64,000 nucleotides of DNA from Bigelowiella natans CCMP2755 (lineage: Eukaryota; Protista; Cercozoa): positions 62,001-126,000 of the forward strand of contig ADNK01000904.1 of NCBI GenBank assembly GCA_000320545.1, written 5' to 3'. Every line of letters begins with the position of its first letter. Within the stretch, counting starts at the first letter, position 1. Below the pieces are notes generated by a model. The model searched no databases and was not told the origin of the DNA. It saw nothing but the letters and a program-made list of their open reading frames with translations. This document shows positions 1-64,000 of this stretch, piece by piece. The translations under genes and the position numbers were made by a program.

Positions 1-579
1 CAACATTTTAATTCTAGTCGTTGGCAATCAACGAAGTGCAACAATTACCAAAAAAATATTCCAAACTTTCAAAAACGACAACTACTGAGCTATATCGCAG
101 GCCGTTATTCCCCTGCATTCTTTGTAAAGACTCTTTTTGAGCGAATGGCTCGAACGGATACTAAGAAAGTACATATTTCGAACACGTGCGGACGGCCAAA
201 CCGTCCACATTCTCGAGGGCTCCTTCGAAAACAATTCGACAAAAGACGCAAAAATCAATACGTAGGGGGAGAATCAGTTGTGGGAGGAAAAAAAAGTGAA
301 TGGAAACCCAAATCCCAGACGACTGTCTGGTTCAGGTGTGTGATAATTTACCGCTGGGTGAGTGGGTCATATGATGATATACCATTATTTGTAAGATTGG
401 AACATTTTGAACGTGTTCTAATTGGACTAGGTTCTCTGCTATCTTTCTGTCCCCGATCTGGTGAGAACGGCCATTGGTTGTTCAAGGTTTAGAAGGGTAA
501 GTTGAGTGGTTGAGCGTAGGAAATGTGTGAATTTATTGAAGCACTTACACCAATCTTGAAATTAGTTGATAAAGACATC

Positions 580-3066
580 ATGTCTATATCCCGTGGTTGT
601 GCCTGGCAAATCGGAGGTTGTACCATTATATGCAAAACCAGATAAAATGCGCCGCTGGCTCGATTTTTTGCTGCTGTTGACTGCTTAAAAATCATTCAAG
701 GAATTGTTGGGTGTCTTGGACCTTATTGGAAAAGTCCGGAGTATCTCTTTATGCTCAAAGATGGGAACAGGTAATCATGCATGCTAGAATAAGCAACCTC
801 GTAGAAATTTATAGAATAACCAAATTTGTGACATCATGATCAATAATGTGCGAAGGAACTTGTCAGACCTGGGTTCGTCCCGGGCATCTTCGGTAATCTT
901 CTTGTACTATCTCCACAACTCTATAGCGCAAATTGAAGCGAAAACTATATAATTTTCAGTGCCATTGCGAACACGTATCAAGCATCCCTCCAGCGTCTTG
1001 ACCTAGGTCTATGGTGTGAAATGAAGCATTCTCCAAATCGTTATCGCTTTAAAGTCCTGACAGACGAACTGGTTCAAATTCAAAGCTTTTAGCTGTAAAT
1101 ATTGAATAATGTGACATGTAGTTTAATCTATTAGTTATTTAAAAATGAAAGCAAACGATGTATCTCATTGATTATGGTATCCATAGAGAAATCTAAGATG
1201 TATATTGAACAATAATAGAAGGATATCAGTGAACTTCGATGCCCGTTGGAGTGCCTTGTTCAAAACACAAAAGCCATCTCAACCTTCAAAAATCTATCGA
1301 AGTACAATTACAATACAAACTTGAAATAGCCAGCATTTTTGTACAGTGTTTGGTGCATGTTCAATTTATAATAGTAACTATTCGCATAGGCTGTCCATTG
1401 GGAGCTCTGGATGCTCAACGCAGTTATTACGTTCTTTAGTTGGATACTTGGCACACCTCCCACACCTTAGGTGATAATGATGATTGCCCACGATATTTAT
1501 TACTCTTACAATAACCATATCGACATCTGATGAATGTGTAAACGCAACAATATGTCTGCAGGTCATTCTACGTCCAAGCTCATTTTGACGCAGAGCTAGC
1601 TGTGCTATTGTCCAAATGTAGATCATTGAAACAGCTTAGTTTTGGAGGTGAGAAGAGATAGTACGACAAATATATGATTATCATATAAATTTCGATTTTG
1701 ATTCCCCTTTGAGATCTAATTCAAATATATTATGGGAATTATTCACGCGTTGCAGGAGAGGGTATGAGCGACGACGCTGCCAGACACATCCAGCACCTTA
1801 TCCAGCTCGAGTTAATATTTAAATCTTCTTCCAAAACTTTCGATGAGAATCTCCAAGATTATGAACAGTTCACATGAAAATCATAATAATTTCGCAGATA
1901 TTTAGATGCCTCTGGGAATGACGGTAGCCAACACATTCCTTTATGCCTCACGGATATCGGACTAGGGTAAATAGCAGTAGCAAAGAGGACGCGAAATTAT
2001 ATAACGATCAACTATCTTTTTACACAGACACACACACACACACACACATTTTAAGATAATTTACTCTTACTGGGAAAACGTTGGGTTAACAGATATCTAA
2101 AGGAGTTGAGAAACATGCGAGAGCTTAATCTATACGGAAACTATGGGATCTCAGATGAAGGGTAATAGCGCCAATTCTAGTTTATGCAATAGGCGAATAT
2201 TATCATCTTTGATATTCTCACGTTTACTATTAGGATTCGTTCTGTTCTGAAAGAGATGAAATATTTGGAAAATCTCTGCATTGGGTTGACCATTTGTAGC
2301 CCTTTAGGCAACACGAAAGCTTAACTAATTTATAAACAATGATAGATCTCCAAAGGTGGAGGATTCAACTGTGAAGGCTCTCGTTGATTATGGTAATACA
2401 AAAATCTAAATTTAGAACATGATATATCAAAGTCATTAAATTCGGTATTTGCACTCTATCTCCAGGAATCGCGGCTAAAATAAAGATCTTAGGGTTGTTG
2501 TCTCCTCCAACCATTCTATTTGCTTCTCCAGCGTGTAACAAACATGTTTGCCTTCTTCCTCAATCACCAGATTGCAAGGGTCTTCGATAACGAGCTCAGC
2601 GATTCCATCTCTCCTCAACTTTCCGCTTCTTAGGTAGCACTTTATATTTCTAGAATCAGAATTTACTAGTAGGAAAATCGATATTTCTTTGTTTTCGTAA
2701 CTGAATATAATCAAATTTCAAGGAAGTTGGACTTGTCATACTGTTATCGCGTAAAGGATGATGCTCTAACAAGTCTGAAATCTCTGATCGGTGGGTGAAC
2801 ATAATTAAACGTGTAGACTAGAATGTGGCTGGTTGTAATTTCTTATGTTCAAAGATCGCAAGATTCGGATAAATATGGAGGAAACAGGTCTAAGCTATGA
2901 TGGATGGAATATCGCAGAGGCTATCCTCGGCCATGAACAGGTATCTTTCAGTGCTAAAGATCAAAAGATCGTGATTAATGCAAATGTAAACTGATACACA
3001 AACATTTACATTTGTCTGTTGTAGGTTCAAGACACTCCACAAGCTTGGATATCAATTGGTACCTGA
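580..3066 (+). CDS. Leucine-rich repeat protein (FBXL/AMN1-like), many short introns; 5' end approximate
   Basis: Spliced exons read by hand: AIANTYQASLQRLDL, YLKELRNMRELNLYGNYGISDEG, LKEMKYLENLCIG, KLDLSYCYRVKDDALTSL, ending VQDTPQAWISIGT* (TGA 3064-3066). GT..AG introns of about 50-150 nt. Confidence 0.75.
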
Positions 3067-3229
3067 CACATAATCATTTATTACATCTCCTTTATTCATC
3101 ACCTACAACAGTATATAACTTTAAGAAATTCCTTGTCTACGTGTCCCAGGAGGAAATCTCGAAGAGCGGCGATGCCCAGATGCAAAAGCATCCTCCAGTC
3201 CATGGCTGCTATGGACATTATGATGCAAC

Positions 3230-3790
3230 ATGGCAGGTTTAGACATGTCTAGATGTTTGCATGTTGGGGATGCTAGGCATCTAGCTAGCTAGACGTGCTG
3301 GAAGTAACGTACATGTTTAGCAGCCTCCATTGACACATGCATCGCAAGGCTTGCAAGTACCAAGCTAGCAAGTGTAAAATAAACTTTTCGATTCGGTTCA
3401 CATCAATGAACACTATGCACATTTAGACATGCTAGCATGTGCGGGTGCTATTCTAGCCATTGCGCATGTTTTGTACCCATGTCTATGTAACATCTAGGCG
3501 TTTGGCTAAGAGCAGCTACGTTTGCTACGTGCAACTCTAGAACTAGCTAGCTAGCTAGACAAGGTGAGATGATCGCCTCGTACTTTGTCTGCGCCTTGCG
3601 TCTATACGTCAATACGTTATCAGGCAGCTAGCTTAGCTAGCTAGACCAGTAGAGCTAGCTTACTAGCTTAGCTAGCTAGTCTAGTAGAGCTAGCTTGCTA
3701 GCTTGCGGCTAGATCTAGAGATGTGTGGTGCAAATTTCTGTGCGCACTCTCTTGTTCTGGCGCTTAAAATAGTAGCTCTAGAGCTCTCCA
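3230..3790. repeat. CTAG/AGCT-rich low-complexity intergenic tract
   Basis: Runs such as ctagctagctagctag (~3543-3558) and gctagcttagctagctag (~3627-3644), with many further CTAG between two convergent genes. Confidence 0.8.
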
Positions 3791-3961
3791 TATAACTAGA
3801 TAATTCTCACACACGTGTTGTTGTATACATGACGATGTGTAGTGGCTATACTAATTAATATATAACCGTGTCGACGCGATAATGCATTTAGATATCTCTA
3901 GATCTAGATAGAGGTTGGAAGGTCTAGAGGCTGCGAAGTTAGACACCGTATACATCAATAA

Positions 3962-3966
<5 letters not shown>

Positions 3967-4007
<41 letters not shown>
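3967..4007. repeat. (TA)n microsatellite
   Basis: About 20 TA units seen directly. Confidence 0.95.
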
Positions 4008-4011
<4 letters not shown>

Positions 4012-4123
4012 TCTAACATATTTCGAGGAGATACTAGCAGACACAAATGCATTATTGTAGGTTATTAGTGTATTACTCGTATGGACTTAATTCGCATGTC
4101 TACACCGGTGCACTAGAGCTAAA

Positions 4124-4992
4124 TCAAGGAAGTTTGACGACTGAATTGGTGGCTTTCAGACTTCTCACATCCCCCAGAAGATCATTTACAGAAGGTCGAG
4201 CATTTGAGAAGATTTCATTCCCACCAAAGTCCAGCTTTGCGACTCCTCTCACGAGGAAACTGGATTTATACTCTTCCGGTTGTCCGTTACCGCTATACTT
4301 GTAGTCGATTGCAGATTCAGCAACTCTTCTACGCTGCTCTACATGTCCGTAGACATATATAACAATAACAAGAGTAGCTACCACCGCACCCACGGCTTTC
4401 ATTAACGCCACGAAAAGGTCACGAGGAACAGGCTCCAAAGAAGGGGAATATTGAGGCATAGCTGTCAAAGTAGATCTCAGTAATGTGATGATGTAAATAT
4501 GACGAGCAGAAATGTTTCCACATGAAAATCAGCTATTAAGTACCCGTTAATAGAAGAACATTGCAAACTTTTTCGTGAAATTGTACCAGGCATCTCCTAA
4601 AATATATTAGTGAGAAATGGGATACAACTGATAAAGAATGCAACAAGAATTATTTACTTCTCCAATTCTACAAGATCTCCAGATATATCGCGATTAAGAT
4701 CTTTCACAAGTTCAAGAAATTCGCTTTCTTGATATGGTGGAATTCTTATCCTGGATTTTTGGGGCCTTTGAAAGCCTCTCTCGTTCTCGGAGGTGCTTCT
4801 TGAGTTTACCCGACTTGTAATCACTACCCCACCAGCGGGAACATCCTCATCTAGCATTGCATACACTTCACCGTCTATCATTAGAGGATTTTCCCCACTC
4901 AAAACATTAGAGTTGGGTTCAGTCTTTTGCCACACAGCCTGAGTTTGTAGTAGAAGGAACGGCAGAAGAGCCCACCTAACGATAGGCGCCAT
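4124..4992 (-). CDS. Unknown type-I membrane/secretory protein (about 3 exons)
   Basis: N-terminus MAPIVRWALLPFLLLQTQA is signal-peptide-like (ATG 4992). The last exon contains TM segment AVGAVVATLVIVIYVYG. Confidence 0.6.
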
Positions 4993-5382
4993 TCTTTGCC
5001 TCCAAGTGCTTCTGCTGTTTGATTTTCTTGCGATTCTATTGCAAGTAAACAACAGCGCTTCTTTTATGGTAATATTACCTAAAATAACTCCATGCTGTCT
5101 GACACTTTCTTTCTTCCTTGCAGCTATGTCGTATATGACTCAATACCAACGATCTTGACCACCACCGGTACTACCGATGTGAGGCGATTTTATTGGAAAT
5201 GGTTTGGGATTTCACAGAAAACAAAATTCCCTGGTACTGACGGGAATATCTATTTTTAGAATTGCTTCTCCTTCCCAGCCCGAAATAGAGCTCGGAAGAA
5301 GCAAAACCAGAAATCGAGCATCGAGGGAGGAGGAAGCCTCCCCCAGACTGAACAAGTTAGTGGGCAACGTACCTTTAAAAAC

Positions 5383-6243
5383 ATGTCTAGTGTGAAAGAG
5401 GATAAAGTGACAGAAAAATCTAGTTTGAGTAGTTTTTGGAAGCACCCTGGAGATGAATTCTGGAATATGAAGGGTAATTCCAAGAGCGACGAAAATACGT
5501 TTCACAATGCGGACGCAAAAAGTGTGCGCTTACGAGGGGAAAGCTATATGAAGGATAATATCAAAGTACCATCTGGAGATGCCGCATACACCCTTATCTG
5601 CTCCAAATGCTTCGCCACAACTAATAAGATGGTTAATGTTGCAGAAGAAGTTCAGTCTCTCAAAGACGCACTTAGTTCGAATTTAGATGAAGAATACTTG
5701 GTGATCTGCTGGCTTGTTCCAGCTCATATTACTGTAATAAATCTATATATTCGTACTCTCAAGCAGGGAAAAGACAGAGCTTTCGATAGGGTTCATGAAA
5801 TGTTTCGGAAAGGCGATAGTAAGTTCAGGGATTCGCGCTTTAAACTCATTCCACAAGTTCTTGGGGCCCCGATGGCAATTAGAGCACTTGTAAATTCTTT
5901 ACTTGGAGGTCTAAGGCCTGTTATAATAGGAAATAAGCTCCAGTGTCATCATTTTTCTGGCAGAAACTATATGGAAGTCGACATAGACACGGGATCCTCA
6001 AGCATTGTCTCCTACCTTGCCAGAACTATGGTCAGCGCTTTCAAGGATATAACAGTAAATCAGGGATTTGTAATAGAGGGTAGAAGCAAAAGAGAATTGC
6101 CTGAAAGGATGCTTGGAATCCATTGCTACACGAGAGTTAGCCTTGACACGGTCAAAATAAAATATGACGACCAACGTTGCCAACAAAAGAGGCGGTGGTC
6201 AATATTTGGTGATCGAAAGAGGGATACAGATACTCACAAGTAA
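5383..6243 (+). CDS. EDR2 C-terminal (DUF1336) domain protein, intronless, 286 aa
   Basis: Motifs LRGESYMKDNIKVPS, FRDSRFKLIPQV, PVIIGNKLQCH, YMEVDIDTGSS and FVIEGRSKRELPERMLG match DUF1336/EDR2_C. Confidence 0.88.
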   Translation: MSSVKEDKVTEKSSLSSFWKHPGDEFWNMKGNSKSDENTFHNADAKSVRLRGESYMKDNIKVPSGDAAYTLICSKCFATTNKMVNVAEEVQSLKDALSSNLDEEYLVICWLVPAHITVINLYIRTLKQGKDRAFDRVHEMFRKGDSKFRDSRFKLIPQVLGAPMAIRALVNSLLGGLRPVIIGNKLQCHHFSGRNYMEVDIDTGSSSIVSYLARTMVSAFKDITVNQGFVIEGRSKRELPERMLGIHCYTRVSLDTVKIKYDDQRCQQKRRWSIFGDRKRDTDTHK

Positions 6244-6833
6244 GCAGCAGGAAGGTTGCCAAAAATGAAGAAAATGAGCATATATTCGTCTATGAATGAC
6301 GTGTGCGTGTAGTAGATGCTCGCCCGAGTCGATGAACTTAGTGTATAAATTGAGACTAATAAGGAACATTGTATTTTAGTCATGCAATACATGTATTTAC
6401 TAGCCTAGCCTTTTCACTACTGTGTCGCTTCTCACATGTGGTATGTGCTGTGACTGGTACGATGTACAATGCATATGTGCGTGTATTCTATAAGCAGCTA
6501 GCTGCTGAGACGACAAATCTTCGTACATAGACATAGTATATTATATTTTTAAAATAAATATTGTATACATCATACACGTGTGTTCATAGTTCGCTTTCAA
6601 TTATTTCAGCCGACGCCGAGAGTGCTTATAAGGCGCTTTACGCTAATCTAGCAATTTCATTGCCAGAACAAACACGATCTGAGCATGCCAAAGGAGCACG
6701 CGGAGCACGCATCATTTCTGCATGAAAAAAGCTTTAATTAAGTTCCAGTTTTGAAAGTAAGACATCTTATAATTTAAGCAATTAATATGACAGCTTTTAT
6801 ACGCTATTGGCAACAAGCTCCAAGGCCACCAGA

Positions 6834-8043
6834 TCATAAATCTGAGAAAATTTTGTCCCAAGTCGAACGTTCTTTACCATCTTTATTTAGGATACTGGAG
6901 CAAATAAAGAAATATTAGCATGATATTAGACAATATAACGTAGCAACAAAATCAGATCATCAATGGACGAACAATGCACATTCACCCAAATATCTTGTTG
7001 GAAGGTTCCGGGCGAAGGAGAGATTCAAGTATCGCATCAGCCGCGTCTGACCTACTTGTGTCACCTGACCAACGATGTTTTATAAAACTGTTGCATTTAA
7101 GAATGTCTTCAATCAGAAAATACCATCCTCTGTGTCATCTAAAGAGACGCTTAAGAGCTTTTTCTTCGCCTCAAATAGCTGATCCTCTGCAACTGCTAGA
7201 GAGTCTGGATTCATCTGAAAAACATGGAAAAATTACAATGAAGCACTTCCCAGAGCAATATTTGTTTCCTTCTGCAAACATGACTAATTGAGGCGCTTGC
7301 ACTGTATGTGTGTTTTGAAACGGTGGATAATGCAGTACAAAGGAATCTGGGCCAAGTCTTAAGTTCCCCGTTCTTATCACAGTATAATCCACTTTGAGCG
7401 CATCCGCTCCTTTTTGGAGAAGTTCCTCGAGATCCGCATATCTAGTGATAAAGAGGGCCAGGGGGAGAAATGTGGTGATAATCTGTTAGGTGTATCTAGA
7501 TAGGTTCAGCAACAACGTGCAAATACTTGTCCAGCTCACGCCCGAGCAAGTTCTTGAAAAACGCAACATTGCCAAATGATCCTTTCCGGGTCACACCCAA
7601 CCGTGATAGGAGTACGAATCTTTTCAGCGCGGTCTCCCCCTTAGAAGGAATCCAAAATTAGTTTCCAACTGTAATCCAAGTGTCAAACGATACGCCTGCG
7701 CATTGTAATCTACCTCTGCTCCATGACCTAATAGATATCGAAGTGTGTCTGTGTCCGCTGGCTTTTCAAAAGTCATGACCTGGTTTAATGATAGATGCGT
7801 GAACAAGAAAGGTGCTGTTGGTGATGTTGAAGTGTGTCTCTCCACTCTTTTAAATGTCGACAATGACTGTCAATTTGACAACATACTTTCCTTATCAATT
7901 TAGTTGCATGGACAATGACGTATAGTAATGGCATGTAATAATGGCGTATAGATTGTAATCTGCTACCACAGCTGCTGCATCGTTTAATGCAGTTCTCGCA
8001 GCCTAAGATTAAAATAAGCGGCGTTAATGATCGACAGATTTAT

Positions 8044-8085
<42 letters not shown>

Positions 8086-8740
8086 TTTATCTATCTACGA
8101 GATCACCTCCTGCTGAGTTGCATCGATAGCATTCACCGTAGGGTAACGGTTACGAAACTAAGGAAACGAATCTATGTTAGGAAATACTAAATGTATTAAG
8201 TATTTGCTAGAGCTGTATTACCGGGCCAACCATATTTGGGTTCAAAAGAGTCGTTATCTATCAATTTAAAAAATACGTCAGCGACACTGAATAAAATCGT
8301 TTTCTTTCGCATATAATTCGCAATTGACTTTGTATTTGTTCTCCTTCTGGAGCTTGTCGACAAGTTCTCTCCCGATCTGAATTAGGTAATATGTTCTTAT
8401 TCAATTTTGCCGCGACTTCATCGGTCTGGGTGCAATTACCGGGTCTAATATGCCCATCACCACGATAGAATCTCCTTCGTTGAGCGTCTCAGCTGAATTA
8501 GTAAAAATGGTAAATCAAATTGATGAAAAATAGCAAAACACATATGTAGTACCGGGCTTGCCTGTTGGTGCTGCATGCAGTCGCATACCAGCAAATGTTC
8601 TTAAAGATGCCAACCGATGCTTGCTGTTTGGTAGTAAAAAATAGAGACAGCATTAAGGCCAACCTTGCAAGCCATGAATCTTACACTAACAATTAGGACC
8701 TCATTTGAGGGCGGGATGATGACGGGTGTCTTGTGGAACA
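6834..8740 (-). CDS. NAD(P)-binding Rossmann-fold protein, atypical SDR family, possibly plastid-targeted; 5' end approximate
   Basis: Exons IVVMGILDP|IGRELVDKL, LKRFVLLSRLGVT, VDYTVIRTGNL, DAADAILESLLRPEPSNKIF, ending STWDKIFSDL* (stop 6834-6836). Confidence 0.75.
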
Positions 8741-9120
8741 TAAATTGCTACCTCGGGAAGTCGCCACCGCTATACTCTATTGGGAGAAAAATCAACCAAG
8801 TAATATCACACATTTGATTTTACAAAGGTAGCACAATATTCCCGCTTGCGCTGGTGGGCAGGGAAAAAGACACGTAAATTAATACCCCCAGCGGCGACGA
8901 CGGGAAGGCTGCGATGACGGAAATGTAGACCATGGCACACACTGTCACCGACAATGCCAAAGCATGGCCATTCCGTCTGTAGCTGTCCTGAGTATTCATA
9001 TTTTCGAATGTCCTTTGATGATGCTCCTCCAGAGATACGATGGGATACCCCTCTCGCACTGCTCTAGATCTGTTAACGAGTAGATCCACACTGCTGCTTG
9101 CAATTAAGAGCGATCTATGA

Positions 9121-10620
9121 GAAGTGGCTGGCCCTTTTTCATCAGATTTCCATGCCGTTTTGTGGTTGCGGTAGCAATGTGGTGATGTCGCAGCAGTGCG
9201 CAGATTTTGTCTACTGCTCTTGTCTCTTTGTTGCAACACAAATCACACTCCGTTTGGCATTTTCTGCTGTTGTCGCAGTGGGTGAATCGCAGACGAGGAG
9301 CATGAATGCGGTCATCTGTCACATGAATCGCTACATCCACGATTCGTTCATGTTTGTTGGGGACAATGGGGTGACGCACGTTGCTAGTCCGATTTGTACG
9401 ATTGTCCTTCGCTGAGTCTTTGTGCCCTGCCAAGATCATTTATCCAAGTGCCACAGCCGACAAGTGTGAAACAAACCAAGTTTTCCTTGGTTGTTGACCT
9501 GGCTAGCTGGTCGGTTGTGGAGTCGGGGACACAGCTGGACAGGCCAGCAGGTGAGTTGCTAGGTTGGCGTCGCTGGTGCGATGATCCTTTCAACTGCTCC
9601 TGTGAAATATTTTTTTTCCTTGTTTCTTGCATTCTTTCTTCCTTGCTAGCTTGCTAGCTTGTGGCCGCTGCCTTGGATGCAAAACGTCACTTTCTAGCTT
9701 TGGCTTGGTCAGTTGGTTCGAGTGCTCTGGTGCTGTTCACTGTGAAGAGCGCGGCAATTGTCAACGCATTTGATGCGATGTAGCTCACGCTAACACGCTG
9801 ACTGCTTGCACGAATAACTTCTTTTTTTCATTCTCTTCCTCCTGCTTGCGGCCACGGTGGGTGCACTTCGTGGTCGTCAAAAGTCGTGTCGGATCGCAGC
9901 TAGCTGTGTCAGATCGAAGATTGCCAAGTTGGCACGTAAGACGATGCTGTGCTGTTACATGTGCACCACCAACCTACCAATGCCGATGCAGTTGTCAGGT
10001 TGGCATGCAGCAGAGTGCAGTCCCGCCGCCAGCAATGCGTGTGGTCTAGTGGTGTCCACTGATCATTGCACGTCCATATGATAGACATGCAATACACAAT
10101 ATAGTGTATTGCTGTGTCTATTATCCATCATTCTAGCATTGCTAGATGCGATCATGCGATCGTCAGACATATCACGTTCGCATGACGTGCAGCCACGTTA
10201 CAACTTCATTGACACGCGTGCACATGCGATCATGCGATGCTGCATGTTGCAATGAATGTGTCCATGTGATTGTGCCGCCTTGTCACTCATCACAATGAAC
10301 ATCAAACAGTTGCCACATGCATGAAGCTTGTTCCTGTGCACACTAAATGATGAGTGCAGTGTGGTGGCGTCGGAACACACTTCAGTACATGCATCAGCGG
10401 CCCATTCGTGCTGATCTGCCCATGCACATGCTAGCATGGCAAAGTGGCTGAACAGCAGCACTCTAGTGCTTTTGATTTGACATGCATTCCGCACAGGCTT
10501 GTTCGTTTTGGCGAATGAAGCCATCACAGCTGGTCTGGCGTACTGCTACATGCACCATGCTAGCATGCCAAGTCGATCGCCCTTTTCTCATCAAGTTGAG
10601 TCATCATCTAGTTCACCAAG
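9121..10620. other. TpA-depleted intergenic tract, possibly a degenerate element
   Basis: By eye, 12 TpA in 9121-9780 (6 CTAG, 3 CTAC/GTAG) and 8 in 10201-10620. TG/CA-rich. Confidence 0.8.
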
Positions 10621-10657
10621 CGTGGTGTCACTACAGATCATTAGCAAACGCTGAAAT

Positions 10658-10745
10658 TTATTTGAAGAATGCTGAAACATCTTCTTCTGACACCTGATTC
10701 AAGACATACAACACGCACGAACGACACCTGTGGCCTCTCTCTCGT

Positions 10746-10782
<37 letters not shown>

Positions 10783-13700
10783 TAGAAAGAGAGATAGTAA
10801 GAGAGGGGTAGAGAGATAACTAGGAAGAACTATAATAAACAAGAGAGAAACAGTGCACATTATTATATGATTATCGTTTCGTTCTGCTACTAAGAACCTC
10901 TTGAAGCGTTGGTGGATTCCATTTTGGCGATTTGTCCTTATCAACCAACAAAGCTCGTACTCCTATATATAGATACTTGTGATCATAATGATGGAACCAA
11001 AAGATCAGTAGCTATTGTGACTCTTTGTACAGATTTAAATTTGTCACCAGCTTCTTCCATACCGCCAGCCCATATAATGCGGGATACAAATAAAATGATG
11101 GAAGCAAATCATAAAAACGAACAAATACCTTCGAAGAAGTCGTCACGCTCCATAAATCTCTCACTCATAAGCAACTCCTGATAAGGTAGAACATAGACCG
11201 GTCGCAAGTTATTGTATTTCTCCGGGAAAATCTACTGTTCAAAATATGAAGGATATCTTCCTTTTTAAATACGTTGTGAGTCCTACTATCACCATTGTAA
11301 ATTTTTGTTTCATCGTCCTTCATGAAGACAGGTTATAATTTCATAATCCAACTCCCTCTCCTCTTCCTCCTTACAAATTACCGGCTTCTTCTACAACTAC
11401 AGATATATATCCTCACGTTCTATTCGCATCACAAATAGCACTACCATTTTAAAGCATTGGGTAAAATCCCTCTTTGCGCCTTCCTGCATTTGGCGAAGAA
11501 CTACCTGATCAATCATGGTCTTCGGATTAGACAACCAACGGTTGTAATCATAGGACTCCGAAATTAAAACGACATCGAAATTGCTATAAGGGACAAGAAC
11601 CATGGGCACTGTTAGTACCCTTCTATGACGTTAACTTCAAAAACAGCCAAACCCACTGCTATCTATATTACTTTCAGGCTAGTTGGAGACATTTTCTTCA
11701 GCAATTTGAGGCACATCGAAGCGAACTCCTGGGAAGATTCCTGAGGAAATATATAACGCTATCTACCTGGTAATCGCCTAGCATCGGGTGTTTAGGTGTT
11801 GCATTTTTATGATAAATGCACCGTGGGTATCATTGCCATGCTATTTTGAAGTATGAGGGTTGTTACCTTCTCAAGTGATTCGATAATATCTTCAACAGAT
11901 GCGTGACCAAAGCATCTAGTCACAGCAGATGTATTCATTAACGTCGTCAAACATGTAGCACGAATTTATTCGTTGGAATATGTACATATATCGGCGAAAA
12001 GCAAAGAGTAGAAATAGCGAAAACAACAAGATAGTGAATCAGCTCGGCGGTGTTTGTGGAAGTGTACTATTCGTGTAAATATTCCCAAACGGACTTTTGT
12101 CACCTTTCAATGGGGTCAAGACGTTCCCAAAGTGCTGAACAAGGATAATCATCGGTCATACGGAAGACACGCTCGCATGGCATTTATGGAAAGTTAGTTA
12201 GTAAACGCTTAATCGTGTTTTCGTTATCATCATCGTTTTCCCCTGTCAATTATAATCGCCCTATATTCTGACAAACGGATAATGATAGCAACCTTTTGAC
12301 TCGGGCATTTCTTGCAATTCCGATGATGGGACGGAGAAACGAGTAAGAATGTTCTAGCAGTTGTCACATCGGTAGTATCAGGAGAATTACTAGAATTCAC
12401 GTACACTAAGCTTAAAGGTAGGTTCGAAGTTAGATATATTGATTGTCATGAGAAAGAAGCAGCTATAGTAGCAACCGCAGATGAAAGTCGGAAGATGGTG
12501 GGGGGAAGTAGGTATGGCACAAAGCTAAATGATAGGACGAGATGGCACCATACACAAGAACATAGTGACTGCTGCAAACCTCTATTTCCGTATATGGCGA
12601 CGACAAAAGTTCTAATAAGTGATGCAAGAATTCAATCCACATCTAAGCGTGAATTTTGGATGTCTGTATTTTGTACATTTTGAACATAGAAAGAGCGAGA
12701 AAGAAAGAATGGGGAAGCAGGATTTTTGGAGCATAGGTTTGGTGTAAAATCGTTACCGTTTTCGAAATCCAGTAAAGATTCAGACTTGACGAAGTGTGTT
12801 GCGATTCCTGCCAAAGCAACCTCTGGTCCAACAAGTCGTGCTCCCGTAAGGGCTAGGTAGGTGCCTAGATTCCTGAAAAACAATGAGGCCATGGCATGTG
12901 GATGATGGCATTGTCTAATAGTGACGAGGAGGAAGAAGGAGAGGGGAGATGGTAAAACCTCTTTAGGCGAGGAAGGAAGTAGCTTCCACCGACATCGCAG
13001 AAAAAACCGATTGCAGTTTCCTAAAATCGAATTAGTTTCACTAGATGAACACTATAAGTAACGTAAATGACTCTACCGGCATCGCAAACATAGTGTTGTC
13101 TGTTGCTACACGGTACTTCCCTGGTGTCAGTTGGAGTGAATCAATAAGTCTTAAATATGTTGAATCCATGAATTATCACCACTTAGGGATTCTCACCGTG
13201 CACAGAGAGGCCAACACCTCCCCCCATCGTGATCCCGTTGAGAATAGCCACCTATGTATTGTAATGGACGTTGTGTATTCTCCTCACCCAGATCAGTGAC
13301 CAGAATCTCCTTAAATTCTTTGAACACGACAACATACTACTTCAAACCTGTGGTAGTGTCTCTGGAAGGTTTCCGATGAGCTGGTTCAGCACATACTCGT
13401 CGTTGAAGAACGCGCAACATTCCCTGGTGGAGAAATCGTGGTTGAGGTTTCATGCGCTTATTCTGGTTGCAGGATAAACGCGGGCTTGCAGACACGTTAT
13501 AACATCAAAAGCGTGAGCTTCGGCAACAAACCTTGGAGGCAGCCCTTGCTTTTTAGAATCGTAGATTGCCTTGATATCCCCTCCAGCACAGAACGCCTGA
13601 ACCGAAATACATACAATTTTTTTTTCATGAGATACTGTTATTTTCTAATTGATGGTTAGGCAGTGAAAGGAGGTTACCTTGCCACCAGCACCTTTCATTA

Positions 13701-14165
13701 CAATTGTGCGTGGAGATTTGTCTGCCTCGTTTACCTGCAAAGCGAACATTTACTAAATCTGATGTCTTCCTTCCTGTCTGTAAAATAAACCCGACCCATG
13801 CCTGATATTTTGGGGTGAGCTTCATCACCATTGAGCCGTCGAGGGCATTAAGAGCCTGCAGATTTGTAGTAGGGTTTATGTTTCACAATCTGGGGGTTGG
13901 AATGGATATCACGACCTTCTGTCGATTAAGTGTGATGAGCACATTTCCATATTTACGATCCTCAAATAGAACGTCGTCCTCAGCCTGATTTACAATTGAC
14001 ACGGTAGTCTAAGAACATCATCCAGTAGTCACTTGCTGATTTTTACCAAACCTGTGACGAAAGAAATCTTGCAACAGTTGGACGGCGCAGAAGTTGTTTC
14101 TGCTTAATATGACTGGAGATGCGGTTGATTCGATAGAATGGTCTGCATGATGATGTTGTAGCCAT
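10658..14165 (-). CDS. HIBCH: 3-hydroxyisobutyryl-CoA hydrolase, mitochondrial (enoyl-CoA hydratase/isomerase family)
   Basis: Exons ITLNRQK|ALNALD, AFCAGGDIK, NGITMGGGVGLSVH, YRVATDNTMFAMP|ETAIGFFCDVGGSYFLPRL, LGTYLALTGARL, DFFEG|VRALLVDKDKSPKWNP, VSEEDVSAFFK*. Ser/Arg-rich presequence from ATG 14165. Confidence 0.93.
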
Positions 14166-14703
14166 GGTAATTTCGAAGTTATCGGAGTCCTCTTCAAGTG
14201 TTAAGGCCAGCGTAGATGGATCTTGCAGGCTCGGGTTCGGATGGGTTTGGGTTTTCGATCCGAAGGAGGATAGGCGAATATAACTAAATCATGGACACAT
14301 ATGTTGTCGCATGGTATCGATCTCCACCCATATTAAGATCTTTGAATTTCAATGTATTTTGTGAGGATTTTCATGTCGCATAAAAATAGTGCCCCTTCGT
14401 TTGAGGTGAAATTGAGAAAGAAATGTGTGTCCATGTCGCTTTTGGTCTGCCAAAACAAAGAGACAGAGGATGATACCGTCCGCAATAAAGGTACCGAGAC
14501 AGATGTGAGTTGTTATTGCATGATGCATTTAGGTAATTTGTCCTACACTAATAAGTTTGATGTTGCTTCTTTGGTAGAAAAGAGAGACATTTTGAGAAGA
14601 GGAAGAGACTGGGAAGAGAGAGAGAAACACCCTCCTACCTGCAGTCGTAAGCAATTCAAAACCAGCCTAGTATTGGAGGGTAGGAGCTAGCACCCCTACT
14701 ACC

Positions 14704-15465
14704 ATGGCATCTGATCCCAGAATACGGACTCGTGGTCTTGTTGTGGCTGCTCTTCTTTCCGTAGCTTCTTTCTCTGGTGCGGAGAAATCAGCCAACAATA
14801 ATGTGGGTGTTGCCGCAGATACAGCACTTACAAGGGAAGCTGGAGCTGAATATGACATTGATCATAACCATTCTCATAACCATAACCACAATCCCGATGG
14901 TACTTGCAAATATGTACCAAATGGGGTTCGAAAGAAAAAGCAAAGTCTTGGGAAGGATAAGTCTTCGCCGGATATGCACGGTACCGAGAAACAACAAATG
15001 ACACGATGAAGCCTAACTCAAATTTATCTGCAGACCATCCTTGGGGAAATTCGCGAAAAGGAGTTGAAAAATCAAAGTCTGCTGAAGACTTATCACAACA
15101 CAGCATATTAGGTCAGATCACTCTAGAAACCAAGGTGGAGTACTCGGACAAGGAAATTTCTCCGCCAGCTCTGAGGAGATCGGTAATTTCAAACTATTAT
15201 TGTTATTCAATTCGTAGCTTTCCCAATAATAGCACATCCAAAATTGTCTTAGGTGTCTTGGGGTGAAAATACATACCATGAAACCCACGCACCGCACGAG
15301 TACGACAGGACATCATGGCCCGACCCATACGATGTGGGTTATGAAGACGACTCGGATGATGGTGACAATATAAAGCAGCAAATCCTCTCAACATGTAGGC
15401 CATTTGGATTATCCCTCGTAGTCATATATGTAGCTATGCTTGTAGCCCTCTCCATTCCAGCCTAA
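14704..15465 (+). CDS. Unknown secreted, possibly GPI-anchored protein (about 3 exons)
   Basis: Signal peptide GLVVAALLSVASFSGA, a His/Asn repeat, an acidic stretch, and hydrophobic C-terminus GLSLVVIYVAMLVALSIPA*. Confidence 0.6.
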
Positions 15466-16111
15466 ATAGTGTCTAGAGCAAAAGAGGTTGTTCGTGGAGG
15501 GCCCGCCTTCTCATTTTGTTTACATCTCGTTTACATCAAGTTTGATGAGGACCTCTCATCTCTCATCTAATACCACGAGGAAACGACAGAGACATGCATG
15601 TAGCAGCTAGTTCGCGCGGCGCATCGCTAGCTACGATTCGAAGCAGCACATGTCCTGATAGGAGTATAGGAGTCTCATGTTCGTATCCAGTGTATAGTCG
15701 TACGTAGTGTTAGTTTGAAACATCTCTAGATCTGCTGTGTGCAACGGATGAGATTGGCGAGGTGTGACAATAGACATGTTATACGGTATATATATATAGT
15801 ATAATATTGTGATCTTGATTGTGGTGTCACATGTATTGTCATCTTGACAGTCTAGCAGTGATCATGATCGTTGTTTGCACCCATGTTGCCTGCTAGCCTG
15901 CATGGGCGCAGCATGCGGCGTGCATGTGCGTGTGCTGGTCACAAACGGACGGCATCGCATCACACCAGCTCCCATCGTGATCAATTGCGTGCTCTAACAA
16001 CCTCAAGACGTAAGTAACGCAGCGGCACTACATGGCGTACGTGGACAAGCTGCGATTACTGCTAATGACAAATTCGATCTGTTTGTGTAGCATGATTTTA
16101 CCAAAAATCTG

Positions 16112-18630
16112 CTATTGCCAAGCCCAACCTTGTGGTTTTACCAACGAGTCTTTGTTCAGTGTGTCTTCTTCTCGCGACACATCTGTATCTTGCTCGCCCT
16201 CTATTGTGGTTGAACCAGCACTACCATCATTAGATCCCATATCTGAAGACTCGAAGTTAGCTTGATTCTTCCAGTCTGCTTCTGTTATCTCTATTTGGCT
16301 ATGAGGTTTATTATCATTTCTATCTACAGTTTCAGGCTGTTGGTCTTCAATGTGAAATACTGGGGTCAAAACTTGAGCACTGGTACTTGCAATCGCTAGG
16401 TTTGTAGATGAGATTGAATTTACAAGAAGGGAATTTCCCCCCTGTTCATTCGGAGTGCCCACAGTGTCTACATCCGACTTGATTCCGACTGTTGTAAATG
16501 ATTGCAAATCTTTGGGAACGGGCACATCGTACTTCTGCAGCGAGTCCACAAAAATAGATTGGGCCTCTTTGTAGAGGGAAATGTCATAGATCATGCTCTC
16601 CTATGACAACAGGTTATGGGTAATGAGTAACTTGGTATAACGGAAAATGGAGAATATTTTTACCGCCAAATCATCGAGCAGTTTCGGCATGGACTTGAAT
16701 GAATATTTATGACCAGTTTTCTGCACGTTCTCCTTTTTGTCCCCCTTAACAAATGAAATTCTAAGTGCCAACTATGTTACTATGTATGTGCATGCAAAGA
16801 CTATGTGATAACTTGGGTCTCGGTTGTCCTACCTCACGAATTTTCTTGCATACTTTGTTCCCTTCACCTCTAGCATTGAAAAATGTACGATGAAGGAGCT
16901 CTATGCTTTCCTGGAAGTTTTCCGTGATTCCCACATAATCCATTTCTCGGAGGGCTTCCCGTGCTTTCACATACATCTCCTTTCGACTTAACTGCATTAC
17001 AATGGTGGTATAGCTCAGCGCTATGATGGTGAAGACGCTTACAAAAACTACACTACAGATGCATGATAAAAAACTTAATAATCAACATCATTAACAAGCT
17101 ACAACACCTTGGTTTTCACAGCTGAGGCGGCTTGCAACTCATCCTTTTTATTGTACGTCGGATTCACCATACAATCTGCCACAGAGATGTAATGCATGAT
17201 GATGATGAGAAGTACGACAAAGACAAACGCCAGCACACCAACACCACCAACACCAACATCAACACTGTGCTTCATAATGATGCTGCGAGTTCAACCCTTT
17301 CCTGGTATGCTACTCGAATATCAGAAACATTTCTGTCATGACTAGAAATCGCTTTCGTCAAAGTCTCTACCTCGTGTTGCATTGACATTGTCGTCATGCT
17401 CGTACCAGCATCCTGCTAACATTCGAATGGCATCGAAACCCTCCACTAGATGCCGATCTGCTGCCCATTGCTTGAACCCCTCTTGATCTGCCATATACCC
17501 CGGAATTTGGCCAGTTTGTCCGTGCCGAGCAAATGCTTCATAATTGTATGAGCTTTCCAAAAGGCCAACAGGATGGCGGAGCATCGTGATGATCTTGTAC
17601 CCTTTCTTTTTTAATCGCCGCGCAATACTTATATCCCAGTGGTGGAGCTCGACATAATGACACTGATGAGTACGGCAATTATAGATTATAGATTATGATT
17701 GTAATACTCCGATATAATGCAAAGATAAGGAGATAAGTATTACTACTACACTAGTGGTTACCCCAGTCTTAAGCACATCCTTGACGCACCCTTTACAGAC
17801 GGTTTCGCTTTCAACTTGGGGACGTGAGAATACTGTGCAAGAGTGCATTCCAGTCCCATACCCATTGCGCTTCGCATTTGGATCCCAAAAGCCGCATGAA
17901 CAAGGATTGCACTCGAAAGAAAATATACGGCACACTTGTGCCCCATAGGAAGCGTAGAGGAGAGCAAGGTACTTATGAAGTGATGTTCCTCCAGTCTAAA
18001 TGATAAGGACTTGTAACTTCAAAACTAGAAATCAAAACTTTAACATTAACGACCTTTCGTACGTGAAGGTAAGCAATCTTTGGAATTTTTGAGAGATTGC
18101 AGTCACCATTGTCATAAGCACAATCAGCATTCAAACATTTTTTATCACCTAGTTTACAACGATTTTCTCCCTCTTAATTTGTGATAGTTCTAACAAGCGA
18201 GACGGGGTTGCCATTTTTATACACGTTGCTTACACGTTCCATCTCCGATCCACCATTTCTTGCAGCTAGCATCACAACTTGTAAGTTTCCTGGATATAGG
18301 TAGTAAGTACGCCAATCGCAAGATCAGTCCATCAGTGCCATTATATGATCACACGATCACACGTGTCATACGTGTACGTGTACCACCTTTTGATAAGGCC
18401 TTCAATAGGAGGATGCGAGTATAGATGTTCTAGTTGACAAAATCGTATCACAATTAAGTATAAGGCTGACACGAAGTGCTGTGGACAATGTAAGAGAGGA
18501 GAAAAGCATCGTCACAGATTACGGATTACCAGACTTTTCTCCAAGCCATTGGTCGTTCTCGGCTAAAACCTGCGATGCAACAAGATAACAAGACGCCATC
18601 ATGGGAGAATTTCGTTTAGACCGGTCGTCC
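16112..18630 (-). CDS. Sulfotransferase (Sulfotransfer_2/Gal-3-O-sulfotransferase-like); 5' end approximate
   Basis: 5'-PSB motif YLHVRK|TGGTSL, 3'-PB motif ITMLRHPVGLLESSYNY, and DYVGITENFQESIELL. Confidence 0.8.
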
Positions 18631-19091
18631 ATGAGTTTCTTACCGCGTCGTAATGAATCTCGTTAGTAGACTCCTGTAACTCCAGGAAATTGAATTTCCG
18701 AATGTCACTGATGCCGCTAGTCGAATTTTCAGGCTGGAGTGTCTGTTAATGGGAGAATTAATTAACAATTGCTCACAGTGAAAACTGAGACACCTTTTGC
18801 ACCGTCCAATGGGAACTGATTGGGGCTGCCAAGATGAGGAGAAGCAGTACAGAGGTCATATGAAACAGTGGTCAGCTCCCTTACTGTATTCAGTATTCAG
18901 AGCACAGAGGGTCGCGTTCGCTTGTTGTGTTGGAGCTGCAGTATTCCCTCTGTGTAGATGTAGCACAAATGTCCAATTCTGCTGCATACTTACTGCTTCA
19001 AGAGCATCACTGATCTTTGTTGAGAGAACACAAAGAACATGCAGTAGGTAGTGCTGCAGACGATGGAGTCAGGGTGAATTGCTGCCAGGAA

Positions 19092-19138
<47 letters not shown>

Positions 19139-19214
19139 CCATGGAACATCGATCATCGAACATCGATCATGGACCATCGATCATGGAACATTGAACATCG
19201 AACATCGAACATCG
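19092..19214 (+). repeat. 7-bp tandem array (ATCGAAC)n, about 17 degenerate copies
   Basis: atcgaac repeated, with variants atcgacc, atggaac, atcgatc and attgaac. Confidence 0.92.
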
Positions 19215-19443
19215 CACAATAGCCGGAGCGGTGGCAGATCATTGCTGCGAACAAAATGATGAGAACCAGAGTCTAGTAGTAGTTTGGATTCGCACCTGGG
19301 CAGTTTTGCTCAGACTATCTTTCGATGAACAAAGAACTCGAGTTTGTAACAAAAAGTAAGTCGCAAAACTAAATTGTGCCTTGATTTCATGGAATATGAT
19401 TCCTTCCGTAGTTTCCCGGCATTATTTATACCTAAAATAATAT

Positions 19444-20721
19444 ATGACAAACAATGCCGACAACAACACGTTTACATTTCGTGATCATACCCTCTACCCA
19501 TGGGCAGGGATGATAACAAATGGCAGGGTCCCACGCACTTCGATGATTACAAGCATCGCCACAGTGAAGTTACATTTTCAGGAGATCACAAATTTGATAT
19601 CGAAGTACGTAACACGAGCTTCTCTTCTTACCACAGATTCTGATTATCTGCAACATTACATGTAGAGCGGAGAAGTGTCAAAGAAAGGCCTGAATTATTA
19701 TCACACGAAAACACTTTTGGGTAATGCTCTTATAGTAATACTCTTACAGTTACTAAAATTGATATTTCTAACACTTAAATATGCCTTCGAAGGAGTTCGC
19801 ACGCTACCGTTGTTCTGGAGAATAATATTCATTTTAACGAATGTCCCGTATTGGTTTGTTGGACTTGAGGCAGCATACCATGTTGCCACACACGAGAATC
19901 AAACTACAATAGATACAAGGGGTGAGTCACGTTCGAACATCTTTAAGCTAGATTATCTTTTAATAGCTAATAAATATCAGAAGCGATATGGCCGTGTTTT
20001 TCCACCCTTGCAAGCGCTGTAGCTATACTGGTAGTACAGTTTTTATTGGTCGGTAGGGGATGACCTCGTGATTTCATTTGCGATAATCGATTTGATCAGG
20101 TAATTGCTACACTTTCTACTGTCTTCCATTACACACAATGCAATATAGGTATGGATGCAGCGTTTTAGGTTTTTAAAGCCGAAGCTCATCTTGTTTGGTC
20201 ACAGGCCCCGAATTAGGTTGCTACAGCCCTAGTTGTTATTCTTTCTCCAGGTTTGAAATTTACATCCCATCGGATTCAGACCTTACAGTATACTTCAATT
20301 TATAGTGTCAACCATTTGAAGCGTTGCGACGTTTCTGGTGCTTTCATATTCGGCGCATATCTTTTTCTCTGCGCTGAGACACGAAAAGGTGAAGTTTAGC
20401 GTTCCTCTGTTGTTATCAAGCCAACATATATCAATTTTAGTCGTAGGAATCTTTATCATTCCTCTGGGCTTGCTGGTTGCTTCAATAAGTTGCAAAAAAA
20501 TGAAGATGTTTCGCAGGTAAATAATAAGCATCAGCATTTTTATTTTATTGATCACCACATTTTTCAAGTAACATCGTCAATGTTTGAATTTGTCCAAAAC
20601 CAGTTATGCAGCTTTCCATGGAGCCTGGCACATTTTGGGTGCATGGGCACTCTTCGTAGTAAACGGACTTGGTGGAAGAGCCTCGATTTCGAACCAAATG
20701 ATACTTTGGATGTTTAGATAG
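19444..20721 (+). CDS. CREST-superfamily multipass membrane hydrolase-like protein; 5' end approximate
   Basis: Spliced exons give SxxxH (LSTVFHY), a conserved D (LKRCDVSGA) and C-terminal HxxWH (FHGAWHILG), with several TM helices. TAG 20719-20721. Confidence 0.7.
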
Positions 20722-21539
20722 GCGGACGAATCCAAGCTCCCATCAGCTGTAAAATGTTGATTAAAACAACCTGAACGTGTATCCACATTGTGCAACTAGC
20801 GGAATGTGATTCCACTAGTCCGGCCACAGGCCTTTCACAGCCTTGCTGCACGTTGATCATTGCCTACTGGTGTGTATCACATTGCTTCGCGCGTTGCATT
20901 TATATGCCCTATACATTTGCATGTGCCAACACATGACTTCGCAAGTAGTATAGGCACCGACACATGTTGCATGAGGGTGTCATGTGTGCACATACCTAGA
21001 TATGTACATTTATGAGACCGATATGATGAACATATAAACAGATTGAACTTTATTAGTGTTACTAGTATGTACAGACGCACAGTTACAGTCATGTTGTGCG
21101 CTTCGTCGCTTATTTGTGACGTACAGCTCTAGAGTTACATCATCTAATAATGACCATGGAAAGATTTGATGACATCATTACATCCGTCTCAAGTACGTTG
21201 TGCGCTACGCTGTCGGCTAAGAACAAGCAAGAAGTGCTCATATCAAATGACTACGTACACGCGCATGTAGTTTTCCTGCCTGCAGCCCGTCACATCGCTC
21301 ACATGCACACTTAGATAAAGCTACGCATGTATGCGCGGGCAGTCTGCCAATTATAGTGTGCATTAGTCATCAACAATCGGGAAGTAGGGTAGGTGCTGCA
21401 CGCTGGTTACGTGAAGTTCTTTCAATCATCGTCACATCGCACAACTATTTATGTGCGCGTGAGATTGCTTAGATCTATCATATAACTTTCCTGATTTCTT
21501 GTGAATTCCCTTCATCATACTTTGAGAGATTCGCCTTGT

Positions 21540-23220
21540 GCCTTCGTTTCCCAGGCCTTCCCTATAATAAAAAGAGAATGAATTTTCGACACAAAAGCAC
21601 TTTTTGAGTAGAGAGAATGTATCGCACCCTTGAACACGCGCCTCCAGTCTTAGCAACAAGTTGGCAAGCAAATGGTGATGCACACGTTATGACAACGAGC
21701 ATGATCACATAGAACCCTCCTATATCTTGGAACGAGGAATATCCTAAACATAATTCATCGATGTGGCGTCATTCTAGCTAGGGTTGCCCATCAGCGCTTT
21801 TGGTACTACCAGATTCACGACCCCAATATCCTGATCCAGGCGTGGATAATTTGGACCTCAATGGGCATCCATGCCTGTTTCACAATACTTGTGTTAGTTT
21901 CTGATAGATTGTGTATCATATCATGATCATGCAAGGAATAGAACCTGGAAGGCCATGTAACATTGACATGGCATTGTTCTTTATCTTCGTATACCTGCAA
22001 ATCGTCATGTAAGGGCGACGCATATAGAGCATTTTGGTATCGTCACTACCATTAACAATAATTATTATAATGATCAATATCAATAACTTTTTTTTTCCTA
22101 CCACCTATATAGTATAAAAAGTAATGATGATATTATTATTAGAACTTGATTCTTCACCTTAATAGGCCCTGAATCAAAATGCGGAGAGCATATCAAATGA
22201 TATGTCACAACCCTCTCATGGTCCTGTTATACCAATGCAGGTCAGGTTGCAGAAACTGAAGTCCATAGAAGGCCATACGTGGCATGGTGTTAATATTCGT
22301 AGGAATTTTTCCGCTTGCGATTTCGAAAGGTGAAATCCCATTCCCTTTCCAGCATCTTTCCATTCCTTTGGCCTAGATATTTTACAGTCTAAAAAACTGA
22401 ACAGCCTTTTGCGAACGTGCGAAATTTATACGTGTCTCTCTCAGTTAAAGCGTCAACTCGACCAGGCCTTCGAAACGTCACCTCAACTGTAATGTTTGAA
22501 TTCAACAGCTTAAATTTGAACATTAGGCAATTAAATTAATTTCTATTTACCTCCCTTCAATGGATCTTTAGGATCAATCAAAGTTGTATGCTTGAGTGTT
22601 GGATCTCCCAGCGGAAGGCACGTTAATCTAAGACAAGAAAGATTACTATATTGAGCATAAAAGCATTTATAAAACTAGGATAGTATTGACCCATGCATAA
22701 ATATGTGGGAGCCTACAGATACTCGATATCCGACAGAATTCTCCAAACCATTGCAGGCACCTGGTTTCTGCAACATTTTAAGTCAAGGGTAAACTCTTAG
22801 CCTCCATCTCTTCAACTTTACCGTTGTGATTACACCACAAGGAGAGAAATAGTACTGATAATCTTTTCCCTCTGAAACATCCGAAGTTGACCATAGCTAA
22901 TAACACAACATCGCGCAAATAACGCACAATCAATACATACACGTGAAATGAAAAACGCAACGATGTTGTCAGACCCATCCTTCTTGCAGATGCAATGGAG
23001 AAAGATCATAGACGTAATCATTTTCATTCATTGTCTTCGAGAATCTGCAGGAAGACGAAGCGTAGATAACCAGGGCCTATAAGAGGAAGTACGTTATTAC
23101 AGTATTGTAAGATATTGAAAAAAAATGTACTTGGAGCAGGAGAATGATGCAGAGCATCAAGTTCTGATTCCGGGAACAACTATGTTAGAAACATCCCTTC
23201 CGGATGGCCACGTCCGCCAT
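21540..23220 (-). CDS. Hypothetical spliced protein with C-terminal hydrophobic segment; boundaries approximate
   Basis: Exon-like blocks flanked by GT/AG (LTCLPLGDPTLKH, RMAFYGLQFLQPDLH, VYEDKEQCHVNVTWPSRF, GGFYVIMLVVITC). No family recognised. Confidence 0.4.
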
Positions 23221-24059
23221 TCTTCGAAATACTTTTTGATAATTTAAAATATCGCTCTATACTCCCAGATGGATATTTTATGTACACTTTCTACGAAACT
23301 TAAAACCTGTCAATCAAATTTTTGATGACGAATTGTAGACATATGCGTTTCCATGATGTATTCAGAAAGGTAAATGTCCTGTATTTCATCATTTCCGAAT
23401 AAATAAACCGTGGGTACTCAATTTTCAATATTGAAAAAAAAAATCGGACCTAATGAAAAAACTCGCCGGATAGTTCCGGCTTGTCTACGGATTACAAAAA
23501 TATCCCACAATAATTTATAATTATCCCCTAAATTTATCAGAAAAAGTTAAAATTAGGGTGCTTATAAAAGCGGCTTGCGTCCCTTCTTGCTTCCCTGACT
23601 TTGCGCACCTTGAAGCTTCTCGAAAGAGAGAGTCTGAGATGATTAAAAGCGAATATCTTGGTACAAAAATTCAATATTGTATTTTTAAAAAGAGACGGAG
23701 CAGAAAAGGCAGACTTGGTCGTAAGCGAGCGAATGCCTTTTCTTTCACAACGTTTCAACTTGATAGATGGTGGATCGTAATAGGTATAAATACCATATTA
23801 GAAACAATAAAAAACCTTTTCAGATTCTAAACCTCTCTCTTTCCTTTGTTTTACCACTCGCCCTTCCCCTGCTGCTGCAAGGTCCAAATCAAAGAAAGAA
23901 GTTTTCAGGGGATAAACTTTTCCACACTCTTTTTACACCTTTGCTAGTGGCGTGTTGCTTGGTCAGACCTCACAACATTACCCTTTCGGCAGAGGAAGAG
24001 AGGGAGCTTACCCGCTCCATTGGAGGAACAGGGAAATTTGTTACACCATCGGAAGTCAG

Positions 24060-27000
24060 ATGGTGCAGCAGCACCCAGCGGCAGTACTTGGCCAAGACCC
24101 AGAGCTGCAACTTCTCGGTCCTGAGTGGAAAGTAAAACCTACAGAAGATGTACAAACAGGAGCCTCGAAAGTGTATGTCGGACCGAAAGGGAACGAATTT
24201 GTATCCTTGCGGGAGGCATGGAAAGCAGCGGGCTACACAGACGGTGATGAGTTCCTGAAGACGGGGCATCCGTGGATAGGCCAGCGGGTTGCAACGCTAA
24301 ATATTCGAGACATGGACAACAATATTCATTTTCCTCTCATTGCAGGTGACGCGTATTTTTGGAGGTAAAGCACTAGATGGGACGGTCGTCTCATGGTTAC
24401 CACCAAATGGTGATGAGATTGCGTTGTGGCACGTTGAACACGATGACGGAGATTCGGAAGACCTGGTAAACAATAAAACATTTAAAATGAGTCGTCACAT
24501 ACGAATCAATAAACGTTTTTATTTTCTAAAAGGAGGAGTCAGAGGCCGAGGAAGCACTCGAGGAGTTCTTTCTGCGTCCAAACAGTAGGGTAGAAGCCAG
24601 TTTTCAAGGAAAGTGGTATCCTGGGGTTCTCAGGAAGGTATTACACGCAAATTTCTGTAATGATTGATCATAATGTTCTTTCAAATCATCGAAATAACTG
24701 TATGTTTTTGGATAATCGATGTAATCATCGTTTGGCTTTGGACAGATCGTCAGGTCGAAGTTGGAACCATATGGAGTAAAATGCGATTCTGATAAAAACA
24801 ATTCAATGCTTCTCTGGGTACAATTTTTATTGCTATTTTCCTTCTATGAATTAATTTTTGGATCAATTTGGCCGATCAGGTTCCTCGAAAAAACGTAAAA
24901 ATACCGCCGGAAAAGGTTTCAAATACCTCACTAGTACAGGGGCAAAGTGTGAACCGCGCACTGATGGAGCATAAAATAGATGAAGGGGACGATAGAAGCA
25001 AAACAGAGCGAGGAAGTCGTCCTCAAAAGCAACGCCGTCGAACTGAAGTTGCGAGCGCACGTAAACAACCCCAGGCCGGAAGGAGACGTCCTGGCCGACC
25101 GCGGGCTTCTCCTAACAGTAACTCTATACCAAAAAATCATGCTACAGTCGCAAACATAGAGAAAATTCGGCCTCCAATGCTTCAGTGCACTGAAACTTCA
25201 CCCAAGATTATGAGTTGGAACGAATATCAGAAGATGCACAAAGGACGCAATGTTACAACCGATGAGTGGAGGCAGTATGTACGTCTGACTCTTGGGAACA
25301 CCACACCATTAAACAAGTCGAAGGAATCTAAGCTAGAGATAGTATCGCAGTCACCAAAACCAAACGATGGGAAAAGAGTGAGGAAAAAAAAAGTCAATCC
25401 AGATTTCTTGTGGGGGGATGAGCTACGTAACCCTAAACGAGCGCTTGTGGAAAAATTGGAGAGATATGAATTCGAATCTGCTCTAGCATCCACAAAAGCG
25501 GGATCAACCGATGCGAATGATGATAAATGTGGTATTTGTGGCACAGGGGGCAACCTTCTATGTTGCGATGGACCATGCTTGAGAGCGTTTCACATTAAAT
25601 GCCTAGGACTACAAGAAAAGGATGTTCCAAATACAGAATGGTTTTGTAAAGACTGTGCTGTGGGACAGGAACCAAGGAAAATAATAAAAAAGGGAAGACC
25701 GCGTCCTCCTCCTATTCAGCTTCCAATGAATAAGAGGAAGACTGAAGCGAAGGGGGGCATCCAGTCTGCTCCTCTCCCACGGCGGTCAGGTAAGAAGCAG
25801 CGATTTAAAAAACAAGAGGGAACCCCTTCCGGCAAAAACATAATGGCTGGGACACCAAGGTCAACGCGGCGTAATGCAGGTGTACCCTCTCGTTTCAAAG
25901 ATGGTTACATTGCAATGAAAACTCCTCAAAATGCCACCAGAAAAAGGGCTTCAAAATCAGAGCCCAACAAGGGTAACAAGCGACAGAAAGTCAAGAGTCT
26001 AGAATCAGTTGAGGAGCAGAAAGCAAAATTAGAGCAACGGATACGAGCTCTTGAGACTTTCCTAAACAAAAATAATAAACCTTCATCCCCTTCATCCCCT
26101 TCATCCTTCAACAGGCCAACAAGTGTGCCGACTCCAAAGTCTGCTCCCGTCACCCCAATAGCTCCAAAATCTGTCCCGTCTCACACAATGCTTCCTGATA
26201 TTGATCTAAGTGGTGATACCTTAGAACCATGGAGACGGTGCACTAGTTGTAATACGGGACGGAGGAGCATGACATGTGCTAAAACGATGTGTGCGGTATG
26301 CTGTCGATCGTCCGGGCCTTGCTATACACACACTCGCTTCTTTCCAGGAGACACTTTAAAAATCTTCAAGGGTCCGTTTCAGGGTCGACAAGGGATCATG
26401 ATGAAGAAATTTGGAAGGTCGATATCCCTAAAGACTGGGGAAGAAGCAACTGCCTTGATCTGGGTCGACGAGACCTACTTAAGCTTGGAGAAAAAGGGGG
26501 AAAAGCATGATGAATTGCTCAAGGCAATCTCCAACAAACAGAGTGATAAGAAGAAATCATCTTCGAGGCAAAGAGTCAAAAAGAGAGTTCACAATCGCAA
26601 CGGTGTCCAACGAGCACTCTGTCATGGTGCTGAAGTGTCTACACCTTATGGAACTGGTCTGGTGCAGTGTACACGGGAAGCTAGTGACATTGTCCAGGTT
26701 CTTATTTTCTCTCAATATCATGAAAGGAAAAATAATGTACTGTGTTGCATCAGGTCGACCTTAAATACTGCCATGCATTCCTTCAATCATCAAAGTGCAA
26801 GTTGGTATACAAGCCTCCGATAAGAAAGAAGAGAAAATCATCATTAACGCCTCTTGATTTCAAGAAAATTAGCACCCCTAGGATGAAACGACAAACCTCG
26901 GCTCCGCTTAGATTCAAGAAGGCTCAGCTCAGAAAACCTATGCTGCTGTGCTTCGAGCTCTTGATGTAATTTACCAGTTTCTAGTAGCAAATGTCGCAAT

Positions 27001-27904
27001 GTCTTATTTTTGTTCTCTTTCCAAAGGAGTTTGAAACGTCACAAATATGGTCCGACTTTCGGCGAACCTGTTCCGGTTTCAGTTCCCGGATATCACGATA
27101 TGATTAAACGACCCATGGATCTGGGAACAATTGAGAGTTTCATCTTCGAAAAAAATGACTACAACATCGAAAACTTCGCATCCGATGTTGCTTTGGTGTG
27201 GTCTAATGCAATGCGATTCAACCCCCCTCAACATCCTATCCATGAAATGGCGGTGGTCTTGAAAAAATTCTGTGAAGAAAGGGTTGCGCGAATTCGACAG
27301 CAAATTAGAAGTATAGAACGTAGTTTGTCTCTAAAAGAAAAGCAGAAGGAGAAGCAAAAACAAAGGTTAAAGGAAGGAAAGAAGACGAAAAAGGGAGTGG
27401 CAGGCGATGTAGCTGGTCTTGATGATGAAGTTAGAAAGCTTGCTGAGAAAATGGAGCAGATGCGAAGGCGGTTGAATTCGATGTCAAGTTCTGCATCGAA
27501 ACCGAAGACAAAATCGAAGTCAAAATCGAAATCTAGACCTAAGAAAAAGGGTGTCTCAATACAAGAAAGACAAGCCCTAAAGCAACAAATCATCCAGCTC
27601 GGTCCAGAAGATCTAAATGGAGTTGCAGAAATAGTGCGTGACGCCATGCCTGGATCTCATGATAGTACGGAGGTACAAAAATAACACATCAAGGACAATT
27701 TTTAGCTTACTTGGCGTTGAAACTTGCCCGAAAACTTAAATCGACTGGTTACTTTTTTAGGTGGAGGTTGACTTAGAAATCCTTGAGGACAGGACGATAA
27801 GGGAGCTTCAAAAGTATGTTGCAGAATGTATACATGAGCGTAGTATGGAGCAAGAGGAGGAATCTTCAAGTGAGGAAGAGGATTCCAGTGACGAAGATTA
27901 CTGA
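24060..27904 (+). CDS. Multi-domain chromatin reader: MBD-like, Tudor-like, AT-hooks, PHD, SHI-type zinc finger, KOW, bromodomain, ET domain, acidic tail
   Basis: PHD CGICGTGGNLLCCDGPCLRAFHIKCLG..WFCKDC; bromodomain YHDMIKRPMDLGTI..LVWSNAMRFN; ET ERQALKQQIIQL..VEVDLEILEDRTIRELQKYV; tail EEEESSSEEEDSSDEDY* (TGA 27902-27904). Confidence 0.88.
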
Positions 27905-28299
27905 TTTCTACCAGTCTTTTTCCCTCTCAAAAGGACATGTCTAAACCAATTGTGGATTGTACATTAAAAATTGTACCGTAACGGAAGCTGATGTAAATAA
28001 AAAATGTATGCTATGAAAAGTTAGAAGTTCATAATCTTCAAGTTCAAATTTTGCACGCATGCCTTTCATGTTCGAACAAGCGATGTCAATTGCTTGACTG
28101 GTGGCCGCGCGCGCGTCGTCAGCCACACCCGCCGCGGGCTGCGCATGAAGAAAATATGAATGTACCGGGTTGGTCGACTAGCTATGCGTATGTACGTACT
28201 AACTGGGTGGGTGGCATTAGGTAGATCTAGTAGATGTACGACGTACGTATACGTACTGCGCGCAGCGTCTTGTGTCGATCAGACGAAGTCTGCGCACGT

Positions 28300-28780
28300 G
28301 CACCCGCCAAGCATGCTAGCTAGCTAGCATGCCAAATGAATGTGACATGTGAAACGGATGTCATATCATGTGTTGCGCGATGCATGATGATTGCACCATC
28401 TAGCCATCTAAGCCATCATCGCTGCAACGCATCCAGGCTAGCAGATCATCAGGGGCTAGTGCACATCTAACAGCTACATGCTTTTGCTCATTTTGTGGTC
28501 ACATTGTGCACATATATATGTGCAAATCAGGATGACCATTGAAAAAATTTAATTTGTTAATTACATCCGTCTCATATGTGCAAATGCAATCTGTGGACTC
28601 ATCTAGCGCTAGTTGTCCACACCAGCTAGAGCACATTGCGCAACAATGCAATGTGACACAGTGTGACACCACACCAGTGCAGTAGTGGCACAATGCAGTA
28701 GCACAATGCAGCAGCGTCGCTTTGCGAGGGTGTGCCTTGCTGGCTTGTACGATACACCATGCCGCCATCTCTAGCCATTA
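28300..28780. other. TpA-poor, CTAG/CATG/TGCA-rich intergenic tract
   Basis: Contains the perfect palindrome gcatgctagctagctagcatgc (28311-28332). Many surviving TpA are in CTAG. Confidence 0.7.
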
Positions 28781-28799
28781 TAAAAATTTTATTGTTATT

Positions 28800-30345
28800 A
28801 CTTACACATCACACATAATATCCAACCTGCTCTTTGGATAGTGCTCTTGAAAATATACATTCATACCCTCTGGGATCACGATGTCAAGGTCTTTGATGAA
28901 CCTAAAAAACGAACCAGAAGCAATTTAAATAAAAGTACCTATCTGTAGGCACTATACCTAACGAAATAGTATATCCTGTAATGAAGAAAGTGCTACCTTT
29001 CACTATCAAATTGTTTTTCTTCTGCATCTTCAACATTAGCTTTCATTGGGAGTTTAATATTCGACTTCGGATAAAATTTCCAAAGAAGATCGCGATAAAA
29101 TTCCCTTTCGCCGTCATGCACCGTCCTTCGGAAGACCCCAAAGAGTAGAACCCTTAGTATGTTGCACGCATAAGACTTAGATGCAATAGTGCCATCTTAA
29201 TTTCATCATCACCTTTCGCATCGAAGAATGAGTCGATAGTACCGCATCTTCTTTTTCACTTTTTTCGACAAACGGAGATATCGTGACCCGAAAAGCTCCG
29301 ACACCTTCTCCCCTCGGAGCACTGGTTGGCAAACCTGAAGTCTCCAACATCTGGATAACGCGTACCTGGGAAATTAATGCAACTGAAATATACAATTACT
29401 CACCTGCGATATTCGAGGATGCTACCGAATCCATTCGATCCCCCACCATATCGCACGCGATACGCCCTTAATCCCGTTTGGCCAATCAAGGTCCCGGCTA
29501 CCCAGATCATATACTAAGCATACATGACCTATGTAGCAGCACATAGATGAAGAAGTACAAGAATCAGTACTTCAGTTAGTCAGAGCTCATACAATTTTGC
29601 GAAGAGATCGACCATATATGATGGATTCTCTTTATACAAAAATATTATTACCCAGAGCCAAATGTGTCATGAGGTTGTGATCGAGACTTAAAAGCACCTG
29701 CAGTAACAGATCATCGTCTATAAAGTTGGAATAAAGAATATCTTCGATATTTTTCACCCCTTCGAAGTCGTTCGCTTCGCAATGTGAAGACATTATCCTT
29801 ACAAAGTTAATCTGCATTGCGAACAATCCATGCTTATCAAGATCCATATTTTTCAGCTTGACTTTCATCTCTCACCTCATTTCGCGGAATTCCGAGATTT
29901 GGCAGCTCATGTAAGACTTCGATTCCGTCAGTCAAATTAATGAAATACTTTATCAGTAAATTATTGACATTTTCGAGCGTTCGAGTCTCCCCTTGTTTCC
30001 TTCCAGCTTTTTCCTCACAAAGTTCTCGCTTAGCATTAAGTGGGGTTGATATTGAGACATTTCCTTTGGAAGTAAGATGCGATCTGGTTTCGCATTTTCC
30101 AACCTCAGTTAAACGATTCGCTAACGTTCCGAGTTTTAAAATGATCGCCCTCTGCTTAGCTTCCAGCTTCAAAAGCTTGTGGCTATTGCCACTGTGGGCA
30201 TCGACCATTCAGAGCTACTTATTAGCCCCCTCCATCACTGCCAACTTGTCATTATCATCCGTTTGTAGCTCCTTTATTTCCATTCTAACTCTTAATCGTC
30301 ATGTGAGCCATGCTGCAGATCTATGGGTTGGTTCAGGTTCCATGC
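28800..30345 (-). CDS. Hypothetical spliced protein; boundaries approximate
   Basis: Exon-like blocks KLLKLEAKQRAIILKLGTL, VRVIQMLETSGLPTSAPRGEG and FIKDLDIVIPEGMNVYF. No family recognised. Confidence 0.4.
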
Positions 30346-30447
30346 GAGTCTGAGAGTATATCGTAGGAGGGGAGTGAGAGAGTAGCGCGACAACGTAAAA
30401 ACGACAACATGTATTTCCTTGTCGCAGCAGGAAAACGGCGTCCCCCA

Positions 30448-40847
<10,400 letters not shown>

Positions 40848-41586
40848 GATCTCCTACGACCAAAAATCATTAAGATCATCATCTTTAGAATTATTGGTGT
40901 ATTTATTTACTATGAAGTTGTTGAGTTATGTTCATTCTCAAGATTAAAACAAATCTAAATGAGGTCATTTTGCCGTACAATGAGCGCTTTTTGGACAGAA
41001 AGGCATGCTTTGCAACGCTAGCTAGAATGCTGCAGGTGACACCCATCTAGCCATAAAAATGCAACATCGTATATGCATGTGCCAAATATGACATTGCAAT
41101 GTGTTGCATATATGCATGCAAAATCAAGTGCGGTTTCCATTCGAGCAAAGTAATGATTGATTATTGTAACGCCCAGACGTACGTACGTTGTGCAAGCCGC
41201 ACGTGCGCTGTGTATGTTGTTACAATAATGTTCATATTGCGTGCGACGCGCACATTAATAAAAATATATGCACATTGTGTACGTCGCACGACACGGCGCA
41301 CATATATACGTGCCATATATACTAGCGCATGTTGACAAGTAGTATGTACATAGAGAACATATGTGCCGGCCAGCACAATGCATGCTGTGGAAGATATTCT
41401 ACAATTCATGTTTAGCTAGATTATCTAGCTGTGCATTCACTTCGCCAGAACACCAGGAACATGTAACAGCTTCGCTGTCAATTCAATGCTCCTTACTACA
41501 TTAAATGTGGCACACATTTGATCTATTTTAGCGAAAATTGGCTTCGATTCAGGATTTTTGGAAGCTATGGACTAGACCTTGCATTA

Positions 41587-42426
41587 CTACTTTCCGGCCC
41601 TCTTGCGTTCTTGGCGACGTTTTCGTCTGATGTGTGTGTAGTAAATGCCACTTTGTTAATTATTTTCGAAAGAAAGCGGATTGATGCTCATTCTCATATT
41701 TTCTGGGTTATAAGTTTTTGACACATAAACAATTAGCAACATTTCCGGTTGCATTACAAAATGGGTATCATTATAGCTATCGTAAGTGATAAACAATTCG
41801 GTATCACTTCATTCTCCGTCTGCGTTTTTTCTTCCATTTTGCCCTCATTCCTCCGCGGACTGTTGTGAACAACGAACAAAAATTTATTTTAACTACATGC
41901 CATTCAGCATTCCTACAATTAGCCAGAAAATATTTCTCTTGAGGCTAGCCGTGATCATATTCATTGTAAAAATGCAAAATTCATAAATCCCATCCCTCCT
42001 AATCCCGAAATATGTACTTTTCAATGCAGAATGAACGATTTCTGGAAGAATAAAGGGATTTTCTCGTTGCGGGCCAACACTAGCACTTCTTGACGCTGAA
42101 GCTTTTCTCTGCGACTCATCGACAAAGACACTGTTGCATGAATGTTGTCCGGGGATGGCAGGGTTTGAGAGGGCATTGGGGTTGCTACTCCTTCCACGTG
42201 GTGAAACAGTCGACGAGAGCGACAATGGCGCGGGACTGAGATTTGATAGGGGAAGGAAGACCGCTATTGCAACCCACAGGAAAATTACCAAAAGCGGGAT
42301 CGGATTTAACCAGTTACTTCCATGAGCATTCTTTGTGAAAGTCGGCCTGGAGGCATGCGTATGGAAAAGAAACACTCAACATGCTGATGAATCAGGATAT
42401 GGAGTGGGCAAATTTGTTTACCTCAT
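41587..42426 (-). CDS. RPL41: Ribosomal protein eL41 precursor with 115-aa signal/transit-like leader ending LKIRGG (exons 42426-42422, 42346-42018, 41859-41808, 41626-41587; 141 aa)
   Basis: Three GT-AG introns join in frame (5+329+52+40 = 426 nt). The C-terminal 26 aa MRAKWKKKRRRRMKRKRRQERKRAGK* match eL41 (human [25 protein letters not shown]). Confidence 0.88.
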
Positions 42427-42535
42427 AATTTTGTAGAAGCAAAGAGATTATTTGCCAATTTTTGAAATGCTTTCCTACCCCCCCCCCTGCATGCTATCCG
42501 GTCAGGAACAGCGAAGGGATTCACGTTATTTGAGA

Positions 42536-42569
<34 letters not shown>

Positions 42570-42780
42570 GATGATGATGATGTTGTTGTTGTTAAAATAT
42601 CACACCATCATTATTCTACATTTGAACGAGTTTTGACTAGTCTAAAACTCAAAATTGATGCTTGAATTTCTAAATTTCTACAATGTCGATGCATTCTGTG
42701 CAAAAATGCATGTGCCACCTTTCTAAAACATTCAAAATTTGGTCAGTCCACAAGGCTAGAAGTTGTGCCTCAAATTTATC

Positions 42781-43774
42781 ACCCAGACAACAACAGAGAG
42801 AGAACGCTGATTGAGCGGCATCACGGCCACAAGACCAAAATGACAGGACAATTCGACGATGTGAGCATTGTTCATTGTTCTGGCGCATGTGGATTTGATC
42901 AACGCTGTGTTGTTCATTGTTCATTGTGCGTTGTTCATTGTTCACTGTTCACTCCGTCGGCGGCTGTCCGCACGGTGTCGATCGGGAAAATGGCGAACCT
43001 GTTGGCTCAAGCGTGCAACGATGCTCATCAACGCTGGCACAATCAGTGGTTGTCAAAGTGGGCTGGGGTGGATCTTGGGTCGGTTGATTCCAGCCAGTCA
43101 GTCCAGTGCCCGGAGGTGCACCTGAACACGCAGGCTAGCAGGGTGCTTTGTCTTTTGGCACACCTCCTTCATTCGTTCAGCTTGATTCTTCCACCCCTTC
43201 TTTTTCTTCCAGATCTCCCCTCGTTCCTTCGACCGTGGCATTGCAATTTGTTCCTTCCGCCAGCGCTGCCCTGAATCACACTCTCACACAATGCGGCAGC
43301 TGTGTTCTTGTGCTTCACTGCGATTGCGCCAGTTGTGACGCCCGCTGACCCGCTAGCCCGCACAGCCCGAACGTGACGTCATCCAGTCATCACAGGTCTG
43401 CCATGTCTTTCGTTTTCATCAACATGAATGATCTTTTCCCCAAAAATTGATGTCTTGTCTGGAATCTCACACAGTGTGTTCACACCAATCTAGCAATGCT
43501 GGCAATGCTGAAATGCGGTCGTCGAGGCGAAGGGAGAGCAAGGCAAACTTGCACATCGCTCGATGTGCATCGGAAGACGTCGCAGAATGTGCTGCGCTGT
43601 CTGTGAGTCCAGCGAAATGGCATCGTCGCTGCATCGGGGTGACAGCAAAATTGCAATGCATCACCCCCACATGCACATCTAGACATGCTGCGCATGGCCT
43701 TGCTAGCTGGCATTCTAGCATTGCCAATGTGTTCTCCAGTTCTCACCGAAAAAATGAATGACAAACTTTGCACA
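42781..43774. other. Extreme TpA-depleted intergenic tract
   Basis: Only 6 TpA in 994 bp, all in CTAG (43135, 43353, 43490, 43679, 43703, 43715). CpG abundant. Confidence 0.92.
42866..42952 (-). repeat. Degenerate 7-bp array (GAACAAT)n on the minus strand
   Basis: tgttcat/tgttcac units at 42866-42880 and 42911-42952. Confidence 0.8.
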
Positions 43775-43844
43775 TATGACTTGTCGCACATCACACATTG
43801 CGCTGCATGTAGCGAGCAAAATGTAACCATTTATTAGATTAGCT

Positions 43845-46771
43845 CTAATCCTCATCATCTTCGCTGCTACTGGAATCAAAATCAACCGATATGGTCAATC
43901 CTGCTTCACCGCTACCTTTACCTCCAGTCTGAATCTTGAGCTCGGCCTGGCGACACTCATCAAGTTCCGTTTGAAACACAGGCTGATGAACCACAATGTG
44001 GGATGAAAGATCTTAGAAAATGCAGCAATTTAAAAAATGCGAAAAGGCAAGAAGTAGCCGCAGGGTTAGCCCAGAAGATACTGCTATATTTTCATTCACC
44101 TTTTTCCCATCGAAATCCCCTTTATCTGCCACTGCAATAACGACATGATCGGGACACTGACCGAGTATCTCGGCTACTGGGCCCTTGTTGCTTCCCTTTG
44201 ACCTTTTCCTGCTTTTCTTCTTCTTCTTTTTACGTCGTCTGCGACCCGTCGCTGCTTGCCACTCGAGATTTTTTTGACCTTTAAGCAGTTTCCAGGTAAA
44301 ATTCCGGCTTTGGTAAAATGCCAGCACCATGTTCTCGAGCAGAATATTGCCAAAGGCCTGTCATTGTGTTATTGTAAGTGGAAAATGAACTACCTCAAAC
44401 ATTGAAAGATAGATTAGTAAGCAGTTGGTAAGTACAATTACTATTATTACAATTTGCGATGTTTGTAACAAGAGAGGAGGTGCAATGTGATCATCTTAGT
44501 CAATTCCTCCGTCAAATCAAGGAAAAGACATGACGACAACACTTGGCCAAGAATATCATTAAGCACCTCTTTTGCAGCAACCCTTTCTTTGAAGTCGGAG
44601 AGAGTGTCATTTTTGTTGTCCACACGCTCAACGATCATAGGGTATGGCTTTCCGTATAAACGACTCTGAAGACCAAAAAAAAGTAAAAGAGGGCAAAATC
44701 ATACACATAATCGCATACACTCTTGCAAACAACAAGCACACAACTGGATATGACATCGAACGATCACCTTCGCATTGTATCTTCGAAGAAGCACTACTTT
44801 CCAGTTCTTATGCTCTGGATCAGGAATGGGAACGATGATAACACCAACTTTCCTCTCCCCTGACTCGCCAATACTCGATGATCCGTTTTTCCACACACGG
44901 CCCTGTACGATATATAGAAGTAGAAGATAAAGACATATATGGAGGATGAATAGGATAAGAAGGGCGATAGTGGGGGATGGCTTAGGAGGGCTATCCTTCC
45001 TCATTTCAATTTTCTGGTTATTTTAAGACAGACCGGTAAGAAATCATCGTCCAGAAATGTCAGACGCATGTTGATTGCTGGCGGCGTGTCGACTTTGATC
45101 GATTTAAGCTTCTTTTCCAGTAGTGAAAGTGCGGTTACACGAATGTCGTCCACCTCACTCGCTCTGATATTATTCGGAAGGAGACAATCGACAAACACAA
45201 GCACACACAGTAAAATACATAATAAATGTTTGAGAGTTGAAGAAACTTTAGATAGCAGTAGTAGCAATAGTATCTTCCTCTTTTCCTCACCAGCATTGGA
45301 AAGGAAACAGTCAAGATCTCGGGACAATGATACACAAATATTTCATTCCTATTGGCTCTCCTCATCCCTGCCCTACTTGTACGGCTACTGCTACATTTAG
45401 CACTTTTACCTAGATACGATGACACTTCCTAACTGTCGCCATTCCCCTGGAAGTGGGCGCCTCGCTTCTCCCAAGTCATCGTCACCAGTATTGTCACCAG
45501 TATCTTGTGTCGAGTTCTTATTATCTACCTTTCCATCCTCTTGCTGCTGTTTCTTCTTTGGCGAAGTAATATTGAGCGATTCGAACAAGCCTGTCACCAT
45601 ATCCACAGCACTTCCAACTACTTGCTCTCCAAATGACCTATCGTGTTTGTTATCTCCAGGGTCCTCTACTTCCATCGCTTCATCGACACTGCAGTCGCCG
45701 CCCCCTTCCCCCGCTTCTGCTGCCACCAGTGCTTGTCTGAAAGGTGAGTTTTTGGGAACATATAGATGTAGTGTAATTCGCATGTCATCACGCTTGACTC
45801 TCTCCAGCCACACCCTCTGGCCCTGGTCCATCTGGTAGCTGCTCAGCTCGTCGCTCTTGCCCTTAACTTCTTCGCCTGGATTGGCGATGAAGGCGGTTGG
45901 ATCATGATCAGTTGGAGATATGCGTAAGGCGTATTGTGCCGGGAGCCTTCCATCGTCGCTCCCCTCCGCCTCATGAGTCTTATTATTATTATTATTATTC
46001 CTCTCTCCTTTAAGGAGCCCGTACATCCCTCGAATTTGCTCTTTCAGCTTGTGGGGGCTGATACATTCAGGTACACAGATATGTTGGTACTTGGACGATG
46101 ATGATTCTGGAGAGGAGGAGGAGGAAGGTACGTTGCTTGCAACACGGAGGGCGAGGTAACCTCTCGGTGGTTGTGGGCGCGCTACTCTGTTCAACGTGTA
46201 CTTGGAGGTCTTCAGGTTTATGAACTCTAGCGGTGTATTATCCGGAAGAAATTGCTCCTCCCCAGCCTCGATCCTGTCTCCTTCTCCATCGTTGCTTTTG
46301 TCATCATTTTTATTCGAGTTTCCCAGGATGACCCTGCTGCCACCGTAGTCTTGGCAATATTGATTCATCCGTTGATTGCCGACAGGCAGTGGCGGGAAGC
46401 ACCCACCTTGCTGCATTGCTAAGCGTAACTGTCCTATTGTATTTAGCCCCTCCATGTAGTACCTGCCATCCAGAGTGAGTGAGGGAGCAAAGAAAAGTCG
46501 ATGAGATCATGACGACAGGGAGGAAGAACGAATTAAAAAAGTGCGTATCATCTCGCTATAAAATTCACACGCTCTCTATTAACACTAATATCGGTACTTT
46601 TCTGGGATATCATCAGGAAGAGCGTGCTGCCTGAGATGATCGTGGAGAAGCAACTCATAACAGTCCCTCGTACGCCTTTTCAACTCCGACGCAACCCACG
46701 CCTCTTCCTCCTCCTTCATAACAAACACCATGGAATATCATCACCCTGCTGTGAGTGGGATAGAGAGCTTC

Positions 46772-46813
<42 letters not shown>

Positions 46814-48948
46814 CGAGAAGGTTATGTTTTGATAGAGGGGCAAGCTACGTTCTCTGATGTAGTCAACACCAAACAGCGACTTTGGTGAGTAATTTAAAAC
46901 CTTGGTAGAGGTTGCTATCGTTGATCTTCTCCTTATGCACACAAAGAGCTCATCCTCCTCCTCAAGTCCCATCTCTATCAATGTTTTCCCATCTGCCACC
47001 TCAGAGGCGACGCACACGCGCTCAAATTTGCTTCGGCCCTTGTTTTTCTTCCGTTTTTCACGATAAACTGCGATATCGTCAATGTGTCCACCCCCATTAC
47101 TGCCCCCATGTTTACTCTCTGAGGCTGTTCTTTTCCCACTAACACCAGGGAGGGAAATTGATCCAAGTCCGAGCAGAAAGGGCTCAAACGTAGACCACTT
47201 TTCCTGCTTTTTGGCCTTTACACGCCCCCATCTCCTCGGAGCTGCTTCTGCATCATCACCCTCCTTTGAGTCAGTATTTGTCGGAGAGAGGAAAGTGATG
47301 GCAAGCCACAGATCTTCTTCTCTCTCTTTCTGTTGTCGCTCCTTTTGCAAGTACCAGTCAGGCAGCTGGGGAAGCGCTGGAGCCAAGGGTTGCAATGCTA
47401 CCCTCTTTTTTGTCTTGTTTACATCATCTGGTTTAGAAACCGAGCCATTGGCAGCAGATCCCTTCTCCTCCCTCTCCTTATCATTAACGCCTTCTGCACG
47501 ACGAACGATGCCAAGGGTAGATCTCTTGCGGTACACTAGTATGTATGCACATTCATCCCTTCTTGGCTGCTTGCCTCTCTTTTTCCTACCCCCTCCTCCC
47601 CCGCTCGATGAGTCACCGCCATATTGCTTCTCGAGCTCGCTAACGTCGATGGGAGTTACTTTTGAGTCGTTGAAGTCAAACCTAAACAACGTAATCATCA
47701 AAGCAAAAGGCAGTTGCAGAGGAGAAGTAGGGATTGTCGGAATAGAAATGATGATGATAATGATGATGATGATGATGATATTAAATGATGTCTTGTTTCA
47801 TGTTCATGCTCACCATCCTCCGTAAGACTCGCCCGACTTGACAGATTGCTTAAGAGCATCACCATCATCAGCGGGATTTGAGCAGCTCTGGTCTTCCGAT
47901 GGAGGAGCCGAGGTGGAGGAGCATGGTGAGGCCTTCTCTTCTGCTTCTTTTGTCTTGACCTCGCACCCGTCATGCGTCTTTTCCTCACGTTCCTTTTCTT
48001 CCTTTGTGGTAGAAAGACTACAAACCATGGCTGTGAGCGTGTCCTTGTCGCTTGCCAGCTGCACCGTCTCATGGTTCATGATACGGAAGAAGTCGGGGTT
48101 TGCGCGACAGAAGTCAAGCATCTTTCCATGCCGTTTGCCGTAGCTACGAGACCAAGACTCCCCAGCCTTCAATGACAGACAGTAAAAGAGTAATTTTTAT
48201 CGATGATGACCATCACGACAAGAATGAATTGAATATATCTAGTAGTAGCGTCAAAGTTGGGTTACTAAATCTACATCATTACATACTGCAGCTAATGAAC
48301 GCACTGAAGATGACCATTGCTATGTTCACGATCAACAAGAGAGACGGTTGTCGTCGTGTATATATACTCCTGTCGTCCAGCACTAACTACAACGACGACT
48401 ACTGCTGCTGCTGCTGCTCCTACAACTACTCTTCTACTTGTACTTCTGTACACTACTATCACTCGTTTTATTATTAGTGCAACCTGCCGCTTGAACTCCA
48501 TCCCTAAGGCCTGTATTCGCGAGGTACGGAAGACGGCCTATTTATTCATAAACACCACAAGCAACCATAACCACCAAAGTTACCGCTTCAGCGTGGAAAA
48601 CAACGTATACAAGTGAAAAGGGAGACGTGGCAAGGGAGAGTGCAAATCAAACCTCTCCCTCCTCCTCATTTATCTACCTGAATCATGAGGGCCAAAGCTT
48701 GCAGGCGACTCGCTTTGTCGTCTTCGGACATCTTACTATGCAGTTGATGCTGCTGATGCTTCTGTTCTCTCTTTGGACGGGGGGAGACTGACGATTTCCT
48801 TCCCCTCTTCGACGACGAAGGAGGAGAGGACAAAGAGTGTGCGACCTCGTGGTGCATATCCCTTATATACCTGGGCAGCGCAGAAAAACGAGACGAAAAG
48901 AGGAACGATCACGAAGACAATATGCCACCATACGAATATTGGGAGATG

Positions 48949-49008
<60 letters not shown>

Positions 49009-50899
49009 GGTTAAATGCTCGTGCATCCATCTCCATCATCATCGTCATCATCATATGATTCTTCTTACGCGTGGTAGTGGCCGGAGTTAGCACTGCCTGA
49101 GTGTAGCACGACAGAGAGCAAGTCATATACGGTCTTCTTTGAGGCCTTCTTAGTCTTGCTGCCTGCTGCTTCTCTTGCTTGGTCATCACCAGTCAGCTCT
49201 TCTTCTCCTTCTTCTTCTTCCACTACTTCAAGCGATAACACTTTCGGGAAGGAGAACCGATCTCCGATCTTGATCCTTTAGCAATACGAGGTAAGTCATC
49301 ACAAAGAAGAGTTCTCGCACACGCTTGAACAGATATGCGTGTATGTGCATGTAAGGAGGCTAGTTATCACCACAGCTCAGCATTACTTTTTGAATTTATT
49401 TTCGGATGTTGGGGTCATCATCATTATCATCATCATCATCTATTCCCACCTTGTATTTCTGTTCCAATCGAACGAGAAACGGTTCATACAAATTGTCAGC
49501 ACTGGCGGCAACTGCATATAAGGTAAGAGACATCAAAATTAATTACATCACATCGCATCGCCCATCATCTGCAACACCAACCAGAGAGATCATAAGCCTA
49601 ATATTCATTTTTCTTTTGGTTTGTTCCCCTCCTCTTCCCCAATCTTTCATCGCATTTTGCTCGATGCTGACCTTCTTCATCCGAAAGCGCTTGATAGCGT
49701 CCACCTTCTTCTGGCAGCAGTAGCATCGGTACTGGTTGCCTCCAGTCAATTGCTCTGGCGCGAGGTATGACTTAAGGCTGTCTTCCAAGGATGGAAATCC
49801 CTGTACGTCGACCGTCAGAGTTCTCTCCACCGTATCGCGCTTGCTGAGAAATTGTAAATGTATTATTCTTAATGTCCCAAATGCTACTTCTTCCTCATCG
49901 TACTCTCATGCGTTCTTCATAAAATTCTTTCGATCCGTACATTTAAATCAAATTGCAAACCACACCTGATATTTCCGCACTCTTTGCATTGCACCTCCTG
50001 AGACACACCAATTTCATAGGTGCGGCTGATGAGGTCACCACCGCTGGTGTTCTTAAGACTCTTCTCGATAGCTTCCAGGAGCACCATGTTGAGCTCCGAA
50101 AGATCGTGTTGCTGCCGCACTTGGTTTTCATTCCATCCGAAGCTGTCTGTTAAATCGCTCGTTTTCACGCTGGTCTCCCGATTCTCTGTCTGGAGCTGTG
50201 AGGAGGAAACCGCAACATAACAAGCTTAATATTTATGTTTATGTATATTTAAATATGTATATGTGTATATTTCTATATATATGCCCCTACCCTCCAACAC
50301 ATAAACACATGCAACCTATTTATATACCTTAGCAAACAGCTGTTGTAGTTCTATTGGTATACGACGCTCTTTTGTGCGCGTCTGCTGGGCTGTACGAACA
50401 CAAGGTACCATCGATTATTGCAGCGTTGACAACAGGGAAAGAAGTATGACCTTCATTTTGAGACGAACCATGATCTTTCAACCCTGTGGGGTTAATTGGG
50501 ATTAATAAGATACTCTCGATCAACACGGGGAAAGTGCTACCAAGTTCGTGTCCGGGAACTCGAAAGATGGCCTCTCTAAACTCTGGGGTCATATACCTAT
50601 TTAACGATAACGTGGGAAGTGGAATGTTTAAGTTTTGATGAATTAATTTTGGCATTCATTGAAAATTGGATTCCTACATCGTTTGCAGGAGAGAATTAAG
50701 GTAGCACGTTGCGCCCCTGTTTACGATCAAGTTCACACACATAAGTTGCTCCATCGAAAATGGATATAATCGCATTCTGGTGAGAACCATCAAGTATTCC
50801 TGACATTGTACATTGGTAGAATAAGGAGGATATTTGACTCAACTGGTTACTGAGCCCCAGGAAGCGTTTGCGTTTGGTCATCCCGGTCTTTGTCTCCAT
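43845..50899 (-). CDS. Ubiquitin carboxyl-terminal hydrolase, peptidase C19, USP47/USP40-like with ubiquitin-like C-terminal regions
   Basis: Cys box GLSNQ|GATCYLNSLLQTM|YMTPEFR; LTDSFGW..QQHDLSEL; His box YDLLSVVLHSGSANSGHY; FDFNDSKV; AYILVYRK; ending DFDSSSEDDED*. Confidence 0.9.
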
Positions 50900-51149
50900 G
50901 TTGAGACACTAAAGCCCAGAGAGTTTCGAAGGCCTTGTGATCGATCGCAGTGAAAATTCCCGTGCTCGCTTTTTCCTGGTGCAAGTACCTCGGGCGTGTT
51001 CGCGGAGATGTCTTGAGAAAGCCGTAATTGTTTATCCGTTGCAAGATCCTAGTAGTCGACATAAATGCTCCCAAATTTCATCAAACAAAGGGCGTTTTGT
51101 CCTTGAGACATTATCAAAAATGAATCTTGATCTATTAATCAAGTTAAGA

Positions 51150-51640
51150 TTCATTGCAGGAGAAGGGCTTGCAGTTGAATTGTTGCTGTCGCTGTTGAGG
51201 TGCTTTCATTGCACACGTGCACTTGTCAGCATGTTGCAAGCACTAGAGCAGTGTGATGACATGCACAGACTCGGCAATCGTTGTTGCATGAAACAATTGC
51301 GCAGTGGGTAGTCAACATGGCAAATCATGCCGCTCATGATTTGACTTGCAGCTGGTGGGCAGATCGCTTGTGAACGCAGATCGCTCATTGTGAACGCAGA
51401 TCGATGCCACAGTGGACAGCTGCGCGAGCGAACACGCTGACCCGCACTCGCATGCTGCATGATTCGCTAGCCACAGCCAGATGACAGGCCTACAACAAGC
51501 ACAAACTCTCCTTGGATGCGAGAGTGCATCGCACTGCACTTGATCAGCGCATCGCTAGATCGTGTCGTCGCCATTGCGGCGCCGTGCATGTGCACGCAGG
51601 GATTTTGTCAGCATGACGATGTGACGATGAAAGCTCACTG
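51150..51640. other. TpA-depleted intergenic tract containing a short direct repeat
   Basis: 5 TpA in about 490 bp (3 CTAG, 1 GTAG, 1 CTAC). ttgtgaacgcagatcg occurs twice at ~51368-51403. Confidence 0.85.
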
Positions 51641-52199
51641 ATACTGGACTGTGTGTGTTAATTGAGAAGCGACACGATGATGATCGAGAGGTCCTCGCAT
51701 GTGCATTTTTGCATTTTTGTCATTTGACTGAGGTCCCATTTCGCTTCAAATCCGCAAGAGCATCTTTTGCAAAATCCATTGCCATTTTTTGGGTCACTTT
51801 CATCATCTCTCCCTAAACCAATTAAGCACAGTACCAATGAATCGAACTTGCTGATGGAAAGACACCACTGTTCTCACCTCCGAGATCGCCTCCCTTGAAT
51901 CATCGCCTGAGGCCCACCTTCGTTGAAATACCAAATTGACGAAATCAAATGTAGCTAGCTCGTGAATTCACATGCTCTCTTCTTTCTTCGGTATGTAAGA
52001 AGGCAAAAAACCTTTGGTAATCCTTTTCTAGTTCACCAAGAAACCATGGAAGGGCGAAGCTGATTATGGAACGCATGAACGTTGTGTAGAAAAATAGAAC
52101 TTTCACTTTTTGTCGATTCAAAGTGCATTAATACAAAACAAATTTGGGTGAGAATTATATTTGACAAGCGGATCAAAAGGGAGAAATAAACAGAAATCC

Positions 52200-53565
52200 T
52201 TAGTTTGGTGCGTACTTCATCATCTTTCCAAGCAGGAACTCCATAACTTTTGTCAACCTGTGAAAAACAAAAATGCAGCCCATTCTTCAGCTTGAAATTG
52301 AAAAATCATAACCATAAAAAGTGCCACAACATGTCGCCATCTCACAAACTAGCAACCGTGGCGGTAAGGTCCAGTCAATGTAGATATTGCAGATCAATTC
52401 AGCTGTCTTTTCATCGACTTCTTTGGCCGTCACCTTTTTTATGGAAATGTGGTAGCAACAGTGCGTCAGAATCAGGATAACTGTAGTAAAAACAGCAAAA
52501 GAGTAATAGCACAACCTTATTTGCCCACTCCATCGTCTGAAATAGTGCGTTAACTTGATTCAGCATCCGTTTGGGCTCCCCAGTGACAGTTATAGAACGA
52601 AGGCGCTGCAAAGCTCCATCTGGGAGCTCTTCAACCTGCATCACTGCTCCGGGCCTCACACGGATGAAACGTAGCATAGACACTTCCCCTTTGGTTGAGA
52701 TGAATGCATTGCAATGTAACAACAGATTGTGATGGCAAGAAACGGGCAAAGGAGAAGAATCTAGTTAGTATCGAAACTCACATGAAGGCGCTGATACATA
52801 TACATAAGCGAAATATTAGGGAATAGGAGCAACATGATCAGTTGATTCAGGCACTTGAAAACCAAAAAAACCTAAAATTGTAAGAGAGATATACCCATGT
52901 CAATGTTAAAGTTCCCGCCTTCACGGGTCACCTGGCTGTGAGAAATTGTATCCAAATTACAAAGATAGCAAACTCCCCCGATCTGCATTCACCCCTCAAT
53001 TTTTTGTTGTAAAGTGATGTGAATACGTGGTACGTACTTCCCATCCAAGAGATTATACTTCTCCGCCGGTAATTTGACATACTCTGAAAGGGGTCGCTCT
53101 CCCTGAAAACCAGGATCACCATCCGATCTCAGAGCGCATAGAATCGGTGAGAAGTGTTGAAAAGTAGATATGTAGTAAATGTATGTGTGGTTCCAACAAC
53201 GTCGCGACCTGCTCCACCCGTTTGCTGAAGGTTAAGTTCAAGTTTAAGTTTTTATCTAACGGGGAGGGAGATGACTTGGACCCTTCGCCACGTACATTTA
53301 AGTGAAACTGCCGTATTAACGGCCTACGTACAGTCCTCAAGCTACAAATATACATAAAAATGAGTCATTAGGTCCTTTTGCACTAAAAATTGAAAATGAC
53401 ACTAAGACGAGTCCCCTACCTCCCCATGAGAATCGAAGGGAATCGGACATTTGCCTTTGGCCTGTCGTAAATGGAGCGCTGCTTTTGTACGCCAATGGTA
53501 TTCCTCGCTGTTCTCACACCTCCGCCTACTGCAAATAGCGCTGTGAGAAGCAGCGCGGCTAGCAT
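52200..53565 (-). CDS. Unknown protein with bipartite leader (signal peptide plus basic transit-like segment); 3' end approximate
   Basis: MLAALLLTALFAVGGGVRTARNTIGVQKQRS (ATG 53565). Later exons GEVSMLRFIRVRPGAVMQVEEL..ITVTGEPKRMLNQV and RLTKVMEFLLGKMMKYAPN*. Confidence 0.5.
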
Positions 53566-53997
53566 CGGCACGTTAGTCGGATGGTGTGTTTTGCTCTGGT
53601 CTGCGGCCGTGGTACTGAGAAGCGGTCGTCGTACTCGGCACGCAACTGTGCATGATGTGATCGATACATGTACAACGACAGGCAGTTCATCGTCGTTCCA
53701 GGTCAAAACCCCCTTGTTTTTACCATTATTACCAATGAACAATGCAAGCAGGAGGACTGGCGCATCGACCAATGACAGGGAGGTAAATGCCCTGCTTTTG
53801 TTGGCGTTCGAACGCGTACTTTCTAGACTTTCCTGGATCGTTTGAGTTGTGCTCTAATAAATTGGGTTGTTCCAAATGTAGGCTGATTTTCACCCTACGA
53901 CAACGTACATAACATATCGCAATGGTCAAATCGATCATTTGTTGATTTGAAAGAAAAGCTCATGTCTGGAACTGTCTCCCCCTCCCCCTAGTCTGGT

Positions 53998-55763
53998 ATG
54001 TCTTCCGCGCCAGAGATACGGGGTGTTCATCTCGCGCCACCGAATGAACGGAAGAAGTACGGATCGTTTGAAGGGGGAACCGAAGAAGCGAAACATGGTC
54101 GTCGCTGCGACCTTTTGTTGCAGTCCTTCATTCACACACCTGAGCAAATATGTCTGCTGTTGTCCGATTAGGAGCGGCCCAGTTGCTATTCCAAAGCTCC
54201 CCGTTTAATCCCGTAGTCAACAGATACGGCCTTTTGTCTTACGATCGAATAAAAGAAATCTCACTTTCTGGAATCTCAACTCCGATGCTCCAGGGCTCGA
54301 AAGCAGGCGATGTTTCGCCGAGGCTCCTAGACGAGGCATCCGTCTCATCCAAAACTACTTTTCGTTCGCTCCTCTCAGTCGCACATACCGCTGTATATTT
54401 ACCACCTGGTGAATGTACAATGGCGATGACGATATTCAATATGGCAAATTGTCTCATTGGCTCAGGAATTCTTGGGTTACCATACGCACTGAAGGTACAG
54501 TTTCAATGATTGCCGCTAAGACCTCTACGCTCACATCAGCGTGTTCATAATAGGTAGGAGGCTGGTTTGGGCTTCTAATAATGTTCTTCACGACCACTAT
54601 CACTGCCTATACGGCGAAGGTAATCGGGAGATGCATTCAGCACCTGCTGGTTAAGTATCCTGGTGCGAACAAAGACAGATATCAAGACATGGCAGAGATG
54701 TGCTGCGAGAATAGGACGTTAGGAAAGATATTCCGAATTATTATAAATATCTCACTCGTACTGGAGCTATGGGGCTCGTGTTGCTCAAGAATAGTGCTTC
54801 AAGGCTCTAACTTGAACAAAGTCTTCCCGTCGTATTCAGAGCAATTTTTTATGGTTCTCTGCACGATTATTCTGATCCCAAGTGTCTTCATCGGCATGGA
54901 GTACTTGGCCTACCTATCCATGGCAGGTCTAACGTCCTCATCCTTGCTACTCGTAGGGATTCTCGCGGCAGGAGTAGATCAAGGCGTCGCGAACGACACA
55001 ATTTTGCTTGATTTGAAGGGCCTTCCGATGACCTTCGGTCTTATTCTCTTCTCCTATGCAGGCCATGCAGTGTTCCCACAGATCTATAGATCGATGGAGA
55101 ACAAGGAAGATTATTCTAGGTCAGTAGATTCGGCATTCTACATCTCCTTCGGCTTTTACGCCTTAATGGCAACTGGGGGCTACCTTTTCTGGGGTGCAAG
55201 TGTGCTCGATCAGGTAATTGTTGTCACTTCGTCTATTTCTTCCCATTCTTTCATTTTAACTTTGATCTTATTACTGAACGGGCGGTGTTGCTCTTCATAC
55301 ACAACAGATAACTCTAAATCTTCCCCAAGGACCTTTATCCCACGCCCTGATCTTGCTGATGGTGCTGAACAACATGCTGTCTTATCCTCTCACCATGACA
55401 GCCCCTATCGAAGCAACAGAGGAAGTTCTTGGTCTCACCTCGATTCGTGTTGCGAAACCCTTCACGTTTTTCGTTGGCAGCCTTATCCTCCGGTCATCGC
55501 TGGTGCTTGGCACCTTGGGAGTAGCACTAGGAGTATCCAACTTTGCTTCAATCGCCACATTTATCGGAGCAGTGTTCACAATGTCTGTTTCTCTGATTTT
55601 TCCAGCCGTGATTCTGCTAAAAATGATGTATTTTAACTTGCCATCAAATCTGAGACAAAGTGAAGGCCTAGGCCTTAGTGAGGTGATTTTTAATTTATTT
55701 CTTATATTTGTTGGAGTCTTCGGAATGATCACTGGGGTAGCATCTATTTTCCATCAAGAATAG
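53998..55763 (+). CDS. Amino-acid transporter, Aa_trans (AVT1/VIAAT-like vacuolar) family, about 4 exons
   Basis: FNMANCLIGSGILGLPYALK|VGGW, FGLILFSYAGHAVFPQIYRSM, GYLFWG and SYPL, with multiple TM helices. Confidence 0.92.
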
Positions 55764-56795
55764 CTGCACGTACATATGTCGTCGTGCCAGCCACGGCCAT
55801 GAAACCCTTCACTTCAAATTTACTCTTTGAAAATGTGATATGAGCAAGCACGGTATTATCAAGAATGTGAGACGGATGTAATGAAGTGGTTGAATCTTTT
55901 CAATAGTCATCCTAATGTAGCTATGCAAAGCAGCGGCTACAGCGCTTAGGTTGTGTCTATTTGTCTCGTCTATTATGTAGTTTATGTATTTAAAAGCATC
56001 TGCATCCTGTCGTTATATCGTCGATGTCGCGCGGTGTTCTGTCAATAAATATGTGTTGTAGCTAGTACGTGCCAACAGCCAATGAAAGCTGTAACAAAGG
56101 AGTCGTGATGTGTGCAGCTTTAGCTAGATCAATAGCCATGATCTCCATTGCACCGCGTTGCTGCACGCACACCGCTAGGATTGCGCACAATGACCATGCA
56201 CGTAGCGCTAGTCATGATCCATATTGTCTACAGCTCGCATCATCACATATACAAAACATAGCACACCTAGTCATCTCATGAGCGCCCGCATGCATGTGTG
56301 TCTAGATGGCGTATAGCGTGGTGTTGCACACAAGAAACAATAGCTATCCATGAAAGGTCTAAAAAAGGTGCCTGCCGTGCGCACCACCGGCCACGCATGA
56401 ATATCTATGCTGAGAGATTGAAATGCTTTCAGAGTCACGAGCAAATGCATGCCTCATCGTTACCGACTGCATTAAGAATATATAGATATCAACAGCAGCT
56501 AACAGTACCGTGAAGATCAAACAATATAGAGTGGTATTTTATTCAGCTCATAAATTTTGCAGTTTTATTAAACATCCTGTCTGCTCTTACTACGTGTAGT
56601 GCTGTCTTGGTTGCTTTGACGTTGACCAGATAACACAGAATTATGACGAATAACATGTTGAGCATTGACTACATTATTTATGGCATGATAGAATCAGCTA
56701 TACTTTTGGTATTCATGAGATTTTAGTTTTAGAGTCATCATCATTCTAGTGCAAAAAAATTAGATATAAAAGTAATCATATATTAATTATTTGTA

Positions 56796-59700
56796 TCAAT
56801 GATTGGCTCCTCCTCCGTCCCCACGTGATGGAGGGTCGTGGTTCTCTGCCTCATTATGTCTTCCTTGGAAAGAGCCATATGAAGGAGCATTTCCTTTCTG
56901 CTCCTCTATCTTTCTCTCCCCTCCGCTCAACATCGACGATTTGAACAGCAACGTCTGGATCTGATGAAGAATGAGTAAGGCGGTGGGGGAGAGGAGATTA
57001 GAAAATCGGAAGAAATACAGGACAAAACACAGTATTACTTAAATTGACAATCTATTTTCATTTATCATGTCACATCGTCATCATCCGCATCATCTATCTA
57101 GTTACAACAGTGCCTGCTAGCCTGACCTCTTTCCAATATAAGGCAAGGCCGAGACCACAGGCAAGCCCCGCAAAGAAGATGAACAGCGTCCAGGCAGCAG
57201 TCACATTCGATACTGCAAGACAGACATCAATATTATATACCATTTGAGGAGGAAAAACACAACTGTTGGAAAACATATGAAAAATAAGGAGAAGAACAGT
57301 CTTGAGAAGGATTGTTGCTGTTCTTTAATGTATAGATGCGGTCCTTTGTTAGCATGTCGTAATCCTTCTCGGTTGTCAAGAAACATTGTTACTACTTACT
57401 ACCGTCGTTTTGCGGTGAGTAGTCAGTGACTTTCCCTGTCGCCCCAGCTCGACCTAATTGAGGTTGGGTTGGCGTTAATAAGCGCTTGCGTGCTGCTGTG
57501 AGGAGAAGAGACATAATATATATGATGGTGGTGATAGTATTTGGATATAGTTGTAAATTAGGATTGCAGTTGCGTTGATGGAGGTGGAGGTGGAGGCGGA
57601 GACATGGCCGCTGGCAACTAATCTTACACACCAGTGTAGTTGTTGTGATACGTCCAAGAGGAAACGCCCTCAAAAGCCCACACGTTCACGCTATCGATTT
57701 TCAGCGCTGCTCCCTCGCCTATTATTATTATTGTTATTGTTGTTATTATTGTTGTTATTGTTGTTATTATTCTTGTTATTGTTGTTATTATTATTATTCA
57801 AAACGGGTGGAGGAGGAGGGGTGAGAGAATCATGAGGAGAAACGAACACAGTCTGCCTCATATTAGAAGCTTCGAGTCTTGATTCTTATTTTTCATGGAA
57901 CATTAACAACGACTAAACAATAGCCATGTCCATACACAAACACACACACGCACGCACGCGCGCACGGTCACACGTAACCATTAGTACCAATTTGGCCATG
58001 TGTGCCATTCTTTGTCCAAGTTGGCATCCAATCGCTCTGTATCACAACAACAACAACAACAACAACAATGACATATAATTATTATTATTATTATTTGCCG
58101 TATTGCAAGGCAAGAGATAGTGGCAATGGTGTGGCGCTACAACAACGCAAGCTGTTGGTTTCGCGTCGGTGATCTATGTGCTGCTGCTGCAGTAATAACA
58201 AACACCTCGGTCATCTATTTGCTGCTGCTGTCATAACACACACCTCAGCAGCGATGAAGTCGGAAAGCGAGGTCGATTCCGTGTTAACCCAAGGCTTGTT
58301 TCCAAGGCCGTCAGGGAAGAAACCCTGCGGCCCAACACCGGCAGTACCTGATAGGCACGATGGTGATGACGATGATGACGATGATGACGATGATGACGAA
58401 TCAATAATGAGAGTATTTATATGTAATCTTTAGCTGATGTTGGTACTGATCCAATATCGATAGATAACTACTACTACTCTGCTATCTCCTACCTCCAATG
58501 GCCAGGTTCAAGATAAGATAAAATTCCTGGCGGGGTAGGGGTAACGACGAGGAGATTGATGAGGAGAGGAGGAGGGGAGGAGAGGGGAGAAGAAAGTACG
58601 TCAGTGCGTGCATTCCGATGGGCACAACACAACATACCACGACGCAAAGCAATTAACGATGCAGGATTGCCACAGGAGTGAACGACATCGAGAATCAACA
58701 AAATGAAACCGAAAACGATGACGACACGCAAGATAGTCGTTTTTCTATTAGATGTTAAAGAGGATAAGGAGGGAGCGTTCACGATAATAAATAAATAAAT
58801 AAATAAATATATGAATAAATATTTCCGTGATGTGGTGTGATGAATACCTGGTCGAAGGGAGCAGAAGGACTAGCGCCTACCCAAGGGTTGGCAAACATCT
58901 TCTTGAATGGAATGTCGCCGGCGCTCTATTATTGTGGAAATTGCAGTATTATTTGGCCGCTACCGCTTCTTCGGCATCATGCATGATCAAACTGATAACG
59001 AAGTACGATAGAATGTGCTAGTGCTCATCACCTTGTCGCTCTTCCATACATCGTTCTTGAGTCCCAGCTTCCAGAAGTAACTTTCTTCAGTGAATTTTAC
59101 CTGCGAGTATTCTTCCTATTAGCGGTAGTAGGAGTAGTAGTAGTGGCAAGCTGCTCGATCTTCTCTTCATCCTATCCTTCGAGAGCCCTCCTCTCTTCCC
59201 TTCCCCCACCCCCCCCCTCCCAGCTATCTCTTTGGAGAACAACGTGACTTACATGATTGACGACGTTGCTGATGTCATCGACGTAGAAGATGATCTCATC
59301 CGGGGACCAGTAGAGCCCGAAAATGTGGAAGCTGTTCGTGCAACGAAGGAAGGAAGAAAGGAAGGCAGGGGGGGAGGATGGAAGCTACTCTCAGTCTCCC
59401 TGAAAGGGACTTTGGCACTACTGCTACTGCTACTACTACTACTACTACTACTACTACCACTCTACTACTGTACTGACTCTTTAGAAAAGTCGGAGGTCTT
59501 GAGCGTGTACGTTCCCATAGTTTCAGCAAATCCATCCACATTATATGCCGGTCCCCAGTGGAGAGTGGCGCCATACGAGTCGCATCCCATGTGCTGCCCA
59601 GTGCTGACGGGGAAGAGGAGGAGGAGGAGAGGAGGAAAGAAAGGAACGTCTACAATCAGCTGATAATCATATTCACTGCTTCCTGTTCAAAGCTAAGGCG

Positions 59701-60009
59701 TGCACACGCAAACGCACACGCAAACGCACACGCAAACGCGCGCGCGCGCGCGCACACACACACACAAAACACATTTTTCTTACTTTGAGATGTATGAAGG
59801 CGCATTTCCCCGGGATTCCATGATGTCGATCTGACACCGTTAACGATCATGATTCACATATTATTATTAAAATTGGAAGAAGAAGGCTTATTTCAGAATA
59901 ATGATTACCTCTCCCGAGTTCGGCCAGGGACCATAGACATTGTCTTGTGGCAACATCCAAATGGCTGACGATAGATACATACGAGGATAATTGATAAGGA
60001 ATGGTGATA

Positions 60010-60040
<31 letters not shown>

Positions 60041-60132
60041 TGAAGATGATGGGCCCAAATAACATGCGTTTTGCAACAACTAACACGTCATCATCGAGCT
60101 GCTGGGTGTTTCTCTACTACCACTACTACCTT

Positions 60133-60164
<32 letters not shown>

Positions 60165-60238
60165 GCCACTGAGACTTGCCTGGCCATAGCCAGTCCCCCC
60201 TTGGTAGTGTAGCTCGGACTTCCACCTGACGACGCAGC

Positions 60239-60276
<38 letters not shown>

Positions 60277-61893
60277 GCAAGTACTTCAGTTCTCTATGTC
60301 GCTCAGCCTCCTCCTCTTTCTCCTCATCGTCATCGTCACGAAGAGATGTCGATAAAGCAAAACAGAACAAACACGGCAGTACGTTTTCCGCCATCATCCA
60401 TTCAATCAAGCTAAGCTGCTGATTACCCTTCCATACTTAATGCTGAACGACTCGGCGGTCCGCACTCGTGAGCTCTGTAAGTAGTTCACTGGGTTGTCCT
60501 GCGTGGCGATACGCTCGCAGCCTGTAGTGGTACACGTTGGCTATGTTTGAGGGGGGGCATGCTGCACACATTGGTAATATACAAGAAACACTCCAGGATA
60601 CACCTAGTTTGTCTAGAGAATTTTAAGACCCAGGAGGGAATGAAAGAGAGAATAATCTAGGGAGGAAGCAATTCTCACCAAAGAACTGGTTGCCAGTACA
60701 CGTATCCGCAGGTGTAGATCCTTAACAACAAACAAACAGCAATCAAAGACTGAAACGATGACCAATGGGATAAGACGATGTAATTTCATATTTGGTATGA
60801 TTCGTCGCCTCGTTGTTACATGCTGTTTTCTAGCGCACAGTTCGGTATTGAAGAGTACATAAGTGGTATAATACTCTGCTATTAATTATTACCCCACATG
60901 TCTACACGATTCATCGCCCACTGAGGCTGCCCTCCTACAGCTGGGTTGTCACCGACAACCAACTAGAGAGATATTCCATCAATGCACAATATCACATCAC
61001 CTTGTTTCTCAAAGTGGACAAATGGAGGTTGGATTAGACCAACCGACATAGTGCTCAGTAATGATCTCGAAAATAAATTGAAAGCAATGAAGATGAATTA
61101 GCTAGACCTTCTTTCCATAGACATCCGACGTGAGGGTCGGCTTCATGAATAGGACCTGCATAATTCGGGAAATCATTACTTTCAATAGCCATCTAAGTGT
61201 GTGATTTGGTAGGTCACAAAGTGGCCTGAGTTTTCGCAATTGCCATCATAATTCCCCGCTCTCCTCTTTTTATTTATTCATTCGTGCTTACAAACCCCAT
61301 CTCTGACGTATGAGTTACGCCTGGAGTTGACGTACATTTCGAACTCCCAATTTCCACCTATATACAACAATGTAGAGGTGACTACATGCAACACGCAGAT
61401 TTCCCTGCGAAAGGGTTAAAGCGTTGCTCCACGCGTGAAACTACCTCCTCCCATCGTCAGTTCGTGTTTCCATTTCCGCATATTCCTTGTTTGTATTTAG
61501 TAGGTTAGTGGAATTTGCGAATTCATTTGTAAAAAAAAGGGTTGAGCATGTGTTCTCACAGTTCATTGAAGTCGTCATGAAATACAAGGATCTCGTTGTA
61601 GTCTCCCACAGCACTGCAATATGTAAATCAAACTGTTAGGAAGATGAAATGAATTTTAGTTCTGTAACTATGTGGAGGAAGTGGCTGTGGTTTTCGAAGA
61701 GAGGTGAACCTGGCTCCTGTTAGGCATAGGGCCAGTGTCAACAAGGGTTTCAATGCGGCAGACGCACTGTTTTGCATCTTTTCTTCTTATCTGTTCCAGA
61801 GAAGATTTGTACAAACACGACGTTTATCAGCAATTTAGACGTCATGCGACTTAGGGCCGGAGATAAATATCGTAACACGAATCGAAGCACCAT
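56796..61893 (-). CDS. GH16 beta-1,3-glucanase (laminarinase/beta-glucan-binding type) with C-terminal TM anchor; 5' end approximate
   Basis: Exons GGNWEFEMY, SRVRTAESFSIKYGR|VEVRATLPRGDWLWP|AIWMLPQDNVYGPWPNSGE|IDIMESRGN (catalytic EIDIME), TLHWGP, APFDQ|EFYLILNLAIGG. TM segment WTLFIFFAGLACGLGLALYW. Confidence 0.9.
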
Positions 61894-62811
61894 ACACTTG
61901 ATGGCAAATGGGAAAAGTATCGATACGATCATTGCACAACATGGCAAGAAAGTTGATGTTCATCAAACTTGAACGTAGCGTGTGTTCTTTAATCTTAGTG
62001 GAGAGAGGAGATTTCATCGTATGACCAAAAACAATCATCACAAAAAACAATCCAATCGTATCGATCCGATTGGTGTCGGGGTGGTTGCGGCCCAAAGTCC
62101 GTGAGTCTCACCGTTGCAGTGATACGAAGTCAGGGGGGGGATGGCACAGTGATCCGGCAAATTTGGGGAATTGGATGTGGTATTGGGAGTGCGACTTAGA
62201 AAACTCTTAGTTCAGATACGAGAAGTCACCTAGAAGCAGTCAGAAGCAGGACCTTTAACACTCTGTTTTCTCCTAGACTTAAAACGAACCCTGCATTTCT
62301 CCTCCTTCACAGCGTATCTCACTGAGACGTAATGAGAAAACACAAGGTCTTCGCCGTGCTGCGACAAGTATCAGGTTGGCGCCTTTTCCAGGTGCGAGTA
62401 CTATTGCGGAAGAAGTGGGGAGAAAAAATGCAGGAGAAACCGGGAAGAAATCGGTCTCGTTGCAGCTATTTCCGAGAAATCAAGATCGTGTAGGGGGTGT
62501 AATGTAGAATGATATCTGTCTAATTTTTATCGTGTAAACATCTAGATCTAGTGATGAATGAATGTTGTTGCCATTATTGTTGTTTATGGCAAATTGCACA
62601 AAGAGCCCACAACCTACACCTACTGTCCGACGACGACGACGTTGGTGGTGGTGGTGGTGGTGGTACCGTACTATCGGCCTTCTATCGTAATACAAGGTCG
62701 TATCCTAGTTGAGGGGACCCAACTCTTGGCATTAAATCAAGTTTTTATAGCATTGATTTCGCTTTGTTCCAGTCATAAAAACAAGCCGAGGTGGCTTTCC
62801 GACTACACCAG

Positions 62812-64000
62812 ATGGTATCACTCATCATAATGACGGTTCTGCTGTCATTCGCAGGTAACCAATCGTTATTTTTTATAAATTTATGTCGGTGTTAGATCCT
62901 ATAACTCTGCTACATTTAGTCCAGCCAATTCCCCTTCAACCAAAGTCGATGCTTCGAACCAGCAGGCGAAACCTGGCAACTAAACTTTTTAGCTCATCGT
63001 TGCAAGTAAAGCAATCGAATTTGAATAGCTTCATACCTCTGAAGCACTCAAATCGGCACCAAAACGTAAAGAAGCGGGACTTGGGCATTGGCACACATGC
63101 GTCAAATGGGCGGCGTGAAATACTTCGTATTGGCAGCCTGTTGAGTGTTGTAGGTGGGGTTCAACTGAGCTTAGGTCGAAGACCAGCTTACAGTAAAGGT
63201 AACCAACAACCTTGTTTTCTGCGATGATGGGGTTCTACAGTCTTATTCAAGGTTTTGAATGCTTGTTTGTCAAACTATACAGAGACTGAGGAGCCTTTCT
63301 ACTTCGACTTTGACGAAGGCCATCTTGGTAAAGCGGATTTTAATGCCAGAAATTGTGGTATTTTTAATGGTTTTTATAAACAGCGGCGTTGATTCCTCCC
63401 GGCTACACTAACGTTGAGAATGAAGTGGTAAGAGGACTATGCAAGTATATATGATGGAGACAATAATCCACACAAATTTAGGGGCAAAGTAACGAACTTC
63501 CCACGTATCTCATGACTCCAGACGCGGTAGCGCAGAGGGAATTGAAGAAAAAGGTGCTCATGTGCTCGATATGAGGCCGTGGCTTCATTTACAGTTTTCT
63601 ATCAGAATAAACACTATCGTAGAACGAAAGTGAAACTGATGGCCATATAAATGAATCAGAGCTTCCAGCAATTGCGAAATTCTAAGTCAAATTCCTCAAT
63701 AATATTCACCACGTAATTCATTATTTTGTACTCACAGTACGCATCTTTACTCATAAGTTCTATTTGTTACTATCTTCGCTTCTTCAAATACATCGGATTC
63801 AGAACTCCGTGCTCATCTTTTAAGATCTCTTTTACTCGCGTGAACGACATTTCCGACTATGGAACACTCACGGTCATTCTAATGCCGCTCTAGTCATGGT
63901 TGCTGTTCGTAATTTCGACCATTAACAGGAGGTTGGAAAATATGTGCTACCCTCTGTGCTAAAGGATCTCAGGTGTTTGCCTACATCTTGAAATATGTAT
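62812..64000 (+). CDS. Partial gene: candidate thylakoid-lumen protein with tripartite leader, running off the window
   Basis: MVSLIIMTVLLSFA (signal peptide), intron, VQPIPLQPKSMLRTSRRNLATKLFSSS (transit-like), GRREILRIGSLLSVVGGVQLSLGRRPAYS (twin-Arg Tat-like). Confidence 0.55.

What the first reader, a model, noticed from the sequence alone, without database searches (positions are those of the whole stretch)
41587..42426. eL41 made as a signal-peptide precursor with a ubiquitin-tail mimic (LKIRGG) immediately before the mature Met
Seen: four exons splice in frame to MRPTFTKNAHGSNWLNPIPLLVIFLWVAIAVFLPLSNLSPAPLSLSSTVSPRGRSS...EIVHSALKIRGG-MRAKWKKKRRRRMKRKRRQERKRAGK*. The ORF track misses the eL41 part. 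Known: eL41 is normally a leaderless ~25-aa cytosolic 80S protein. Ubiquitin ends in LRLRGG, and ubiquitin-ribosomal protein fusions (eL40, eS31) are cut after GG by DUBs. Nucleomorph-bearing algae keep 80S ribosomes in the periplastid compartment (PPC) and import proteins with signal plus transit-like leaders. Inference: this is a nucleus-encoded subunit of the endosymbiont's 80S ribosome. Its leader is Ser/Pro-rich and does not look like a ubiquitin fold, but keeps the DUB-recognition tail, so a DUB-like protease would act as the PPC maturation peptidase and restore the exact Met N-terminus.
Basis: partly seen in the sequence, partly recalled or inferred. Interest (0 to 1): 0.87.

Follow-up and report, generated by a model that had tools for sequence, protein, structure and literature searches.

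The report
Leader-bearing eL41 precursor with ubiquitin-like tail
The alga Bigelowiella natans makes a second copy of the tiny ribosomal protein eL41 as a 141-residue precursor whose import-type leader ends in a ubiquitin-like LKIRGG right before the mature Met, one case of a recurring leader-end motif that may mark where leaders for the swallowed alga's relic cytoplasm are cut off.

Summary
Assembled RNA from three independent studies, plus raw RNA reads, carries all three predicted splice junctions. An MMETSP transcript ORF (P0244) is the exact 141-residue model. The genome is Bigelowiella natans, which has a nucleomorph. The JGI model stops at Met116, so the eL41 part was never annotated.

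A separate leaderless eL41 gene exists elsewhere in the genome. The leader has a basic N-terminus, an 18-residue hydrophobic core and an 80-residue Ser/Pro-rich region. It shows no ubiquitin fold.

The [LI]xGG junction is not unique to this gene:
- A signal-bearing ubiquitin gene has RIRGG directly before its Met1.
- A leader-bearing NTF2 keeps L(R/S)GG-S in four otherwise unalignable leaders.

This scan had already noted the same motif on other DNA of this genome (DnaJ, Rae1, VDAC, Elf1, CSE1). I re-tested only NTF2. I found no paper describing the motif.

Periplastid location and cutting after GG by a ubiquitin-type protease are inferred, not shown. The eL41 part scores below Pfam's cut-off. 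Whether the nucleomorph lacks rpl41 could not be tested.

The parts
42427..42527 (-). 5'UTR as far as the RNA contigs reach. The contigs stop at a (TGT)19 microsatellite at 42536-42593, so the true start is uncertain. It contains a 5-codon upstream ORF (MQGGG*) at 42492-42475.
   Evidence: table 8: X4 contig reaches 42527 and X1 reaches 42507; microsatellite. ATG at offset 36; sequence.
42422..42426 (-). Exon 1 coding part (ATGAG): Met1 and the first two bases of Arg2.
   Evidence: joint 42345|42421 in contigs of three studies. P0244 starts MRPTF.
42347..42421 (-). Intron 1, 75 nt, GT..AG.
42018..42346 (-). Exon 2: residues 2-112 (part) of the leader.
   Evidence: The translation window:42019-42345:- matches P0001, P0002 and P0244 at 100%.
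42247..42300 (-). Signal-peptide-like hydrophobic core, residues 18-35, preceded by a basic 17-residue N-region.
   Evidence: the highest Kyte-Doolittle 15-residue window is residues 18-32, mean 2.95. AlphaFold2 helix 17-32, block pLDDT 93. No SignalP run was available.
42019..42246 (-). Transit-peptide-like region, residues 36-111 (it continues to residue 115 in exon 3). Over residues 36-115: 18 Ser/Thr, 9 Pro, 8 Lys/Arg, 4 Asp/Glu. All acidic residues lie in the last 40 residues.
   Evidence: composition. (no confident structure). (no Pfam ubiquitin match at E<=10).
41849..42024 (-). Ubiquitin-tail-like junction motif L110-K-I-R-G-G115, split by intron 2. L110 and K111 are at 42024-42019. 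I112 is 42018 plus 41859-41858. R113, G114 and G115 are at 41857-41849.
41860..42017 (-). Intron 2, 158 nt, GT..AG.
   Evidence: joint 41859|42018 in three contigs and 3 raw reads..
41808..41859 (-). Exon 3: the end of the leader (IRGG) and eL41 residues 1-14. The eL41 Met (residue 116 of the precursor) is at 41848-41846.
41627..41807 (-). Intron 3, 181 nt, GT..AG. It is partly retained in run X1.
   Evidence: joint 41626|41808 in 8 raw reads and three contigs. X1 record 2 spans 41597-41837 unspliced at depth 32 against 70 for the spliced piece.
41587..41626 (-). Exon 4 coding part: eL41 residues 14 (part) to 26, and the stop TAG at 41589-41587.
41478..41586 (-). 3'UTR up to the poly(A) site.
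   Evidence: table 7 (a 22-letter T-run loose end before 41478 in X1) and table 8 (contigs end at 41473-41478).

Best explanation
This is a nuclear gene of Bigelowiella natans for a second, divergent eL41 (also called eS32). It is made as a 141-residue precursor.

Shown:
- The main mRNA joins four exons into one ORF.
- Five further ATGs lie inside exon 2, upstream of the eL41 Met, so from this mRNA eL41 can only be made as the C-terminal 26 residues of the precursor.

Inferred:
- The N-terminal basic stretch plus 18-residue hydrophobic core acts as an ER signal peptide.
- The following 80-residue Ser/Pro-rich, net-positive region acts as a transit-peptide-like sequence.
- Together they take the protein into the four-membrane plastid complex. 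Because eL41 belongs to 80S ribosomes, the destination is the periplastidial compartment, where the endosymbiont's 80S ribosomes sit.

More tentative: the leader is removed at LKIRGG|M by a protease with ubiquitin-tail (LxGG) specificity, which would free eL41 with its native Met1. The same compartment would need such an activity anyway, because the leader-bearing ubiquitin precursor has extensions on both sides of ubiquitin.

My odds for each step:
- Precursor translated as modelled: 0.85.
- Sent into the complex plastid or periplastidial compartment: 0.7.
- [LI]xGG is a functional junction motif: 0.65.
- It is cut after GG by a DUB-like enzyme: 0.35-0.4.
For: - Gene model: all three junctions appear in RNA contigs of three studies and in raw reads, with a poly(A) site. 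The exact 141-aa ORF is present in MMETSP.
- No shorter form dominates. In X1 the contig with exons 3, 2, 1 and the 5'UTR has depth 157.6, against 60-70 for the 3' pieces. Exon 2 holds five ATGs ahead of the eL41 ATG.
- eL41 identity: all but one of the 27 PDB matches to P0244 are eL41 chains (the other is an eS31, E 1.2), and most align Met116 onward with their Met1 onward. By my count, 17 of 24 residues match Neurospora eL41.
- A leaderless paralogue passes Pfam's cut-off at 24.7 bits.
- Leader features.
- Recurrence of the junction motif, tested here. First, L026, a divergent ubiquitin, has an upstream exon encoding a signal-like start and RIRGG directly before Met1. Hopkins et al. report a nuclear ubiquitin monomer gene with SP+/TP+ (PMC3542566). 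Second, NTF2 in L106 has a 93-residue leader ending HLRGG|S, and three leader-bearing orthologues have RLRGG|S, RLSGG|S and ELRGG|S while the rest of their leaders do not align.
- Context: several periplastid 60S ribosome components were reported missing from both genomes of B. natans (PMC4494063).
Against: - There is no localisation or N-terminal protein data.
- No orthologue of this leader was found in any other species, so conservation of LKIRGG in this particular gene is untested.
- The eL41 part is divergent: Pfam gives 12.5 bits against a cut-off of 22.3.
- From general knowledge, most DUBs grip the ubiquitin body and cut bare tails poorly, and this leader has no ubiquitin fold.
- eL41 tolerates N-terminal extensions of 8-16 residues in some protists, so exact trimming is not obviously required.
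- No leader-bearing DUB was identified.
- Raw-read depth in X21 falls toward the 5' end. I attribute this to 3' bias in that library, but it leaves room for some shorter transcripts.
Confidence: 0.6

Rival explanations
1. The precursor does go to the periplastidial compartment, but [LI]xGG is not a DUB site. It would instead be a sorting or retention element of the transit-like region, or the site of an unrelated processing peptidase. Its likeness to ubiquitin's tail would then be convergent or historical, for example inherited from a polyubiquitin-derived leader.
For: The NTF2 orthologues conserve L-x-G-G-S rather than the full RLRGG, and one has Ser at the Arg position. The leader has no ubiquitin body for a DUB to bind. 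From memory of Hirakawa et al. 2010, which I could not read here, the C-terminal part of the transit-like region decides periplastid retention in chlorarachniophytes.
Against: In two genes the GG sits exactly before the native Met1 of the mature protein (eL41 and ubiquitin). That is what a cleavage site predicts and a retention motif does not. The ubiquitin precursor in L026 also needs cutting after its own C-terminal GG.
Confidence: 0.22
2. The C-terminal 26 residues are no longer a ribosomal protein. An eL41 duplicate was captured as the 3' exons of a secretory or membrane protein, and its polybasic tail now serves another role or none.
For: The eL41 part falls below Pfam's cut-off (12.5 bits) and is less canonical than the leaderless copy at 24.7 bits. 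The 18-residue hydrophobic core could be a signal anchor rather than a cleaved signal peptide.
Against: The match runs collinearly from Met116 to eL41 Met1, with M-R-A-K-W and the K-R-K-R-R core kept. The gene is well expressed in several studies. Divergence is expected for a subunit of the fast-evolving endosymbiont ribosome (my inference). The junction motif links it to other leader-bearing proteins of cytosolic or nuclear type.
Confidence: 0.1
3. The in-frame leader is an accident of a long 5' region. Functional eL41 would come from shorter transcripts or internal initiation at Met116 and stay in the host cytosol.
For: Raw-read depth in X21 is higher over exons 3-4 (about 11-19) than over exon 2 (0-4), and some loose ends at 41859 do not clearly match exon 2.
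Against: The only spliced isoform assembled in three studies contains exon 2 and exon 1 at equal or higher depth. No reads or contigs start inside intron 2, apart from one low-depth unspliced contig. Five ATGs precede the eL41 ATG within exon 2. A 109-codon open exon that splices in frame on both sides is unlikely by chance. A canonical leaderless eL41 already exists for the host ribosome.
Confidence: 0.05

Closest known systems
Ubiquitin-ribosomal protein fusions (Ub-eL40, Ub-eS31; FUBI-eS30), and the extra ubiquitin fusions of B. natans (Ub-actin, Ub-P1)
   Same: A small ribosomal protein is encoded directly after a ...RGG tail and would be released by cutting after GG. In this genome I saw Ub-eS31 (L012), Ub-eL40 (L025) and two Ub-actin genes (L013, L015). 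Ub-P1 is cited from Archibald et al. 2003 via PMC3542566.
   Different: Only the last six or so residues resemble ubiquitin here. There is no ubiquitin fold. The N-terminal part is a signal plus transit-like leader. As far as I know, eL41 has not been described as a fusion partner.
Nucleus-encoded periplastid- or nucleomorph-targeted proteins of chlorarachniophytes with bipartite leaders (for example EFL, eIF1, histones)
   Same: A cytosolic-type housekeeping protein carries a signal peptide plus a transit-like sequence. Several such proteins are predicted or shown in B. natans (PMC3542566; others from my own knowledge of Gile & Keeling 2008 and Hirakawa et al. 2010).
   Different: No paper I could search mentions an LRGG-type end to these leaders. 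eL41 is not among the listed proteins, because the public gene model is cut at Met116.
Canonical leaderless eL41/eS32
   Same: The eL41 part has 26 residues, begins M-R-A-K-W and is polybasic. It aligns from Met1 with solved eL41 chains.
   Different: It sits behind a 115-residue leader. It is more divergent than the genome's own leaderless copy (12.5 against 24.7 Pfam bits).
LxGG-directed papain-like proteases and DUBs that accept tail-only substrates (for example coronavirus PLpro)
   Same: The recognition consensus is a hydrophobic residue at P4 and Gly-Gly at P2-P1, with cutting after GG and no need for a ubiquitin body. This is general knowledge and was not tested here.
   Different: Those enzymes process viral polyproteins or ubiquitin conjugates. 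No such enzyme has been assigned to organelle presequence removal, and none was identified here.
Ubiquitin machinery of red-lineage complex plastids (SELMA, its deubiquitinase, the plastid ubiquitin-like protein PUBL)
   Same: A ubiquitin system, with a leader-bearing ubiquitin-like protein and a DUB, works in the periplastid space during import (PMC5487736, PMC12412216).
   Different: There, ubiquitin is attached to cargo during translocation; it is not encoded as a tail at the end of the leader. From my own knowledge, chlorarachniophytes are reported to lack SELMA.

Membership tests
eL41/eS32 (Pfam PF05162 Ribosomal_L41) | Score at or above Pfam's curated cut-off (22.3 bits) | tested here: not met
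   P0244 residues 116-138 match profile positions 1-23 at 12.5 bits, E 0.15. The leaderless paralogue L001:1498-1572:- scores 24.7 bits. I therefore call the window's copy eL41-derived and divergent, not a certified family member.
eL41/eS32 (Pfam PF05162 Ribosomal_L41) | A peptide of about 25 residues, collinear with eL41 from Met1, with the M-R-x-K-W start and K-R-K-R-R core | tested here: met
   All but one of the 27 PDB matches are eL41 chains (the other is an eS31, E 1.2), and most align Met116 onward with eL41 residue 1 onward; the best E is 0.016. By my count, 17 of 24 residues are identical to Neurospora eL41.
eL41/eS32 (Pfam PF05162 Ribosomal_L41) | Is part of an 80S ribosome | not testable with these tools
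   Needs ribosome proteomics or cryo-EM.
Ubiquitin-ribosomal protein fusion | An N-terminal ubiquitin (beta-grasp) domain | tested here: not met
   No PF00240 match at E<=10. The single-sequence AlphaFold2 model shows only helices 17-32 and 104-109 (this is weak evidence).
Ubiquitin-ribosomal protein fusion | ...R-G-G immediately followed by the first residue of the ribosomal protein | tested here: met
   LKIRGG(110-115) is followed by M116.
Ubiquitin-ribosomal protein fusion | Cleaved after GG by a deubiquitinase | not testable with these tools
   No protein-level data are available.
Bipartite leader of chlorarachniophyte complex-plastid or periplastid proteins | An N-terminal ER signal peptide | tested here: inconclusive
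   There is a basic N-region and an 18-residue hydrophobic core (Kyte-Doolittle 2.95). No signal-peptide predictor was available, and the core is long enough to be a signal anchor.
Bipartite leader of chlorarachniophyte complex-plastid or periplastid proteins | A transit-peptide-like region rich in Ser/Thr/Pro/Ala with net positive charge. For periplastid cargo, acidic residues toward its C-terminal end (criterion recalled from Hirakawa et al. 2010, which I could not read here). | tested here: met
   Over residues 36-115: 18 S/T, 9 P, 7 A, 8 K/R against 4 D/E. All D/E lie in residues 76-115.
Bipartite leader of chlorarachniophyte complex-plastid or periplastid proteins | Localisation in the periplastidial compartment | not testable with these tools
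   Needs GFP fusion or fractionation.
Leaders ending in a ubiquitin-tail-like [LI]xGG (a set seen in this genome, not a published family) | [LI]-x-G-G at the boundary between a signal-bearing leader and a cytosolic- or nuclear-type mature protein | tested here: met
   eL41 has KIRGG|M. Ubiquitin in L026 has RIRGG|M. NTF2 in L106 has HLRGG|S.
Leaders ending in a ubiquitin-tail-like [LI]xGG (a set seen in this genome, not a published family) | The motif is conserved among orthologues while the rest of the leader diverges | tested here: inconclusive
   Met for NTF2, with four leader-bearing sequences in alignment A1.

The most novel reading that the evidence does not exclude
In chlorarachniophytes, and possibly in cryptophytes as earlier scan notes claim, a protease with ubiquitin-tail (LxGG) specificity serves as the presequence peptidase of the periplastidial compartment. 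An [LI]xGG at the end of the leader would then be the long-sought sequence mark of periplastid and nucleomorph cargo. The eL41 and ubiquitin precursors would be the cleanest cases, since both would be released with their native Met1.
Probability: 0.35. Interest if true: 0.9.

Novelty: new variant of a known kind. Interest (0 to 1): 0.78.

Why it matters
- It supplies a candidate for one of the periplastid 60S/80S ribosome components reported missing from both the nucleomorph and nuclear genomes of B. natans (PMC4494063). The public gene model hides it because the model stops at Met116.
- Telling periplastid cargo from plastid cargo in chlorarachniophytes has been called a major challenge (PMC3542566). 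It is not known what removes their leaders. A conserved [LI]xGG junction gives a testable sequence rule and a testable enzyme class.
- If a DUB-like enzyme does the cutting, this would be a new way to mature an organelle-targeted protein. It would borrow the logic cells already use for ubiquitin-ribosomal protein fusions.

Tried and rejected
- Homologues of the leader: the word-based search found only B. natans itself. The exhaustive phmmer search added only a spurious bacterial HNH-like hit (P0003, E 1e-3).
- A degenerate ubiquitin in the leader: no Pfam ubiquitin match and no beta-grasp in the model. I rejected this as far as these tools can see.
- Genome-wide DNA pattern for I-R-G-G-M: 65 hits against 34 for the reversed control. 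After reading all 56 true IRGG-M contexts, only the ubiquitin gene L026 was meaningful. Several hits were one dispersed repeat. L084 looked promising (IRGG-MQ) but lies antisense to another gene.
- A search with the L026 ubiquitin exon was swamped by polyubiquitins and gave nothing.
- Second, leader-bearing copies of eL40 and eS31: none in G000.
- Elf1 returned only a leaderless copy.
- Nucleomorph rpl41: no paper holds both terms. Gilson 2006, Hirakawa 2009 and Curtis 2012 are not held, and there are no supplements. I could not tell whether G000 includes the nucleomorph.
- The bacterial promoter/terminator scan is irrelevant to a eukaryote.
Exons were searched by reference, and the whole protein was searched only through the database entry P0244.

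Full report
**What is in the sequence.** On the minus strand, ATGAG at 42426-42422 is followed by a GT..AG intron. Next comes a 329-nt exon (42346-42018), then a 52-nt exon (41859-41808) and a last coding exon (41626-41587, stop TAG). Exon 2 ends ...A-L-K plus one base. Exon 3 supplies I-R-G-G and then M-R-A-K-W-K-K-K-R-R-R-R-M-K. Exon 4 completes a 26-residue polybasic peptide.

**RNA evidence.**
- I laid four runs on 41300-43300. Contigs from three different studies carry all three joints. One 662-nt contig runs from 41473 to 42527 through every exon.
- A T-run loose end marks a poly(A) site at about 41478.
- Raw RNA reads (X21) add 8 and 3 joint reads for introns 3 and 2. Their depth falls toward the 5' end. 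I attribute this to the library, because 89 of 99 reads have ends that do not fit and nearly all are first mates.
- In X1 the contig with exon 3, exon 2, exon 1 and the 5'UTR has higher depth (157.6) than the 3' pieces (60-70). The leader-containing form is therefore the main one.
- Minor unspliced forms exist. Intron 3 is retained in X1 at depth 32, and intron 2 in X2 at depth 3.4.
- The mRNA has a 5-codon upstream ORF, and five ATGs inside exon 2 precede the eL41 ATG. From this mRNA, eL41 can only be made as the end of the 141-residue protein.

**Identity of the organism and the protein.**
- The exon 2 translation matches JGI Bigelowiella natans model 61119 (P0001), which stops at Met116.
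- The same 90% cluster holds an MMETSP transcript ORF, P0244, that is exactly the 141-residue model.
Exons were searched by reference, and the whole protein was searched only through P0244.
- All but one of the 27 PDB matches to P0244 are eL41 chains (also named eS32); the exception is an eS31 chain at E 1.2. Most align Met116 with their Met1 (best E 0.016).
- Pfam's L41 model matches residues 116-138 at only 12.5 bits, under the 22.3-bit cut-off. The copy is eL41-derived but divergent.
- A second eL41 gene at G000:C3061 has no leader, follows a likely 5'UTR intron acceptor, and passes the cut-off at 24.7 bits.

**The leader.**
- Residues 1-17 are basic. Residues 18-35 form an 18-residue hydrophobic core, the only confidently modelled helix.
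- Residues 36-115 are Ser/Thr/Pro/Ala/Asn-rich and net positive, with all four acidic residues in the last 40 positions.
- There is no ubiquitin domain by Pfam at E<=10 and none in the AlphaFold2 model (weak evidence because it was a single-sequence run).
- No homologue of the leader exists in two very large protein libraries. That is usual for targeting peptides, but it leaves conservation of LKIRGG in this gene untested.

**Is the ubiquitin-like tail more than chance?** I looked for the same junction elsewhere in the genome.
- *Ubiquitin (L026).* Among 73 ubiquitin-domain matches, one divergent ubiquitin monomer (L026, G000:C3106) has ...N-L-E-R-I-R-G-G immediately before its Met1, within one exon. 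Two upstream GT-AG exons, in frame, supply a 44-residue start with a basic stretch and a hydrophobic core. That splicing is my inference. Hopkins et al. do report a nuclear ubiquitin monomer gene with signal and transit peptides (PMC3542566). This precursor also carries 43 residues after its own C-terminal GG. Wherever it goes, an enzyme that cuts after GG must be present there.
- *NTF2 (L106).* Following a lead from earlier scan notes, I read the leader-bearing NTF2 gene (L106). It has a 93-residue signal-plus-transit-like leader ending H-L-R-G-G, followed by S-S-S-M and the NTF2 domain. Three other leader-bearing NTF2 proteins in public transcriptomes end their leaders R-L-R-G-G-S, R-L-S-G-G-S and E-L-R-G-G-S. 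Everything else in the four leaders fails to align.
- *Consensus.* The consensus is [LI]-x-G-G, the classical LxGG of ubiquitin-tail proteases. In host polyubiquitin of this alga the units are joined ...LRLRGG-S-MQIF, so Ser after GG is a natural context here.
- *Pattern scan.* A DNA pattern scan for contiguous I-R-G-G-M found nothing further of note.

**Earlier notes of this scan.** The same motif was reported on other DNA of this genome for DnaJ, Rae1, a VDAC-like porin, Elf1, CSE1, an ankyrin protein and NTF2. I treat these as leads. I tested only NTF2, and my Elf1 search returned only the leaderless copy. So the motif is not new to the scan. What this locus adds is RNA proof of the model, an exact GG|Met1 junction, and a ribosomal cargo.

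**Literature.**
- I found no paper that combines LRGG with nucleomorph, or RGG with periplastid and transit peptide in this sense.
- Known background is that many ribosomal proteins are absent from the B. natans nucleomorph (PMC3542566).
- Several periplastid 60S components were found in neither genome (PMC4494063).
- Separating periplastid from cytosolic or plastid proteins was a major difficulty.
- Red-lineage plastids use a periplastid ubiquitin system with a DUB and a leader-bearing ubiquitin-like protein (PMC5487736). There, ubiquitin is attached to cargo and is not encoded in the leader.

**Reading.** The best explanation is a periplastid-targeted eL41 precursor whose leader ends in a functional [LI]xGG junction. 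Cutting after GG by a DUB-like, tail-specific protease is the most economical mechanism, for two reasons:
- Two precursors would be released with their native Met1.
- The ubiquitin precursor needs such an enzyme anyway.

It remains an inference. The reasons for caution are:
- Most DUBs need the ubiquitin body.
- No leader-bearing DUB was found.
- eL41 tolerates 8-16 extra N-terminal residues in kinetoplastids, Giardia and apicomplexans.
- The motif could instead be a sorting element or the site of another peptidase.

**What could not be done.**
- Whether the nucleomorph lacks rpl41.
- A signal-peptide predictor.
- Any protein-level test.

Noticed in passing
window 42536-42593: A (TGT)19 microsatellite (ACA on the gene's strand) lies right at the 5' limit of all RNA contigs (42507-42527). 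The true transcription start may lie in or beyond it, and the reads tool skipped the repeat.
   Followed up: partly
window 42475-42492 (minus strand): A five-codon upstream ORF (M-Q-G-G-G-stop) built on a G10 run sits in the 5'UTR, 66 nt before the main ATG.
   Followed up: no
window 42985-43241: Run X1 has a spliced contig (joint 43141|43212, GT..AG on the plus strand). It points to a divergently transcribed neighbour gene about 450 bp from the eL41 transcript's 5' end. It overlaps the TpA-poor tract flagged in scan note s1-747199.
   Followed up: no
window 41597-41837 and 41832-42000: There are unspliced RNA contigs. Intron 3 is retained at about a third of the spliced depth in X1, which would stop translation after 14 eL41 residues. 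Intron 2 is retained at low depth in X2. P0002 (152 aa) is a gene call on such an unspliced contig.
   Followed up: partly
L026 (G000:C3106), 1366-1494 minus strand: The leader-bearing ubiquitin has a 43-residue extension after its C-terminal GG. The extension ends ...D-E-I-V-E-P-H-Q, which faintly recalls the I-I-E-P start of eL40. It may be a relic of a ubiquitin-eL40 gene.
   Followed up: no
L014/L027 (G000:C694): One 765-codon open frame holds three ubiquitin units, then a large non-ubiquitin region, then a second isolated ubiquitin tail (...ILHLVLRLRGG-GDDD) deep inside the protein.
   Followed up: no
L039, L042, L072, L079 (G000:C575, C607, C2540, C2777): A dispersed repeat family shares the same short frame ...S-D-E-I-L-C-F-C-R-I-R-G-G-M-V-Q-stop. 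It accounts for part of the excess of I-R-G-G-M pattern hits (65 against 34 in the control).
   Followed up: partly
P0001 (JGI 61119) and P0124 (JGI 34429): Two public B. natans gene models miss half of the story. One keeps the leader and drops eL41. The other keeps NTF2 and drops the 93-residue leader. Leader-bearing genes may be systematically mis-modelled in this annotation.
   Followed up: partly
PDB chain 7ase_D: A eukaryotic eL41 chain deposited with 34 residues (eL41 core at residues 10-33) has a 9-residue N-terminal extension that ends P-G-G directly before the conserved Met. This is probably coincidence but worth a look.
   Followed up: no
G000:C1169:8927-9073: There is a second SUI1/eIF1 match inside a 206-codon open frame. 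It is possibly the known periplastid eIF1 with its leader. The sequence could not be fetched, so its leader end is unread.
   Followed up: no
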